In this document: piece by piece, positions 1-53,067 of the stretch
Numbering within the stretch: the stretch's first letter is position 1
Layout: each line of letters starts with the position of its first letter
Assembly: GCA_001795735.1 (NCBI GenBank)
Contig: MGKQ01000014.1
Span: 5,625 to 58,691 of the forward strand
Length of the DNA: 53,067 nucleotides
Reading direction: 5' to 3'
DNA from: Candidatus Yanofskybacteria bacterium RIFCSPLOWO2_02_FULL_41_13
GTDB taxonomy: Bacteria; Patescibacteriota; Minisyncoccia; 2-02-FULL-40-12; GWA2-44-9
The notes under the pieces: generated by a model
Database searches by the model: none
Told to the model about the DNA's origin: nothing
What the model saw: the letters and a program-made list of their open reading frames with translations, nothing else
Position numbers and translations under genes: made by a program

Positions 1-458
1 GCGATTAATTCGGCCTGATTGAATCCCCGCCAGTTATAGCGGTATTTATGAAGGGGGATAGGTACGATTATGGGGTTTTCTGTTAAAACATTGAATTTTT
101 TACTTATACTAAGCCAGATAACGTACTTTTTTATCAGCAACGAGATGGGAACGGCCATCTCCTTAATAAAGCGGTATTTTAAGGTCTTTACAATTTTAAT
201 TACTGCGGGATTTTTATAGTCTGAAACGACCAGAAGCTGGTCAACCGGATTTGATTGTCGGCAGGTAAGGCAGGTTTTTCCGAGAATAGTTACCCTATTA
301 CATCCTATGCATTCAAATTTTTTGTTAATTGGGATCAAGCCGGCGCATTTTTTGCAAAGATACCCCAGCCGAAGTGAACAAAATTTACCGCAAGATACGC
401 ATCGGATAGGGAAGATTAGGTCAAGAATCCAGCTAGATATAATCTGGGGATAATTCAT
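1..458 (-). CDS. comF: ComF family competence protein (phosphoribosyltransferase-like), runs off the window edge
   Basis: Not in ORF track. Manual translation from ATG at 458: MNYPQIISSWILDLIFPIRCVSCGK...CKKC...CIGC...CLTC (zinc-finger Cys pairs) and VPIPLHKYRYNWRGFNQAELI, the ComF signature. Confidence 0.9.
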   Translation of the reverse strand, partial: MNYPQIISSWILDLIFPIRCVSCGKFCSLRLGYLCKKCAGLIPINKKFECIGCNRVTILGKTCLTCRQSNPVDQLLVVSDYKNPAVIKIVKTLKYRFIKEMAVPISLLIKKYVIWLSISKKFNVLTENPIIVPIPLHKYRYNWRGFNQAELI

Positions 459-598
459 GATTATTGCTTAATTTATGTGGTATAATTAGCTAGGAGATAT
501 TAAAACTATCTCACTATACTGATCTTTCGGTTAATGCACAAATCGTTTTTTACTTTTAGAGCCGGCAGTTAACGGATTTTTTGGGTTATAGAACAAAA

Positions 599-1684
599 AT
601 GGCTTTTAATCTTTTCAAAACAATTCAATCGGGAGGAACCCTGGGGCTTGATATCGGTACTTCTTCCATTAAAATTGTCGAGCTTGAAAAAAAAGGCGGA
701 CGGTTTCACCTGACTAACTACGCGATTTTTGAACTTAGAAATAATGAACCCTCAATCAGCCAAAGTAGCAATTGGCAAAGTATTTTAAAAATGCCAGACG
801 AAGAAATAGCGGATGGAATCAAACAGCTGATCAAAAAAGCTGAAATCGGGTCCACCGATATAATCTCGGCGATTCCGTCCTTCTCGACCTTTGCAACAGT
901 AATCGAGATGCCGTATGTATCAAATGAAGATCTAGCCAGATCAATTCAGTTTGAAGCTAAGAAGTACGTTCCGATTCCGCTCGAGGAAGTAATTCTGGAT
1001 TGGTCAATTGTCGGAGTTGTTGACGGCCAAGTTTCTAAAGGAGGCAGTCCATCAACCGTAGAAGTTTTTTTAGCTGCCGTACCGAAGGATGAAACAGTTC
1101 GCTACCAGAACATTATGAAAAATTCAGGCTTAAAACTAAAAGCCCTAGAGTTGGAAAACTCTGCCCTGATAAGGGCTCTTCTGGGCAATGATCTTAGTCC
1201 GACCGTAATTGTTAATATTGGAGGGCGAAGCACATCCATCATTATCGTTAATAGGGGATACGAGCGTGTAAGCCATAATTATGAGATCGGCGGTTTTGAA
1301 ATAACAAAAGCTATAGCCCAATCGTTAAATGTCAGCCTGGAAAAGGCGGAGGAGCTAAAGCGAAAATTCGGTCTTAAAAAAACCGAAGAAAATATTATTA
1401 ACGAATCCATGATCTCTCTTATTGACATGATGGTCTTTGAAACTAAAAGGACAATTTTAAACTACGAGGAACTGAAGAAGGAAAAAATAGCTAATGTTAT
1501 TTTAATTGGTGGCCTGACTAATATGCCCGGTTTGGGAGATTACTTTAAAGAAAAGATGGGGAGAAGCGTGGTAATAGGGAACCCTTTCTCAAGAATAGTC
1601 TACCCAAACGAGCTTCAGCCAATAATACCCGAGCTAAGCAGTATGCTGGCCGGAGCTATAGGATTAGCTATGAGGGAGGTTTAG
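599..1684 (+). CDS. pilM: Type IV pilus assembly protein PilM
   Basis: LGLDIGTSSIKIVEL actin-like motif, QFEAKKYVPIP, VNIGGRST; ATG at 599 preferred over TTG at 581. Confidence 0.92.
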   Translation: MAFNLFKTIQSGGTLGLDIGTSSIKIVELEKKGGRFHLTNYAIFELRNNEPSISQSSNWQSILKMPDEEIADGIKQLIKKAEIGSTDIISAIPSFSTFATVIEMPYVSNEDLARSIQFEAKKYVPIPLEEVILDWSIVGVVDGQVSKGGSPSTVEVFLAAVPKDETVRYQNIMKNSGLKLKALELENSALIRALLGNDLSPTVIVNIGGRSTSIIIVNRGYERVSHNYEIGGFEITKAIAQSLNVSLEKAEELKRKFGLKKTEENIINESMISLIDMMVFETKRTILNYEELKKEKIANVILIGGLTNMPGLGDYFKEKMGRSVVIGNPFSRIVYPNELQPIIPELSSMLAGAIGLAMREV

Positions 1685-1779
1685 GTCGCAAAATCATATA
1701 CATACATCGTGTAACAATAAAGAGAGGCAGGGGTGATTGATAATTGATATGTGATGTATGGTATGTGATACGTAAAGAA

Positions 1780-2340
1780 ATGGACAGAAGAGACCAGCTA
1801 CAATTACTGCCCGGTACTAAAAAAAGACTCGGAATTAAGGTCAAGGGGGAGAACAGGTTTCTATATATCGGAAGCGCCATTTTGGGTGCAGTGATTGTCT
1901 CTATGTTTGCTCTCGGACGCTATCAGACAAATCTGGAAGATCAGCTGACGCAAGTAAATGATCAGATATCTATAGTCGAAAAATCTAGAAAAAAATCAGA
2001 GGAGGTTGGCCTTAAAGTACTTCAACAGCGCCTTAGCTTAATATCCGAACTAATTGACAGCCATACTTATTGGACTAAGGGCCTAACTTCTATAGCCGGA
2101 CTAATGCAAAATGACGTTCGTCTAGAATCATTTTCGGGAGACGCTAATTTAGGCTCAATTGGAATTGCCGTTCAGGCTTCTAGCTACGCCGCATTAGCAA
2201 GGCAGGTAGCATCTTTTTTAACAGAGTCGGCTATATCAGATTTATCCTTTGGAAAAACCAATACAACTTCTGAAGGATTGGTTGAAACAAGTATAACCAT
2301 TAAATTTAATCGTGAATTTATTAAAAATAGCAAGAAGTAA
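1780..2340 (+). CDS. pilN: PilN-like pilus alignment protein
   Basis: Single N-terminal TM, coiled coil, ferredoxin-like C-terminus; position after pilM. ATG 1780 (MDRRDQ) follows a heptamer repeat tract. Confidence 0.7.
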   Translation: MDRRDQLQLLPGTKKRLGIKVKGENRFLYIGSAILGAVIVSMFALGRYQTNLEDQLTQVNDQISIVEKSRKKSEEVGLKVLQQRLSLISELIDSHTYWTKGLTSIAGLMQNDVRLESFSGDANLGSIGIAVQASSYAALARQVASFLTESAISDLSFGKTNTTSEGLVETSITIKFNREFIKNSKK

Positions 2341-2895
2341 ATGGTACAAAGTATCAAAAACCTTATAGCCGCGACCCTTGTTGCAATTAGCGGTTTTTTA
2401 CTTTGGACACAAATCTTACCGATATACGAGCTTACCTCGAGCTTAAAACCTAAAATAACTGAGAGGCTGGAATTTCTTAAAACAAGGATAGAGTTAACTG
2501 CAAAAATTGAAAGTTTAAAAAAGGAGAGAGATAATAGGCACGCAGAATTTCAAAGATTAGCCATAGTTGTGCCTGAAACTAAAAGCTTGCCGGAACTAAT
2601 TTCTATGCTTGAAAAAATGTTTTCTCAAACAGGTAATATTCTATCAGGCTTTACTATCGGGGAAGTCACTAATGAGAAATCTCTTAAGAATATCTTCCTA
2701 GATATAAGCTCCAGCGGATCCTATGAAAGTGTTTTAAATATTTTAAATGCCATTGAGAACAGTCTTCGCTTGTTTGATATAACCTTTTTATCAATATCCG
2801 AAGACTCGGGGCCTAGCAACAATAACAGGTTAGACTTTCAAATAAAAGGTTATATTTATTGGTTATCAAAGGAAGACGATTCTTTAAAGAAATAA
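2341..2895 (+). CDS. pilO: PilO-like pilus alignment protein
   Basis: TM + coiled coil + GSYESVLNILNAIENSLRLFDI; abuts pilN. Confidence 0.75.
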   Translation: MVQSIKNLIAATLVAISGFLLWTQILPIYELTSSLKPKITERLEFLKTRIELTAKIESLKKERDNRHAEFQRLAIVVPETKSLPELISMLEKMFSQTGNILSGFTIGEVTNEKSLKNIFLDISSSGSYESVLNILNAIENSLRLFDITFLSISEDSGPSNNNRLDFQIKGYIYWLSKEDDSLKK

Positions 2896-2915
2896 TCTCG
2901 GATGATTAGTATATT

Positions 2916-3200
2916 ATGGACAGATTAGTAGCACAACTTGGTCGGAGTAAAATTATACTCGTATTTATTGTCGGGATCGGCTTTATTTTGGGCTATTTAA
3001 ATTATTCCGGACAAGAAAAACCCGTTATTTTAAGCCAAGAAGAGCCGACAAAAAAAGATGGCTTAGACTTTTTTAAAGACTTCAGCCTAGATCTGAGTAT
3101 ATTTAATAATGAAACTTACAAAAAGCTTGAAATCTTCGGAGAGAATCCTGTTTACCCCGATTTTACCGGAGAAAGAAAAAATCCTTTCGCACCGTTTTAA
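2916..3200 (+). CDS. Small membrane protein in the PilP position
   Basis: N-terminal TM, ends GERKNPFAPF (RNPF-like motif seen in PilP-type proteins); synteny. Confidence 0.6.
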   Translation: MDRLVAQLGRSKIILVFIVGIGFILGYLNYSGQEKPVILSQEEPTKKDGLDFFKDFSLDLSIFNNETYKKLEIFGENPVYPDFTGERKNPFAPF

Positions 3201-3211
3201 ATAAAATCGTC

Positions 3212-4957
3212 ATGCCGATTAAAATTCCAACAACTTTAGTCGAAGAGCTGATAAAACTGGGGCTTTTATCTAAGAGGGATGTTAAGTCCTATGAAGACTT
3301 GGCCAAGAAAGAAGATAAAGAGCTTGGCCAGATTTTAATTGAAAAAGATGTCGTCTCGGCCAGTGACCTTTTGGAAATTAAGTCAAGACTCTATAGGTTG
3401 CCGATAGTAAAACTGGAAGAAATTAAGCTTGATAGCGAAGCATTGAAAGAAATAGCTGAAGATGTGGTAAATTTTTACAAGATGGCCCCGTTTGCCAAGG
3501 AGGGGGATATCCTGAAGGTGGGCGTTATAAATCCCGAAGACATTGATGCCCTGGAAGCCCTCAAGTTTATAGCCTCCGACAAGGGGTTAAAAATTGACAA
3601 ATATATTATTGATTACCGTGATTTTGAGGGCATATTAAAAAATTACCGTTCCTTAACTGCTGAAGTCGGCAAAGCGCTTGAATCTCTTTCCGAAGAAGCT
3701 GAAAAAGAGGTTATCACCCAGAAGAAAATAGAAGAAATCAGCGCCGAAGGAGCGGTTACCCGTATTGTAGCCTCGATTGTTAAGTATGCAGTTGAGTCTC
3801 GCGCTTCCGATATTCACATTGAAGCTTTCGAAGAAAAAGTAAATGTCCGGTTCAGAATTGATGGGGTTTTAATTATCGCCCTAACCCTGCCCAAGAACGT
3901 CCATTCGGCCGTACTAACCAGAATTAAGGTTCTTTCAAACCTAAAAATCGACGAAACCAGACTGGCTCAAGACGGAAGATTCTCGACAATGCTCAATAAG
4001 CGGAGGATAGATTTTAGAGTTTCGACTTTTCCGACTAAAAACGGCGAGAAAGTCGTTATGCGTATTTTAGATCCACTTACAAACAAAATTGACCTTCCGG
4101 ATTTAGGAATTGACGGCAGATCTCTGGAGGTTCTTGAGCGGGCAATGACTAAACCGTTCGGAAGCATACTGATTACCGGTCCTACCGGTTCGGGTAAGTC
4201 TACTACTTTAGCCGGAATGCTTAAGCGTTTAAACAACGAGGAGGTGAATATCGTAACCCTTGAAGATCCGATTGAGTATTTTGTCGAAGGCGTTAATCAA
4301 TCTCAAATCCACGAAGAGATCGGATATACTTTTGCCTCCGGCTTGCGCCACATTCTAAGACAGGACCCGGATATTATCATGGTCGGAGAGATCAGAGATA
4401 AAGAAACGGCGGCCTTGGCTACTCAAGCGGCGTTAACCGGCCATATCGTCTTATCAACTCTCCACACGAATGATGCCATGGGTGTTGTTCCTCGTTTGAT
4501 TGATATGGGAGTTGAGAAGTACCTTATACCACCGACTCTTAATGTTGCGGCCGCTCAGCGCTTGCTGAGACGTCTATGTCCTGATTGTAAAATAAAAGCA
4601 AAAGCCAATGTTGCCGAAGAGGGGATCATCAATAAAGCTATTCTGGGTATGCCGGAAAAGTATCAAAAAGAGCTCTTGTCTCAGAGTGGTTATCAAATCC
4701 ACAAACCTAACATTGAAAACCCGTGCAAAAAATGTTCAGGAAAGGCTTTTAAGGGCCGAATGGGTATATTTGAAATGCTTGAGATGACCGATGAATTTGA
4801 GAAAATTATACTGGCTGACTTTTCCGAATCGGCAACGAGAGAGGAAGCTCGACGCCAAGGCATGATAACAATGTTTCAGGACGGAATATTAAAAGTGCTG
4901 AGGGGTGTTGTCTCTATTGATGAGTTACTTGAGGTAGCTGAAGCAGATAAGAAATAG
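3212..4957 (+). CDS. pilB: Type IV pilus extension ATPase PilB/GspE
   Basis: ASDIHIE, GPTGSGKSTT, RQDPDIIMVGEIRD, GHIVLSTLHTN, tetracysteine motif. Confidence 0.95.
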   Translation: MPIKIPTTLVEELIKLGLLSKRDVKSYEDLAKKEDKELGQILIEKDVVSASDLLEIKSRLYRLPIVKLEEIKLDSEALKEIAEDVVNFYKMAPFAKEGDILKVGVINPEDIDALEALKFIASDKGLKIDKYIIDYRDFEGILKNYRSLTAEVGKALESLSEEAEKEVITQKKIEEISAEGAVTRIVASIVKYAVESRASDIHIEAFEEKVNVRFRIDGVLIIALTLPKNVHSAVLTRIKVLSNLKIDETRLAQDGRFSTMLNKRRIDFRVSTFPTKNGEKVVMRILDPLTNKIDLPDLGIDGRSLEVLERAMTKPFGSILITGPTGSGKSTTLAGMLKRLNNEEVNIVTLEDPIEYFVEGVNQSQIHEEIGYTFASGLRHILRQDPDIIMVGEIRDKETAALATQAALTGHIVLSTLHTNDAMGVVPRLIDMGVEKYLIPPTLNVAAAQRLLRRLCPDCKIKAKANVAEEGIINKAILGMPEKYQKELLSQSGYQIHKPNIENPCKKCSGKAFKGRMGIFEMLEMTDEFEKIILADFSESATREEARRQGMITMFQDGILKVLRGVVSIDELLEVAEADKK

Positions 4958-5042
4958 TAAAATAGTCATTAGGTATTAGTCATTAGCTGTTAGTTACTAA
5001 TCACACTAAAAGCTAGAGGCTAAAAGCTAAAAGCTAAATAAT

Positions 5043-6110
5043 ATGTCAGACTTTAAACAACAGCTAGAAGACTTATTAATGGCTGCCGGCCAAAACGGCG
5101 CTTCCGATATTCACTTATCTCCGGGAAACTATCCTATTCTGAGAATCGATGGCCGCTTAATTCCGCTTTCTAACAAAAAAATCCTTGATTCTGAAATTCT
5201 CGAAGGGTTAGCTTCGGTATTATTGGGCGATGAAAGAAAAACCAGATTTGTCTCAGAGAAAGAAATTGATTTTTCTTATGAATCCAGCCAGGGAACCCGC
5301 TTCAGGGTGAACGTTTATTATACTCAAGGAAGAGTAGCGGCAACCTTGAGGTTAGTGCCAAATCAGATTAAAAGCATCGAGGATTTAAATCTACCTGAGA
5401 TTATAAAAGTTTTTGCGAAGCTTTCTCAAGGATTTGTGCTAGTTGTCGGTCCAAACGGTCATGGCAAATCAACTACTCTTGCCGCAATCATTGATCTTAT
5501 CAACAAAGAGCGGTCAGAAAAAATTATTACCATTGAAGATCCGATCGAATATATCTTTAATCCGGAAAAAAGCATTATTGACCAGCGTGAAGTTTATCAG
5601 GATACGTTTTCATTCCATAAAGCTCTTCGATCTGCTTTCAGGGAGAACGTTAATGTCGTTATGGTGGGAGAGATGAGAGACTACGAGACCATGAGCGCCG
5701 CTGTTACGGCCGCTGAAACCGGACATTTGGTTTTTGGATCCCTCCATACCAACAGCGCCTCTCAAACGGTTGAAAGAATCATTGATACTTTTCCACCCAA
5801 TCAACAGTCTCAAATAAGAAACCAACTGGCTAATACAATATCGGGTATTATTTCGCAAAGATTAATTCCCAGAATTAAGGGCGGCCTGATACCGGCAGTC
5901 GAAGTAATGATTGCTAATCCGGCAGTCAGAACTCTCATCAGAGACAACCGGCCCAGACAGCTGGACTTAGTTATAGAGACCAGCCAGGAATCAGGCATGA
6001 TTTCGCTTAACCGTTCATTAGCTGATTTGGTCAGAAGAAAAGAGATAAGCCTTGAAAGAGCCCAGTTTTACTCTCAAGACCCTTCAGAACTCAAGGAACT
6101 TATAAGGTAA
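5043..6110 (+). CDS. pilT: Type IV pilus retraction ATPase PilT
   Basis: ASDIHL, GPNGHGKSTT, AAETGHLVFGSLHTN, AVRTLIRD (AIRNLIRE-like). Confidence 0.93.
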   Translation: MSDFKQQLEDLLMAAGQNGASDIHLSPGNYPILRIDGRLIPLSNKKILDSEILEGLASVLLGDERKTRFVSEKEIDFSYESSQGTRFRVNVYYTQGRVAATLRLVPNQIKSIEDLNLPEIIKVFAKLSQGFVLVVGPNGHGKSTTLAAIIDLINKERSEKIITIEDPIEYIFNPEKSIIDQREVYQDTFSFHKALRSAFRENVNVVMVGEMRDYETMSAAVTAAETGHLVFGSLHTNSASQTVERIIDTFPPNQQSQIRNQLANTISGIISQRLIPRIKGGLIPAVEVMIANPAVRTLIRDNRPRQLDLVIETSQESGMISLNRSLADLVRRKEISLERAQFYSQDPSELKELIR

Positions 6111-6220
6111 TTTCCAATTTCCAATTTCCAATTTCCAATTTCCAATGAATTTTAAAGTAGTTCATTGATGCATTGATTAAATCAATGAGGATTGCGAATT
6201 GCTAATTGATAGTTAGCTCT

Positions 6221-7432
6221 TTGGCTGAATATAGCTACCAATCTAAAACAAGAGAGGGCTACATAGTCGAAGGTGTCGTTGATGCCCCGAATCAGAATTC
6301 GGCCGTTGATATTTTGCATAGTAAGGGCTATGTAATTTTATCGTTAGAGCCATTGCAGGGCAGTCTTTTCGAATATGACTTGGGGGGATTTTTATCAAGA
6401 CCGAATTCCAAAGACCTGACGATTTTCACCAGACAGCTCTCAACCCTTATTGACGCCGACATGCCTCTCAGCGAGGGTTTAAGAACCCTGGCTAAGCAGG
6501 TTGAGAAGCCGGCTTTTAAAAAAATTATTTCCGAGATAGCTGAATCAGTTGAAGGGGGATCTTTGCTCTCCGCCTCTATCGCCCAATTTCCAAATTTATT
6601 TTCTCCTTTCTACGTCAGACTGGTTCAGTCCGGTGAAATATCGGGTAAACTTCATGAATCCCTGCTTTATCTGGCTGACTACGTCGAAAGAACGCAAAGT
6701 ATCAATTCTAAAATAAAAGGAGCTTTGACCTATCCGGCCTTTATCGTTTTTTCATTGGCTGGTGTCGGTATCTTGATGATTGTCTATGTACTACCACAAC
6801 TGTTGGCTATATTTGAAGAGGTTGGCAATGTAGATTTACCGTTCACCACGATAGCACTCATCTGGATTACAAATTTTGTTAACGGCAATTTAATTTTAAT
6901 GGGCCTTATTTTCTTTATAGCAACATTCTTAGCAACCTATTTCATCAGAAGTCCCGAAGGAAAGATCTGGCTGGATAACTTAAAAATAAAAATTCCGTCT
7001 CTCGGACCGATAGTCAGGAATCTGTACCTAGCCAGAATTGCCGAAAGTCTATCAACTTTAATGAAGGCGGGGATCCCGATCATAGATGCCTTAAAAATAA
7101 CCTCTGATTTGGTCGGTAACTCGGTTTACAGAGACATAGTGTTAGACGCCGAGGAAAGCGTTAAGAGCGGAGGGACAATATCAAGCGCTCTCTCAAAATA
7201 CAAAGAGATACCGCCTCTTTTTTCATCAATGATAACTATAGGGGAGAGGACGGGTAAGATGGATTTTATCCTAGAACATGTTGCGAATTTCTACAAAAAC
7301 GAGTCAGAGAGTTCGATCCAGAACATATCCCAGATCATTGAACCTTTTCTTATATTAGTACTGGGTGTTGCCGTAGCCGGCTTAATATCCAGTATATTAT
7401 TGCCTATTTACAACATAGTCGGCGGGGGATAA
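6221..7432 (+). CDS. pilC: Type IV pilus platform protein PilC/GspF
   Basis: FTRQLSTLIDA, GEISGKL, GERTGKM, three TMs; TTG at 6221 (MAEYSY) is the more plausible start. Confidence 0.93.
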   Translation: MAEYSYQSKTREGYIVEGVVDAPNQNSAVDILHSKGYVILSLEPLQGSLFEYDLGGFLSRPNSKDLTIFTRQLSTLIDADMPLSEGLRTLAKQVEKPAFKKIISEIAESVEGGSLLSASIAQFPNLFSPFYVRLVQSGEISGKLHESLLYLADYVERTQSINSKIKGALTYPAFIVFSLAGVGILMIVYVLPQLLAIFEEVGNVDLPFTTIALIWITNFVNGNLILMGLIFFIATFLATYFIRSPEGKIWLDNLKIKIPSLGPIVRNLYLARIAESLSTLMKAGIPIIDALKITSDLVGNSVYRDIVLDAEESVKSGGTISSALSKYKEIPPLFSSMITIGERTGKMDFILEHVANFYKNESESSIQNISQIIEPFLILVLGVAVAGLISSILLPIYNIVGGG

Positions 7433-7452
7433 TAATTGTGGATATCTGTACT

Positions 7453-7481
7453 TTGCCAGTTAACCTAGAAGAATATATAAT
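7453..7481 (+). promoter_or_regulatory. Sigma70-type promoter upstream of major pilin
   Basis: TTGCCA (7453-7458), 17-bp spacer, TATAAT (7476-7481). Confidence 0.6.
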
Positions 7482-7602
7482 AATCATAGGATTTTGGCGG
7501 TTTTTTTTAAACTCCTAATTAAACGTTTTTAGTCAGTGGTAGGGAGTATTTAGCAGTCGATTACTAAATACTAAATACTAAATACTAAAATACTAAACAA
7601 AA

Positions 7603-8154
7603 GTGTCGATTCTAAAAAAATTAAGAAGAACAGCCTCTTCAAAGGGTTTTACCCTTATTGAGTTGTTGGTCGTTATAGCAATTATTGGTGTCTTGGCAAC
7701 ACTTGTTTTGCTTCAGCTGGGTACGGCTCGAGCCAAGGCAAGAGATGCTAAGAGAATTGCTGATGTAAGCCAGCTAAGAACAGCGTCGGAATTATTCTTT
7801 GATGATCATGGGGGTGATTATCCGGTTGGTCCTCTTTGTAACATTCCTCCCGGAACTGCTTTATGCGGCGGTACCACTGATGGTAATATTGGTGCATATA
7901 TGTCAGCCCCTGCTATGCCATTAGATCCTTTAACTGCGACTGCTTATGGATATGCTTGGACTAATACTGCTACCGATCCGAATAACTTTCATATATGGGC
8001 TAACTTGGAGAGGAGTAATGCTAGCGCTTTTGCAGCCGATGCGGATATTGACTCCAACACTGCTCCAACTTGGTCAGGTGTACCAGTAGTGGGTGCTACT
8101 GAAACATGTACTACTGTAGCTAATACCTGTGTTTACGATCAAGGTCAGAACTAA
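7603..8154 (+). CDS. pilA: Major type IV pilin
   Basis: Class III signal SSKG|[14 protein letters not shown]; [10 protein letters not shown]; own promoter and downstream hairpin. Confidence 0.9.
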
Positions 8155-8171
8155 TTAGTCTTTGCTAAATG

Positions 8172-8207
8172 TTAATCAAAAATCCCCCTAGGGGGATTTT
8201 TGATTAA
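8172..8207. terminator. Perfect 36-bp palindrome, probable intrinsic terminator after pilin
   Basis: TTAATCAAAAATCCCCCTAGGGGGATTTTTGATTAA equals its own reverse complement; T-run on both strands. Confidence 0.75.
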
Positions 8208-8223
8208 ATGCTAAAATTGTTGA

Positions 8224-8985
8224 ATGGATTATATTTACGTTTTTTCAACTTTAGCTACGGGGCTTATTCTAGGAAGTTTTATGAGCGTTCTTGTTTTTAG
8301 GCTTGATGTAAGGTCGGGTATAATCTCCGGACGGTCGGAATGTCCCCGATGCCTGACTCGCCTAAAATGGTATGATTTGGTTCCCCTTCTTAGCTTTATC
8401 TATCTGGGCGCTAAATGCCGTTACTGCAAAAACAAAATATCGGCAGTTTATCCCGCCATGGAACTGGCAACAGCCGGTGTCTTTGTTACGTATTCTTTTT
8501 TAAACGGATACTCTTCTCTAAACAGTTTTTACGAGCTGGCGATTATTTTTATACTGCTGGCCCTTCTTTTTTCTGATTATATTTTTTACATTTTGCCGGA
8601 TAAACTGATTATTGCCGGTTTTTTAATATCTCTAGCTTATTTTTTGTTGTTTAAGTTTGAAATAGTCGGCAGTTCACTGATAACCGGCTTGGTCTTAAGT
8701 GCTACTTTTGCTATACTGAATATAGTTTCTGGGGGCAGATGGATGGGTCTCGGAGATGCCAAGTTGGCATTTTTTATCGGATTTGTCCTGAGTTATCCGT
8801 CCGGAGTTTGGGCTATCTTAATATCAATTTGGATAGGCGCTATTTGGGGCATAGTTCTGGTTTTGTTGAAGAGGGCGAATCTAAAAACCCACCTGCCCTT
8901 CGGTTCTTTTATGGCCGCAGTAGCAGTGCTGTTAATTATCTTTCAAAAACATGAAATTTGGATTCCACTTATTCCCCGCTTATAA
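8224..8985 (+). CDS. pilD: Prepilin peptidase
   Basis: GRSECPRC...LKWYDLVPLLS...KCRYC, MGLGDAKL, LPFGSF. Confidence 0.95.
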   Translation: MDYIYVFSTLATGLILGSFMSVLVFRLDVRSGIISGRSECPRCLTRLKWYDLVPLLSFIYLGAKCRYCKNKISAVYPAMELATAGVFVTYSFLNGYSSLNSFYELAIIFILLALLFSDYIFYILPDKLIIAGFLISLAYFLLFKFEIVGSSLITGLVLSATFAILNIVSGGRWMGLGDAKLAFFIGFVLSYPSGVWAILISIWIGAIWGIVLVLLKRANLKTHLPFGSFMAAVAVLLIIFQKHEIWIPLIPRL

Positions 8986-9370
8986 ATTAAGGGGATTGGT
9001 TATGCTGGCCATGGGCTTAGCGGCTATTTTTATTTTAATAATCTTAAGCCTGACGTTCAGCATAAAAAATAAGCCGGCTCAGCTGGAGCTTTATATCGGA
9101 GAAAATAGACGTTTGTTCGAGGGTAGAACAACTGACAATATGACCGTTCTTGACGCCCTAAATGCGTCCTCTCTGGCTGGCGAGATAAGCCTTAAATATA
9201 CTCTTGATCCGATCAGAGATGAAGCAAAAATTTTAAGTCTGGATGGTTACAACTACGAAACAAACGGGAAAAATCTGGAAATTTATCTTAATTCAAATAA
9301 AATCAGCCCGAGAAAGATACACTCAATATATATAAAGCCGGGGGATGTAATTTTAGTTAAAACAGAATAG
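8951..9370 (+). CDS. Membrane-anchored protein with beta-grasp-like (DUF4430-like) C-terminus
   Basis: TM then TVLDAL...ILSLDG...IYLN...IKPGDVILV pattern; start uncertain. Confidence 0.55.
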   Translation: MKFGFHLFPAYKLRGLVMLAMGLAAIFILIILSLTFSIKNKPAQLELYIGENRRLFEGRTTDNMTVLDALNASSLAGEISLKYTLDPIRDEAKILSLDGYNYETNGKNLEIYLNSNKISPRKIHSIYIKPGDVILVKTE

Positions 9371-9374
9371 TCAT

Positions 9375-10040
9375 ATGAGATTACTTAAAGCTAATTTTAA
9401 AAAGGGGTTTACCCTGATTGAAATTTTAATAGTGTCCGGTATTACTATTTTTTTAACCCTTAATCTAATCAGCAATGTTATAAGGTCAAGGTTGAATATT
9501 ACTGAAGTAGCAAGAATAGTTGTTTCAGATATCAGAACTGCTCAAGCCAATGCCCTCTCTTCCAAACAGTATAAAGATCCGATTACAGGGTTGGTTACAT
9601 ATCGATGCGGATATGGACTTCATAAACTAGACTCATCAGAATCAGCGGCTCAAAATCCGCCAGTACCGGCAAATTCTTCATATTTTATTTTTGTGGGTCG
9701 GGATGCTCAATCTTCAGGTTGTCCGGCTGCCAATAATGCATATCAGTCTTCTCAGGATATGGCCGTTGTTTTTACTAGAGTTCTTGATTCACGGCTGGAA
9801 CTACTCAGCCCAACTACTGGAAATAATCCCAGATTTGACGATATATACTTCAAGGTTCCTGACGGCAAGATTTTTATTAATAATCTACACGATCTAGGTC
9901 CCAATCCCCCCAGGAAAAACAAAGTCCAAATAATAGTAAGAAAAATAGGCGTAAACTGTCCTTCGTCCGACTGTGTCTATATATGTGTCTATGCGAGCGG
10001 CAAAATAGAAACTAGAAGTAACGTTTGCGATCCATTATGA
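9375..10040 (+). CDS. Minor pilin (FimT/GspH-like)
   Basis: KKG|FTLIEILIV signal; SDIRTAQANA. Confidence 0.85.
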   Translation: MRLLKANFKKGFTLIEILIVSGITIFLTLNLISNVIRSRLNITEVARIVVSDIRTAQANALSSKQYKDPITGLVTYRCGYGLHKLDSSESAAQNPPVPANSSYFIFVGRDAQSSGCPAANNAYQSSQDMAVVFTRVLDSRLELLSPTTGNNPRFDDIYFKVPDGKIFINNLHDLGPNPPRKNKVQIIVRKIGVNCPSSDCVYICVYASGKIETRSNVCDPL

Positions 10041-10543
10041 TGATTTTTAATAGATCAAAAGAGCGGGGGTTCACCTTAATAGAAGCAATAGTTGCTATAT
10101 TTATTTTAAGCCTGGGAATAATCCCCTCACTATCGATAGTTCTGTATGCCAATAGTTTCACTTCAGTTTTAAAAAATAATTTAATTGGCACTAATCTTGC
10201 TCAGGAGGGCGCGGAAGTTGTCAGGGCCCTAAGAGACTCAAACTGGTTTAACGGCCGGGCCTTTGACTTCGGTCTTGCCAACGGGACTTATAGGTTAGAG
10301 TGGAACTCCGCATCATTGATCACTGAGTTCGGTTCCAATCCGGTATTAAAAATAGATTCAAACGGCCTTTATAACTATACCAGCGGAACAGATACCCCCT
10401 TTCACAGAAGGATTTTTATTGTTAAGGATCCGACTGCTCCGGGATGCGATTGTGAGTTAAGAGTTGTGGTCGAAGTCAGTTGGGTCGAGAGGAAAAGCAC
10501 CAGGGTAATAACAGTAGAGTCACATTTATTTGATTGGAACTAA
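10025..10543 (+). CDS. Minor pilin (PilV-like)
   Basis: ERG|FTLIEAIVAI; LAQEGAEVVRALRD; RVVVEVSW. Confidence 0.85.
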   Translation: MRSIMMIFNRSKERGFTLIEAIVAIFILSLGIIPSLSIVLYANSFTSVLKNNLIGTNLAQEGAEVVRALRDSNWFNGRAFDFGLANGTYRLEWNSASLITEFGSNPVLKIDSNGLYNYTSGTDTPFHRRIFIVKDPTAPGCDCELRVVVEVSWVERKSTRVITVESHLFDWN

Positions 10544-11088
10544 TAATGAAGAAATTTTCAATTAAATTACCAAATCAGAGAGGGTTTACCGTGATTGAAA
10601 TGCTAGTAACAGTATTTGTTTTTTCAGTTATGGCCATAATTACTGCGGCTATTTTTGTCAGGGCATTGGAGGTAGAAAGAAAATCCTTTTCTGCCCAGGT
10701 TGTTCAAGAGAATACCCTTGCCGTTTTTGGGCTTATGTCAAAAGAAATTAGGGTTAGCGATGTAGCTGGGCCTAATAGTAATTGCTTAGCCAGTAGCTTA
10801 AATATAACCGTTTATAACTCTTCTGGTAATGCTATAGCCACTACATATCAGCTAAACTCAACTACCGGGATAGTCGAAAGAAACTATGGAGGTCAAATAT
10901 ATCAGGTTAGCTCACCGGATGTGATATTTAATAGTTTGAAGTTTTGTATTCTAAATTCAGGTCTGGATGATGAGCCGGTAAGAGTTACTATTCTGGCATC
11001 AATTTCTGACCGGACTAACCAGAGCTCAACCATCAGTCTACAAACCACTACTACGTCAAGAAATGTAGCCGATGAGCTTCAAAATTAA
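10534..11088 (+). CDS. Minor pilin (PilW-like)
   Basis: QRG|FTVIEMLVTV; MSKEIRVS. Confidence 0.85.
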   Translation: MELIMKKFSIKLPNQRGFTVIEMLVTVFVFSVMAIITAAIFVRALEVERKSFSAQVVQENTLAVFGLMSKEIRVSDVAGPNSNCLASSLNITVYNSSGNAIATTYQLNSTTGIVERNYGGQIYQVSSPDVIFNSLKFCILNSGLDDEPVRVTILASISDRTNQSSTISLQTTTTSRNVADELQN

Positions 11089-11491
11089 TAATCAAATGAG
11101 GTTTAATAGTCAAAAAAATTTAAGAGCAAAATGTAAGCAGAGCGGTTCTGTGATAATATTTACTTTGCTTATAATGCTTTCCGTTATGGTTATATCCATT
11201 GCTCTTATGAGATTACTTATCCCCAAGTTTAAAATAATCAGGGAGTCAATTTATTCGGTAGTTGCTGTTTATGCCGCTGATAGCGGTATGGAGTGGTGCA
11301 TCTTCGCCAATAGAAACGACCTGAGCGCAATGTCAATTGCTCCAGGTCAGCCGGTAAATCTTCAGACTATTCCAGGCGTAACAATTCAGATATATGGCCC
11401 TTCAGGAGCTACATGCCTATATAGTGAATCTTCAGACTATAGAACCGTAGGCTCTTATAATGGTATTAGCCGGTCCTTAGAAGTTTTTTAG
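11072..11491 (+). CDS. PilX-like minor pilin (no Glu5)
   Basis: QSG|SVIIFTLLI; AVYAADSGMEW; ends RSLEVF. Confidence 0.75.
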   Translation: MSFKINNQMRFNSQKNLRAKCKQSGSVIIFTLLIMLSVMVISIALMRLLIPKFKIIRESIYSVVAVYAADSGMEWCIFANRNDLSAMSIAPGQPVNLQTIPGVTIQIYGPSGATCLYSESSDYRTVGSYNGISRSLEVF

Positions 11492-11507
11492 GTTTGTACT
11501 GGCAAAG

Positions 11508-11553
11508 TAACAAAGGGCGTCTTTGCATTTGAATGCAAAGACGCCCTTTGTTA
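11508..11553. repeat. REP-like palindrome, 22-bp perfect arms
   Basis: TAACAAAGGGCGTCTTTGCATT-TG-AATGCAAAGACGCCCTTTGTTA; sister copy at 51699-51742. Confidence 0.9.
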
Positions 11554-13661
11554 TGATGGAAATCATGAAGTCTGAAGTAAAACAACGAATACACAAGCTC
11601 CGTGAAGTAATTAACCATCACCGATATCTTTACCATGTCTTGGATAAGCAGGAGATATCCGATTCGGCTCTGGATGCTTTAAAAAAAGAACTTTTTGATC
11701 TGGAGCATAAATATCCAGAATTTATAACCGTCGATTCTCCAACTCAACGGGTCGGAGGAAAACCACTGAAAGAATTCAAGAAGTTCAGGCATCCGGAGCC
11801 GATGATATCTTTTAACGATGCTTTTAACGCTCAGGATATGGAAGAGTGGGTTGAACGAATGGCCAACGTTATCGGCGTTGATAGAAAACACGGGTTAGCC
11901 CGTTTAGATTTTGCGGAACAAAAGTTGGGAGGATACTACGCTGAGTTGAAGATAGATGGCTTGGCAATCGAGCTTATCTACGAAGAGGGGACGCTAAAAA
12001 TCGGCTCGACCAGAGGTGATGGCATTATCGGCGAAGACGTCACTCAAAATCTTAAAACTGTTGAGGCAATTCCGCTGAAATTGTTGAGTGAAGAAGAGGT
12101 GGTAAAAAATCTTGAGAAAGAGGAGCTTGAACGGTTTGTTCCTGAAATCAAAAAGGCTCTTGGTAAAACTTTAGTTGTTAGGGGAGAGGTATTTATTACC
12201 AGAAAGGACTTTGACCGGATTAATAAAGAGCAGGAGGGGGGAGGGCTAAAGATTTATGCCAACCCCCGTAATCTTGCCGCCGGGTCGGTTCGTCAGCTCG
12301 ATCCCTCAGTAACTAGATCCCGCAAGATGGATTCATTTGCCTATGCCCTTAAAACAGATATTGGGCAGGACACTCACGAAGAGGAGCATCTTATTCTGAA
12401 AGCGCTTGGGTTTAAGACTAACCCTCATAATAAATTCTGCAAAGATCTTAAGGCCGTTCAGGAGTTACGTGACTATTGGGAAAAACACAGGGAGAAATTA
12501 AACTACGAAATAGACGGCATTGTCGTGGCGGTTAATGACAATAAGACTTTTAAAAAGTTAGGGGTCGTCGGCAAAGCACCAAGAGGAGCAATCGCTTACA
12601 AATTTTCGCCGAAAGAATCAGAAACAATCGTTGAAGATATTATTGTGCAAGTCGGCCGGACTGGCACTCTTACTCCCGTGGCCGTTCTAAGGCCGGTAAA
12701 TATAGGGGGGGTTACTGTTTCCAGGGCGACCCTGCATAACCTCGATGAAATAAAAAGATTGGATGTAAAGATAGGGGATACAGTAATTGTCGGAAGGGCA
12801 GGAGATGTCATACCCGATATCAGGCAGGTTATTAAAGAGCTCAGGATCGGCAAGGAGAAACAGTTCCGCATGCCCAAGAAATGTCCCATTTGTGATAGTC
12901 CGGTAGAACAGATATCAGGCCAAGTCGCCTTTAAATGTACAAACAAAAACTGTCCGGCTATCAAGCGTGAGGCTGTTTATCATTTTGTTTCAAGAAAGGC
13001 CTTTAATATCGACGGAGTGGGCCCCAGAATAATAGACCAGCTAATGGAGGCGGGGCTTATCCGTGACGCAGCCGATTTATTCAGCCTCAAAGAGCAAGAC
13101 CTACTTAATTTGGAACGTTTTGCTGAAAAATCTGCCCAAAACACCATTAATGCGATTCGGTCAAAAAAGAAGGTGGCTTTGGAGAAGTTCATTTATTCTC
13201 TCGGTATAGAACATGTCGGAGAAGAAACAGCTTTTGCCCTTGCTCGAAAATTTGGAAAGTTTAAAAACCTTACCCGAGCCTCAGCCGAAGAGCTTGAAAA
13301 CATTCTTGATGTAGGGCCGATTGTTGCCAAGAGCATATATGATTGGTTTCAGAAAGGTTACAACCAAAAACTTATAGCCAGATTTAAAAGGGCCGGCGTG
13401 GTTATTCGGCAAGAGAAGCGGATAAAAGGATCGACCAAGCTTACCGGGAAAACATTTGTAATTACCGGATCTCTCGAATCAATGACCAGGGATGAAGTAA
13501 AAGACCGAATTCGTGATTTGGGCGGAGATATTTCTTCCAGTGTTTCCCAAAATACCGATTACGTTATTGTCGGATCTGAACCGGGATCAAAATATGAAAA
13601 CGCCAAGAAACTCGGAATCAAAACTATAGACGAGAAGGGGCTCCTTAAGCTTATTGAATGA
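11553..13661 (+). CDS. ligA: NAD-dependent DNA ligase
   Basis: ELKIDGLA adenylation motif, EIDGIVV, VGRTG, Zn finger, C-terminal BRCT; start at ATG 11553-11565, not TTG 11523 inside the palindrome. Confidence 0.97.
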   Translation: MMEIMKSEVKQRIHKLREVINHHRYLYHVLDKQEISDSALDALKKELFDLEHKYPEFITVDSPTQRVGGKPLKEFKKFRHPEPMISFNDAFNAQDMEEWVERMANVIGVDRKHGLARLDFAEQKLGGYYAELKIDGLAIELIYEEGTLKIGSTRGDGIIGEDVTQNLKTVEAIPLKLLSEEEVVKNLEKEELERFVPEIKKALGKTLVVRGEVFITRKDFDRINKEQEGGGLKIYANPRNLAAGSVRQLDPSVTRSRKMDSFAYALKTDIGQDTHEEEHLILKALGFKTNPHNKFCKDLKAVQELRDYWEKHREKLNYEIDGIVVAVNDNKTFKKLGVVGKAPRGAIAYKFSPKESETIVEDIIVQVGRTGTLTPVAVLRPVNIGGVTVSRATLHNLDEIKRLDVKIGDTVIVGRAGDVIPDIRQVIKELRIGKEKQFRMPKKCPICDSPVEQISGQVAFKCTNKNCPAIKREAVYHFVSRKAFNIDGVGPRIIDQLMEAGLIRDAADLFSLKEQDLLNLERFAEKSAQNTINAIRSKKKVALEKFIYSLGIEHVGEETAFALARKFGKFKNLTRASAEELENILDVGPIVAKSIYDWFQKGYNQKLIARFKRAGVVIRQEKRIKGSTKLTGKTFVITGSLESMTRDEVKDRIRDLGGDISSSVSQNTDYVIVGSEPGSKYENAKKLGIKTIDEKGLLKLIE

Positions 13662-14442
13662 GTATTTTTCCTTCATTTCCTATCGAAAATTCCACCCCCA
13701 AAGGACTTATCGGTACATTTTTAATTATTTTTCCGTTAACCAAATCGTCCGTTGATTTAGGATAGAAACCATACTTTTGCTTATAAATTGCTATGGCTTT
13801 GTTTAGTATCTCTACTATTTCGATATGGATGATATTGCGCTTGGCTCTTTCAAGCACAATCTCGTCATCAGAAGTCTCATAAATTGAGGTCCATATTCTC
13901 TTGGTCTCTTCCAGGTGACCGGCTATACCGTATCTGGCAGATATTGATTTTATTTTCTCCGGTGCCCCGGGAGTATCTGCGGCAATGTTAAAATATAAAG
14001 TCGCCTTACTGCGATCTTTTAGAAAAATATGATAAGAGGTGGCCATATAATATGCGATCCGCCAATCCGGATCGGCATTCCTTAAGCCTTTTATGCCTAT
14101 CTTAAACGCTTCTTCTTGGAATCCCAGCGGCGGTAAGACAAGGGCTGCAAAAGCATAAGGATAGCTGAATTTTTGATCTATATCGGTTACTGTCATGATT
14201 AATTCCGGAATCTTTTTCGGCCAAGTAGCCATCTCTTGGATCGAGTAAATCCACATTAAAACCGACGAGGCCGAATGGAGCCCAAGGTTGCCGAGTCTCA
14301 TTGCCTGAGCCGGTAGTATCACCGGGGGCGCCAAGGGACGATCTTCTTTTTCAATATCGAAATAATATTGAGAGAAAGCTACTCCTGCCAGAAGCATAAC
14401 TATAAACAACGGCTTTGCCATATTTGATAGAACGGAAAGCAT
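13651..14442 (-). CDS. Membrane-anchored TPR-like helical protein with pilin-like C-terminal motif
   Basis: Helical repeats (WRIAYYMATSYHIF); C-terminal AIAIYKQKYGFYPKSTDDLV resembles the GspG/pilin core; in operon with ABC genes. Confidence 0.6.
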   Translation of the reverse strand: MLSVLSNMAKPLFIVMLLAGVAFSQYYFDIEKEDRPLAPPVILPAQAMRLGNLGLHSASSVLMWIYSIQEMATWPKKIPELIMTVTDIDQKFSYPYAFAALVLPPLGFQEEAFKIGIKGLRNADPDWRIAYYMATSYHIFLKDRSKATLYFNIAADTPGAPEKIKSISARYGIAGHLEETKRIWTSIYETSDDEIVLERAKRNIIHIEIVEILNKAIAIYKQKYGFYPKSTDDLVNGKIIKNVPISPLGVEFSIGNEGKILIQ

Positions 14443-15203
14443 CAGAGCTCTTTTTTATTTAGAAGCAGTTGGGCTAAATAAACAACTAAAACTACATATA
14501 TTACGGCGTAGCCCACTGAAATAGCCGACTCTTTAAAAGATACCTGTATCTGATGAACAATCAGGTTCCTGATGTCAAATTTTTCTAAATTAGGGAAAAT
14601 ATAATAAACGGCCGTGAGAATATATTTTGCTACCAATCCCGAGTTTAAAGCGTATTGTTTTATCAGCGGTAACAGATGGCCGATATAGAGTATTAATATG
14701 GTGTATATCGTTGCCGCTAGGGGAGTGGTAAAAACAGAAAAAAGTATTAAAATCGCAATTAAAACCGCCATTTCCATAATTTGGAGAAATACTGCTCCAA
14801 TTGATAAGTAATCAAAATTGCCCCCGCTTAAAACAACGGTCAGTAAGTAAGCTCCTAGCATAAGTAAAGTGGTTATGCTCACTGCCGCAAGCAGCCCTAA
14901 AAACTTTCCCATAACTACATCGGCCCGACTTACCGGTTTTGACAGCAAAAAGTAAGTAGTTCTTTTTTCCACCTCATCATAAACTATTGTTGCGCCAAGA
15001 AATATGGTGATAATAAGCCCGAATATGTAAATACCAGCTAAGCCAAGGTTTCTTATCACAAAAACTTCCTCTCCGAGCGATAGTGAACCTAAAACAACTG
15101 TTGAACCGAGAAATATCAAGGCAAAGACTACAATACCATATAGAATCTTGTCTCTGATAGTCTGCCGAAAAGTACTTTTTGCAATAACTAATGTATTCTT
15201 CAT
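14442..15203 (-). CDS. ABC-2 type exporter permease
   Basis: Six TMs, EVEKRTTYFLLSKPVSRADVVMGKFLG. Confidence 0.9.
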   Translation of the reverse strand: MKNTLVIAKSTFRQTIRDKILYGIVVFALIFLGSTVVLGSLSLGEEVFVIRNLGLAGIYIFGLIITIFLGATIVYDEVEKRTTYFLLSKPVSRADVVMGKFLGLLAAVSITTLLMLGAYLLTVVLSGGNFDYLSIGAVFLQIMEMAVLIAILILFSVFTTPLAATIYTILILYIGHLLPLIKQYALNSGLVAKYILTAVYYIFPNLEKFDIRNLIVHQIQVSFKESAISVGYAVIYVVLVVYLAQLLLNKKEL

Positions 15204-15212
15204 AAGGAAAAT

Positions 15213-15920
15213 TTATAGTGATTTAATCGTCTTAACAAATTGGTCCTCAAGGGACATGTCTTTTCTAAACTGGTTTACCGGTCCTGAATAAATAAGCCTG
15301 CCTTTATGTATAATACCTATCTGGTCGCACAGAGCCTCAACGTCGGCAAGAATATGAGAGTTAAAAAATATAGTCTTGCCTTCTTCTTTTATCGTCTCGA
15401 TTATCTTTTTTATTTCCCTTCTTCCTATCGGGTCGAGGCCCTCCAGCGGTTCATCCAGGAATATATAAGTCGGGTCGTTAACAATAGCTTGGGCAAAACC
15501 CAACCTCTGCTTCATTCCTTTTGAATAGGTTCTGATCTTACTGTGCCTTGCTTCGTAAATATTAACTTTTTTTAGTATTTCTTCGAGTTCTGTCTTGGAT
15601 TTACCGCGGCTATTTTTAAAAAGGTCGCTAGAAAATTCTAAAAACTCTAAGCCCGTAAGCTGATCATAAAAGTGAGGCTCTTCCGGCATAAAACCTATAT
15701 TCTCCCTTGTAGAGACAGCGAGAGGAGATTCGTCTCCGATCATTATACTGCCGGCGTCCGGCGTGTTTATTCCAACAAGCATCTTTATAGCTGTCGTCTT
15801 GCCGGCTCCATTGGGACCTAAAAAGCCAAATACAGAACCTGACTGTATCGTAAGGGAGAGGTTGTCGACGGCATTAGTGATTCCATCGTACGTTTTTGAT
15901 ATATTTTTTATTAGGATCAT
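15213..15920 (-). CDS. ABC exporter ATP-binding protein
   Basis: GPNGAGKTT, YSKGMKQR, FLDEPLEGLDP. Confidence 0.93.
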   Translation of the reverse strand: MILIKNISKTYDGITNAVDNLSLTIQSGSVFGFLGPNGAGKTTAIKMLVGINTPDAGSIMIGDESPLAVSTRENIGFMPEEPHFYDQLTGLEFLEFSSDLFKNSRGKSKTELEEILKKVNIYEARHSKIRTYSKGMKQRLGFAQAIVNDPTYIFLDEPLEGLDPIGRREIKKIIETIKEEGKTIFFNSHILADVEALCDQIGIIHKGRLIYSGPVNQFRKDMSLEDQFVKTIKSL

Positions 15921-16020
15921 ATACGCTTATGAGTAGGTATCTTTTTGTGTAATTCTAGCGAAAAATAATTTTAAAATAAAGCTCCTTTATAAACACCGGG
16001 GATTATGATAATTTATATAG

Positions 16021-16320
16021 ATGGATATTAAAACCGTAAATAAGATATCTGCCCTAGCCAGAATCGCTATTAGTCCGGAGGAGGAAGTAAAGATAAAAAA
16101 CGAACTATCCTCTATTCTAGACTATATCGGACAGTTAAATAAGGTGAATACCGAAGAAGTAGAGCCTTTTTACCAAACAACGGGTATTGTTAATTCGACT
16201 CGGCCGGATAAGTACCGGGAAGATTTTAAAATAGATGGAGATCTGAATAAAAAATTAATCGATCAAGCGCCCGATAGGCAGGATAACTTTATTAAAGTAA
16301 AATCAATTTTGAGCAGATAG
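16021..16320 (+). CDS. gatC: Asp/Glu-tRNA amidotransferase subunit C
   Basis: ISALARI...LSSILDYIGQLNKVNT; precedes gatA. Confidence 0.9.
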   Translation: MDIKTVNKISALARIAISPEEEVKIKNELSSILDYIGQLNKVNTEEVEPFYQTTGIVNSTRPDKYREDFKIDGDLNKKLIDQAPDRQDNFIKVKSILSR

Positions 16321-16372
16321 ATTCGGCTGTTACAAATTAAAATACGTAACACGTAATTCGCAATTATATTCC

Positions 16373-17785
16373 GTGAATCGAAATTACACAATCAGAGATA
16401 TCGTCGGGGGCATAGCTAAAAAGGAATTCTTGCCTGAAGAAATTTTTCAGCATTATTTGACGCGTATTGGTCTCAAGAACGAAAAGCTTAACGCCTATCT
16501 TTCAACTTTTGACTTTCAGTCCTCAGCTTTCAAGTCGCAAACTCCGCTTGCCGATGTTCCGTGTGCTATAAAGGATAATATTCTTATTGAAGGCACCGTT
16601 GTTACTGCCGGTTCTAAAATCCTGGAAAATTATGTTTCTGCCTACGACGCGACTGTAATCCAGAAACTTAGAAAGTCAGGAGTCCAGTTCTTAGGAAAGA
16701 CAAACATGGATGAGTTTGCGATGGGTTCATCAACCGAAAATTCAGCTTTTGGTCCGACTAAAAATCCTCACGACCATAGCCGTGTTCCCGGGGGCTCTTC
16801 CGGCGGTTCAGCGACAGCGGTAGCAGCCGACCTCTGTGTTTTCGCTCTCGGCTCTGACACGGGAGGGTCTATTCGTCAGCCGGCCAGTTTTTGCGGTGTT
16901 GTAGGCTTGAAACCAACTTACGGCAGAGTTTCAAGGCACGGCCTGATAGCCATGTCTTCTTCTTTGGACCAGATAGGCTCACTTACTAAGAATGTATACG
17001 ATGCGGCTCTTGTCTTGAATTCTATCGTGGGTAAGGATAAGTTTGATTCAACTACGGTTGATATGCCTGAGTATGATTTTACTGAAAATCTGAATAGGCC
17101 GATAAAAGGGCTCAGGGTCGGCGTACCTAAAGAATACTTCAGCAAAGGCGTCTCAACCGAGGTCAGAGATAGGGTTGAAGAGGGGATATCAAAATTAAAA
17201 CAGATGGACTGTCATGTAATTGACATCTCAATGCCCCATTCCGAATACGCCATAGCCGTGTATTATATTGTTATGTCTTCTGAGATTTCTTCCAACTTAG
17301 CTCGTTATGACGGGATTCGGTACGGATACTCATCAAAAAACAGCGAGAACTTATTTGATGTATACTCCAGGTCAAGAGCTGGGGGATTCGGACCGGAGCC
17401 AAAAAGAAGAGTAATGCTTGGAACCTACTCCCTATCCTCGGGTTACTATGACGCATATTACCTGAAAGCCGAAAAAGTTAAGGCACTCATAAGAAAAGAT
17501 TTTGATGATGCCTTTAAGAATGTGGATGTAATTGTTGGACCGACTGCACCGACAACAGCTTTTAAAATAGGGGATAAGTCGGCTGATCCGCTTTCAATGT
17601 ATCTATCCGATATTTACACCGTTCCGGTTAATCTTGCCGGATTGCCGGGGATATCAATTCCCTGCGGCCGGGGCGATAACAGTAATATGCCGGTTGGGTT
17701 CCAAATTATCGGCAAACCGTTCGATGAGGAAACAATCCTTAGAGCTGCTCACCAGCTTGAGCAGGTCTTAAATCCTAAATCTTAA
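16373..17785 (+). CDS. gatA: Asp/Glu-tRNA amidotransferase subunit A
   Basis: GKTNMDEFAMGSSTE, PGGSSGGS, GSDTGGSIRQPA. Confidence 0.97.
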   Translation: MNRNYTIRDIVGGIAKKEFLPEEIFQHYLTRIGLKNEKLNAYLSTFDFQSSAFKSQTPLADVPCAIKDNILIEGTVVTAGSKILENYVSAYDATVIQKLRKSGVQFLGKTNMDEFAMGSSTENSAFGPTKNPHDHSRVPGGSSGGSATAVAADLCVFALGSDTGGSIRQPASFCGVVGLKPTYGRVSRHGLIAMSSSLDQIGSLTKNVYDAALVLNSIVGKDKFDSTTVDMPEYDFTENLNRPIKGLRVGVPKEYFSKGVSTEVRDRVEEGISKLKQMDCHVIDISMPHSEYAIAVYYIVMSSEISSNLARYDGIRYGYSSKNSENLFDVYSRSRAGGFGPEPKRRVMLGTYSLSSGYYDAYYLKAEKVKALIRKDFDDAFKNVDVIVGPTAPTTAFKIGDKSADPLSMYLSDIYTVPVNLAGLPGISIPCGRGDNSNMPVGFQIIGKPFDEETILRAAHQLEQVLNPKS

Positions 17786-17802
17786 ACCTAGCATCCATAA
17801 CC

Positions 17803-18312
17803 ATGGCTCAACTAATCAATTTCTTTGACGCTAATATTGCCGAAATATTAATTCGCCTTAAGCTGACGTCAGTAATTTTTTCTGTTATTTTCTTTGCAAT
17901 TGCTTTTTACTTTATTTACGAATTTAGAAAACTGTCACGCTTTAAACTGCTAAAAGCTAAATCTTTAATAAGACCTCCCAAGGCCGCATATGGAGGAGCG
18001 AGTCAATCCAGATGGGAAGAGGTGGTCAGACATATTGAGTCATCCAGTGAAGCTGAGTGGAAACTGGCACTTATAGAGGCTGATAAGCTCGTTGATAACC
18101 TTCTTAAATCGGCGGGTTTTACCGGTGACACCATGGGCGAAAGGCTAACTAATGTGGAGAAAGGCCAGTTAGCAAATCTGGAGGGACTTTGGGAGGCTCA
18201 TAAGATACGAAACAAAATAGTTCACGATGTTAATTATTTTCTTCGCTACGGCGAGGCCAAACGGGCTGTAGAGCTCTATGAGAAAATCTTGGAAGAACTT
18301 GGCGGTATTTAG
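17803..18312 (+). CDS. Hypothetical membrane protein with RxxxxH motif
   Basis: N-terminal TM; WEAHKIRNKIVH; typical codon usage. Confidence 0.7.
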   Translation: MAQLINFFDANIAEILIRLKLTSVIFSVIFFAIAFYFIYEFRKLSRFKLLKAKSLIRPPKAAYGGASQSRWEEVVRHIESSSEAEWKLALIEADKLVDNLLKSAGFTGDTMGERLTNVEKGQLANLEGLWEAHKIRNKIVHDVNYFLRYGEAKRAVELYEKILEELGGI

Positions 18313-18362
18313 CTCACGGTTTAGTTATATTTTCTGACGTGCTATAATCAACCTATAAATCA

Positions 18363-18845
18363 ATGAATAAAAAATATATTTATCTGATTACTGTGGCGGC
18401 GGTTTTTCTGATGGTATTCGTTTTTATCAATAGAAAGAACGACACGGATACCAGTCCAGACATTTCACCTGTTCCAACGGTAAGCCTAGAACCTAGCCCA
18501 ACACCAACCCCTAAAATAACTGTAGAATCTACGCCTGAACTTATCTTTGAAGAACTGCCAAACTATTATACTCTGGCTGTTTCTTTAGACAAAGAAAACC
18601 GATATTTTGCTATAGATGCTGATTGTATGAGTATTAATCCTTCAAACGTAGTCTACAAAAACAATACTCAGATTATGCTTGATAACGCCGCTTCAGATAA
18701 AGCGCGCGTTCTAAAGATTGGCGGCCGTGAGTACAGCCTTGATGCTCACGCTTGGATTCTGGCTACGCTTTCAAGCACAGAACTTCCCATACGACTTCCG
18801 ATATTTTGCGGATCAATGGAGCTAGGCCAGATCGAGCTTCAGTAA
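18363..18845 (+). CDS. Hypothetical secreted/membrane-anchored protein
   Basis: N-terminal TM, Pro/Thr linker, two Cys. Confidence 0.7.
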   Translation: MNKKYIYLITVAAVFLMVFVFINRKNDTDTSPDISPVPTVSLEPSPTPTPKITVESTPELIFEELPNYYTLAVSLDKENRYFAIDADCMSINPSNVVYKNNTQIMLDNAASDKARVLKIGGREYSLDAHAWILATLSSTELPIRLPIFCGSMELGQIELQ

Positions 18846-18865
18846 GCAAAACGTCTCCTCCCGAC

Positions 18866-18893
18866 TTGATTTTTAGAAGATCAATGATATAAT
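18866..18893 (+). promoter_or_regulatory. Putative promoter of typA
   Basis: TTGATT, 16-bp spacer, TG-extended TATAAT (18888-18893). Confidence 0.45.
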
Positions 18894-18905
18894 CAAGATA
18901 ACGAT

Positions 18906-18940
18906 AAATGGAGCCCCGACATTACGTCGGGGCTCCATTT
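18906..18940. repeat. REP-like hairpin, 15-bp perfect arms
   Basis: AAATGGAGCCCCGAC-ATTAC-GTCGGGGCTCCATTT. Confidence 0.85.
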
Positions 18941-19065
18941 CGCCAACTGAAATGAATCCCGTACGAAGTGGTAAAAACCTTGGACGGGATAATTATAAAG
19001 TTCTTGCATAGATATGAATGGCAAACACTTGACCTTTATGCACTGCAAGGGCCACTTCGTACAGG

Positions 19066-20907
19066 ATGAAGCGTTCCGATATAAGAAACATTGCTATTAT
19101 AGCCCACGTTGACCACGGAAAAACCACTCTCGTGGATTTTCTGTTGAAACAATCAAACACATTTCATGCAAAAGCCGAAGAACTGGGTCAGAATTTAATA
19201 ATGGATTCAAATGACTTGGAGCGGGAGAGGGGAATAACGATTTTAGCGAAAAACACCTCAGTTAAATTTGGGAAAATAAAGATAAATATAGTTGATACTC
19301 CCGGCCATGCTGATTTTGGAGGAGAGGTTGAGCGAACATTGAATATGGTTGATGGAGCCCTGCTTCTGGTTGACGCACAAGAAGGGCCGATGCCCCAAAC
19401 TAAATTTGTGCTTAAAAAAGCTATTGAAGCCAACCTTAAAATAATTGTAGTAATAAATAAAATAGATAAATCCGGGGCGGACATTAAACGGACAAATAAC
19501 GAGATAGCTAATTTATTTTTAAATCTTTCGCAAGATGAACACCACTTAGATTTTCCGACTATCTATACTATCGGCAGAGAAGGAAAGGCTTGGGATCATA
19601 TACCAACCGAGAAAGAGAAAGATGAACCGGCCAATCTCGAACCTTTATTTAAAAAGGTAATAGAATATATTCCTGCGCCAGAAGTTAGCACAGAAGCTCC
19701 TTTTCAACTTTTAGTTACTAATTTAGATAGGGATAATTATCAGGGCAAATATACCATCGGAAGAATTGCCAGAGGTAAGATAAAAAGAGGTCAGTCCGTT
19801 GTAGTTGTTGATTTTACCGGCAATAAAAATATCGGCAGAGTAGAAAAAATATTTACATTCGACGGCCTCAAAAGAACTGAAGTTGAGAAGATATCGGCAG
19901 GGGATATTGTGGCATTAACTGGAGTACCCAACGTTCATATCGGTATGACAGTTGCTGATGCAGTTTCTCCAGAAGCTTTACCCCCGATAACTGTGGAAGA
20001 ACCAACATTAAGAATAAAGCTTGGACCCAATACCTCGCCCTTTAAAGGTAGGGAAGGGACATTGCTTACCTCAAGACAGATTTCAGAAAGACTGCACCGC
20101 GAAGTAGAAACTAATATCGGCATGCACCTTGAAGAATTAGGAGGAACGGATTTTCTTGTATCTGGCAGGGGAGAGCTTCATCTCGCAATTCTAATTGAAA
20201 CTTTGCGTCGCGAGGGCTTTGAGCTAGAAATATCAAAACCAGAAGTAATAGTAAAAGAAATGGATGGAAAACAAATGGAGCCGTTCGAAGAAATTACGGT
20301 TGATATTCCGGAAGAGCATGTCGGGGTTATCACAACCGAATTTGGCAAAAGAAAAGCCGACCTCATTGATATGATCAATCACGGCAATGGCTATTCAAGA
20401 ATGGTCTACAATATAAGTACTCAAAACTTTCTTGGATTGAGAAATGATCTCATGACCAGCACTAGGGGTACGGCGGTGATCAACGGTATCCTACTTGGTT
20501 ATCGTGAGATGAAAGGAAGTTTGCCCAGAATCAGAAACGGCGCCTTGATTGCTTCAGAAACCGGCAAAGCAGTTGCTTTCGGTTTAGATGTAGCCCAGGG
20601 CAGGGGAGTGGTTTTTATTTCTCCGACAACGCAAGTTTACGAAGGAATGATTGTCGGGCTTAACTCCCGGAAAGAGGATCTGGAGATAAATGTCTGCAAA
20701 GGAAAAGAACTGACTAATATGCGTTCGAAAAGCGCTGACGAAGCAATAATATTAGCTCCACCGTTGGTGCTCTCGCTTGAGCAAGCGATAGATTTCGTAG
20801 AAGACGATGAACTTTTGGAGGTAACCCCGCAGTCTCTTCGGTTAAGAAAAAAATATCTGACAAAGAATGATCGGGTCAAGATTAAAAGAGAAAGCAAGGA
20901 GAATTAA
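19066..20907 (+). CDS. typA: Translational GTPase TypA/BipA
   Basis: IRNIAIIAHVDHGKTT, VSGRGELHL, C-terminal LSLEQAIDF...EVTPQSLRLRK. Confidence 0.97.
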   Translation: MKRSDIRNIAIIAHVDHGKTTLVDFLLKQSNTFHAKAEELGQNLIMDSNDLERERGITILAKNTSVKFGKIKINIVDTPGHADFGGEVERTLNMVDGALLLVDAQEGPMPQTKFVLKKAIEANLKIIVVINKIDKSGADIKRTNNEIANLFLNLSQDEHHLDFPTIYTIGREGKAWDHIPTEKEKDEPANLEPLFKKVIEYIPAPEVSTEAPFQLLVTNLDRDNYQGKYTIGRIARGKIKRGQSVVVVDFTGNKNIGRVEKIFTFDGLKRTEVEKISAGDIVALTGVPNVHIGMTVADAVSPEALPPITVEEPTLRIKLGPNTSPFKGREGTLLTSRQISERLHREVETNIGMHLEELGGTDFLVSGRGELHLAILIETLRREGFELEISKPEVIVKEMDGKQMEPFEEITVDIPEEHVGVITTEFGKRKADLIDMINHGNGYSRMVYNISTQNFLGLRNDLMTSTRGTAVINGILLGYREMKGSLPRIRNGALIASETGKAVAFGLDVAQGRGVVFISPTTQVYEGMIVGLNSRKEDLEINVCKGKELTNMRSKSADEAIILAPPLVLSLEQAIDFVEDDELLEVTPQSLRLRKKYLTKNDRVKIKRESKEN

Positions 20908-20961
20908 CTGATTGTAATGGATTTTTATTGGTTAGTGTATTAGAATCTATTGTAAGGTTAA

Positions 20962-22557
20962 TTATATCGCGGGGTGGAGAAATGGCATCTTGCAGGGCTC
21001 ATAACCCTGAGTTCCGGGTTCGAATCCCGGCCCCGCAACTAAGTCAGACCCATTGCCTGAATATGCTTGAGAAAGCGTGAATACAGGCGACAAAACAGCG
21101 GTGCCAATAGTTTCTGTTTTTCTATCAAAGATAATACCCTTTGGTAGCACCAGACGTTGGAATCGCTGTTTTTGTTTTGGGTCCATATCCTGCCATTGCC
21201 TAGAGATATTGCGCATAAACTTTGTTGCATAAGTTATCGCAGTTTCCATATCATACCCGTCAAGCTTTGTTTCGTTAGACGATATTTGCACGCCTGTAAT
21301 TTTATTATCCAACTCGTCCTTTAGGCGGCTAAATTCCTCTTTACTAATCTCGCCACCAATTCGCAGGTCCAATAGGCGCTGTTTTTTATTTAGTAAACTA
21401 TTCAGCTCTTTTTCATAGACAGTATTTAATCTCTGACTGTTATCGTGTTCTTTTTTCCATACTTCAATAACGGCTGTCTCAAAAATATTTAAAAAATCAT
21501 TGGTGGGACTAATTTTTTTCAGAAATGCGACAAATATTTCCTCTAGCTTATCGCGTGATATATTCCGGTTATAGTTTTGACACCCCCGAGTGTTGCACCT
21601 ATAGTATGAGTACCGTTTACTCCTACCAGACTGCCAGCTGCCAGTATATTTACCTCCGCACGTACAGGATACAAGTCCCCTTAAAACAAAGTCTGGGTTT
21701 AATTTTAATCGGGGTTTAGTGGCATTATTAGACAAACCAGATTTATAAAATTGTATTTGATTATGTTCCTCTGGTGAGATTGCCGGCTGGTGAAGCCCTT
21801 GGTGCCCCTCACTTGTCCACGGATTTATTAGGATACCGGAATAATATTTGTCGCGAAGCATTTTCTCAACCAGTTGCTTGTATATAGGCCTACCTGTCCG
21901 CGTTTTTAGTCCCCACTCTTGAAATGCTCCCGTAAGCGTTGTAATGGTGTGCTCACCGCGCGCAAATGCTTTTAAGCCCCTCTGGATTAAATAGAAACGT
22001 TCAGGGTCTATTTCGTCAGGACTATTTTTCCGTCGGTCACTTAATTTTTTACCGTGAATATAGCCAATGGGTGGCTGCCAAGGCCAAATACCTTCGATTA
22101 TTTTTCGCTGCATACCACCCTCACACCTCATTTTTCTTACGTCGTTCTCGAATTGAGCAAAAGTCGCTAACATACCCTCCATTGCCTTACCAGTAGCCCC
22201 TATCCCTATCATTGGCTCCATTACGGAATATAAAACGGTGCCATATTTTAAAAGTTGTGCCTGAAGCGCATAATGGTCAATCATATTGCGAGAAAACCTG
22301 TCCAACTTAAATACAATAAAATAATTAATTTTATCTTTATGTTCGCAACAGTAGGCTAAAGCCTTCGTAAGCTCAGTTCTATTAGCCGCCGTTGCGCTTT
22401 CCCCCTCCTCAATAAAGACCCTATCAACAGAAATACCATTGCGTTCAGCATATTCCAAACAAGCGATTTTTTGACTGGCAAGACTTGTTCCCTTTACTTG
22501 GTCTTGTGACGAAACCCTACAATAAATTATTCCGCGTGTTTTCATTTTGCTATTCAA
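20962..22557 (-). CDS. Large serine recombinase (element 1)
   Basis: YCRVSSQDQ nucleophile motif, recombinase domain, Zn ribbon (CTCG...YRCNTRGC), coiled coil; last 23 aa are read from the antisense of tRNA-fMet. Confidence 0.93.
   Translation of the reverse strand: MNSKMKTRGIIYCRVSSQDQVKGTSLASQKIACLEYAERNGISVDRVFIEEGESATAANRTELTKALAYCCEHKDKINYFIVFKLDRFSRNMIDHYALQAQLLKYGTVLYSVMEPMIGIGATGKAMEGMLATFAQFENDVRKMRCEGGMQRKIIEGIWPWQPPIGYIHGKKLSDRRKNSPDEIDPERFYLIQRGLKAFARGEHTITTLTGAFQEWGLKTRTGRPIYKQLVEKMLRDKYYSGILINPWTSEGHQGLHQPAISPEEHNQIQFYKSGLSNNATKPRLKLNPDFVLRGLVSCTCGGKYTGSWQSGRSKRYSYYRCNTRGCQNYNRNISRDKLEEIFVAFLKKISPTNDFLNIFETAVIEVWKKEHDNSQRLNTVYEKELNSLLNKKQRLLDLRIGGEISKEEFSRLKDELDNKITGVQISSNETKLDGYDMETAITYATKFMRNISRQWQDMDPKQKQRFQRLVLPKGIIFDRKTETIGTAVLSPVFTLSQAYSGNGSDLVAGPGFEPGTQGYEPCKMPFLHPAI
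20968..21038 (+). tRNA. tRNA-fMet (CAT), initiator; integration target
   Basis: C1:A72 mismatch, anticodon stem CAGGG/CCCTG with three G:C pairs, loop CTCATAA, TTCGAAT; no encoded CCA. Confidence 0.95.
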
Positions 22558-22567
22558 TTTATCCTTT

Positions 22568-22702
22568 CTAATAACCGTTATCGCATTTAATTTCTAGTCC
22601 AAAGGGCGTAAAAAACTCTACCTCATTAAAATCTTTATCTCGGAATTGAAAGGTCGCAAAGCTAGTGGGCTCATTACTTTTAAGGTTATTTGAGCTTTCC
22701 AC
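22568..22702 (-). CDS. Possible 44-aa small ORF directly upstream of recombinase 1
   Basis: Manual: GTG...MESSNNLKSNEPTSFATFQFRDKDFNEVEFFTPFGLEIKCDNGY; stop is followed by AAGGA and the recombinase start. Confidence 0.3.
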   Translation of the reverse strand: MESSNNLKSNEPTSFATFQFRDKDFNEVEFFTPFGLEIKCDNGY

Positions 22703-22775
22703 GGATTTTTATAAATAAAAATCCAATACTGTTCTCACTTTATCTAGCTTTTTTACTGGGGCTATTTTGCACTGG

Positions 22776-23285
22776 TTATTTATATACTTTTATATCACCT
22801 AAAAACGACGTAACCTCGCCGACTTTTTCGTCAGAGTAAGCGTCTTTTACTTCAAAATGCTGGTAGCCAGTAATAGCTTTTTTAAGCGTGGCTATTTTTG
22901 CCATAAAGTCTTTTTTAAATGCAACGGTTTGGGTATACCACGTAGCACCTGCATATACTACGGACGCTCTGTCGGAAAACTCGTAAGAGATAACTAAACC
23001 AGCTCGTTTTGCTAAGTCCATTACCTCATTAAGTTCTTTTTGTGCTGCCTCTTTAGACATTGTTGGACTAGCTGTCGGGGTTGCTGTTGGCTGGGATACG
23101 GTGTTAACTGGCTGATTTTGGACTGGTGAGATATTTTTACTATCGTCTGTAGCAGCACCAATTATGCCAATAAAAATAGTCACGGCTATCGTTGTTACAG
23201 TAACCCTTTTTCTAAAGCTCCAGCTTTTGTATTTTTGAATCCACGACCCCAAGCCTGTACCTGACATTTGTGTTTGTTGTTCCAT
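22776..23285 (-). CDS. Hypothetical membrane-anchored protein
   Basis: TM, Pro/Thr linker, small globular domain. Confidence 0.75.
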   Translation of the reverse strand: MEQQTQMSGTGLGSWIQKYKSWSFRKRVTVTTIAVTIFIGIIGAATDDSKNISPVQNQPVNTVSQPTATPTASPTMSKEAAQKELNEVMDLAKRAGLVISYEFSDRASVVYAGATWYTQTVAFKKDFMAKIATLKKAITGYQHFEVKDAYSDEKVGEVTSFLGDIKVYK

Positions 23286-23344
23286 TTTTTTAAATTATTT
23301 TTTATTTTTATGTCGCTCGACCTAACGACATTACACTACTATTT

Positions 23345-23502
23345 GGGCGGGCTTATTTAAACACAAAACCCGCCACAGGTGCGCCTTGCGGCGCATACAG
23401 GCCTTTCGACCTGCAACGTTCGACACGCCCTATGACGGGGTTAATATGTCGAACGGTTTTTTGCCATACCCACAAGAAAAAACCTGTGGGGTTAGGCAAC
23501 TC
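23345..23502 (-). ncRNA. Candidate multi-stem structured RNA or leader
   Basis: Minus-strand stems CGTTCGACA/TGTCGAACG, CAGGTC-GAAA-GGCCTG, TGCGCC-GCAA-GGCGCA (GNRA loops), CCCACAGG/CTTGTGGG. Confidence 0.55.
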
Positions 23503-23673
23503 TAATTTGTAGTTATTATAGCACATTTTAGGGTTCAGAGGTTTTAAGATTAATATTTTGGTTAATTTTGGTATTTAAAATTGATAAAAAATGGCTAATT
23601 ACCTAACAAATATGTGTTTTGTTCCCCCGTTTTTTAGTAATTTACTCAAAGTAACCCATATAAAACCTCATTT

Positions 23674-24516
23674 TCACTGGATTAATCTTCGGATAATATT
23701 GTTTATGTAAGCAGCAGGGTTATCAATTTTTTCTTTTGTTTTTAGTTCGTCAAAATGCTTGTAAGCTTGCTCTATTACTTTTAAACCGTGTTTATCGAGA
23801 ACTGAAAGTAAAAACTTCATATCTTGTTCCTCAACCTCTTGTGCTATAAGCCAAATCCTTTCCTCGTCCTTATTTTGTGGGTAAAAGCCATTATTGGTTA
23901 AAAGATTACGATTATTTAGTTTATTAAAAGGCGGCTTTGCCGCTCTTAATATATCGTAAGATATATTAAGAGTATTATTATCTTTTTTCTTATGGGTATG
24001 AGTATCCGTATTGTAACCTCTGACTTGGTTGGGTTTGAAAGGAAAAGAAAACATAGATAAAATGTCGTCTTTTTGCTTTTCCAACTTGTGACTAGCGGCT
24101 TCAACTTCGGGTTTAACCTCTGACTGGTTTGGGCTGTTTGTACTGTCCTCACTCGTGACCATTTCGGGATTAAAATACTTATCCAATGTTCTGATAATAT
24201 TATTAGGCATTATAAAATCACCAAAGTTCACCTCAAACGAACCTTTGCTACCCTGGCGGTCTTGATACCATATCAACTTTTTACCCCGTAATGACAGTAA
24301 TAATTTGTTAACGTAGTTCCCGCTAACCTTTCCGCCAAAAACGTCATTATTTATATCGCTTATACTTGTCACGGCTACCCCGTAGGGACTGCAATTAAGC
24401 CGTAAGTGCAGATACATAAAATACTCATTGCGGCTTATAACTTTCTTACGATAGAGCGACAAAATATCTCTTTGAAAATTAATCCAATTTTTAATTTTAT
24501 TTGGGCTGCTGCTCAT
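23674..24516 (-). CDS. Replication-initiator-like protein (putative wHTH N-terminus)
   Basis: YFMYLHLRLNCSPYG...VNKLLLSLRGKKLIWY wHTH-like; C-terminal KIDNPAAYINNII as in Rep/DnaD-type tails. Function inferred. Confidence 0.55.
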   Translation of the reverse strand: MSSSPNKIKNWINFQRDILSLYRKKVISRNEYFMYLHLRLNCSPYGVAVTSISDINNDVFGGKVSGNYVNKLLLSLRGKKLIWYQDRQGSKGSFEVNFGDFIMPNNIIRTLDKYFNPEMVTSEDSTNSPNQSEVKPEVEAASHKLEKQKDDILSMFSFPFKPNQVRGYNTDTHTHKKKDNNTLNISYDILRAAKPPFNKLNNRNLLTNNGFYPQNKDEERIWLIAQEVEEQDMKFLLSVLDKHGLKVIEQAYKHFDELKTKEKIDNPAAYINNIIRRLIQ

Positions 24517-24673
24517 AATTTTTTATGTTTTTGGTATTTTTATCTACAGGATTTTTAAGCCGGTACTCCGAGATAAATTCAGCAAGCGCAAGACAAGCGT
24601 CATAAAGCTGCTTATTTTTTTCTTTTTCACCCGTTTTATCGTCTAGGGTTTTATTTAACTTTCTATTTCTCAA
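24497..24673 (-). CDS. Possible 58-aa ORF overlapping the Rep-like start
   Basis: Manual: TTG...MRNRKLNKTLDDKTGEKEKNKQLYDACLALAEFISEYRLKNP...QQPK. Confidence 0.4.
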   Translation of the reverse strand: MRNRKLNKTLDDKTGEKEKNKQLYDACLALAEFISEYRLKNPVDKNTKNIKNYEQQPK

Positions 24674-24740
24674 ATTTAAATACCCCCAAGCAGCAGCCCC
24701 GCCGTTTGAGGGTATTTAAATGGGGCTGCAAACTTGTTTT

Positions 24741-24811
24741 AAACAAAAAACCCAGGTGATAAACACATAAACGCACGCAAAAAACGCGTATTTATGTGTT
24801 TACTACCTGGG
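24741..24811 (-). terminator. Long hairpin with U-tract upstream of Rep-like operon (attenuator-like)
   Basis: Minus strand CCCAGGT-AG-TAAACACATAAA...TTTATGTGTTTA-TC-ACCTGGG then TTTTTTGTTT. Confidence 0.6.
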
Positions 24812-25076
24812 TACTTAGGCCGTTTTAGGCATTATTTTGCCAAAAGATTGGATTGACCCCTATTGAGTGCCGCTAGGTTCCGTACTAAGTGGTATATGAT
24901 AACGGGTTTTGGTTATTTCCGTGTTTATACATTAACTTCACCGTGGGCAACGTGCAGTAAAACACTAAGGTATTTTGTGCCCTTTGGGACGGGCAACTTT
25001 GTTAATACGCAGATAATAGCACCCTGGTTTTGTAAGTCAACTATTTTAAGATATAATTAAAGCTAACACAGCCCCA

Positions 25077-25982
25077 ATGGCAAATCTATTTTTTATATTA
25101 TTACTAGTCTCTTTTGCGTCTTTAGTCGCCGGTCTTGTTAAACCGTCTCTATTTACTCGCATAAAACTACCAACAAGAAAACTCGTTGGACTAGTTTTTG
25201 GTGGAATAATGTTTGTGTCCCTTATCGGTATTGGTGCTACTGCACCCTCAAAACCTGAAACTGAATTAAAAAATGAGCAGCCACAGACAACTGTAACTGC
25301 AGCGCCAACTACAAAGGCCGCCCCGCTAAATCAGCAAGATACTAACGAGCAAGCCGACTTGTTTTTAGTAACCCGAGTAATCGACGGCGATACAATTGAA
25401 ATTGAGGGTGGGCAACGAATTAGATATATCGGTATAGATACACCTGAAACTGTTGACCCAAGAAAGCCGGTTCAATGTTTTGGAGTTGAAGCGTCTAATA
25501 AAAATAAAGAGCTGGTTTTAAATAAAAAGGTACGCCTTGAAAAAGACGTTAGTGAAGCTGATAAATACGGACGCTTACTGCGCTACGTTTATATTGGAAA
25601 TACTTTTGTAAATCTTGAGCTTGTACAACAGGGCTATGCTTACGCTTCAAGCTATCCACCTGACATTAAGTACCAAAACCAATTTACTAGCGCCCAGAGC
25701 GAAGCCAGAGAGCAAAACAAAGGGCTTTGGGGTGGCTGTCCTGTTGTTACTCAAACGACCACACCAATAGCCACACCAACGTTTACACCGCAACAGACAC
25801 AGCCACCCTCGTCTTGCGATATTAAAGGCAATATAGCTTCAGACGGCGAGAAAATATATCACGTAATTGGTTGTGCCTCATATAACGTAACAAAAATAGA
25901 CGAAGCACGCGGCGAGCAATGGTTCTGCACCGAGCAGGAAGCAGTGACGGCTGGCTGGCGAAAAGCATATAATTGTCCGTAG
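25077..25982 (+). CDS. Thermonuclease (SNase) family secreted nuclease with C-terminal Cys/His metal-binding domain
   Basis: RVIDGDTI, RYIGIDTPE, DKYGRLLRYV, AREQNKGLW; CDIKGNI...IYH...C...WFCTEQEA..AGWRKA. Confidence 0.92.
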   Translation: MANLFFILLLVSFASLVAGLVKPSLFTRIKLPTRKLVGLVFGGIMFVSLIGIGATAPSKPETELKNEQPQTTVTAAPTTKAAPLNQQDTNEQADLFLVTRVIDGDTIEIEGGQRIRYIGIDTPETVDPRKPVQCFGVEASNKNKELVLNKKVRLEKDVSEADKYGRLLRYVYIGNTFVNLELVQQGYAYASSYPPDIKYQNQFTSAQSEAREQNKGLWGGCPVVTQTTTPIATPTFTPQQTQPPSSCDIKGNIASDGEKIYHVIGCASYNVTKIDEARGEQWFCTEQEAVTAGWRKAYNCP

Positions 25983-26073
25983 TATGAACTATTATTTAGA
26001 GCTGATTAATCTTACAAGGCCTGCCCTAAAATAGGTGTGCCCATAAACTCTGTAAACCTAATAATATCAGCTA

Positions 26074-27744
26074 TTATTTGGTGCCAACTGCGTAACACTT
26101 CCGCAACAGAGAAGGAGAAGCAGACACAAAAGTGTCTGTTTTTCTTGTAATAGAGCCATTACTTAGCGGTTCGAAAGTGTAATTATTGGCTTTTAGGTCT
26201 TCCGAGATTATTTGGAGTGGGAAAAGCACATTATCTAAGGAAATGCTCAGCTTTTTGTCTTTTAATATGAAGTTCGAACCTAAAACCGAAAGTATCTGTC
26301 TTTTCACTTGAAGATCCTTGGTTGTATCAAATTTCTTCTTAGCATTTTCGGCAAACCTAAATACATCCTCAGCTAGTTCGAGCCAGTGTTCAACTCTCTT
26401 CCCAATATTCTGCATCCCGTTCTCTAGGCGCTCTTTTTCTCTTAATGTCTCGGATTTCTTAGTCAGATACTCTTGTTCAGTTAGTTCTTTGGCAGCTCTC
26501 ATATCAATTAAACCATCCAGCTTTTTAAGACATAGGTCGTAAGCTCTTTCTTGAGTAGCTAAAATCTGACCGCGTTCTTCTGATTCTTTAGCATTTTCAG
26601 ATTTTAACCATTTCATCGCAAATTCGTGGAAATCAGTTGGTATTTCAATTTTTTCTATAATTGAAGCAACCTGCTCGTTTAGAACATGCTCCTGGATTGC
26701 GTGCTGAGTGCAGTTTCGATTTTTACTCTTAGTGCAACGATAAATAATATAGTGGTGGATCGTGCCATTTTTTTGTTTCTTATATTTATCCTCAATGGTT
26801 ATCTGGCTGGTACACTCCCCGCATTTTATTATCCCACCACCGTAAGTAAACATTTTATCTTTCCTTGGTTTGGCTTTTAGCTTACTTCCCAATAAGAATT
26901 GAACTCGATTAAAAGTTTCTTCGCCTATCATTGGTTCGTGAGATCCTTTATAAAAACTACCGCTGCCTCTCGGATATTCGAAATAGCCGTAATAAAAACT
27001 ATCGTTGAATATTTTATATAGCGTACTCATAGACATTGGGCGACCGCCCTGTCTTTTGGAAGCTCTACTTTTATAACCCCAATCGTCATTCATCATTTTT
27101 TGAATTCGCCTTACACTGTAAGTTCCCATCGCCATCAGCTCCCAAGCTTTTTTAATTAAATCAAATCTTTCTAAATCTTTTTTGATATATCTTGAACCAC
27201 CGGCTAATTCGGGAGTATTTAGATAACCTGCCGGAGCAACACCGGGCATAGAACCTCGTTCACATTTAGTGGTTAAACCTCTTTTAACAACTTTGCTTTT
27301 ATCATCTGAATCTTTTTTGGCTATACCAAACTCTAACTGTAAAAAGAATTTATCGTCAGATTCGTTATAGTAGGTTTTGGTTACTGTTTTTACTTCTTTG
27401 ACAGTGCCTTCGTCCATAGCAGTAATAATCCAACCACCATCAAAAGCATTCCGGGCCAAACGATTTCCATGCCAAGTTAAAATCGAATTTGCCTCTCCTC
27501 TCTCAAGTCCAGCCATCATAGTTCCAAATATTTTTCGGCCGCGAGTATGAGCTGATTTCTCTTCTCTAAAAATCTTAACGACATGGAGTCCTTGATCCTC
27601 GGCTAATCTCTTTAGCTCCTTTTCTTGAGATTCAATGGACTGCATTTGCCGCTCCTTATTATCCTCGGAACTCTTACGACAATACATGTAGTATTTAACC
27701 CTGTCAGTATTAGTATGTTTCATAAATTTGCTATATTTTACCAC
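26074..27744 (-). CDS. Large serine recombinase (element 2)
   Basis: YCRKSSED, RLARNAFDGG, GVAPAGYLN, Zn ribbon (CGEC...YRCTKSKNRNC), coiled coil. Confidence 0.93.
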   Translation of the reverse strand: MVKYSKFMKHTNTDRVKYYMYCRKSSEDNKERQMQSIESQEKELKRLAEDQGLHVVKIFREEKSAHTRGRKIFGTMMAGLERGEANSILTWHGNRLARNAFDGGWIITAMDEGTVKEVKTVTKTYYNESDDKFFLQLEFGIAKKDSDDKSKVVKRGLTTKCERGSMPGVAPAGYLNTPELAGGSRYIKKDLERFDLIKKAWELMAMGTYSVRRIQKMMNDDWGYKSRASKRQGGRPMSMSTLYKIFNDSFYYGYFEYPRGSGSFYKGSHEPMIGEETFNRVQFLLGSKLKAKPRKDKMFTYGGGIIKCGECTSQITIEDKYKKQKNGTIHHYIIYRCTKSKNRNCTQHAIQEHVLNEQVASIIEKIEIPTDFHEFAMKWLKSENAKESEERGQILATQERAYDLCLKKLDGLIDMRAAKELTEQEYLTKKSETLREKERLENGMQNIGKRVEHWLELAEDVFRFAENAKKKFDTTKDLQVKRQILSVLGSNFILKDKKLSISLDNVLFPLQIISEDLKANNYTFEPLSNGSITRKTDTFVSASPSLLRKCYAVGTK

Positions 27745-27795
27745 ATTTTGTGAGTAAAATATAGGATTAATTGATTTCTGCGAAACGAACCCATT

Positions 27796-28701
27796 TTACC
27801 GGTCATTGCCTATATCTACGTCGATGGCGAATGGTATAGGAGGCCTTTCACCTCGACGAAGCGACTGCAATCTTTGTAATTCATGTATCGCCCTATAAAG
27901 ACCTTTTTCCAAGGAGGCCTCATAACGAGTAAGTTTTTCGAGAGTTTTATCATCCGGGATACTCTTTGCCATCAAGTCACTTTCGTCTTCGAGATGTTCT
28001 TTTTCTTCAATGTTTTTGAGGAAACTGCCAAATAATTCTTTTTGTTCCTGAACCAATTTAAGGAAAGCCTCCTTGGCAGCTTCTTTCGGAACCAGACAAG
28101 GTTCACCATCTATTTCCTCCTGCTTCATCATCACATTCATAGTCGCAGCCATAATAGCAAAATTGTTTCCTTCTTCACCGAACTGATTATGGATAAGATC
28201 TATAGTTTCATCAGATATAAAACCTTGGCTTTTAACCTCATCCTCGGCAGTTTCAACTAGCCCAATTAAACTTTGAATACCGAAAGATGCCTGAAACCTT
28301 TTAGAACGAAAAATATCTATAAGCTTCTGGTGTTGATTCTCTTGTTCTGCTCGCTTGGTAATACTATTAATCATGTGACTATCCTGCAATTTCCTGACTT
28401 CGCCTACTTCAGCCCTCATAACCCGTTGCAAGCGCCAATAGGAGCTGATAATGCGGTCTACGAGCATTTCCTCGGCTAATCCGATGGGCTGAAAATCCTC
28501 GACTAATCTTTCGGTGATAACTTCAAACATTTCTAAATCCTCTTCACCGTCGCCGGTGGTAATGATTGATGACTTAGATAAAATGCCGTGCTTCAAAGAA
28601 TTTAATTTACTGATTGATTTGCCATCATCTGAAGTTGGACCTGTCGATTTAAGGGCATTCTGCTGATTAGCAATAATTTGTTTTTCTGATATTTCGCTCA
28701 T
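27796..28701 (-). CDS. Hypothetical protein with N-terminal ANxxNAxKSTGP...N(S/A)LKHG motif
   Basis: ANQQNALKSTGPTSDDGKSISKLNSLKHGILS; LEKLTRYEASLEKGLYRAIHELQRLQ; co-oriented just upstream of recombinase 2. Confidence 0.8.
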   Translation of the reverse strand: MSEISEKQIIANQQNALKSTGPTSDDGKSISKLNSLKHGILSKSSIITTGDGEEDLEMFEVITERLVEDFQPIGLAEEMLVDRIISSYWRLQRVMRAEVGEVRKLQDSHMINSITKRAEQENQHQKLIDIFRSKRFQASFGIQSLIGLVETAEDEVKSQGFISDETIDLIHNQFGEEGNNFAIMAATMNVMMKQEEIDGEPCLVPKEAAKEAFLKLVQEQKELFGSFLKNIEEKEHLEDESDLMAKSIPDDKTLEKLTRYEASLEKGLYRAIHELQRLQSLRRGERPPIPFAIDVDIGNDR

Positions 28702-29163
28702 GCTAGTTAACTTTGTAGACTTCTATTTCCGACTTATCTTGATCGACCTTGTAAACTCTCCACCGGTCCTCGGGTAATATCCAATCGTGGTGAATAAAAT
28801 GTTTGGCATCATCTAATGTAAGAAAGCATCCTCGTTCTTTAAATTCTTTTTGATAGGAATTTTCATTTTTCCAGATAACCTTATAATGCGGGAATACATT
28901 TTTGGCATTTTTATTTGCTTCAAGTAATTCGTTGAACTCAATAACTTCGTCTGTCGTTCTGGCTATAAATTCCCACAAGTTATCCGAGATTTTATAGAAG
29001 ATAGTTTCTAATTCTTCAGCGGTCAGATTTCGCTCAAGGTATCCTTCTCCTGCTAATTCTTGAATGAAGTCAAAATCTATTATTATTTGTTCCTTATTAT
29101 TTATTGTATTTTCCATAGTTTTGGTTTTAGTTATTTTTTAATTTTTTCTGACATTTCGCTCAT
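28681..29163. repeat. 21-bp direct repeat (20/21) flanking a single gene
   Basis: TTTTTCTGATATTTCGCTCAT (28681-28701) and TTTTTCTGACATTTCGCTCAT (29143-29163). Confidence 0.85.
28703..29116 (-). CDS. Hypothetical protein (137 aa)
   Basis: Acidic ORF between the 21-bp repeats. Confidence 0.7.
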   Translation of the reverse strand: MENTINNKEQIIIDFDFIQELAGEGYLERNLTAEELETIFYKISDNLWEFIARTTDEVIEFNELLEANKNAKNVFPHYKVIWKNENSYQKEFKERGCFLTLDDAKHFIHHDWILPEDRWRVYKVDQDKSEIEVYKVN

Positions 29164-29180
29164 TTTTCCTATGTTATTAG

Positions 29181-29252
29181 CGCGACACAAACTCCGAATG
29201 TATCACTTAAAAGGTGTTCTCTACCGTCCTATCATTCGGAGTTTCTGTCGCG
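29181..29252. repeat. Inverted pair of the CGACAGAAACTCCGAATG motif
   Basis: CGCGACACAAACTCCGAATG (29181-29200, +) and CGCGACAGAAACTCCGAATG (29233-29252, -), 32-bp spacer. Confidence 0.9.
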
Positions 29253-30622
29253 TCAAATAAGTTTGGTGGGGGTAGTTCTTTTACCTCTTCTTCCACCTGA
29301 GGCATATTCTCAATGCCGTATGCCTTGGTTAGGGCATTCTGAATATCTTCTCTCAGGAACCAATGCCACGGTTGATTAGGTGGGCCATCAGGTTCTTTGT
29401 AGGCATCAACCATTTTAAGCGCTTCGAGCTCTTTAAACAGGCGCTGGAAGGTTCTATGAGACCGATGAGGTAACAAGGCCTGCAACTCCTTACTGGTTAA
29501 GGAAGGGCGGGTATTTAATTGCTTAAACAACTGCTGGACGGCTTCGGCCCGATCAACAGGCATTGTTGAAAGACCGATTTCAGCTAATGTTTTCATCTCG
29601 TCCGTGGTTACAGTTTCCTTGCCCCGGACTATGGCTAAGTAACGGCTCAGCCCCCTTAGCTGAAGTAACGCCCGCCAAGGTTCCTCGACTTGAACATCTT
29701 CGACCTCGTAATAGGTTCTGTCCTTGCCTTCATCATCTTTGAATGACTGCTGTTTGGTTAAAACAGTGCCCCTCCCCCTAGATACCAATACCGCCAAGCC
29801 ATTTAATATCTCCTGAATATTTACATCTTCCGGCAATAGGATTGGATTTTTGCCATCAATTTGGGTTATATATGAATACATAATCTCTCGGGCATATTTA
29901 ATTAATCCTTTACGCTTTTCACTCTGCCAAGCGATACCGAAACCTTTTCTTTCCCGTTCAGAAGTAAGTTCTGGCAACCTGATAAACAAAAATCTGGCTC
30001 CGATCATATCGATATATCGGCGATGTTTATTTAATGCTGCCGGAGTGATACATCCTAATAAAGAAAACTTAGCTTTATATGACTTCAGTCCTCTTGTCGG
30101 AGAAAACTTGGCAAATTCCTCGTCGTAAATTGCGACGAGTTCTCCTAAAAGTTTTTTAACCGTCTCCTCGTTTAAGGAAAATAGGGTGGTCATATCTCGA
30201 ATGACAAGACACTTATTATCCAACTCATCCAATAGGTCATAGCTTTTACGACCTTTAGGAGCTACATAGCCGGACGAGAAAGGATTGCTTGTCAGGGTAT
30301 CGAGATAATAGATATGCGATAATCCACGAAGTGCTTTAACGAGCTCCGTTTTCATTGATGATGGTGGTCCAACAAGAACACCCCAAAGTGGCACATCAGC
30401 AAGGTCAGATTTAAGCGAGGAGTAAGCAATTGCCATTGCAATATCAATTACTTCACGGCTAACGGCTCCGATTTTCTCAAAAGCTTGATATACTTCCTCA
30501 AGCTCAATGTGTCGGGTTATTAATTCAACATCAGGATCCTTTTTATTATCCTTAATCTCAGATTCAATTTTCTGAAACTCTTTTTCAATCTGAGGTTCTA
30601 CTTTTGTATAATCTTGTTCCAT
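29207..30622 (-). CDS. AAA+ ATPase, putative replicative helicase
   Basis: Walker A-like LVGPPSSMKT, Walker B-like CLVIRD, RFL motif, C-terminal wHTH-like; downstream of primase-like and SSB-like genes. Confidence 0.7.
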   Translation of the reverse strand: MEQDYTKVEPQIEKEFQKIESEIKDNKKDPDVELITRHIELEEVYQAFEKIGAVSREVIDIAMAIAYSSLKSDLADVPLWGVLVGPPSSMKTELVKALRGLSHIYYLDTLTSNPFSSGYVAPKGRKSYDLLDELDNKCLVIRDMTTLFSLNEETVKKLLGELVAIYDEEFAKFSPTRGLKSYKAKFSLLGCITPAALNKHRRYIDMIGARFLFIRLPELTSERERKGFGIAWQSEKRKGLIKYAREIMYSYITQIDGKNPILLPEDVNIQEILNGLAVLVSRGRGTVLTKQQSFKDDEGKDRTYYEVEDVQVEEPWRALLQLRGLSRYLAIVRGKETVTTDEMKTLAEIGLSTMPVDRAEAVQQLFKQLNTRPSLTSKELQALLPHRSHRTFQRLFKELEALKMVDAYKEPDGPPNQPWHWFLREDIQNALTKAYGIENMPQVEEEVKELPPPNLFDATETPNDRTVENTF

Positions 30623-30723
30623 CGTCAGTGAGTACCGTCTCCAGTTCGGATCCTTGATAGCGGGGACTCACTGGAAGCCTTTCGCTACAAGAACCCGAAC
30701 TGATTACAAAGGCGGTCATTAGA

Positions 30724-31023
30724 TTAATCGTTTTCCCAAGTTTCAATTTCAAAGTTTTTATATTCTCTGCCGGTTTTCTCGGACATAACGAAACCAAGAA
30801 ACTTAATCTGAAGTTTCGTTCCGACAGCCATTTCTTTTAAGTGATTATCGAGCAAGGTATTCCCCCAAAACGAAACCTCTTTACCGTCTTCTTTTTTGAC
30901 AAAATACATATTGGAACCATTCTTGCCCTGATTTTCCTTAACGCCCACATATTCACCTTCTAAATCACCATTCTCTTCAAAGTTCCAAATATCTGACTTC
31001 TTAATTAATTTCTTCCAAGCCAT
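30724..31023 (-). CDS. Small OB-fold ssDNA-binding-like protein
   Basis: WNFEENGDLEGEYVG...VSFWGNTLLDNHL...LQIKFLG...YKNFEI; function inferred. Confidence 0.55.
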   Translation of the reverse strand: MAWKKLIKKSDIWNFEENGDLEGEYVGVKENQGKNGSNMYFVKKEDGKEVSFWGNTLLDNHLKEMAVGTKLQIKFLGFVMSEKTGREYKNFEIETWEND

Positions 31024-31030
31024 TTCTATT

Positions 31031-31654
31031 TTAAATTCCGTTAAGAAATCTTACGGCGTCAGGAAATTTGAGACCGTTTAATTCCATAACGAAACTGATT
31101 GCGTCGCCTTTTTTGCCACATCCATAACAGTGAAAACGATTTTCAGGATAAACATAAAATGAAGGCGTTTTCTCATTATGAAAGGGGCATAAGGCAACTG
31201 ATTTATTTCCTAATTTTTTAAACTGCCCATTAACTACATTTTCTATTGGTGCTACCCTCGCTCTCTCTATATCTTCCTCGGTAAGCCGTCCTTTGGGGAC
31301 TCGACCTCGACTTACCGACTTTAATCGTTTCAACCGCTCAATATTCTGATTTATTTTTAATAACTCCGGACCATCAAATACCTTTACAATCTCCCGCCAG
31401 AACCATTGATTCTCTGGAGCTGATTTTTGGCTAATTACTGACAATTTTCTTTTTATAATGACGGCCACCCTATCTCCTTCTTCCTGCCATTCGGCAATCT
31501 TTTCTGGTATGATTTCTCGGGCTTCTGGAAATATGTTGAGTAGCTCACTATCCGAAAGTTTCGGCTGAACACTTCGCCATTGTTTTTCTAAATCCCAGGC
31601 ATAATTCAAAAAATCCAAATCAATATTTTCAGTTTTGTTTTGTATTTGGTTCAT
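31031..31654 (-). CDS. CHC2 zinc-finger (DnaG N-terminal-like) protein
   Basis: CPFHNEKTPSF...FHCYGCGKKGDAISFVMEL; no TOPRIM domain follows. ATG 31654 or GTG 31675. Confidence 0.88.
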   Translation of the reverse strand: MNQIQNKTENIDLDFLNYAWDLEKQWRSVQPKLSDSELLNIFPEAREIIPEKIAEWQEEGDRVAVIIKRKLSVISQKSAPENQWFWREIVKVFDGPELLKINQNIERLKRLKSVSRGRVPKGRLTEEDIERARVAPIENVVNGQFKKLGNKSVALCPFHNEKTPSFYVYPENRFHCYGCGKKGDAISFVMELNGLKFPDAVRFLNGI

Positions 31655-31805
31655 TTTCTTTTTGTTCTTTGCCACTAATGTAAACGGCTTTGTATAAATT
31701 CACTAAGTTATTGGCCCTTAGTGCCGCCTCTTCAACGGAAAGCTCAATGCCATAATGGCGAAGGTATAGTTCCCGGTATTCTTTTATGGCTTCTGGTGGT
31801 AACAT
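31629..31805 (-). CDS. 58-aa hypothetical protein (missed by ORF track)
   Basis: Manual: MLPPEAIKEYRELYLRHYGIELSVEEAALRANNLVNLYKAVY...; fills the gap and overlaps both neighbours' boundaries as in an operon. Confidence 0.7.
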   Translation of the reverse strand: MLPPEAIKEYRELYLRHYGIELSVEEAALRANNLVNLYKAVYISGKEQKENEPNTKQN

Positions 31806-31806
31806 T

Positions 31807-32082
31807 TTAAAAGTTATCTTGATAAAGTTTTTCCTTTAAAATCTTTATTGACTGGATTAGCTTCCTTGAATCGACCATCACCTCGGAATTATTTTCTCTG
31901 CCAAAATTAAAACTCTCCGTTAGCGTCATTCGCTCTGGAGAATCATTAAAGATAAATGCCGATCGTCTCGGATCAGTAATCTTATCGATATTTAGTAGCT
32001 CAATTCCTTTTGCAAATAGAAAAACCGCAAGATAAAAACTTGTGGTTCTGAAATGTTCTTTTTGATGTGGATCCTTATTCAT
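31807..32082 (-). CDS. DUF5659-like small protein
   Basis: FRTTSFYLAVFLFAKGIELLNID...RSAFIF; ATG 32082 preferred. Confidence 0.65.
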   Translation of the reverse strand: MNKDPHQKEHFRTTSFYLAVFLFAKGIELLNIDKITDPRRSAFIFNDSPERMTLTESFNFGRENNSEVMVDSRKLIQSIKILKEKLYQDNF

Positions 32083-32144
32083 ATGCTTATAGGGGCTGCC
32101 TCCCCTCAATACATAATGGGTCCACATCTGTCAGCTAAAACTAA

Positions 32145-32167
32145 AAGACCCCTTATTGGGGGGTCTT
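32145..32167 (-). terminator. Hairpin after the 501-aa gene
   Basis: AAGACCCC/GGGGTCTT stem followed on the minus strand by TTAGTTTT. Confidence 0.5.
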
Positions 32168-32185
32168 GGTCTTTATTAAATATTT

Positions 32186-33691
32186 TTATTTCCGGCGATA
32201 CTTGCTGCGTTTTTTAATTAGCTCTTGAGCTGAATTGAAATCGTCTTCTGTGTAACAACGATACAAACCAACTCTTCGGGGACTCAAGATCTTATTTAGG
32301 TCCCATCTTTTGAGAGTAGTCCTTGAAACTCCGGTCATAGTTATGAATGTATCTCTTTTCCAACCCACTTTTTCCCCATTTTTATCTTTTAGATCATAGG
32401 GTGACAATGTTCCTAGATTTTCATCTATATCTTTCTGTGATATGTCGTCGAAGCCAAACAGAGATGTGTTACTTTTATATTTGGATGTCCCTAGCCTTTT
32501 TGGATTTAGATCTTTTAAAGCTTCCTCACTAAATATAGATGAATCACCCTCATATTCCGAGCCTCCTAGCTTTTTGCGCATTAAATCTTTTAAAGCTCTT
32601 TCATAAAATGCGGTAAACGGATATTCGTCTGAATCTGTAACTAAACCCAACCGGGTTAATAATCCGCCGCGACCGATAAGAGAAAATAATTTAGGTTCGT
32701 GGAAATTTTTTTCAAGCTTTTTTGCAGATGCGTAGAAAAAATCGAAAGATTTTAATTTTGGTGCTATTTCTTGTTTTATCCACTCTGTCATTTCTGCCTT
32801 CTTATCTTCGCTAAAATACGTCCCCGATCGTTTCTCGTACTGATTAATACCCGATCTTAATAATGGCTCATACATCAAGAAAAGCTGTTCACGAAATGCC
32901 GGCCCCAATTTCGGATGGGGTAAGGGTTTAAAGAATGCCATGGCAACTATATAATTATTAACTTGCTGATATTCTTTGGTATTTTTTAGTTGAGAAAAGG
33001 TTTTATTATTAAACGGTAACTTTAAATATCGAAAATAATCATCCCACTGAAGTAGGGGTAAAACTTCAAATCCGTAGAAGCCATCTTGATATAAGCAAAG
33101 TCTTTTCCACTCTTCTTCGAATGATTTTTTGAATTTATCATCGGATTTAATGGTATATAGCTCAAGATGTTTTAGATTAAGAAAACTGAATGATACGTAT
33201 TGAAATTTATCTAAAAATGAAACAACAAAATCGGGATAACCCTCTTCTTTAACATACTCCTTACTGTTTATTTTTAATGTTTCGAGTAGGACTTTTAAGG
33301 TTAGCCTCTTTAATGTCTCCTCGTCATTGCTTAAATATACACGCCAATATTCTAAATTTTTTAATATTTTAGATTCGAGACCGGGAATTAATATATCCAA
33401 TAAAAACGTTAAGACCTCCTCTCCCGGTCTTTTTATTATCTCCTCTCGCAAATTATAAAAATCCTCATCATCTAATGAGTAGCCGGGAGCTGGTTTTTGG
33501 CTCAAGATCCATTTTTTATAAATTTTAAGGAGGGCGGGGTGTAATTTAAGATATTCGACATACTCCTCCTCAAATACTGGTGTCACAGTAAAACTATCTA
33601 GCGCTATATTTCTAGTTCTACTGCTCAGACAATCGCGAACAGACTCCTCCCGTAGGGCCTGATAAAAAGGTTTTGTATTCTTATTTTCCAT
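32186..33691 (-). CDS. 501-aa protein with C-terminal MerR/excisionase-like HTH
   Basis: C-terminal MTGVSRTTLKRWDLNKILSPRRVGLYRCYTEDD. Confidence 0.7.
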   Translation of the reverse strand: MENKNTKPFYQALREESVRDCLSSRTRNIALDSFTVTPVFEEEYVEYLKLHPALLKIYKKWILSQKPAPGYSLDDEDFYNLREEIIKRPGEEVLTFLLDILIPGLESKILKNLEYWRVYLSNDEETLKRLTLKVLLETLKINSKEYVKEEGYPDFVVSFLDKFQYVSFSFLNLKHLELYTIKSDDKFKKSFEEEWKRLCLYQDGFYGFEVLPLLQWDDYFRYLKLPFNNKTFSQLKNTKEYQQVNNYIVAMAFFKPLPHPKLGPAFREQLFLMYEPLLRSGINQYEKRSGTYFSEDKKAEMTEWIKQEIAPKLKSFDFFYASAKKLEKNFHEPKLFSLIGRGGLLTRLGLVTDSDEYPFTAFYERALKDLMRKKLGGSEYEGDSSIFSEEALKDLNPKRLGTSKYKSNTSLFGFDDISQKDIDENLGTLSPYDLKDKNGEKVGWKRDTFITMTGVSRTTLKRWDLNKILSPRRVGLYRCYTEDDFNSAQELIKKRSKYRRK

Positions 33692-33742
33692 TCTTATTTT
33701 TACTGAAAGTAGCTTAATTTAAGCATTTTCTCAAGACCTATC

Positions 33743-33764
33743 AGCACGACAGAAACTCCGAATG
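33743..33764 (+). repeat. 22-bp motif, direct-repeat copy A
   Basis: AGCACGACAGAAACTCCGAATG, identical to 38217-38238. Confidence 0.95.
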
Positions 33765-33822
33765 TTGCCTATAGCTCGGAAATGTATTACCCTATATCCA
33801 GCATTATTAACAAGGAGCTGTC

Positions 33823-34221
33823 ATGGCCGATCACGTAGAAAAAGATAGCTATTTCCAAAGATTACTAAAATCCTATCTGGATTATCGTCCTGGAAGCGAA
33901 CGAGAACTCGCCGATGAGTTTAGGACGGCGGTTGGTACCATAACCAGATGGGCAAATGGACATTCTCGTCCTGCTCAAAAAGCAGAACAAGCAATCGTCT
34001 CAGCTCTTCAGGAGAAAATATACCGAGAATTACAAGATACATTAATTAATCATCTTATGGATAATAACGACCACCTTACAGTTGATTTTGCATCGGAACT
34101 TGCTTCTGAGTTTGAAGTAGCTAAATCGACAGTAAGGCGTTGGGCAAACGGAACGGCTCGTCCACATCCGCGACTTGCCCTGATGATTATTGGATATGTG
34201 AAAAATAGGGAGACAAAGTAG
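33823..34221 (+). CDS. Tandem XRE-like HTH protein
   Basis: Two repeats: ELADEFRTAVGTITRWANGHSRP and ELASEFEVAKSTVRRWANGTARP; SD AAGGAG. Confidence 0.75.
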   Translation: MADHVEKDSYFQRLLKSYLDYRPGSERELADEFRTAVGTITRWANGHSRPAQKAEQAIVSALQEKIYRELQDTLINHLMDNNDHLTVDFASELASEFEVAKSTVRRWANGTARPHPRLALMIIGYVKNRETK

Positions 34222-34223
34222 TC

Positions 34224-34508
34224 ATGACCATCAAATCAATTCCTCGTTCTGCTCCAAAGCAGATGCTTCCAGGTCTGAAGTTATCCGACTTAGTCCAATT
34301 ACGGACTGCCGATTATTCTCAAGACAAAAGAGATGCGTCAACAAAATATCTGCCAGCCAATACAGTCGGTAAAGTCAAAAATATTTACGACATGGGAGGA
34401 CTAAAACGACATCTGAGGCATCATCGTTTCCTAATCTATCTCCGAATTCCCGGACATCCTGAAACCAATTTCTGGTCTGAAGAATTAACCAAAGTGAGAG
34501 TACGATAA
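34224..34508 (+). CDS. Hypothetical protein
   Basis: Operonic spacing with neighbours. Confidence 0.55.
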   Translation: MTIKSIPRSAPKQMLPGLKLSDLVQLRTADYSQDKRDASTKYLPANTVGKVKNIYDMGGLKRHLRHHRFLIYLRIPGHPETNFWSEELTKVRVR

Positions 34509-34690
34509 TGAGTTTATCTAAAGGACCCGGTTTCTTTCTTCGATTAGAGGAACGACTTGAAGAAAAAGAACCGCCCAAACCGACATGCTGCAAAATTACT
34601 GATCCATGTGTTGAGTCGTGTGTGGATGACTGGATAGAATGGGAAAGATATCAATCTAATTTATCAAGGGGAGAAGATAAAAATGTTTGA
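34508..34690 (+). CDS. Small hypothetical protein
   Basis: Stop/start overlap with both neighbours. Confidence 0.4.
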   Translation: MSLSKGPGFFLRLEERLEEKEPPKPTCCKITDPCVESCVDDWIEWERYQSNLSRGEDKNV

Positions 34691-34868
34691 CCTGATAATT
34701 GTTTGGGTTGGCATAATTCTAAAAATTATTTACGCATTAATGCTATCAGTTGTAATCTATAGCCTGCAGTGGATTATATATCCTCTTCGTCTCCTAACCG
34801 CACAATGTCTGGGGAATGATTTTCCTCATGCACCAGTATACCCACCGAAATGCTCCCAGATTCTATAA
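34683..34868 (+). CDS. Small hydrophobic hypothetical protein
   Basis: One long TM; overlaps previous stop. Confidence 0.4.
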   Translation: MFDLIIVWVGIILKIIYALMLSVVIYSLQWIIYPLRLLTAQCLGNDFPHAPVYPPKCSQIL

Positions 34869-34971
34869 GGAGTCTAATGAAGCAGCCGACTGATCGTCGG
34901 TTTTTTGTTGAAATAAAAGAGCCCCGGCAGAGGTCGTGCATTCTACACGGGGCTCTCTGTCGGGGCTTACT

Positions 34972-35721
34972 TCACCACTTCACCATAAATGGTGGCGGGA
35001 TATTCACGAGGCTCAATCGAGCGGCTTCGAGGAAGCCGAGAATTGCTCCAAAGTGACTCAGGTTGGCTTCCGAAGGAAGCCTGTGTCCTCTCAGCTTGAG
35101 CATATGTTGGATCATGGGTTGGCTGAGGTGATTCTCTCGACCCTCCTCCACGATGCCACGGAACATACAACCAAGCATAGCCTGAATGCACCTGACCTCT
35201 TCGAAAACGTCGAAGCCACGTTTCGATCTCCCTGGATTTACTTCGAGCTCTCGTTGAAGTGTATCTTTCATCCAGCGTACCGCATGAATGGCCAACCGAT
35301 CACTTGCGGCGGCGACGATCTTTCTGGCTATGTGATCCTGATAGCCGACGGCTCGTAAATGGTCGATAACGGCAGGATGGAGGTATTTCCGTTGGCCGTC
35401 CTCTTTGTCATTCTTGAGCAGTTGGTACCAATGAGCCGCACCAAGAATTGCGTCACGCATTCCCCAGTGGCTAGGATCGTAGTCGCTGATCAGATCCTTG
35501 AGCTCATCACGAAGTTCTGTCGGAAGCTGGGCGAGAAAATCCTCGTCCGAGAGTTCCGACAAATGCTTACGAAGCCCACCCTTTAGAAGTGGCTGACTGA
35601 TGATCATTTCCACGATCCTCAGATCAGTCAAATCCTGACGAGTGGGGGTGTATGGATTTGCCAGAGTGGATACTGGCACCTCCAGGGACCGAATTATTGC
35701 TTCGATTGTGTACTGAAACAT
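34972..35721 (-). CDS. Hypothetical protein (249 aa), GC-rich
   Basis: SD GGAGG upstream; consensus promoter at 35926-35954 on the minus strand. Confidence 0.75.
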   Translation of the reverse strand: MFQYTIEAIIRSLEVPVSTLANPYTPTRQDLTDLRIVEMIISQPLLKGGLRKHLSELSDEDFLAQLPTELRDELKDLISDYDPSHWGMRDAILGAAHWYQLLKNDKEDGQRKYLHPAVIDHLRAVGYQDHIARKIVAAASDRLAIHAVRWMKDTLQRELEVNPGRSKRGFDVFEEVRCIQAMLGCMFRGIVEEGRENHLSQPMIQHMLKLRGHRLPSEANLSHFGAILGFLEAARLSLVNIPPPFMVKW

Positions 35722-35925
35722 GACTTTCCTCCTGGTCCAACCGCTGGACCACTTGCATGTCAGGATCCTACTATCCGTGACGGTTTGTGCGGTTTGTGTT
35801 CTCTGCGAAGTAGGTCGCTGAGAGGGAGGAAAGAAAGGTCTTCTCCCTACAAAATACTCACATTGGATATAAGGACTTTGCAGGAAGAAGACTAGATATT
35901 ATGTTAAAAAGCAGTGTGTTTCTAT

Positions 35926-35977
35926 ATTATACCAAAAAATCACTACTATTGCAAGGGGTATAAAAATATGGTATAAT
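35926..35977. promoter_or_regulatory. Symmetric bidirectional sigma70 promoter sharing one -35 hexamer
   Basis: Palindromic TTGCAA (35949-35954) with TGG-TATAAT 17 bp away on both strands (35972-35977 plus; 35931-35926 minus). Confidence 0.8.
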
Positions 35978-36024
35978 ATCGGGGTAGTTGGGATTTCCCC
36001 AACCTACACTCAGGAGGTATCTCG

Positions 36025-36471
36025 ATGAGTACCTTAACAGAAAAGATTCGACAGGCAGTTGCGGAGATGAAAGATCGTCGGTACGGCGTGAAGGGCGAGA
36101 TTGTTTTCGTGTTCAAACCACCGCTGGAGAACCCCGATCTGGATGCACTTCGAAGTTCCATCAAGGAAGTCGACAAGCTCTTTCCCTGGAAAGAGGACGA
36201 TGTTCCCGATGGAGCCGAGAAGCCACCGAGTATCTTTTATCTCGGTAATGGCCAGGTGGTCGTTCACAACTTCCATCCGAAGGAACAGCACATCTGGTTC
36301 TCGGTCCATCCTCGATACGATTCGATGCGACGAGGTCAGATCTATGCATACGAAAAGTATCTCGCCAAGTTGGCGGAAGAGTTGATGAAGCCGAAGCAGA
36401 ACAACTACTGGCCGGCCTCGGTCAGGAGTGTGATCACGATTAAAGCGGTAACCAGTTTCAAGGCCTTTTAG
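36025..36471 (+). CDS. Hypothetical protein (148 aa)
   Basis: SD AGGAGGT; downstream of consensus promoter. Confidence 0.75.
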   Translation: MSTLTEKIRQAVAEMKDRRYGVKGEIVFVFKPPLENPDLDALRSSIKEVDKLFPWKEDDVPDGAEKPPSIFYLGNGQVVVHNFHPKEQHIWFSVHPRYDSMRRGQIYAYEKYLAKLAEELMKPKQNNYWPASVRSVITIKAVTSFKAF

Positions 36472-36488
36472 GTCAGGAGGAGCGAACA

Positions 36489-36998
36489 ATGAAGACACCA
36501 TGGCTCATTCAGCGTTGCGAACTTGGCAACGGGAAACTCAAGTACGACTACATGGGTTCCACGGAGTTTGAGGTCGGTGACCAATCAAAGTCCCTCAAGC
36601 GAATCTTCGCCCAAGGGATCGAGACAGGTGTAACGACGATCAATGTCGAATCGGCGCAGACCACGTTAAGCGCGGGCGGTGGCATGACATCGCAGTCAAC
36701 CTATCGTCAGTTCGCCGACGTCCGTGTCTATATGGTGGCCGGCAAGGGATTCAATTTCGCCGACTACCAGACCTATCTGCAGCAGCTCGCAGACCACAAG
36801 TTGCGTCTGCAGGAAGGGACCTATTTCGATTACAGGGTCAAGGCACAAGTGGGCAACAAGCCTGAACTTCGTTCCTTCTCGCTGACCAACGCCTGGTTCG
36901 ATTTCCAGAACGATGTCCTCTGGACCCTTACGGAGGACGACCAGAAAAACCTCCTCTCGGTCCTCGAGGATATCAAGCAGACCTGGGCGTCGAAGTAG
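36489..36998 (+). CDS. Hypothetical protein with DYMGSxEFE motif
   Basis: SD AGGAGG; YDYMGSTEFEVG. Confidence 0.75.
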   Translation: MKTPWLIQRCELGNGKLKYDYMGSTEFEVGDQSKSLKRIFAQGIETGVTTINVESAQTTLSAGGGMTSQSTYRQFADVRVYMVAGKGFNFADYQTYLQQLADHKLRLQEGTYFDYRVKAQVGNKPELRSFSLTNAWFDFQNDVLWTLTEDDQKNLLSVLEDIKQTWASK

Positions 36999-37012
36999 TA
37001 AGCGGTAGTTAA

Positions 37013-37067
37013 AAGCTCCGCACAGAGAAGTTCCAAACTTCGTCTTGTGCGGAGCTTCTTTGTTTTT
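37013..37067 (+). terminator. Intrinsic terminator
   Basis: AAGCTCCGCACA/TGTGCGGAGCTT stem followed by CTTTGTTTTT. Confidence 0.75.
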
Positions 37068-37111
37068 ATTATCTGTTCAATTTACCTAATTTCTGTTAAT
37101 TTCTAATAATT

Positions 37112-37570
37112 ATGAGTAATTCAAAACAAAAATTAATCGAACTTCAAAAAGAGGACAAATATTTATTCCATGGTTCACCAGCTAAAGATATAAAGGAGTT
37201 GGAGCCTCGTCAGTCATATACTATTCCAAAAGGTAAAACAGAGCCAATTAAAGATGGGCCGTCATCAGTATCAGCCACTCCTTATTTAGAGGTGGCAATT
37301 TTTAGGGCAATAGTAGTTAATGGCAGGAGCAGTTTTAGCGTGTCGGCGAATACAATAGAAGATGCTGTAATAAAATTTACTGCTAACCAAGAGGCAATCG
37401 AGGATGCTAAAAATAGAACGAGCTATATATATGTTTTGGATAGAAAAGATTTTACACCGAGAACCGGTAATGCTCATGCTATGGAATGGATATGTGAAAA
37501 CCCGGTAAAACCTATTTCAGTTTTTGAAGTTAATTTCAGCGATCTCTCTAGCGAGATTGAAATTATATAA
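37112..37570 (+). CDS. Putative ADP-ribosyltransferase-fold protein
   Basis: YLFHGS...ELEPR...VSATPYLEVA...YIYVL pattern resembling H-G-S/T ART-fold proteins; inference. Confidence 0.5.
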   Translation: MSNSKQKLIELQKEDKYLFHGSPAKDIKELEPRQSYTIPKGKTEPIKDGPSSVSATPYLEVAIFRAIVVNGRSSFSVSANTIEDAVIKFTANQEAIEDAKNRTSYIYVLDRKDFTPRTGNAHAMEWICENPVKPISVFEVNFSDLSSEIEII

Positions 37571-38239
37571 ATGATTACAAAAGAAGAATTTTACGAACGC
37601 TATGTAAATCATTGGATGAGGAGCGATATTAACTCCATGCGAAATCATGGTAATAATTTCCCCTTGGCTCTATGTACCCTTTCATATATAGAATTCTTAG
37701 GAAGTATTCTTACGGGCAATGGAAAACTCTATAGAGATAATGTAAAAAAATATATAGATGAATGCTTTAATAAGAAAGATTATGACATAAACATACTTTG
37801 GGACGTATTTAGAAATGGACTAGCTCATGACTATTTTCCAAGGGGAGGAGTAAGTAAGGAGGGTCCTGGTCCTATGCTTAAAATTGATAACAAAATGGTA
37901 TTGAATATTATGGATTTTTCGAAAGAATTCTTAGATTCATTAGATCAATTTAAAATCACTTTAGACAAGGAAGAAAATATAAAAAACTTTGGTGCCAGAA
38001 TAAAAGAAATGACGGATCGGACAGCAGAACTTGAGACAGATCATTTACATAAATTAACCGAGTTTATTTTTCCTGTACAAGCAAGAGACTCGACTGGGTC
38101 TATTTTTACCGAAATCGCTCCTTCATCGGGTCCAACTAAACTCGTCTCTCAAACTATTGCAGGTTATCCTATGGCCATTTCCGCTTTAGATAATGGCGTA
38201 GTAATAAAAGAACAGGAGCACGACAGAAACTCCGAATGA
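37571..38239 (+). CDS. Putative HEPN-domain protein
   Basis: Helical protein with FRNGLAH (RxxxxH); abuts previous ORF (TAA|ATG). Confidence 0.6.
   Translation: MITKEEFYERYVNHWMRSDINSMRNHGNNFPLALCTLSYIEFLGSILTGNGKLYRDNVKKYIDECFNKKDYDINILWDVFRNGLAHDYFPRGGVSKEGPGPMLKIDNKMVLNIMDFSKEFLDSLDQFKITLDKEENIKNFGARIKEMTDRTAELETDHLHKLTEFIFPVQARDSTGSIFTEIAPSSGPTKLVSQTIAGYPMAISALDNGVVIKEQEHDRNSE
38217..38238 (+). repeat. 22-bp motif, direct-repeat copy B
   Basis: AGCACGACAGAAACTCCGAATG; forms the last codons of the HEPN-like ORF. Confidence 0.95.
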
Positions 38240-38316
38240 CGTTACCAAGTCCTAACAAATTGAAATGGCCAATAGCCGGAAACTGCCATAATTGCGGAAT
38301 GTAAGTCCTTCAACCC

Positions 38317-38482
38317 CCGCAACAGAGTAGGGCTAATGGACGAGAAGTCGCCCGTTTGTCTTTTGCCAGTGCGGTTTTTTGACAGGTCCCAACCGACCAT
38401 TACTAGATTTCGACTCTTTTACAATGGTTTGAACCGGGAATATCACGTTATCCAAGTCCAACGTGAGTTTCTTATAGAAAAA
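38317..38482 (-). pseudogene. C-terminal remnant of a third serine recombinase
   Basis: Manual: KKLTLDLDNVIFPVQTI...LGPVK[+1 frameshift in A6]NRTGKRQTGDFSSISPTLLR, matching recombinase 2 KKLSISLDNVLFPLQII...FEPLS...TDTFVSASPSLLR; crosses the third core. Confidence 0.85.
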
Positions 38483-38530
38483 GAAAAAGGGACCTGACCC
38501 CTTTTATTTTTCGATAAAAAATGTTGACTG

Positions 38531-38612
38531 CGGAGGGTGCAGGACTTGAACCTGCAAGGGATTGCTCCCGCTGGTTTTCGAAACCAGTGCCATACCATTA
38601 GGCGAACCCTCC
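38531..38612 (-). tRNA. tRNA-Ser (CGA)
   Basis: GGAGGGT/ACCCTCC, G73, anticodon arm CTGGT-TTCGAAA-ACCAG, long variable arm. Confidence 0.95.
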
Positions 38613-38662
38613 CTATGACTAAACTTAATTCAAATTAAAAATATCATTACCCCCACATAAAG

Positions 38663-38686
38663 AAAAGGCCTCTCCGAAGAGAGGCT
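38663..38686 (-). terminator. Terminator after tRNA-Arg
   Basis: Minus strand GCCTCTC-TTCG-GAGAGGC then CTTTT. Confidence 0.7.
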
Positions 38687-38763
38687 TGGCGAACCAGACA
38701 GGATTTGAACCTGTGACCCTCGGCTTAGAAGGCCGATGCTCTATCCAGCTGAGCTACTGGTTC
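38687..38763 (-). tRNA. tRNA-Arg (TCT)
   Basis: GAACCAG/CTGGTTC, loop CTTCTAA, encoded CCA. Confidence 0.95.
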
Positions 38764-38775
38764 GCAAAAGAGAAA

Positions 38776-38847
38776 TGGGCCGCGCAGGGATCGAACCTGC
38801 GACTCTCCGGTTAAAAGCCGGGTGCTCTACCGCTGAGCTAGCGACCC
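38776..38847 (-). tRNA. tRNA-Lys (TTT)
   Basis: GGGTCGC/GCGGCCC, loop CTTTTAA. Confidence 0.95.
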
Positions 38848-38859
38848 ATGAGAGAGAAA

Positions 38860-38944
38860 TGCCGGAGATCGGACTCGAACCGATACGCCCTTTCGGACAG
38901 GGAGTTTTAAGCCCCCTTTGTCTGCCATTCCAATACACCCCGGC
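38860..38944 (-). tRNA. tRNA-Leu (TAA), atypical acceptor-D linker
   Basis: GCCGGGG/CTCCGGC, loop CTTAAAA, long variable arm. Confidence 0.88.
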
Positions 38945-38953
38945 ACAAGAAAG

Positions 38954-39247
38954 CTACTTACGACCGCCAAACCGTACGTTTATCTGCCACTTATCGTGAT
39001 AGATCACGTTCAGTCGAGGATCGTTTTCTTTCAGAGAGATAACTCGGGCAATCACACCCATGGAACGAAGTGCGCTCAAAGTTCTGTGACCATACTTCTG
39101 CCACCCAGCCTCGGTAAAGAAGAAGCGGGCACTCTTGTTTTCGAGGCGCTTCCACTTCCTGTTTTGCACCGGCAAGCCGGCATCACATAGAGCTTCCCAC
39201 AAATCAAGACGGTTCATCCAGTCGCTCGATTCGATACGCCTATACAT
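38954..39247 (-). CDS. 97-aa hypothetical protein inside the tRNA array
   Basis: ATG at 39247 preceded by GGAGGAGGAG; the longer ORF-track start lies inside a tRNA. Confidence 0.7.
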   Translation of the reverse strand: MYRRIESSDWMNRLDLWEALCDAGLPVQNRKWKRLENKSARFFFTEAGWQKYGHRTLSALRSMGVIARVISLKENDPRLNVIYHDKWQINVRFGGRK

Positions 39248-39297
39248 CTCCTCCTCCCAAAGATTAAAAGAACAATTACACCCTTCTAAAAGAAGGG

Positions 39298-39374
39298 TGG
39301 TGGGCCCAGCAGGGGTCGAACCTGCAACCAACCGGTTATGAGCCGGACGCTCTGCGCTATTGAGCTATGGGCCC
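39298..39374 (-). tRNA. tRNA with CAT anticodon, most likely Ile2 (lysidine type)
   Basis: GGGCCCA/TGGGCCC, loop CTCATAA, encoded CCA, no initiator features; D-loop lacks GG. Confidence 0.85.
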
Positions 39375-39413
39375 CCTCCCCAGTTTTTTTCTAAAACTGG
39401 GGAGGGGGCCCAT
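39367..39413. repeat. Perfect 21-bp inverted repeat overlapping the tRNA 5' end
   Basis: ATGGGCCCCCTCCCCAGTTTT-TTTCT-AAAACTGGGGAGGGGGCCCAT. Confidence 0.9.
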
Positions 39414-39416
39414 CAA

Positions 39417-40970
39417 CTACTTAACCGGTTGAAAAATATCTGACCGGCCCATCGGTGGATCAATCTTCTCAAACGTCGGAGGAATTCCAACAAAACCATA
39501 AATATCTTTTTCTTTGTCCTGATTTCTGCCATTTCTCATCGATACGAATTTATATGCTAACAAAGCGATTAAGACAATGAGGCCAAGAACTACCAGCCAA
39601 GTTGAAGCCGAATCGGAAAGAAAGCCAAGTAAAGAAACTTGTTCACCGGAATCAAGTTCTTCGACAATGGCAGTTAGATATGAGGTAGTGGCAAGCTGAG
39701 TTCCTAATCTATCTTTATACCCCAGAACAGAAGTAAATATAATATTAGCTCCGGATTTAGTCGTCTCTTTAACTTTTACTACAACTATAACTGATCCTCG
39801 GCTTCCGGGAGAAATATGGCCTAGGTTAAATTCAACGACATTTCCGGATACTCTAACCTGTTCAATGCTGGCGCTGACAAAATCAGCTTCAATCGGAACA
39901 ATAGCTTTTAGAGCGGTCTCATTAAAAGAAGAAGTGCCGTCGTTTTTATAAACTATCGTATAGCTGAACTCTTCTCCCGGTTTAGGCTTGGCGTTATCAG
40001 CTTCAACCACCAGAGCTCCTTCGTCGGCCAAGGAGTATTCCAGAGATATAAAAGATGGCCGCTGATTTACCTGATTTACTCCAGAATTAATTGAGGTTTC
40101 AACATTGCCGGAGGTAGCTGTGCTAGTTGATGCCTGCGAACCATTTCCATTTCCATTCCCTGACACTGCACCCAGAACCTGGCCTTGACCACTACTAGAT
40201 GATTGGCTCAAGCCAGATCCATTAGCTCCGGTAGTGAAACTTTTAACCTCACCTCGATTTACACCATAGACATTCTGGGCAACAGTCCGATAATAATATG
40301 TTTTGCCGTTTTCAAGACCCGATAAATTGCCGGTTACAAGCAACCAAGAACTTCCGCTTCCGGCAGACTGAATGGTTGTAGTCTGACTCAAAATTTGAGT
40401 AGTCCCAAATTCAAACCAAAAAGTTGTTAAAGCTCCATTAGGATTAACACTGCCGTTTATAACCGCTGAATTAGTAGAAACAGAGGCGGGACCATTTGTA
40501 GCCACTAGGGGAGCACCCTGCGAAGATGAAGTATTAATACCGGAGCCGGAAGAAGTATTAGTATTGTTTGAATCGCTAAAATTACCCGATCCGCTATTTC
40601 CATAGGTGGTAAATGTATTAGTACTTCCGGTAGTTGAGCCATAAGAATTCCTGGCAAAAACCTGATAGGAATACGTGGTTCCCTCGAGTAAGTTAATTAA
40701 GCCCACCTCAACTCTGGACGTTCCACTTACGCCAAAATAGATTTTTTCTTTGAATATAGAGCCGGTCCAGTATTTAAAGTGAAGTTCCGTAGTGCCGCCG
40801 TTAGAATTCACAAAGACGCTTAAAGTAGCATTACGAGAACCAGCCACATTTGCAGACTCACCGCTTAATGAGGGTGCACCTTGAGCATGGGCAGGCAACG
40901 CACCAAAAACCAAAGAAAGACTTAAAAAAGCTAGTAAAATCGGGGTTAAAATTGTGTATTTAATAAACAT
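39417..40970 (-). CDS. Cell-surface protein with two FnIII-like repeats, DUF11-like domain and C-terminal TM anchor
   Basis: Signal peptide; YSYQVFARNSYG and YYYRTVAQNVYG; PKPGEEFSYTIVYKNDG; ATG 40970 preferred. Confidence 0.85.
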   Translation of the reverse strand: MFIKYTILTPILLAFLSLSLVFGALPAHAQGAPSLSGESANVAGSRNATLSVFVNSNGGTTELHFKYWTGSIFKEKIYFGVSGTSRVEVGLINLLEGTTYSYQVFARNSYGSTTGSTNTFTTYGNSGSGNFSDSNNTNTSSGSGINTSSSQGAPLVATNGPASVSTNSAVINGSVNPNGALTTFWFEFGTTQILSQTTTIQSAGSGSSWLLVTGNLSGLENGKTYYYRTVAQNVYGVNRGEVKSFTTGANGSGLSQSSSSGQGQVLGAVSGNGNGNGSQASTSTATSGNVETSINSGVNQVNQRPSFISLEYSLADEGALVVEADNAKPKPGEEFSYTIVYKNDGTSSFNETALKAIVPIEADFVSASIEQVRVSGNVVEFNLGHISPGSRGSVIVVVKVKETTKSGANIIFTSVLGYKDRLGTQLATTSYLTAIVEELDSGEQVSLLGFLSDSASTWLVVLGLIVLIALLAYKFVSMRNGRNQDKEKDIYGFVGIPPTFEKIDPPMGRSDIFQPVK

Positions 40971-41050
40971 GGTTAATGTAATATAAAATAGCTTCTCAGC
41001 TACTTTATATGATACCATATTCAGTTTAAAAAGTCAATAGTGCCCTCGGC

Positions 41051-41085
41051 ACTTCGTAGCTCCGAGCGTTAGCGAGGAGCGAAGT
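41051..41085. repeat. REP-like hairpin at the 3' side of tRNA-Ala(GGC)
   Basis: ACTTC...GCTCC-N12-GGAGC-GAAGT bulged stem. Confidence 0.55.
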
Positions 41086-41087
41086 AG

Positions 41088-41158
41088 TGGACCTACGGGG
41101 AGTCGAGCCCCGACTTCAACCATGCCATGGTCGCGTGATACCGTTTCACTATAGGCCC
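41088..41158 (-). tRNA. tRNA-Ala (GGC)
   Basis: G3:U70 pair, loop ATGGCAT; T-loop reads CTCGACT. Confidence 0.9.
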
Positions 41159-41184
41159 CTTTCTCTGTATTCTACGATACTCTG

Positions 41185-41256
41185 TGCCCTCGCCATGAGT
41201 CGAACATGGATCCAGACGCTAGGAGTGTCTTGTTCTATCCATTGAACTACGAGGGC
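41185..41256 (-). tRNA. tRNA-Arg (CCT)
   Basis: GCCCTCG/CGAGGGC, loop CTCCTAG, TTCGACT. Confidence 0.9.
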
Positions 41257-41310
41257 ATAATAGTAAATTCTTTGTAAAAATACCAGAAAAATGCTAATTT
41301 ATCAATTGTT

Positions 41311-42744
41311 ATGACTCTACCGAAAGAAATAAAAAATATATTAGGAAAGTTATCTAGGGCCGGATATGAAGGCTATATTGTGGGCGGATGCGTTAGGGAT
41401 TTACTTATGGATCGAGAACCAAAAGACTGGGATATTACTACTAATGCTAAGCCTGAAGAAATTCAGAAAATTTTCCCTGACAATGTGTATGAGAATACCT
41501 TTGGTACGGTCGGAGTAAAGACAAGCTCAGAAGACCGTGCTATTTCAATTGTCGAGATTACTCCTTACCGAATTGAAGGTAGGTACACCGACAAAAGGCA
41601 TCCTGATGAAATTAAATTTGCTGAAACGCTAGAGGAAGATTTGTCACGCAGAGATTTCACCGTAAATTCTCTGGCTATGGATGCCAAAGGAAAGCTAGTT
41701 GATTTGTTCAATGGCCAGAAAGATATAAAGTCAAAACTTATCAGAACCGTCGGACAACCTAAGGATAGATTTATGGAAGATGCGTTAAGATTATTAAGGG
41801 CAGTGAGATTTGCCACAACGTTAGATTTCAAATTAGAAGAAGGGACGCTCATGGCAGTAAAAGACAACTCTGAATGGCTGAGAGCCATATCAAAAGAAAG
41901 GGTAAGAGATGAATTCGTTAAGATAATAGAATCGGATAATGCATACGAAGGTGTTCTGCTTCTCGAAGAAACAAGTCTCCTTCAACATATTATTCCTGAG
42001 CTAAGAGAGGGGATAGATGTCGGCCAAAACTTACATCATATATATACTGTCTGGGAACATAACACTCGAGCCCTTAAATATACAGCCGATAAAAAATATT
42101 CTCTGGCCGTCCGCCTTGGAGCATTGTTCCATGACGTAGGTAAGCCCAGAACAAAAAGAGGGGACGGTAAATATTCGACCTTCTATGGCCACGACGTAGT
42201 CGGAGGTAAAATAACCGCTCAGATAATGGAAAGACTGAAATTCCCTAATGATATTTCAGAAAAAGTCATCAAGTTGGTCCGCTATCATCTTTTTTACTAC
42301 AACGTCGATGAGGTTACTGAATCTTCCGTCAGAAGGCTGATGGTAAATGTTGGCCCGGAAAATATGGAAGACCTGATCAAAATACGAGAAGCCGATAGAA
42401 TTGGCTCGGGCACCCCGAAGGCCGTGCCATATAAGCTCAGACACCTTAAATACATAATCGACAAAGTTTCTCATGATCCAATCTCGGCAAAGATGCTGAA
42501 AGTTAATGGGGAAGACGTAATGAAAGAATTAAAAACCAAGCCGGGACCGAAAATCGGCCTGATATTAAACTCTCTCCTGGCTGAAGTTCTGGATGATCCG
42601 ACAAAAAATAAAAAAGAATACCTAAGGAAAAGGGTGCATGAGTTAGATAAAAAATCTCCGGAAGAATTGAAAAAGGCCTTGGAAAAAATTGAAAAAGCAG
42701 TTGAAGAGGAAGAAAAGGAAAGAATGAAAAAATACTACGTGTAG
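41311..42744 (+). CDS. cca: CCA tRNA nucleotidyltransferase with HD domain
   Basis: VGGCVRDLL...DWDITT, EDLSRRDFTVN, EDALRLLRAVRF, LFHDVGKP. Confidence 0.92.
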   Translation: MTLPKEIKNILGKLSRAGYEGYIVGGCVRDLLMDREPKDWDITTNAKPEEIQKIFPDNVYENTFGTVGVKTSSEDRAISIVEITPYRIEGRYTDKRHPDEIKFAETLEEDLSRRDFTVNSLAMDAKGKLVDLFNGQKDIKSKLIRTVGQPKDRFMEDALRLLRAVRFATTLDFKLEEGTLMAVKDNSEWLRAISKERVRDEFVKIIESDNAYEGVLLLEETSLLQHIIPELREGIDVGQNLHHIYTVWEHNTRALKYTADKKYSLAVRLGALFHDVGKPRTKRGDGKYSTFYGHDVVGGKITAQIMERLKFPNDISEKVIKLVRYHLFYYNVDEVTESSVRRLMVNVGPENMEDLIKIREADRIGSGTPKAVPYKLRHLKYIIDKVSHDPISAKMLKVNGEDVMKELKTKPGPKIGLILNSLLAEVLDDPTKNKKEYLRKRVHELDKKSPEELKKALEKIEKAVEEEEKERMKKYYV

Positions 42745-42745
42745 T

Positions 42746-43180
42746 ATGGATAAAATCAAGATCAAAAGATTTGATAAAGAATTACCATTGCCGGAATATA
42801 AAACCGCCGGAGCGGCCGGTTTTGATTTATATGCCAGAGAGAAAACCACAATAAATCCAGGGGCGGTTGGTTATGTGCCATTAAATGTCGCCCTTGAAAC
42901 ACCTAGAGACCATTTTTTAATCTTGGCCGTCCGAAGCTCAACTCATAAACTCGGCTTAATGCCGGCCAATGGAATTGGGATAGGGGATTCTGATTTTCGG
43001 GGAGATGAAGATGAGTACAAGATAGTTTTGCTAAATTTCACAAAAAAATCTGTTACAGTAGAGCGTGGCTCCAGAATAGCCCAGGGATTATTTGTTAAAA
43101 TCACAAAAGCTAAGTGGCAAGAAGTGGATAAAATGAGTTCAAAAACCCGCGGTGGGTTTGGTTCAACGGGAAAAAAGTAA
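42746..43180 (+). CDS. dut: dUTP diphosphatase
   Basis: AAGFDL, RSS, GIGDSDFRG, RIAQG, RGGFGSTG. Confidence 0.95.
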   Translation: MDKIKIKRFDKELPLPEYKTAGAAGFDLYAREKTTINPGAVGYVPLNVALETPRDHFLILAVRSSTHKLGLMPANGIGIGDSDFRGDEDEYKIVLLNFTKKSVTVERGSRIAQGLFVKITKAKWQEVDKMSSKTRGGFGSTGKK

Positions 43181-43183
43181 ATT

Positions 43184-43254
43184 CGGGCCGGAGTATGCCG
43201 GTAGTACGCGCCCTTCGGGTGGGTGAAGACCGTGTTCGATTCACGGCGGCCCGA
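43184..43254 (+). tRNA. tRNA-Pro (CGG)
   Basis: CGGGCCG/CGGCCCG, loop TTCGGGT, TTCGATT. Confidence 0.92.
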
Positions 43255-43346
43255 CTATAAGAGATGAGCCGAGTTTTTCATTAATAACAAGGGCCCGTAG
43301 TAAAGTGGCATTACGCGGCATTCGTCCCGATTTATAAAATTTTGAA

Positions 43347-43601
43347 ATGTTTTATTGCTATATCCTTCAATCTAAACTAAATGGCGCATATTATATAGGT
43401 AGCTGTCAGAACATTGATGTGAGGGTTAAACAACATAATAAGTTTTTAGTCCCAGCTACGAAAAGATATGCTCCGTAGGTTGTTGTTTATAGACAGGAAT
43501 TTAATACCCTTAAAGATGCCGGAGAAAAAGAACTAAAAATTAAATCTTGGAAGAAAAGAAGCGCCATTGAAAAATTAATTAAAACATTTCAAAATTTTTA
43601 A
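43347..43601 (+). pseudogene. Small GIY-YIG nuclease with one in-frame TAG
   Basis: Manual: MFYCYILQS...YYIGSCQNIDVRVKQHN...TKRYAP*VVVYRQEF...EKELKIKSWKKRSAIEKLI; TAG 43476-43478 where this family usually has Trp (PW). Confidence 0.88.
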
Positions 43602-43629
43602 TAAATCGTGGATCCGCGATAACTCTGGT

Positions 43630-43700
43630 GGGCCCGTAGTTAAGTGGTATAACGCGACATTCGCATTGTCGAGGCGGGAGTTCGATTCTCCCCGGGTCCA
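43630..43700 (+). tRNA. Intact tRNA-Ala (CGC) nested in the insert
   Basis: GGGCCCG/CGGGTCC with G3:U70, CGACA-TTCGCAT-TGTCG, GGGAG-TTCGATT-CTCCC. Confidence 0.95.
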
Positions 43701-43744
43701 CATGGGCCCACCAGAGTTATCGGGACATTGCTGAGACGCGGTTT

Positions 43745-43786
43745 TCCAGACTTTATCAAAAATCCGCGATAGCATAGCTATCGGGA
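43745..43786. repeat. 42-bp palindromic insert in the T-loop of the split tRNA
   Basis: TCCAGACTTTATCAAAAA-TCCGCGATAGC-ATA-GCTATCGGGA; same right-hand module as the large insert. Confidence 0.85.
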
Positions 43787-43820
43787 CGATTACCGCCGGG
43801 TCCACTGATTTAAATTTAAT

Positions 43821-46346
43821 TTACTTAATATCCTCCGTAGTCAGACCAAAGACCATTCCTTTATTAATACTTCCGTCTAGGATTTTCTTGGCAATGGCGC
43901 TTTCGACTTTATCTCGAATAACTCGCTCCATCGGACGGGCTCCGAACTGGGGATCAAAGCCGGCTTTAGCCACGTAGTCGGCAATATCTTGAGTCGGTTT
44001 AAAGAAGTAGCCCTGATCTTTTAGCCTGGCGGCCAGAGAGTCAAGAAGAATTATTGTAATTTTACCAACCTGATCCTGCGATAGGGGATGGAACGTCACT
44101 ATCTCATCGAAACGGTTAAGCAGTTCGGGTTTAAAATGATGCTCTTTAATCAATACATCTATCAGCTTCTCTTTCTCGATAGATGGATCTAGTCCTTGCT
44201 TTATTAAGTCGCGGATAAAATCAGCTCCGGCATTAGAAGTAGCAATAATTATATTCTGTTCAAAATTTATTCTTCTACCAAAAGCGTCAGTCAGGTGGCC
44301 CTCATCAAAAACCTGCAAAAATATATTAAGGACATTCTTATCCGCTTTTTCTATTTCATCCAGAAGAATCAAAGAAAATGGGTTGTCTCGAACTTGAGTC
44401 ACAAACTGTCCCGGTTCGTTACTTCTAGCCGAACCGATGAATCTATCGAGCGATTCCTGGTTTTGGTATTCCGACATATCAAACCTTAGCATCCTGTCAG
44501 CGGAACCAAAATAGATTTTAGCGAGTATCTTTGCCGTCAGGGTTTTCCCGACTCCCGTCGGACCGATGAAAAGAAAAACTCCGGCCGGCTTGCCACGCTT
44601 GGCAAAGCCTGCTCTTAAGCGCCTCATCGTTGAGGACACAACCTCAACCGCCCGATCTTGGCCGATTATTTCTTTATGCATGAACTCCTCCAAACGAATC
44701 AGTTTATCTTTCTCTTCTCCGATTACCGGCCCCAGCGGTATGCCTGTTTTTTGACTTATAACCTCGTGTACGTCTTTTTTGGTCACGATCCGGTCTTTTC
44801 GGTTCACGACATGAGAGATAACTTCAGTTAAAAGATCAAATGCCTTTTCGGGGAATGGCGCCGTTCTTATAAACTTATCCGCTCCGGTGACAATTTCCTT
44901 TATCGCTCCATAGGTAACGAGTATACTTTGCTTTGACTCAAATGCCGGCACTGCCTCCTCTAGAATTTTGATCGTTTGTACAGCGCTTGGTTCGACAATG
45001 TTAATTCTTTCAAAAACATTTGTCAGCTCAGATCTCTGCTCTATGAATTTATGAAAATTTATAGGATTGGTGATCGCTATCACCTGAATTTTGCTTGATC
45101 TTAGATAGGGAACCAGTACTTCTGAAACATCAATCCTCCCCATCCCACCGATTTCGCCTATAAAATTATGGAGATCTTTAAGAACCAATATGACGTTGCC
45201 TGCTTTTACAGCTTCGTTAAATGTGGCTATCAAAATATTCTGAACATCGGTAATTTCTTTTGACGCACTTGCAACCAGCGATAAATTAAGATCAAAAACC
45301 TTTTTGTAATTAAGCTGTGGCAAAGCCCGGCCCTTGGCAATCATTTCCGCAAAATCAAGAATTATATTTTCCCGACCTACACCCTCTTCTCCGACAAGAA
45401 GAACGTTATTTTCTCCCGAGCGGGCAAGAATCTGTTCCATCTGATCCATCTCTTTCTTTCTTCTTATCAGACGCATTTTAGGTCGGGCAAGTTCCATCTT
45501 GTCAGTCAAATTTACTGCAAAAGCAGTAAGGTGACGGGCATAACCATAAATCCAATCCCGGCCGATCGGCGGCTGACGTAAAAGATTCTCCAAGCTCCAG
45601 AACTTCCTGTAGTTTCTCCAGAATGTCCAGATATGCTCGTACCATTCGGCAAGCTCCTCCATATCTTCTTTATTTAAATCCTGGTTTAAAATAAACTGTT
45701 TGAACTCATTGCTATAGTCAAATAACGAAGCCATGATATCGAGAACTGATATTTTCCGGCTTCCGTGCTTATCGCGAATAGCCAGAGCGTCTTTCAGCAA
45801 CTCCAGAATTTCGGGGGTAATTTCCTGAGTTGTAAATAAAGAAAATTTGACAGAAAAAAGTTTCCGTCTGCCAAGATTCTCTTCTAGGTGCTTCTTAATT
45901 GAACCGAAGCTAGGAATAATTCTCATGAAAAGCTTTTCCATTATGCCATCTTCAATCAGGGCAGTTAGCAAAGTTTTTGTTGAAAGAGCTTTCTCTCCAA
46001 GTCCACGAGACAGCTCAAAAGCCCGGTCAAAAACTTTTGCCGCTTCATATTCAATCAAGTCTGCAATATTACTAGTGTTTTTGACTTTAGGGTATTTGAG
46101 ATAATAATTGCCGAATAACTCGAATATGGAGACGGCAATAGCAAAAGGTAAAACAATAAATGTCCAGCCGACATTTATGTAAATCTGGGTTTCGTAGGCC
46201 ATGTTAATAACCGCGAAGCCAATCGGCACGAGAGCGAGAACAAAAAGTAAAACACGGTAAAACTTTAAAATTCCGGCCGGAAAATAGCGGTAGAAAAGAA
46301 CAGCCTTGTAGATCTCCGAATTTCTTAAGTTGAATGTCATATACAA
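43821..46346 (-). CDS. ClpA/ClpB-family ATPase with N-terminal TMs and degenerate first ATPase domain
   Basis: NBD2 intact (GPTGVGKT, LLDEIEKA, PELLNRFD, GARP); NBD1 reads GEEGVGRE and LVLKDLH. Confidence 0.9.
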   Translation of the reverse strand: MYMTFNLRNSEIYKAVLFYRYFPAGILKFYRVLLFVLALVPIGFAVINMAYETQIYINVGWTFIVLPFAIAVSIFELFGNYYLKYPKVKNTSNIADLIEYEAAKVFDRAFELSRGLGEKALSTKTLLTALIEDGIMEKLFMRIIPSFGSIKKHLEENLGRRKLFSVKFSLFTTQEITPEILELLKDALAIRDKHGSRKISVLDIMASLFDYSNEFKQFILNQDLNKEDMEELAEWYEHIWTFWRNYRKFWSLENLLRQPPIGRDWIYGYARHLTAFAVNLTDKMELARPKMRLIRRKKEMDQMEQILARSGENNVLLVGEEGVGRENIILDFAEMIAKGRALPQLNYKKVFDLNLSLVASASKEITDVQNILIATFNEAVKAGNVILVLKDLHNFIGEIGGMGRIDVSEVLVPYLRSSKIQVIAITNPINFHKFIEQRSELTNVFERINIVEPSAVQTIKILEEAVPAFESKQSILVTYGAIKEIVTGADKFIRTAPFPEKAFDLLTEVISHVVNRKDRIVTKKDVHEVISQKTGIPLGPVIGEEKDKLIRLEEFMHKEIIGQDRAVEVVSSTMRRLRAGFAKRGKPAGVFLFIGPTGVGKTLTAKILAKIYFGSADRMLRFDMSEYQNQESLDRFIGSARSNEPGQFVTQVRDNPFSLILLDEIEKADKNVLNIFLQVFDEGHLTDAFGRRINFEQNIIIATSNAGADFIRDLIKQGLDPSIEKEKLIDVLIKEHHFKPELLNRFDEIVTFHPLSQDQVGKITIILLDSLAARLKDQGYFFKPTQDIADYVAKAGFDPQFGARPMERVIRDKVESAIAKKILDGSINKGMVFGLTTEDIK

Positions 46347-46374
46347 ATACGGTTTAAATTGGTAAATGGTAAAT

Positions 46375-46758
46375 TTACAGCATCGCCAGTCCTCTCATGA
46401 TGCTGTATACCGCTATTACCGGCCAAGCCAGCCAGATAACGAATAACAGCCCAAAACAGATGAGCAAAATAACCTGCCAAATCAAGCCCATAAAAACTAT
46501 ACTCAACCGTACTCCAGCGGCGATAAGTCTGATATAAAGATCAGCGACAGAATCCATTATCTTGTCACTGAAAGTCTTTTGTCTGACGCTAAAATCTGAT
46601 GGGTTCTGGCGATGCCATGGAGAAAATAGGGTTTTGAGATGCTGGACTATCAGAAACTGATGTCTGGCGGCTTTTAAGTAATCTCCGGCAATTTTGAGTA
46701 TCTCAAAAGGAGCGACTGTAAAATGCCAATAGAAATACTCTAGGAAAATAGTCACCAT
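46375..46758 (-). CDS. Hypothetical membrane protein upstream of Clp ATPase
   Basis: YWHF...LKTLFSPWHR, C-terminal TMs. Confidence 0.75.
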   Translation of the reverse strand: MVTIFLEYFYWHFTVAPFEILKIAGDYLKAARHQFLIVQHLKTLFSPWHRQNPSDFSVRQKTFSDKIMDSVADLYIRLIAAGVRLSIVFMGLIWQVILLICFGLLFVIWLAWPVIAVYSIMRGLAML

Positions 46759-46789
46759 TATAAATAATATAGCATAATAATTTAAAAAT

Positions 46790-46980
46790 ATCGCTCAGAG
46801 ACTATACCCAGACTCGGACCACATTCGGTTTCTGAGGCGATTCCAGAAGCGGCTAAAGCACGCTTCTAAAACCTTCGCCTTTATCCAGCGAGAAACCGAA
46901 TCTTAAGTACTCGGCAAAATTGCAGAACCAAGCCAATTTTGCCTGCGTGTTTCCTCCCTAGGGTATAGTCTCCTCGCGAT
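46790..46980. other. About 190-nt nested inverted-repeat structure (ncRNA or MITE-like)
   Basis: Perfect stems of 12, 11, 10 and 7 bp in a multibranch arrangement. Confidence 0.6.
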
Positions 46981-47024
46981 AAATTGTCTTAAATTTAAAA
47001 TTCGTGATAAAGTCTTATAAAATG

Positions 47025-49019
47025 TCTGATAAAATATTCGAAAATCTGAACACCAAGCAGGTTGAGGCCGTTAAGATTATTGACGGGCCGGTCTTGGTTA
47101 TTTCCGGACCCGGTTCCGGCAAAACAAGATGCCTGACCCATAGGGTCGCTTACCTGATGTCTCAAGGGATTTCTCCCCAGAGTATCCTCGCCGTAACATT
47201 CACTAACAAAGCCGCCGGGGAAATGCACGGCCGCATTCTTAATCTCCTCGAGGTTGAACCTCAATATCGAGGTTCAACCTCGATAGGTTCGATAATGCCG
47301 CTAATCGGCACTTTCCACTCGATCGGCCTCCGAATCTTACGCAATGAGATTCTCCAGCTAGGCTACCGCCGAAATTTCACCATTTTTGACGAAGACGATC
47401 AGCTGAGTCTTGTGAAAAGAGTGATGACCGATCTTGAGATAGACACAAAGAGCTTTAATCCCAAAATAATTTTGTATAAAATTTCTGAATTAAAAACCCA
47501 GCTCGTCTTTCCTGAGAATTACGAACCGCAGGAATTCTATCCAAATATCGTAGCTAAAATATATATAAAATATCAGCAGGAATTAAAAAACCTAAATTCA
47601 CTCGATTTCGATGATCTGATTGTTTTACCAATCAGAATTTTTCAGCAGAATCCAGAGATACTGCAAAAATATCAAGAAACTTGGAAATATACTTTAGTTG
47701 ATGAATATCAGGATACCAGCCATGATCAGTATGTTTTTATTAACCTCCTTGCCAAAAAATACCGCAACCTTTTCGCAATAGGGGACGATGCTCAATCTAT
47801 CTATCAATTCCGCCGAGCCGATATCAGAAACATTCTTAATTTCCAGAAAGATTACCCGGAAGCAAAAATAGTGATGCTCGAACAAAATTACCGTTCGACT
47901 AAGAACATCATAACCGCCGCTCAGGAAATAATCTCAAAAAACAAAAACCAGATTCCTAAATCTCTCTGGACAAACAATAACCATGGCGAGAAAATCCCCG
48001 TCATCGAAACGCTAAATGAGCGCCATGAAGCCAGTTTTGTCGTTTCCAAGATAGAAGACTTTCTGGCCAAAGGATTTTCACCTAAAGACTTTGCCGTTTT
48101 ATACCGCACCCATGCCCAGTCACGAGCAATCGAAGAAGCGCTGATAATGAGCGGCCATCCCTATCAAATAGTAGGCGGACTGAAATTTTACGAAAGAAAG
48201 GAAATTAAAGACATCATCAGCTATCTAAAACTAGCAGTAAATTCAGCCGATTCGTTGGCCCTTGAAAGAATATACAATATACCGGCAAGAGGAATCGGAA
48301 AATCAACTTTGGAAAAAATCAGAAACTTAAAAGCCAACGTACTAAAAGCTCTTGAAGCGACAGTTAAGGAAAAGATGATGCCCTCAAAACAGCTGACGGC
48401 CGTTTCTGAATTTTACAAAACCCTAAGCGATATTATTAAAACTGCCGAGAAAAAGAATCTCCGCGAAACAATAAAATACATAATTAAAAAAATAGGCTAT
48501 GAGGAATATCTTAAAGAATTCAGTCTGGCTAAACAAGGTGACTATGAAAATTTTGAAGACAGAATAGAAAATTTAAAAGAGCTGCAAACTGTCGCCTCAA
48601 AATATGACGAGTTCGAAGGCAAAGAGGGGATAGAAAGATTTCTGGAAGAGGTCTCGCTCCTTCAACATACAGATAAACTAAGAGACAACCCCAACCGTAT
48701 AACACTCATGACCATCCATGCTTCTAAGGGGCTAGAGTTTCCGGCCGTATTTATTGTCGGAATGGAAGAAGGTCTTTTTCCTCACAGCCGAACCGTGATA
48801 AACCCTCAGGAGTTGGAAGAAGAGCGCCGGCTTTGCTACGTGGCCATAACCAGAGCCAAAGAACATCTTATTCTAACTTATGCAAAATATCGCCGGATAT
48901 TCGGTTCGTCATCAGCAACATTGCCCTCCAGATTTATCGGAGAGATTCCGGCAAAATTAGCCGACTGGCAGATAATAGAGGATTATAGCGATGATAATGA
49001 AGAAAAAATTTACTACTAA
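47025..49019 (+). CDS. pcrA: PcrA/UvrD ATP-dependent DNA helicase
   Basis: SGPGSGKTR, TFTNKAA, VDEYQDT, GDDAQSIY, LEQNYRST, TIHASKGLEF, YVAITRAK. Confidence 0.96.
   Translation, partial: SDKIFENLNTKQVEAVKIIDGPVLVISGPGSGKTRCLTHRVAYLMSQGISPQSILAVTFTNKAAGEMHGRILNLLEVEPQYRGSTSIGSIMPLIGTFHSIGLRILRNEILQLGYRRNFTIFDEDDQLSLVKRVMTDLEIDTKSFNPKIILYKISELKTQLVFPENYEPQEFYPNIVAKIYIKYQQELKNLNSLDFDDLIVLPIRIFQQNPEILQKYQETWKYTLVDEYQDTSHDQYVFINLLAKKYRNLFAIGDDAQSIYQFRRADIRNILNFQKDYPEAKIVMLEQNYRSTKNIITAAQEIISKNKNQIPKSLWTNNNHGEKIPVIETLNERHEASFVVSKIEDFLAKGFSPKDFAVLYRTHAQSRAIEEALIMSGHPYQIVGGLKFYERKEIKDIISYLKLAVNSADSLALERIYNIPARGIGKSTLEKIRNLKANVLKALEATVKEKMMPSKQLTAVSEFYKTLSDIIKTAEKKNLRETIKYIIKKIGYEEYLKEFSLAKQGDYENFEDRIENLKELQTVASKYDEFEGKEGIERFLEEVSLLQHTDKLRDNPNRITLMTIHASKGLEFPAVFIVGMEEGLFPHSRTVINPQELEEERRLCYVAITRAKEHLILTYAKYRRIFGSSSATLPSRFIGEIPAKLADWQIIEDYSDDNEEKIYY
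47248..47283. repeat. In-frame palindrome in pcrA, 15-bp perfect arms
   Basis: TCGAGGTTGAACCTC-AATATC-GAGGTTCAACCTCGA, encodes EVEPQYRGSTS. Confidence 0.9.
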
Positions 49020-49021
49020 AT

Positions 49022-49834
49022 ATGGTAACGCCTAAAAAATCTCTGGGTCAAAATTTTTTAATAAACCCCCACATCCTTGAAAGAATCGTTGATGCCGCTG
49101 AGGTTAGTAAAGATGATATAGTTTTAGAGGTTGGTCCGGGAACAGGTAACCTTACGAAAGAGCTGGCCAAAAAGGCCGGCAAAGTTATTGCTATTGAAAA
49201 AGATAGACGACTTGTAAACTATCTAAAAAATGAATTTTCAATAAAATATGCTACCGCTAAAAACGTTGAAATTATTGAAGCAGATATATTACGATGGGTA
49301 CCATCGCAGCTGCGATGGTACCCATCGTATAAGGTGGTGGGTAACATTCCTTACTACATCACTTCGCACTTTTTGCGTAAAGTTTTTGAAGAATGGCCAA
49401 CTCCAAAGTTGATTGTCCTGACAATTCAAAAAGAAGTTGCTCAGAGAATAATGGCTCCTTCGACAAGCTCAGGACAAGCAAAACCTCTTCATACAAATCT
49501 TCTCGCTTTATCGGTTCAGTATTATTCGGAACCTGAAATAGTCGCTTATATTTCAAAAAATAACTTCCGGCCAGTACCAAAAGTTGATTCGACGATCATA
49601 AGATTAAAAGTAAAAAGCAAAGCGCAAAACGAAAAACAAACAGAAACTATTTTTAAAATCACAAGAGCTGGGTTTTTAGGGAAGAGGAAGCAACTGGCCG
49701 GAAATCTGTCCAAACATCTTAAGATATCCAAAGAAGAAGTCATTAGATCTCTAGCCAAGCTTAGTTTAAACCCAACCGTGAGAGCAGAAGAATTATCTCT
49801 CGACCAGTGGCAAGAACTGTCAAAAATATTATAA
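49022..49834 (+). CDS. rsmA: 16S rRNA dimethyladenosine transferase RsmA/KsgA
   Basis: KKSLGQNFL, LEVGPGTG, NIPYYIT, FRPVPKVDS, RAEELS. Confidence 0.96.
   Translation: MVTPKKSLGQNFLINPHILERIVDAAEVSKDDIVLEVGPGTGNLTKELAKKAGKVIAIEKDRRLVNYLKNEFSIKYATAKNVEIIEADILRWVPSQLRWYPSYKVVGNIPYYITSHFLRKVFEEWPTPKLIVLTIQKEVAQRIMAPSTSSGQAKPLHTNLLALSVQYYSEPEIVAYISKNNFRPVPKVDSTIIRLKVKSKAQNEKQTETIFKITRAGFLGKRKQLAGNLSKHLKISKEEVIRSLAKLSLNPTVRAEELSLDQWQELSKIL
49290..49329. repeat. Perfect 40-bp palindrome in frame within rsmA
   Basis: TACGATGGGTACCATCGCAGCTGCGATGGTACCCATCGTA equals its reverse complement; encodes RWVPSQLRWYPS. Confidence 0.95.
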
Positions 49835-49841
49835 TTAATGG

Positions 49842-50798
49842 ATGCTCAGAAGAAGACTGCCGATAATTATGTCGCTATTGTTCTTCTTCTTTTTGGTTAC
49901 CTTCTCCCTCGCAGCTGACCCGACCCCTGACCCAGCCACAATAGCAAGAGCAACGGCCGAGTTCCTAGCTAAAATATGCTCAGGCCATGGAGGGGTCAAC
50001 TGTTCAATAATAAACAAGGATGCTTCCATAGTCTGCAATGACGGGACGATTGATACATCACTATCCACTATCTACGCTGTTCCGCAATGTCAAAAGATTA
50101 TAGAAGCCAGAGCTGATGCAGAATCCGACTTTATGGCCGAGAGCGGCTGTTTTCCGCCAAGTGAACTGCGTTGTATAGATGAAAACTCCTATCGAAGACT
50201 CTACACAAAACTTTCCCAGAATAGCTTGGCCGATTCAGAATTAGGAAGGGGAGAGTTAGTTGAATGCCGCGAACAAATGAAGGAATATGATACGGAGACC
50301 AGCAACTACAAACAATGCTTAACCGACAATGGGAAACCTAATTTTGAACCGTCAGGAAAAATTATCCTGCCTATTTTAAAAACCTTATTTTGCCCCTTAT
50401 TCTACGGTAATAACTCTTCGTATGACCTTGAGACAAATCTATGCCTATGCGATACCGGATATTTTTTACAAAACGGCCAGTGCGTTCAAGCTGACAAGAT
50501 ATGTAAATCAAAATACGGTTCCCGATCATCAGCCAAAAATGGCAGCTGTATTGAGCTGACTCCAACACCAACTCAGGTATTGCGGACACCCACACCCTCA
50601 AAAATTAATTTTACTCAGCCGCCAGTGGTAACACGGGTGCCAAATCTAAACTCAAATTATGAGCCTGGATTATCCTCTTCACCGGAAGATAGATACATTG
50701 AATTAGTTAGCCCCACAGAAGAAAAGAGAACCGGAGTTATTCAAAATATAATAAATTCTATAATGTCCAGATTTAAAAAAATGCTAAACTTATTCTAA
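49842..50798 (+). CDS. Cys-rich secreted hypothetical protein
   Basis: Signal peptide, CSGHGGVNC, EGF-like CLCDTGYFLQNGQC. Confidence 0.8.
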   Translation: MLRRRLPIIMSLLFFFFLVTFSLAADPTPDPATIARATAEFLAKICSGHGGVNCSIINKDASIVCNDGTIDTSLSTIYAVPQCQKIIEARADAESDFMAESGCFPPSELRCIDENSYRRLYTKLSQNSLADSELGRGELVECREQMKEYDTETSNYKQCLTDNGKPNFEPSGKIILPILKTLFCPLFYGNNSSYDLETNLCLCDTGYFLQNGQCVQADKICKSKYGSRSSAKNGSCIELTPTPTQVLRTPTPSKINFTQPPVVTRVPNLNSNYEPGLSSSPEDRYIELVSPTEEKRTGVIQNIINSIMSRFKKMLNLF

Positions 50799-51658
50799 TG
50801 GCTAGAAACTTTTTAGTTACAATTATCTTCTTTTCAGTATTAGCTCTAATTATTACCCAATACGCCTCTGGGTTTTACAGGCCTCCTTCCGACTTTGGTT
50901 CCACCGGCCCATATCTCCCCAACGGCCCCGTCAGCTCCGGGCCAAGCAACTTAAGCTGCAACATCCCTATTATAGGGAAGATACTTTGTATAGTAAAAAA
51001 GGTCTATGACTGGTTACAATCTATTCAGAAGATCACCCAAGTACTGGATTACACACCTCATCAATTTTCATTTGGAGGACCTATACTAGTGAGTGAGCGT
51101 GCTTGCACCTTTAAGTTCGACGAGTATACTTTTGCTTACACAATTTGTACTCCCCTTGGTTGCTATACACCAGCTATTGGTCCTATAACCGTACCTATCC
51201 CTTTGGTCGGGAGAGGAATTATAGTGGGTCCGCCAGTACCTACTTATACCGGCTCTTTTGATCCCACTAACCCGACGGTAATTCCTCCGGGTGGTAAGGT
51301 TATTGCCTTTCCTTGGATTTCCAGAATATTTGAGCAACACACCGAAAACAGAGCCGGACCCTGGGCTCTTGGTCTTGGGTTTACCCCATTTCCGCTAGGA
51401 GAAATAAACACCGCCCTAGATAGTATAAGAATTAGGATTCCACCAAACGTTTTAGATCTAGCTAACACACCCTGCTGGGTTCCAGTACCTGGCTATTACA
51501 CGGGAGTTTGTTTTGACAATCTGCGCTTTGACTGCTCCGCATCCGGGGAACTCGATCCCATCACCGGCCTTGAAATATATAAAGTAATCAGACTACTCGG
51601 TACCAGTAAGGATAACGCTCCGGCATCGGCTTTTCCAACGGGTTTTCCGGTTCCCTAA
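50798..51658 (+). CDS. Pro/Gly/Cys-rich secreted hypothetical protein
   Basis: N-terminal TM; overlaps previous stop. Confidence 0.75.
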   Translation: MARNFLVTIIFFSVLALIITQYASGFYRPPSDFGSTGPYLPNGPVSSGPSNLSCNIPIIGKILCIVKKVYDWLQSIQKITQVLDYTPHQFSFGGPILVSERACTFKFDEYTFAYTICTPLGCYTPAIGPITVPIPLVGRGIIVGPPVPTYTGSFDPTNPTVIPPGGKVIAFPWISRIFEQHTENRAGPWALGLGFTPFPLGEINTALDSIRIRIPPNVLDLANTPCWVPVPGYYTGVCFDNLRFDCSASGELDPITGLEIYKVIRLLGTSKDNAPASAFPTGFPVP

Positions 51659-51698
51659 CTTCCCGGTTTTCTGTGGCTTTAAAAACACAAAAAAACTT

Positions 51699-51742
51699 AT
51701 CACAAAGGGCATCTTTGCGTTTGCAAAGATGCCCTTTGTGAT
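51699..51742. repeat. REP-like palindrome, 20-bp perfect arms
   Basis: ATCACAAAGGGCATCTTTGC-GTTT-GCAAAGATGCCCTTTGTGAT between convergent genes. Confidence 0.9.
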
Positions 51743-51745
51743 TAC

Positions 51746-52069
51746 TTACTCAGTTCGGAATTTTTTCCCGCCGACATCCCGAAGAACATCCAGAGATAAC
51801 TTCGCAGACAGGTTGGTGACATTGCGCAAAACTAGACGATCTCCAAATCTATTCTGCAACGGAGTAAGAACCTCGTCCAGCCAGGAAGTTGAACAGGATT
51901 TTAAACCCTTAAAATCGACTATGATTTCTTCGTCGCTTCTAATATCTCCGAGGCGTGCAATAATAGAGTCATATGCATCCTTACCTTGCGGTCTACCATG
52001 TAAATCTTCTCCAAATTTTATAAATTCAATTATCATAATTTTATTTAAAATTCTACAATTGCCAGACAA
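51746..52069 (-). CDS. STAS-like (DUF4325-type) protein
   Basis: IIVDFKGLKSCSTSWLDEVL. Confidence 0.75.
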   Translation of the reverse strand: MSGNCRILNKIMIIEFIKFGEDLHGRPQGKDAYDSIIARLGDIRSDEEIIVDFKGLKSCSTSWLDEVLTPLQNRFGDRLVLRNVTNLSAKLSLDVLRDVGGKKFRTE

Positions 52070-52794
52070 CCCTGAACGGAGCTGTCCACTTCGTCGATAT
52101 ACAGATTTTTGTCATTTGCCAGAATCTCAAGACGAGCATTGCCGGTTTGATAGACCAGACACCTCAAGTATCCCATTTCAACAGCTCTGCGTATAAATTT
52201 CAGTCCATATCCGCGATGACCCTCCAAGCCCCGACTTGATATCTGCTCAGTAAACGCAAGCTTAAGCGCCTCTGCATGACTGGCAAGGTTCTTTTTTACA
52301 AGCCTAAGATTTTTGAGCAACCCGACGCCTCGATCCGCAATAATCATCTTTCTCTCTATCCTGTCCAGAACATAAAATGCCCCTTCAATATCTGGCCACT
52401 GACCCTGATTGTGATAGAAAACATTACCGGCCAGCTCCATCGCAGAATTAATAATTACCGAAATCCCTTCATCTGATATAAGCCCCTCCAGCGACGCCCT
52501 CTCCATAATTATCTTGCCCGTTAAGCTTGCTTCGACCGGATAATAGAAATCTTTAATTTTTTTCTCGATCTTTCGATGGCCTGGCTTTGTCCACTCTCTG
52601 ACTAGTTTGTAACTCTTGTATTTCAAGCTCAACAAATCTGCTTTAAAAAAGTAGCGCTTTCCGTTTTTAACGTTGCGTACTGAAGCAATAATCCCTTTAT
52701 CATCCATGCGTCTAAGCGTAGATGCGCTAACATCAAGCAATTGTGTTGCATCTCCGATCGATAACAGCAGGTTTTTATTGATGATTTTACTCAT
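52045..52794 (-). CDS. MerR-type HTH fused to HATPase_c-like domain
   Basis: LSIGDATQLLDVSASTLRRMD; ELAGNVFYHN, IADRGVGL, GYGL. Confidence 0.8.
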   Translation of the reverse strand: MSKIINKNLLLSIGDATQLLDVSASTLRRMDDKGIIASVRNVKNGKRYFFKADLLSLKYKSYKLVREWTKPGHRKIEKKIKDFYYPVEASLTGKIIMERASLEGLISDEGISVIINSAMELAGNVFYHNQGQWPDIEGAFYVLDRIERKMIIADRGVGLLKNLRLVKKNLASHAEALKLAFTEQISSRGLEGHRGYGLKFIRRAVEMGYLRCLVYQTGNARLEILANDKNLYIDEVDSSVQGCLAIVEF

Positions 52795-52885
52795 ATTCTA
52801 TACTGATACATTAAGTATAGCAGATTTTAATTTAAAAATCAATACCTATGCAATATTATTATAAAAATCATAAAATATGTCAAAA

Positions 52886-52916
52886 TATAGCCTAATTACA
52901 GCCTAATTAGGCTATA
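52886..52916. promoter_or_regulatory. 13-bp perfect inverted repeat, candidate operator
   Basis: TATAGCCTAATTA-CAGCC-TAATTAGGCTATA upstream of the HTH-HATPase gene. Confidence 0.4.
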
Positions 52917-53067
52917 TATAAACTTATGCAAATTTTAACAAAAACCTACCAAATAAGATGTGAACAGTTACATAGCCACCCTTAAAAGGGACTATGATAT
53001 AATAAATGAGTATAAAACTAATTTTATTGATAAGTTTTAGGTCAAGATGAATCACCGAATCAAACTT

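What the first reader, a model, noticed from the sequence alone, without database searches (positions are those of the whole stretch)
43325..43786. Two-module TCCCGAT/ATCGGGA palindrome acting as a cargo carrier linked to GIY-YIG
Seen: insert 1 = [TCCCGATTTAT - GIY-YIG - ATAAATCGTGGA] + [TCCGCGATAACTCTGGT - tRNA - ACCAGAGTTATCGGGA]; insert 2 = [TCCAGACTTTAT..] + [TCCGCGATAGC-ATA-GCTATCGGGA]. Same ends, different loop contents; the module junction ATCGTGGATCCGCGAT is itself near-palindromic, allowing a cruciform switch. The hairpin at 18906-18940 (CCCCGAC/GTCGGGG) looks related. Known: REP sequences are mobilised by flanked RAYT HUH nucleases. Inference: a parallel system in which a small GIY-YIG nuclease is the REP-flanked enzyme.
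Basis: partly seen in the sequence, partly recalled or inferred. Interest (0 to 1): 0.8.

Follow-up and report, generated by a model that had tools for sequence, protein, structure and literature searches.

The report
tRNA-splitting nuclease element with spare tRNA
A small selfish DNA element made of two hairpins, one holding a now-broken GIY-YIG nuclease gene and the other a spare alanine tRNA gene, has split a bacterial alanine tRNA gene; relatives across CPR bacteria do the same, a "break the gene but bring a replacement" strategy I could not find described for bacteria.

Summary
Removing 43325-43725 (anticodon loop, between nt 35|36) and 43745-43786 (T-loop, 55|56) restores a perfect 72-nt cloverleaf. 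Insert 1 is two tandem hairpin units. One encloses an 84-codon SLX1/UPF0213-like GIY-YIG gene, dead here through TAG at the invariant Trp44. The other encloses an intact second tRNA-Ala(CGC). Insert 2 is a 42-nt ORF-less derivative.

The architecture recurs in 21 other delimited elements from CPR genomes, at the same site (TTYG^CAW):
- Elements in tRNA-Ala(CGC) carry Ala(CGC), and those in Ala(UGC) carry Ala(UGC).
- Elements at protein-gene sites carry no tRNA but are followed by an intact copy of the broken gene start.
- Cargo tRNAs are always intact, while outer tRNAs are often decayed.
- The nuclease is under strong purifying selection, and the hairpin stems covary almost only through Watson-Crick pairs.

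The repeat is not genome-wide like REP sequences, and no HUH enzyme is involved. The best reading is a nuclease-driven selfish element that rescues the gene it breaks. It is analogous to yeast WHO elements and undescribed in the literature searched. The mechanism (homing versus hairpin transposition) is unresolved. The 18906-18940 hairpin looks like a terminator.

The parts
43291..43324 (+). Outer tRNA-Ala(CGC), fragment 1 (acceptor 5' strand, D arm, anticodon stem 5' strand, loop up to the second anticodon base G35)
   Evidence: nhmmer tRNA-Ala HMM positions 1-34, E = 2e-6. Joins with the other two fragments into an ARAGORN tRNA-Ala(cgc) carrying G3:U70.
43325..43725 (+). Insert 1: complete two-hairpin element (401 nt), inserted between anticodon nt 35|36 with no target-site duplication
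   Evidence: Same boundaries and same site in 11 other tRNA-Ala(CGC) loci.
43325..43612 (+). Hairpin unit H1: TCCCGAT...ATCG-T-GGA, a stem of about 30 bp with a 1-nt bulge. The nuclease ORF lies in the loop, and its start codon and last codons lie inside the stem.
   Evidence: Inverted repeats 43336-54/43580-98 (19 nt, 100%) and 43328-39/43597-608. Fold.
43347..43601 (+). GIY-YIG nuclease pseudogene (84 codons) with in-frame TAG at 43476-43478 replacing the invariant Trp44
   Evidence: Pfam PF01541, E = 2.7e-15. W44 is invariant in 38 homologs. TAG is an ordinary stop in this window. The TAG is identical in 3 assemblies.
43613..43725 (+). Hairpin unit H2: TCC-G-CGATAACTCTGGTGGGCCC...GGGCCCACCAGAGTTATCGGGA, with the cargo tRNA in the loop
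   Evidence: Inverted repeat 43617-35/43704-22 (19 nt, 100%). Covariation of this stem across 20 distinct elements.
43630..43701 (+). Cargo tRNA-Ala(CGC), intact (the presumed functional copy)
   Evidence: ARAGORN. Rfam tRNA 67.5 bits. 59/72 identical to the outer tRNA, with compensatory changes in the D and T stems and a G-U to A-U change in the anticodon stem.
43726..43744 (+). Outer tRNA-Ala fragment 2 (third anticodon base to T-loop nt 55)
43745..43786 (+). Insert 2: 42-nt ORF-less derivative in the T-loop (55|56). It consists of an H1 remnant (43745-43762) plus a complete small H2 hairpin (43763-43786).
   Evidence: Homologous T-loop inserts occur at the same position in L012 and L041, and a different hairpin sits at about that position in L014.
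43787..43805 (+). Outer tRNA-Ala fragment 3 (T-loop nt 56 to the discriminator base)
   Evidence: Direct repeat D2, 84% identical to the 3' end of the cargo tRNA.

Best explanation
The region is a decaying copy of a selfish DNA element that broke a tRNA-Ala(CGC) gene and brought its own replacement.

Anatomy (shown). The element consists of two tandem DNA hairpin units with conserved feet: TCCCGAT..ATCG-N-GGA | TCC-N-CGAT..ATCGGGA. The first hairpin encloses a minimal (84 aa) SLX1/UPF0213-type GIY-YIG nuclease gene. The second encloses a complete tRNA-Ala(CGC) gene.

Insertion (shown). The element sits precisely, without target duplication, between the 2nd and 3rd anticodon bases of a normal tRNA-Pro/tRNA-Ala locus. 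Its cargo is the same isoacceptor as the gene it split. A 42-nt ORF-less derivative sits in the T-loop of the broken gene.

How it works (inferred). The broken outer gene is a relic and the cargo tRNA is the working gene, matured by the usual tRNA-processing enzymes. In active copies the nuclease makes a break at TTYG^CAW-type sites in uninterrupted target genes. The break is repaired from an element-bearing copy, with the flanking target fragments supplying homology. The element and its rescue copy are thereby copied in (homing with rescue). Repeated rounds give nested and decayed relics. The hairpins, which are kept as perfect Watson-Crick DNA palindromes, are probably the structure the SLX1-like nuclease recognises. 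They also sequester its start codon.

State in this genome. The nuclease gene has been inactivated by a nonsense mutation, so the element is now a fixed fossil whose cargo tRNA presumably supplies tRNA-Ala(CGC).
For: - Excising both inserts restores a perfect cloverleaf.
- Uninterrupted versions of the same tRNA are the norm in CPR metagenomes: more than 110 of about 120 loci. They also occur in the same CCA-enzyme/tRNA-Pro(CGG)/tRNA-Ala synteny, in L167 and L130.
- The same split point (HMM 34|35) is seen in at least 17 loci upstream of the ORF and at least 14 downstream of the cargo tRNA.
- Twenty-two delimited elements include 12 in Ala(CGC) with Ala(CGC) cargo, 9 in Ala(UGC) with Ala(UGC) cargo and none discordant. 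The 4 at non-tRNA sites carry no tRNA.
- At the protein-gene sites a disrupted 5' fragment starting exactly at the ATG is followed by an intact gene copy: atpG in L020, with synonymous recoding at the site, rpmE in L044, and a Zn-ribbon gene in L021/L023.
- The cargo tRNA is intact in all elements. Outer tRNAs are truncated or unfoldable in L001, L012, L018, L025, L026, L031 and L036.
- Nested three-level copies occur in L024 and L034.
- The L001 layout (no right end) is what repair using the cargo's 3' half as homology would give.
- For the nuclease, dN/dS is 0.05-0.19 with saturated dS, and the catalytic Y5, Y16, R26, H30 and E62 are conserved.
- The predicted structure is confident (pLDDT 91.7) and is closest to UPF0213 and Slx1.
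- 40 of 51 distinct homolog loci have a same-strand tRNA starting within -25..+60 nt of the stop codon.
- In the H2 stem 98% of cells are paired and 11 of 16 pairs show double changes. The covariation score is 0.698 against 0.146 in shuffles (0/500), and only 2 of 320 cells are G-U.
- Yeast WHO elements are a documented precedent for homing that replaces part of the target gene (PMC7282813).
Against: - No cleavage or mobility data exist.
- An 84-aa catalytic domain without a DNA-binding domain is not a classical homing endonuclease.
- The cargo tRNA shares the identical 11-nt core (CATTCGCATTG) with the target, so immunity of the rescue copy is unexplained. Re-invasion may simply occur, as the nested copies suggest.
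- Classical homing needs no hairpins, yet these are the most conserved feature.
- ORF-less copies sit at sites with no flanking homology to the parent site (D-loop, around nt 40, T-loop 53|54 and 55|56). This requires a true insertion activity in addition to homing.
- In L021/L023 the short flanks are more conserved than the element interior, which is not what one recent co-conversion predicts.
- All related loci were retrieved through the nuclease, so the census of hairpin-only copies is incomplete.
Confidence: 0.5

Rival explanations
1. A hairpin-guided single-strand DNA transposon. The GIY-YIG nuclease cuts at the feet of the two hairpins on folded single-stranded DNA and the unit is excised and re-inserted, analogous to REP/RAYT or IS200/IS605 peel-and-paste. 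The tRNA cargo has been selected because insertions kill tRNA genes.
For: - The element boundaries coincide exactly with the hairpin feet, there is no target-site duplication, and insertion follows a short TTYG-like motif.
- ORF-less minis occur at several different tRNA loop positions without flanking homology.
- Most tRNA targets are loops of stem-loops.
- The palindromes are kept as near-pure Watson-Crick pairs, and the element looks the same on both strands.
- The nuclease is nearest to structure-specific SLX1/UPF0213.
Against: - GIY-YIG enzymes hydrolyse DNA and are not known to form the covalent intermediate needed for strand transfer (established knowledge). A ligase or repair step would have to be supplied by the host.
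- The left-flank motif is not constant: TTCG, TTTG, ATTG, AAAG, CACC, GTTT.
- The copy number is very low, unlike REPs or IS200-derived MITEs.
- The protein-gene targets show no hairpin.
- The partial target duplications starting exactly at the ATG are better explained by repair from a donor.
Confidence: 0.25
2. The inserts are protein-dependent tRNA introns removed at the RNA level, as with the multiple non-canonical introns of Thermoproteales. On this reading the outer tRNA is functional, and the GIY-YIG protein or a host RNase cuts at the hairpin feet.
For: - Excision of both inserts gives a flawless cloverleaf in the window and in several other loci.
- The inserts sit in the D-loop, anticodon loop and T-loop, as archaeal introns do.
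- The whole transcript is predicted to fold with the outer acceptor stem closed.
- A GIY-YIG/TrmH fusion once prompted the suggestion of an RNA role for prokaryotic Slx1-like proteins (PMC1564403).
Against: - There is no bulge-helix-bulge: the junctions lie at the base of continuous helices.
- There is no group I intron signal, and insert 2 is only 42 nt.
- A same-isoacceptor intact copy accompanies every interrupted gene, which would be unnecessary if splicing worked.
- Many outer tRNAs are decayed or truncated while the cargo never is.
- The stems avoid G-U pairs, which is unlike selection on RNA structure.
- The same element occurs next to protein-gene fragments that cannot be rescued by tRNA splicing.
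Confidence: 0.07
3. A domesticated or host-beneficial cassette. The hairpins serve as processing or termination signals for the cargo tRNA, and the small GIY-YIG protein has a cellular DNA-repair or RNA role. The split tRNA is an incidental relic of an old rearrangement.
For: - The nuclease shows strong long-term purifying selection.
- UPF0213 proteins are widespread cellular proteins.
- The family is absent from viral contigs.
- The locus is fixed and identical in three assemblies.
Against: - The nuclease is a pseudogene here with no visible consequence.
- Insertions recur at the same nucleotide of two different tRNA-Ala isoacceptors and in unrelated protein genes.
- Nested re-invasions occur.
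- Empty sites are the majority state.
- The motif is confined to nuclease loci.
Confidence: 0.08

Closest known systems
WHO elements of Torulaspora/Lachancea yeasts (Coughlan et al. 2020, PMC7282813)
   Same: A nuclease gene homes into a housekeeping gene and keeps it functional by bringing a replacement for the part it disrupts. Target fragments flank the element and serve as homology. Repeated homing leaves arrays of relic fragments and nuclease pseudogenes.
   Different: WHO elements are eukaryotic and their nuclease is intein/LAGLIDADG-derived. They replace only the 3' end of a protein gene and have no hairpins. Here the host is bacterial, the nuclease is a minimal GIY-YIG, a whole tRNA gene (or a gene's 5' end) is supplied, the architecture is two hairpins, and ORF-less derivatives exist. 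This is an analogy, not homology.
Free-standing GIY-YIG homing endonucleases, e.g. phage T4 SegB in the tRNA gene cluster (PMC2330249)
   Same: A GIY-YIG nuclease gene is embedded among tRNA genes, and flanking tRNA DNA is preferentially inherited by break repair.
   Different: Seg proteins are more than 200 aa with DNA-binding modules, sit between genes, do not split their target, have no palindromic ends and are phage-borne. The present family is 80-90 aa, closest to SLX1/UPF0213 rather than I-TevI, and is absent from viral contigs.
REP/RAYT and IS200/IS605 single-strand hairpin elements (established knowledge)
   Same: Hairpin-forming ends, an enzyme gene flanked by the repeats, no target-site duplication, and non-autonomous miniature copies.
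   Different: The enzyme is GIY-YIG, not an HUH Y1 transposase. Copy number is very low and targeted to genes, not hundreds of intergenic copies. The layout is a symmetric two-hairpin design that reads the same on both strands. A rescue gene is carried.
Archaeal tRNA introns at non-canonical positions and their transposition in Thermoproteales (Fujishima et al. 2010, as summarised in PMC10714607)
   Same: Several short structured insertions at D-loop, anticodon-loop and T-loop positions of one tRNA gene, and related inserts in different tRNAs.
   Different: There is no bulge-helix-bulge motif, the host is bacterial, the interrupted genes decay and are always accompanied by an intact copy, and the inserts carry a nuclease gene and a tRNA gene.
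Group I introns with homing endonuclease genes in bacterial tRNA anticodon loops (PMC3984707)
   Same: Insertion in a tRNA anticodon loop, with an ORF for a GIY-YIG-type nuclease inside the insert.
   Different: No group I ribozyme core is detected. The 5' exon ends in G, not U, and the insert ends in A, not G. Function is kept by a spare gene rather than by self-splicing.
SLX1 / bacterial UPF0213 (YhbQ-like) structure-specific GIY-YIG nucleases
   Same: They are the best sequence and fold matches: 1zg2, 1ywl, and Slx1 7cq3 at rmsd 2.0 A over 70 columns with 37% identity. The catalytic residues are conserved.
   Different: Those proteins are treated as cellular repair factors or are uncharacterised. 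No link to palindromic mobile elements or tRNA genes was found in the literature searched.
Synthetic cleave-and-rescue / home-and-rescue gene drives (e.g. PMC7951863)
   Same: The logic is the same: a nuclease that destroys an essential gene is linked to a functional copy of that gene.
   Different: Those are engineered Cas9 systems in diploid eukaryotes with a deliberately recoded rescue. Here recoding is seen at one protein-gene site (L020) but not in the tRNA cargo.

Membership tests
GIY-YIG nuclease superfamily | GIY-YIG domain with catalytic Tyr, Tyr, Arg, His and Glu | tested here: met
   Pfam PF01541, E = 2.7e-15. Y5, Y16, R26 and E62 are invariant and H30 is nearly invariant. The predicted model has pLDDT 91.7. 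The window copy itself is truncated by TAG at W44.
SLX1/UPF0213 branch of GIY-YIG | Closest sequence and fold relatives are UPF0213 or Slx1 rather than I-TevI or UvrC | tested here: met
   The PDB profile search gives 1zg2 at 1.6e-7, 1ywl at 3.7e-6, Slx1 at 1.9e-5 and I-TevI at 6e-3. The Foldseek ranking is the same.
REP/RAYT system | HUH (Y1) RAYT transposase flanked by REPs | tested here: not met
   The enclosed ORF is GIY-YIG only. No other ORF lies within the element.
REP/RAYT system | Repeat present in many intergenic copies across the genome | tested here: not met
   The end motifs are at chance level outside this locus. The junction motif occurs once in the 53-kb window and at 0.45 per 100 kb in 663 kb of control CPR DNA.
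IS200/IS605-type single-strand transposon | Subterminal hairpins, no terminal duplication, insertion 3' of a fixed short target | tested here: inconclusive
   Hairpins at both ends and no duplication: met. The left flank is TTYG in most cases but not all. The Y1 transposase is absent.
Group I intron | Ribozyme core (P3-P9), U at the end of the 5' exon, terminal G | tested here: not met
   No Intron_gpI match at E <= 1 in 43100-43900. The exon ends in G and the insert ends in A. Insert 2 is 42 nt.
Archaeal-type BHB tRNA intron | Two 3-nt bulges separated by a 4-bp helix at the splice sites | tested here: not met
   Both junctions abut the first base pair of a continuous helix of at least 7 bp (TCCCGAT/ATCGGGA). 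Whether a splicing endonuclease is present in the genome cannot be tested from this window.
Homing endonuclease gene (free-standing) | Nuclease gene at a conserved site of a conserved gene, with empty sites in relatives | tested here: met
   The insertion point is the same in 21 tRNA loci. Uninterrupted alleles are common, including in the same synteny.
Homing endonuclease gene (free-standing) | Sequence-specific DNA-binding module and demonstrated cleavage of the empty site | not testable with these tools
   The protein is a bare 84-aa catalytic domain. Cleavage needs a biochemical assay.
Target-replacing homing elements (WHO-like logic) | Intact copy of the target next to the nuclease gene, flanked by relic target fragments; nested or arrayed relics | tested here: met
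   This is a functional analogy only, because the nuclease family differs.
Target-replacing homing elements (WHO-like logic) | The rescue copy is resistant to the element's nuclease | tested here: inconclusive
   The site is recoded synonymously in the intact atpG of L020 (AAGG.CC versus AAAG|CA). The tRNA cargo keeps the same 11-nt core as the target.

The most novel reading that the evidence does not exclude
This may be a previously undescribed class of bacterial mobile element. A minimal SLX1-like GIY-YIG nuclease would recognise the folded (hairpin or cruciform) ends of its own symmetric two-hairpin element. The element would insert scar-free into tRNA loops and gene starts, and persist as a natural home-and-rescue drive that keeps replacing tRNA genes in CPR bacteria. 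That would be the first GIY-YIG-based, structure-guided DNA transposon. It would also assign a function to part of the enigmatic UPF0213 family, whose genes sit next to tRNA genes in several phyla.
Probability: 0.35. Interest if true: 0.9.

Novelty: new variant of a known kind. Interest (0 to 1): 0.78.

Why it matters
If the reading is right, the finding matters in five ways.

1. Bacteria would host a natural counterpart of engineered "cleave/home-and-rescue" drives and of the yeast WHO elements. It is built from the smallest nuclease module known and uses a whole tRNA gene as the rescue.
2. It would explain why small UPF0213-type GIY-YIG genes lie immediately next to tRNA genes in CPR bacteria and apparently in Bacteroidota and Ignavibacteriota. 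It would give that family a testable substrate.
3. tRNA gene turnover, relic tRNA halves and "tRNA-in-tRNA" nesting in CPR genomes would be products of an ongoing genetic conflict. tRNA annotation in these genomes would need to take this into account.
4. The strictly Watson-Crick two-hairpin ends joined to an SLX1-like enzyme offer a simple system for studying structure-specific DNA cleavage.
5. If the ends are sufficient for scar-free insertion, the element could become a compact tool.

Tried and rejected
- Group I intron: an Rfam E-value scan of 43100-43900 found only the tRNA.
- BHB intron: the junction geometry is wrong.
- REP-like abundance: the motif counts are at chance level in the window and in control CPR DNA.
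- TAG recoding: TAG terminates 5 of 31 long ORFs in the window, so the ORF is a pseudogene.
- Assembly artefact: the locus is identical in three assemblies.
- Phage origin: one partial hit in IMG/VR and no PHROG match.
- Defence system: no PADLOC match.
- NCBIfam: only a sub-threshold group-I-intron-endonuclease hit over residues 5-32.
- ARAGORN intron mode produced chimeric calls joining the outer 5' half to the cargo 3' half, so it was abandoned.
- Automated reconstitution with up to two extra excisions gave some spurious solutions (L018, L027, L038) and missed the window's insert 2, because that insert's ends are imperfect repeats. Only clear cases are cited.
- A same-species empty site was sought with a metagenome pattern scan. 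It returned many uninterrupted tRNA-Ala(CGC) genes from other CPR lineages, including syntenic ones, but none from this species.
- Nine literature searches found no description of these elements.
It was rerun with P0001 as the query.
Full report
**1. What is in the sequence**

The two "inserts" are interruptions of a single gene. The three flanking pieces 43291-43324, 43726-43744 and 43787-43805 join into a 72-nt sequence that ARAGORN calls tRNA-Ala(CGC). It has a perfect cloverleaf and the G3:U70 alanine identity pair.

- Insert 1 (43325-43725, 401 nt) lies between the second and third anticodon bases (G35|C36).
- Insert 2 (43745-43786, 42 nt) lies in the T-loop between nt 55 and 56.
- Neither insert is flanked by a target-site duplication, and no base is missing.
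- The gene lies 35 nt after tRNA-Pro(CGG) (43184-43255). It is downstream of a CCA-adding enzyme and a dUTPase, and next to a ClpB-like gene on the other strand.

**2. Anatomy of the inserts**

Insert 1 is two tandem hairpin units.

- H1 (43325-43612) runs from TCCCGAT to ATCG-T-GGA. Its roughly 30-bp stem includes a perfect 19-nt inverted repeat (43336-54/43580-98). That repeat contains the start codon and the last codons of an 84-codon ORF lying in the loop.
- H2 (43613-43725) runs from TCC-G-CGAT to ATCGGGA. A perfect 19-nt repeat (43617-35/43704-22) encloses a complete second tRNA-Ala(CGC) (43630-43701).
- This cargo tRNA is 59/72 identical to the outer one, with compensatory differences in the D and T stems and a G-U to A-U change in the anticodon stem.
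- Each hairpin has a one-base bulge three pairs above its foot. The H1|H2 junction ATCGTGGA|TCCGCGAT is nearly palindromic.
- The whole element has the same layout when read on the other strand.

Insert 2 is a miniature of the same design. It has an H1 left-end remnant (TCCAGACTTTATCAAAAA) followed by a small complete H2 (TCCGCGATAGC-ATA-GCTATCGGGA). The whole locus folds far better than shuffles (z = -7.85).

**3. The ORF**

- It is a bare GIY-YIG catalytic domain (Pfam PF01541, E = 2.7e-15).
- It carries an in-frame TAG at 43476-78 where all 38 aligned homologs have Trp.
- TAG is an ordinary stop codon in this window (5 of 31 long ORFs).
- The TAG is present in three independent assemblies of this locus. 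The gene here is therefore a pseudogene, not an error.
- Intact homologs keep Y5, Y16, R26, H30 and E62 and evolve under strong purifying selection: dN/dS is 0.05-0.19 with saturated synonymous sites.
- By sequence profile and by predicted fold (pLDDT 91.7), the nearest solved structures are the UPF0213 proteins 1zg2 and 1ywl and the structure-specific nuclease Slx1. I-TevI and UvrC are more distant.
- The protein has no PHROG or PADLOC match and is essentially absent from viral contigs.

**4. Related loci**

The protein has close homologs only in CPR/Parcubacteria-type genomes. A pattern scan of one genome per species returned 79 loci.

- In 40 of 51 distinct ORF-bearing loci a same-strand tRNA starts within -25 to +60 nt of the stop codon. 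The tRNAs are Ala(CGC), Ala(UGC), Glu, Pro, Gln, Ile and Gly.
- A tRNA-Ala profile finds a 5' half (positions 1-34) ending about 22 nt before the ORF in at least 17 loci. It finds a 3' half (positions 35-72) just after the cargo tRNA in at least 14 loci. The split is always at the same nucleotide.
- I could delimit 22 complete elements, including the window. Those at tRNA sites are 375-411 nt and those at other sites are 297-331 nt.
- Twelve lie in tRNA-Ala(CGC) at TTCG^CAT and carry tRNA-Ala(CGC).
- Nine lie in tRNA-Ala(UGC) at TTTG^CAA or TTTG^CAT and carry tRNA-Ala(UGC), counting L026, whose outer gene is degenerate. None is discordant.
- Four lie at non-tRNA sites and carry no tRNA.

All 22 keep both hairpins. 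Across 20 distinct H2 stems, 98% of cells are paired and 11 of 16 pairs show changes on both sides. The covariation score is 0.698 against 0.146 in shuffles (0/500). Only 2 of 320 cells are G-U. That pattern is what a DNA palindrome required on both strands would show. It is unlike typical RNA-level selection.

**5. Which copy is functional**

- The cargo tRNA is intact in every element.
- The outer tRNA can be reconstituted in the window, L011, L022, L035, L042 and L047. After removing further small hairpin inserts, it can also be reconstituted in L014, L019 and L028.
- The outer tRNA is truncated or cannot fold in L001, L012, L018, L025, L026, L031 and L036.
- L024 and L034 show nesting: a cargo tRNA is itself split at the same position by another element carrying a further tRNA.

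At the protein-gene sites the same logic appears.

- In L020 a disrupted atpG fragment (MESPQNLKKRLKSVNNIGQITK|AME..) precedes an intact atpG whose site is synonymously recoded.
- In L044 a disrupted rpmE start (MKKDIHP|KYYP) precedes an intact rpmE.
- In L021 and L023, two paralogous Zn-ribbon genes of one genome carry the element with identical short flanks.
- In all three cases the duplicated segment begins exactly at the ATG.

An intact copy therefore always accompanies the broken one. That would be unnecessary if the inserts were spliced out.

**6. Empty sites and abundance**

A metagenome scan for the uninterrupted anticodon arm of the window's outer tRNA returned about 120 loci. More than 110 of them are ordinary uninterrupted tRNA-Ala(CGC) genes. 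L167 and L130 have the same CCA-enzyme/tRNA-Pro(CGG)/tRNA-Ala(CGC) synteny as the window.

The junction motif TCGNGGATCCNCGA occurs 62 times in 199 kb of non-redundant nuclease loci. It occurs 3 times in 663 kb of these control loci, where 1.1 are expected by chance. In the window neither the motifs nor any other GIY-YIG gene or tRNA-half relic occurs outside this locus. It is low-copy and gene-targeted, not REP-like.

**7. Mechanism**

*Shown:*
- precise insertion into a tRNA gene at a recurrent TTYG^CAW-type site;
- a same-isoacceptor replacement gene;
- conserved Watson-Crick hairpins;
- a selected nuclease gene in hairpin 1;
- ORF-less derivatives;
- decay of the interrupted copies;
- nesting.

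*Inferred:* the nuclease breaks uninterrupted targets. Repair from an element-bearing copy then copies in the element together with its rescue gene, with the relic target fragments acting as homology arms. The L001 layout (outer 5' half, nuclease, H2 left arm, tRNA, then unrelated DNA) is what repair using the cargo's 3' half as the right-hand homology would produce. This is the logic demonstrated for yeast WHO elements, which replace the 3' end of FBA1 at each homing event and leave fragment arrays (PMC7282813).

*Open problems:*
- An 84-aa domain has no obvious way to read a long site.
- The cargo shares the 11-nt core with the target.
- Homing does not need hairpins.
- ORF-less copies at D-loop, nt ~40 and T-loop positions require a genuine insertion activity.

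I rate that at about 0.25 and homing-with-rescue at about 0.5. RNA-level splicing and domestication are each below 0.1.

**8. Comparison with known systems**

The element fails the defining tests for REP/RAYT: there is no HUH enzyme and no genome-wide repeat. It also fails the tests for group I introns and for BHB introns (wrong junction geometry). It shares the hairpin ends and the lack of a duplication with IS200/IS605, but not the enzyme. It shares the GIY-YIG fold and a tRNA neighbourhood with T4 SegB (PMC2330249), but not the size, domain structure or layout.

Nine full-text searches found no description of such elements in CPR or other bacteria. The library does not cover subscription journals, so prior description cannot be excluded.

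**9. The 18906-18940 hairpin**

It lies 60 nt after the stop of a + strand ORF (18845) and about 95 nt before the next ORF. It has a 14-bp GC-rich stem followed by UUU (z = -7.0). It lacks the CGAT/ATCG core and the TCC/GGA feet. It is best read as an intrinsic terminator. A relation to the element is not supported, though some H1 units elsewhere (L016, L029) contain a CCCCGAC..GTCGGGG sub-hairpin.

**10. Verdict**

The window holds a fossil copy, with a nonsense-mutated nuclease, of a widespread and apparently undescribed family of CPR elements. These elements split tRNA genes and supply a spare. The REP/RAYT analogy is only partly apt. The closest functional analogue is a target-replacing homing element.

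Noticed in passing
window 18906-18940: A perfect 14-15 bp GC-rich hairpin flanked by an A-run and a T-run, 60 nt downstream of an ORF stop. It looks like a (bidirectional) intrinsic terminator rather than a relative of the element.
   Followed up: yes
L049 1201-1700 (also L037, L050, L052, L055, L061, L063): A Glu-type arrangement. The GIY-YIG ORF runs directly into an intact tRNA-Glu, and its stop codon TAG is the TCTAG of the D arm. A second tRNA-Glu downstream is split after ..CCATCGT by an ORF-less two-hairpin insert. Variant hairpin feet GTGCCGAT..ATCGGCAC occur upstream in some of these loci.
   Followed up: partly
L118 ~3060-3260 and L198 ~1650-1860 (metagenome loci): A tRNA-Ala(CGC) is nested inside the anticodon loop of another tRNA by a different, non-TCCCGAT hairpin, with no GIY-YIG gene. 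tRNA-in-tRNA nesting in CPR genomes is therefore not limited to this element family.
   Followed up: no
L021 and L023 (two contigs of one Nomurabacteria MAG), about 1150-1550: The 26 nt left and 40 nt right of the element are 100% identical between two paralogous Zn-ribbon genes. The element interior differs at about 20 sites, and the rest of the two genes is only about 65% identical. The flanks are more conserved than the element, which a single recent co-conversion does not explain.
   Followed up: partly
L057, L059, L071, L072, L074, L078, L082, L085, L087 (Bacteroidota, Ignavibacteriota, Chlorobi-type MAGs): More distant homologs of the same small GIY-YIG protein sit next to a tRNA-Ser gene, which lies just upstream in seven loci and just downstream in L085 and L087. 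The nuclease-tRNA linkage may therefore extend beyond CPR. Hairpins were not examined there.
   Followed up: no
window 43336-43354 / 43580-43598: The first codons (MFY) and last codons (KTFQNF) of the nuclease are part of the H1 stem. This explains the odd conservation of the C-terminal KTFQNF motif among homologs, and it would bury the start codon in a transcript.
   Followed up: partly
window 43821-46346 (- strand): The neighbouring ClpB/ClpC-like AAA+ gene (841 aa, TTG start as listed) begins with a hydrophobic segment of about 70 aa that looks membrane-spanning, which is unusual for Clp ATPases. The same gene flanks the element in the L001-L010 relatives.
   Followed up: no
window 38530-39374 and 41087-41256: Two clusters, of six and two tRNA genes on the minus strand, lie close upstream. 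None is interrupted and none has an adjacent relic half.
   Followed up: yes
L179 ~420-560: An ORF-less two-hairpin element (TCCCGATTTT..TCGTGGATCTTCGA..ATTATCGGGA) lies in a locus chosen only for its tRNA-Ala gene, flanked by CTGC|..|CATTG. It is an example of a solitary copy away from any nuclease gene.
   Followed up: no
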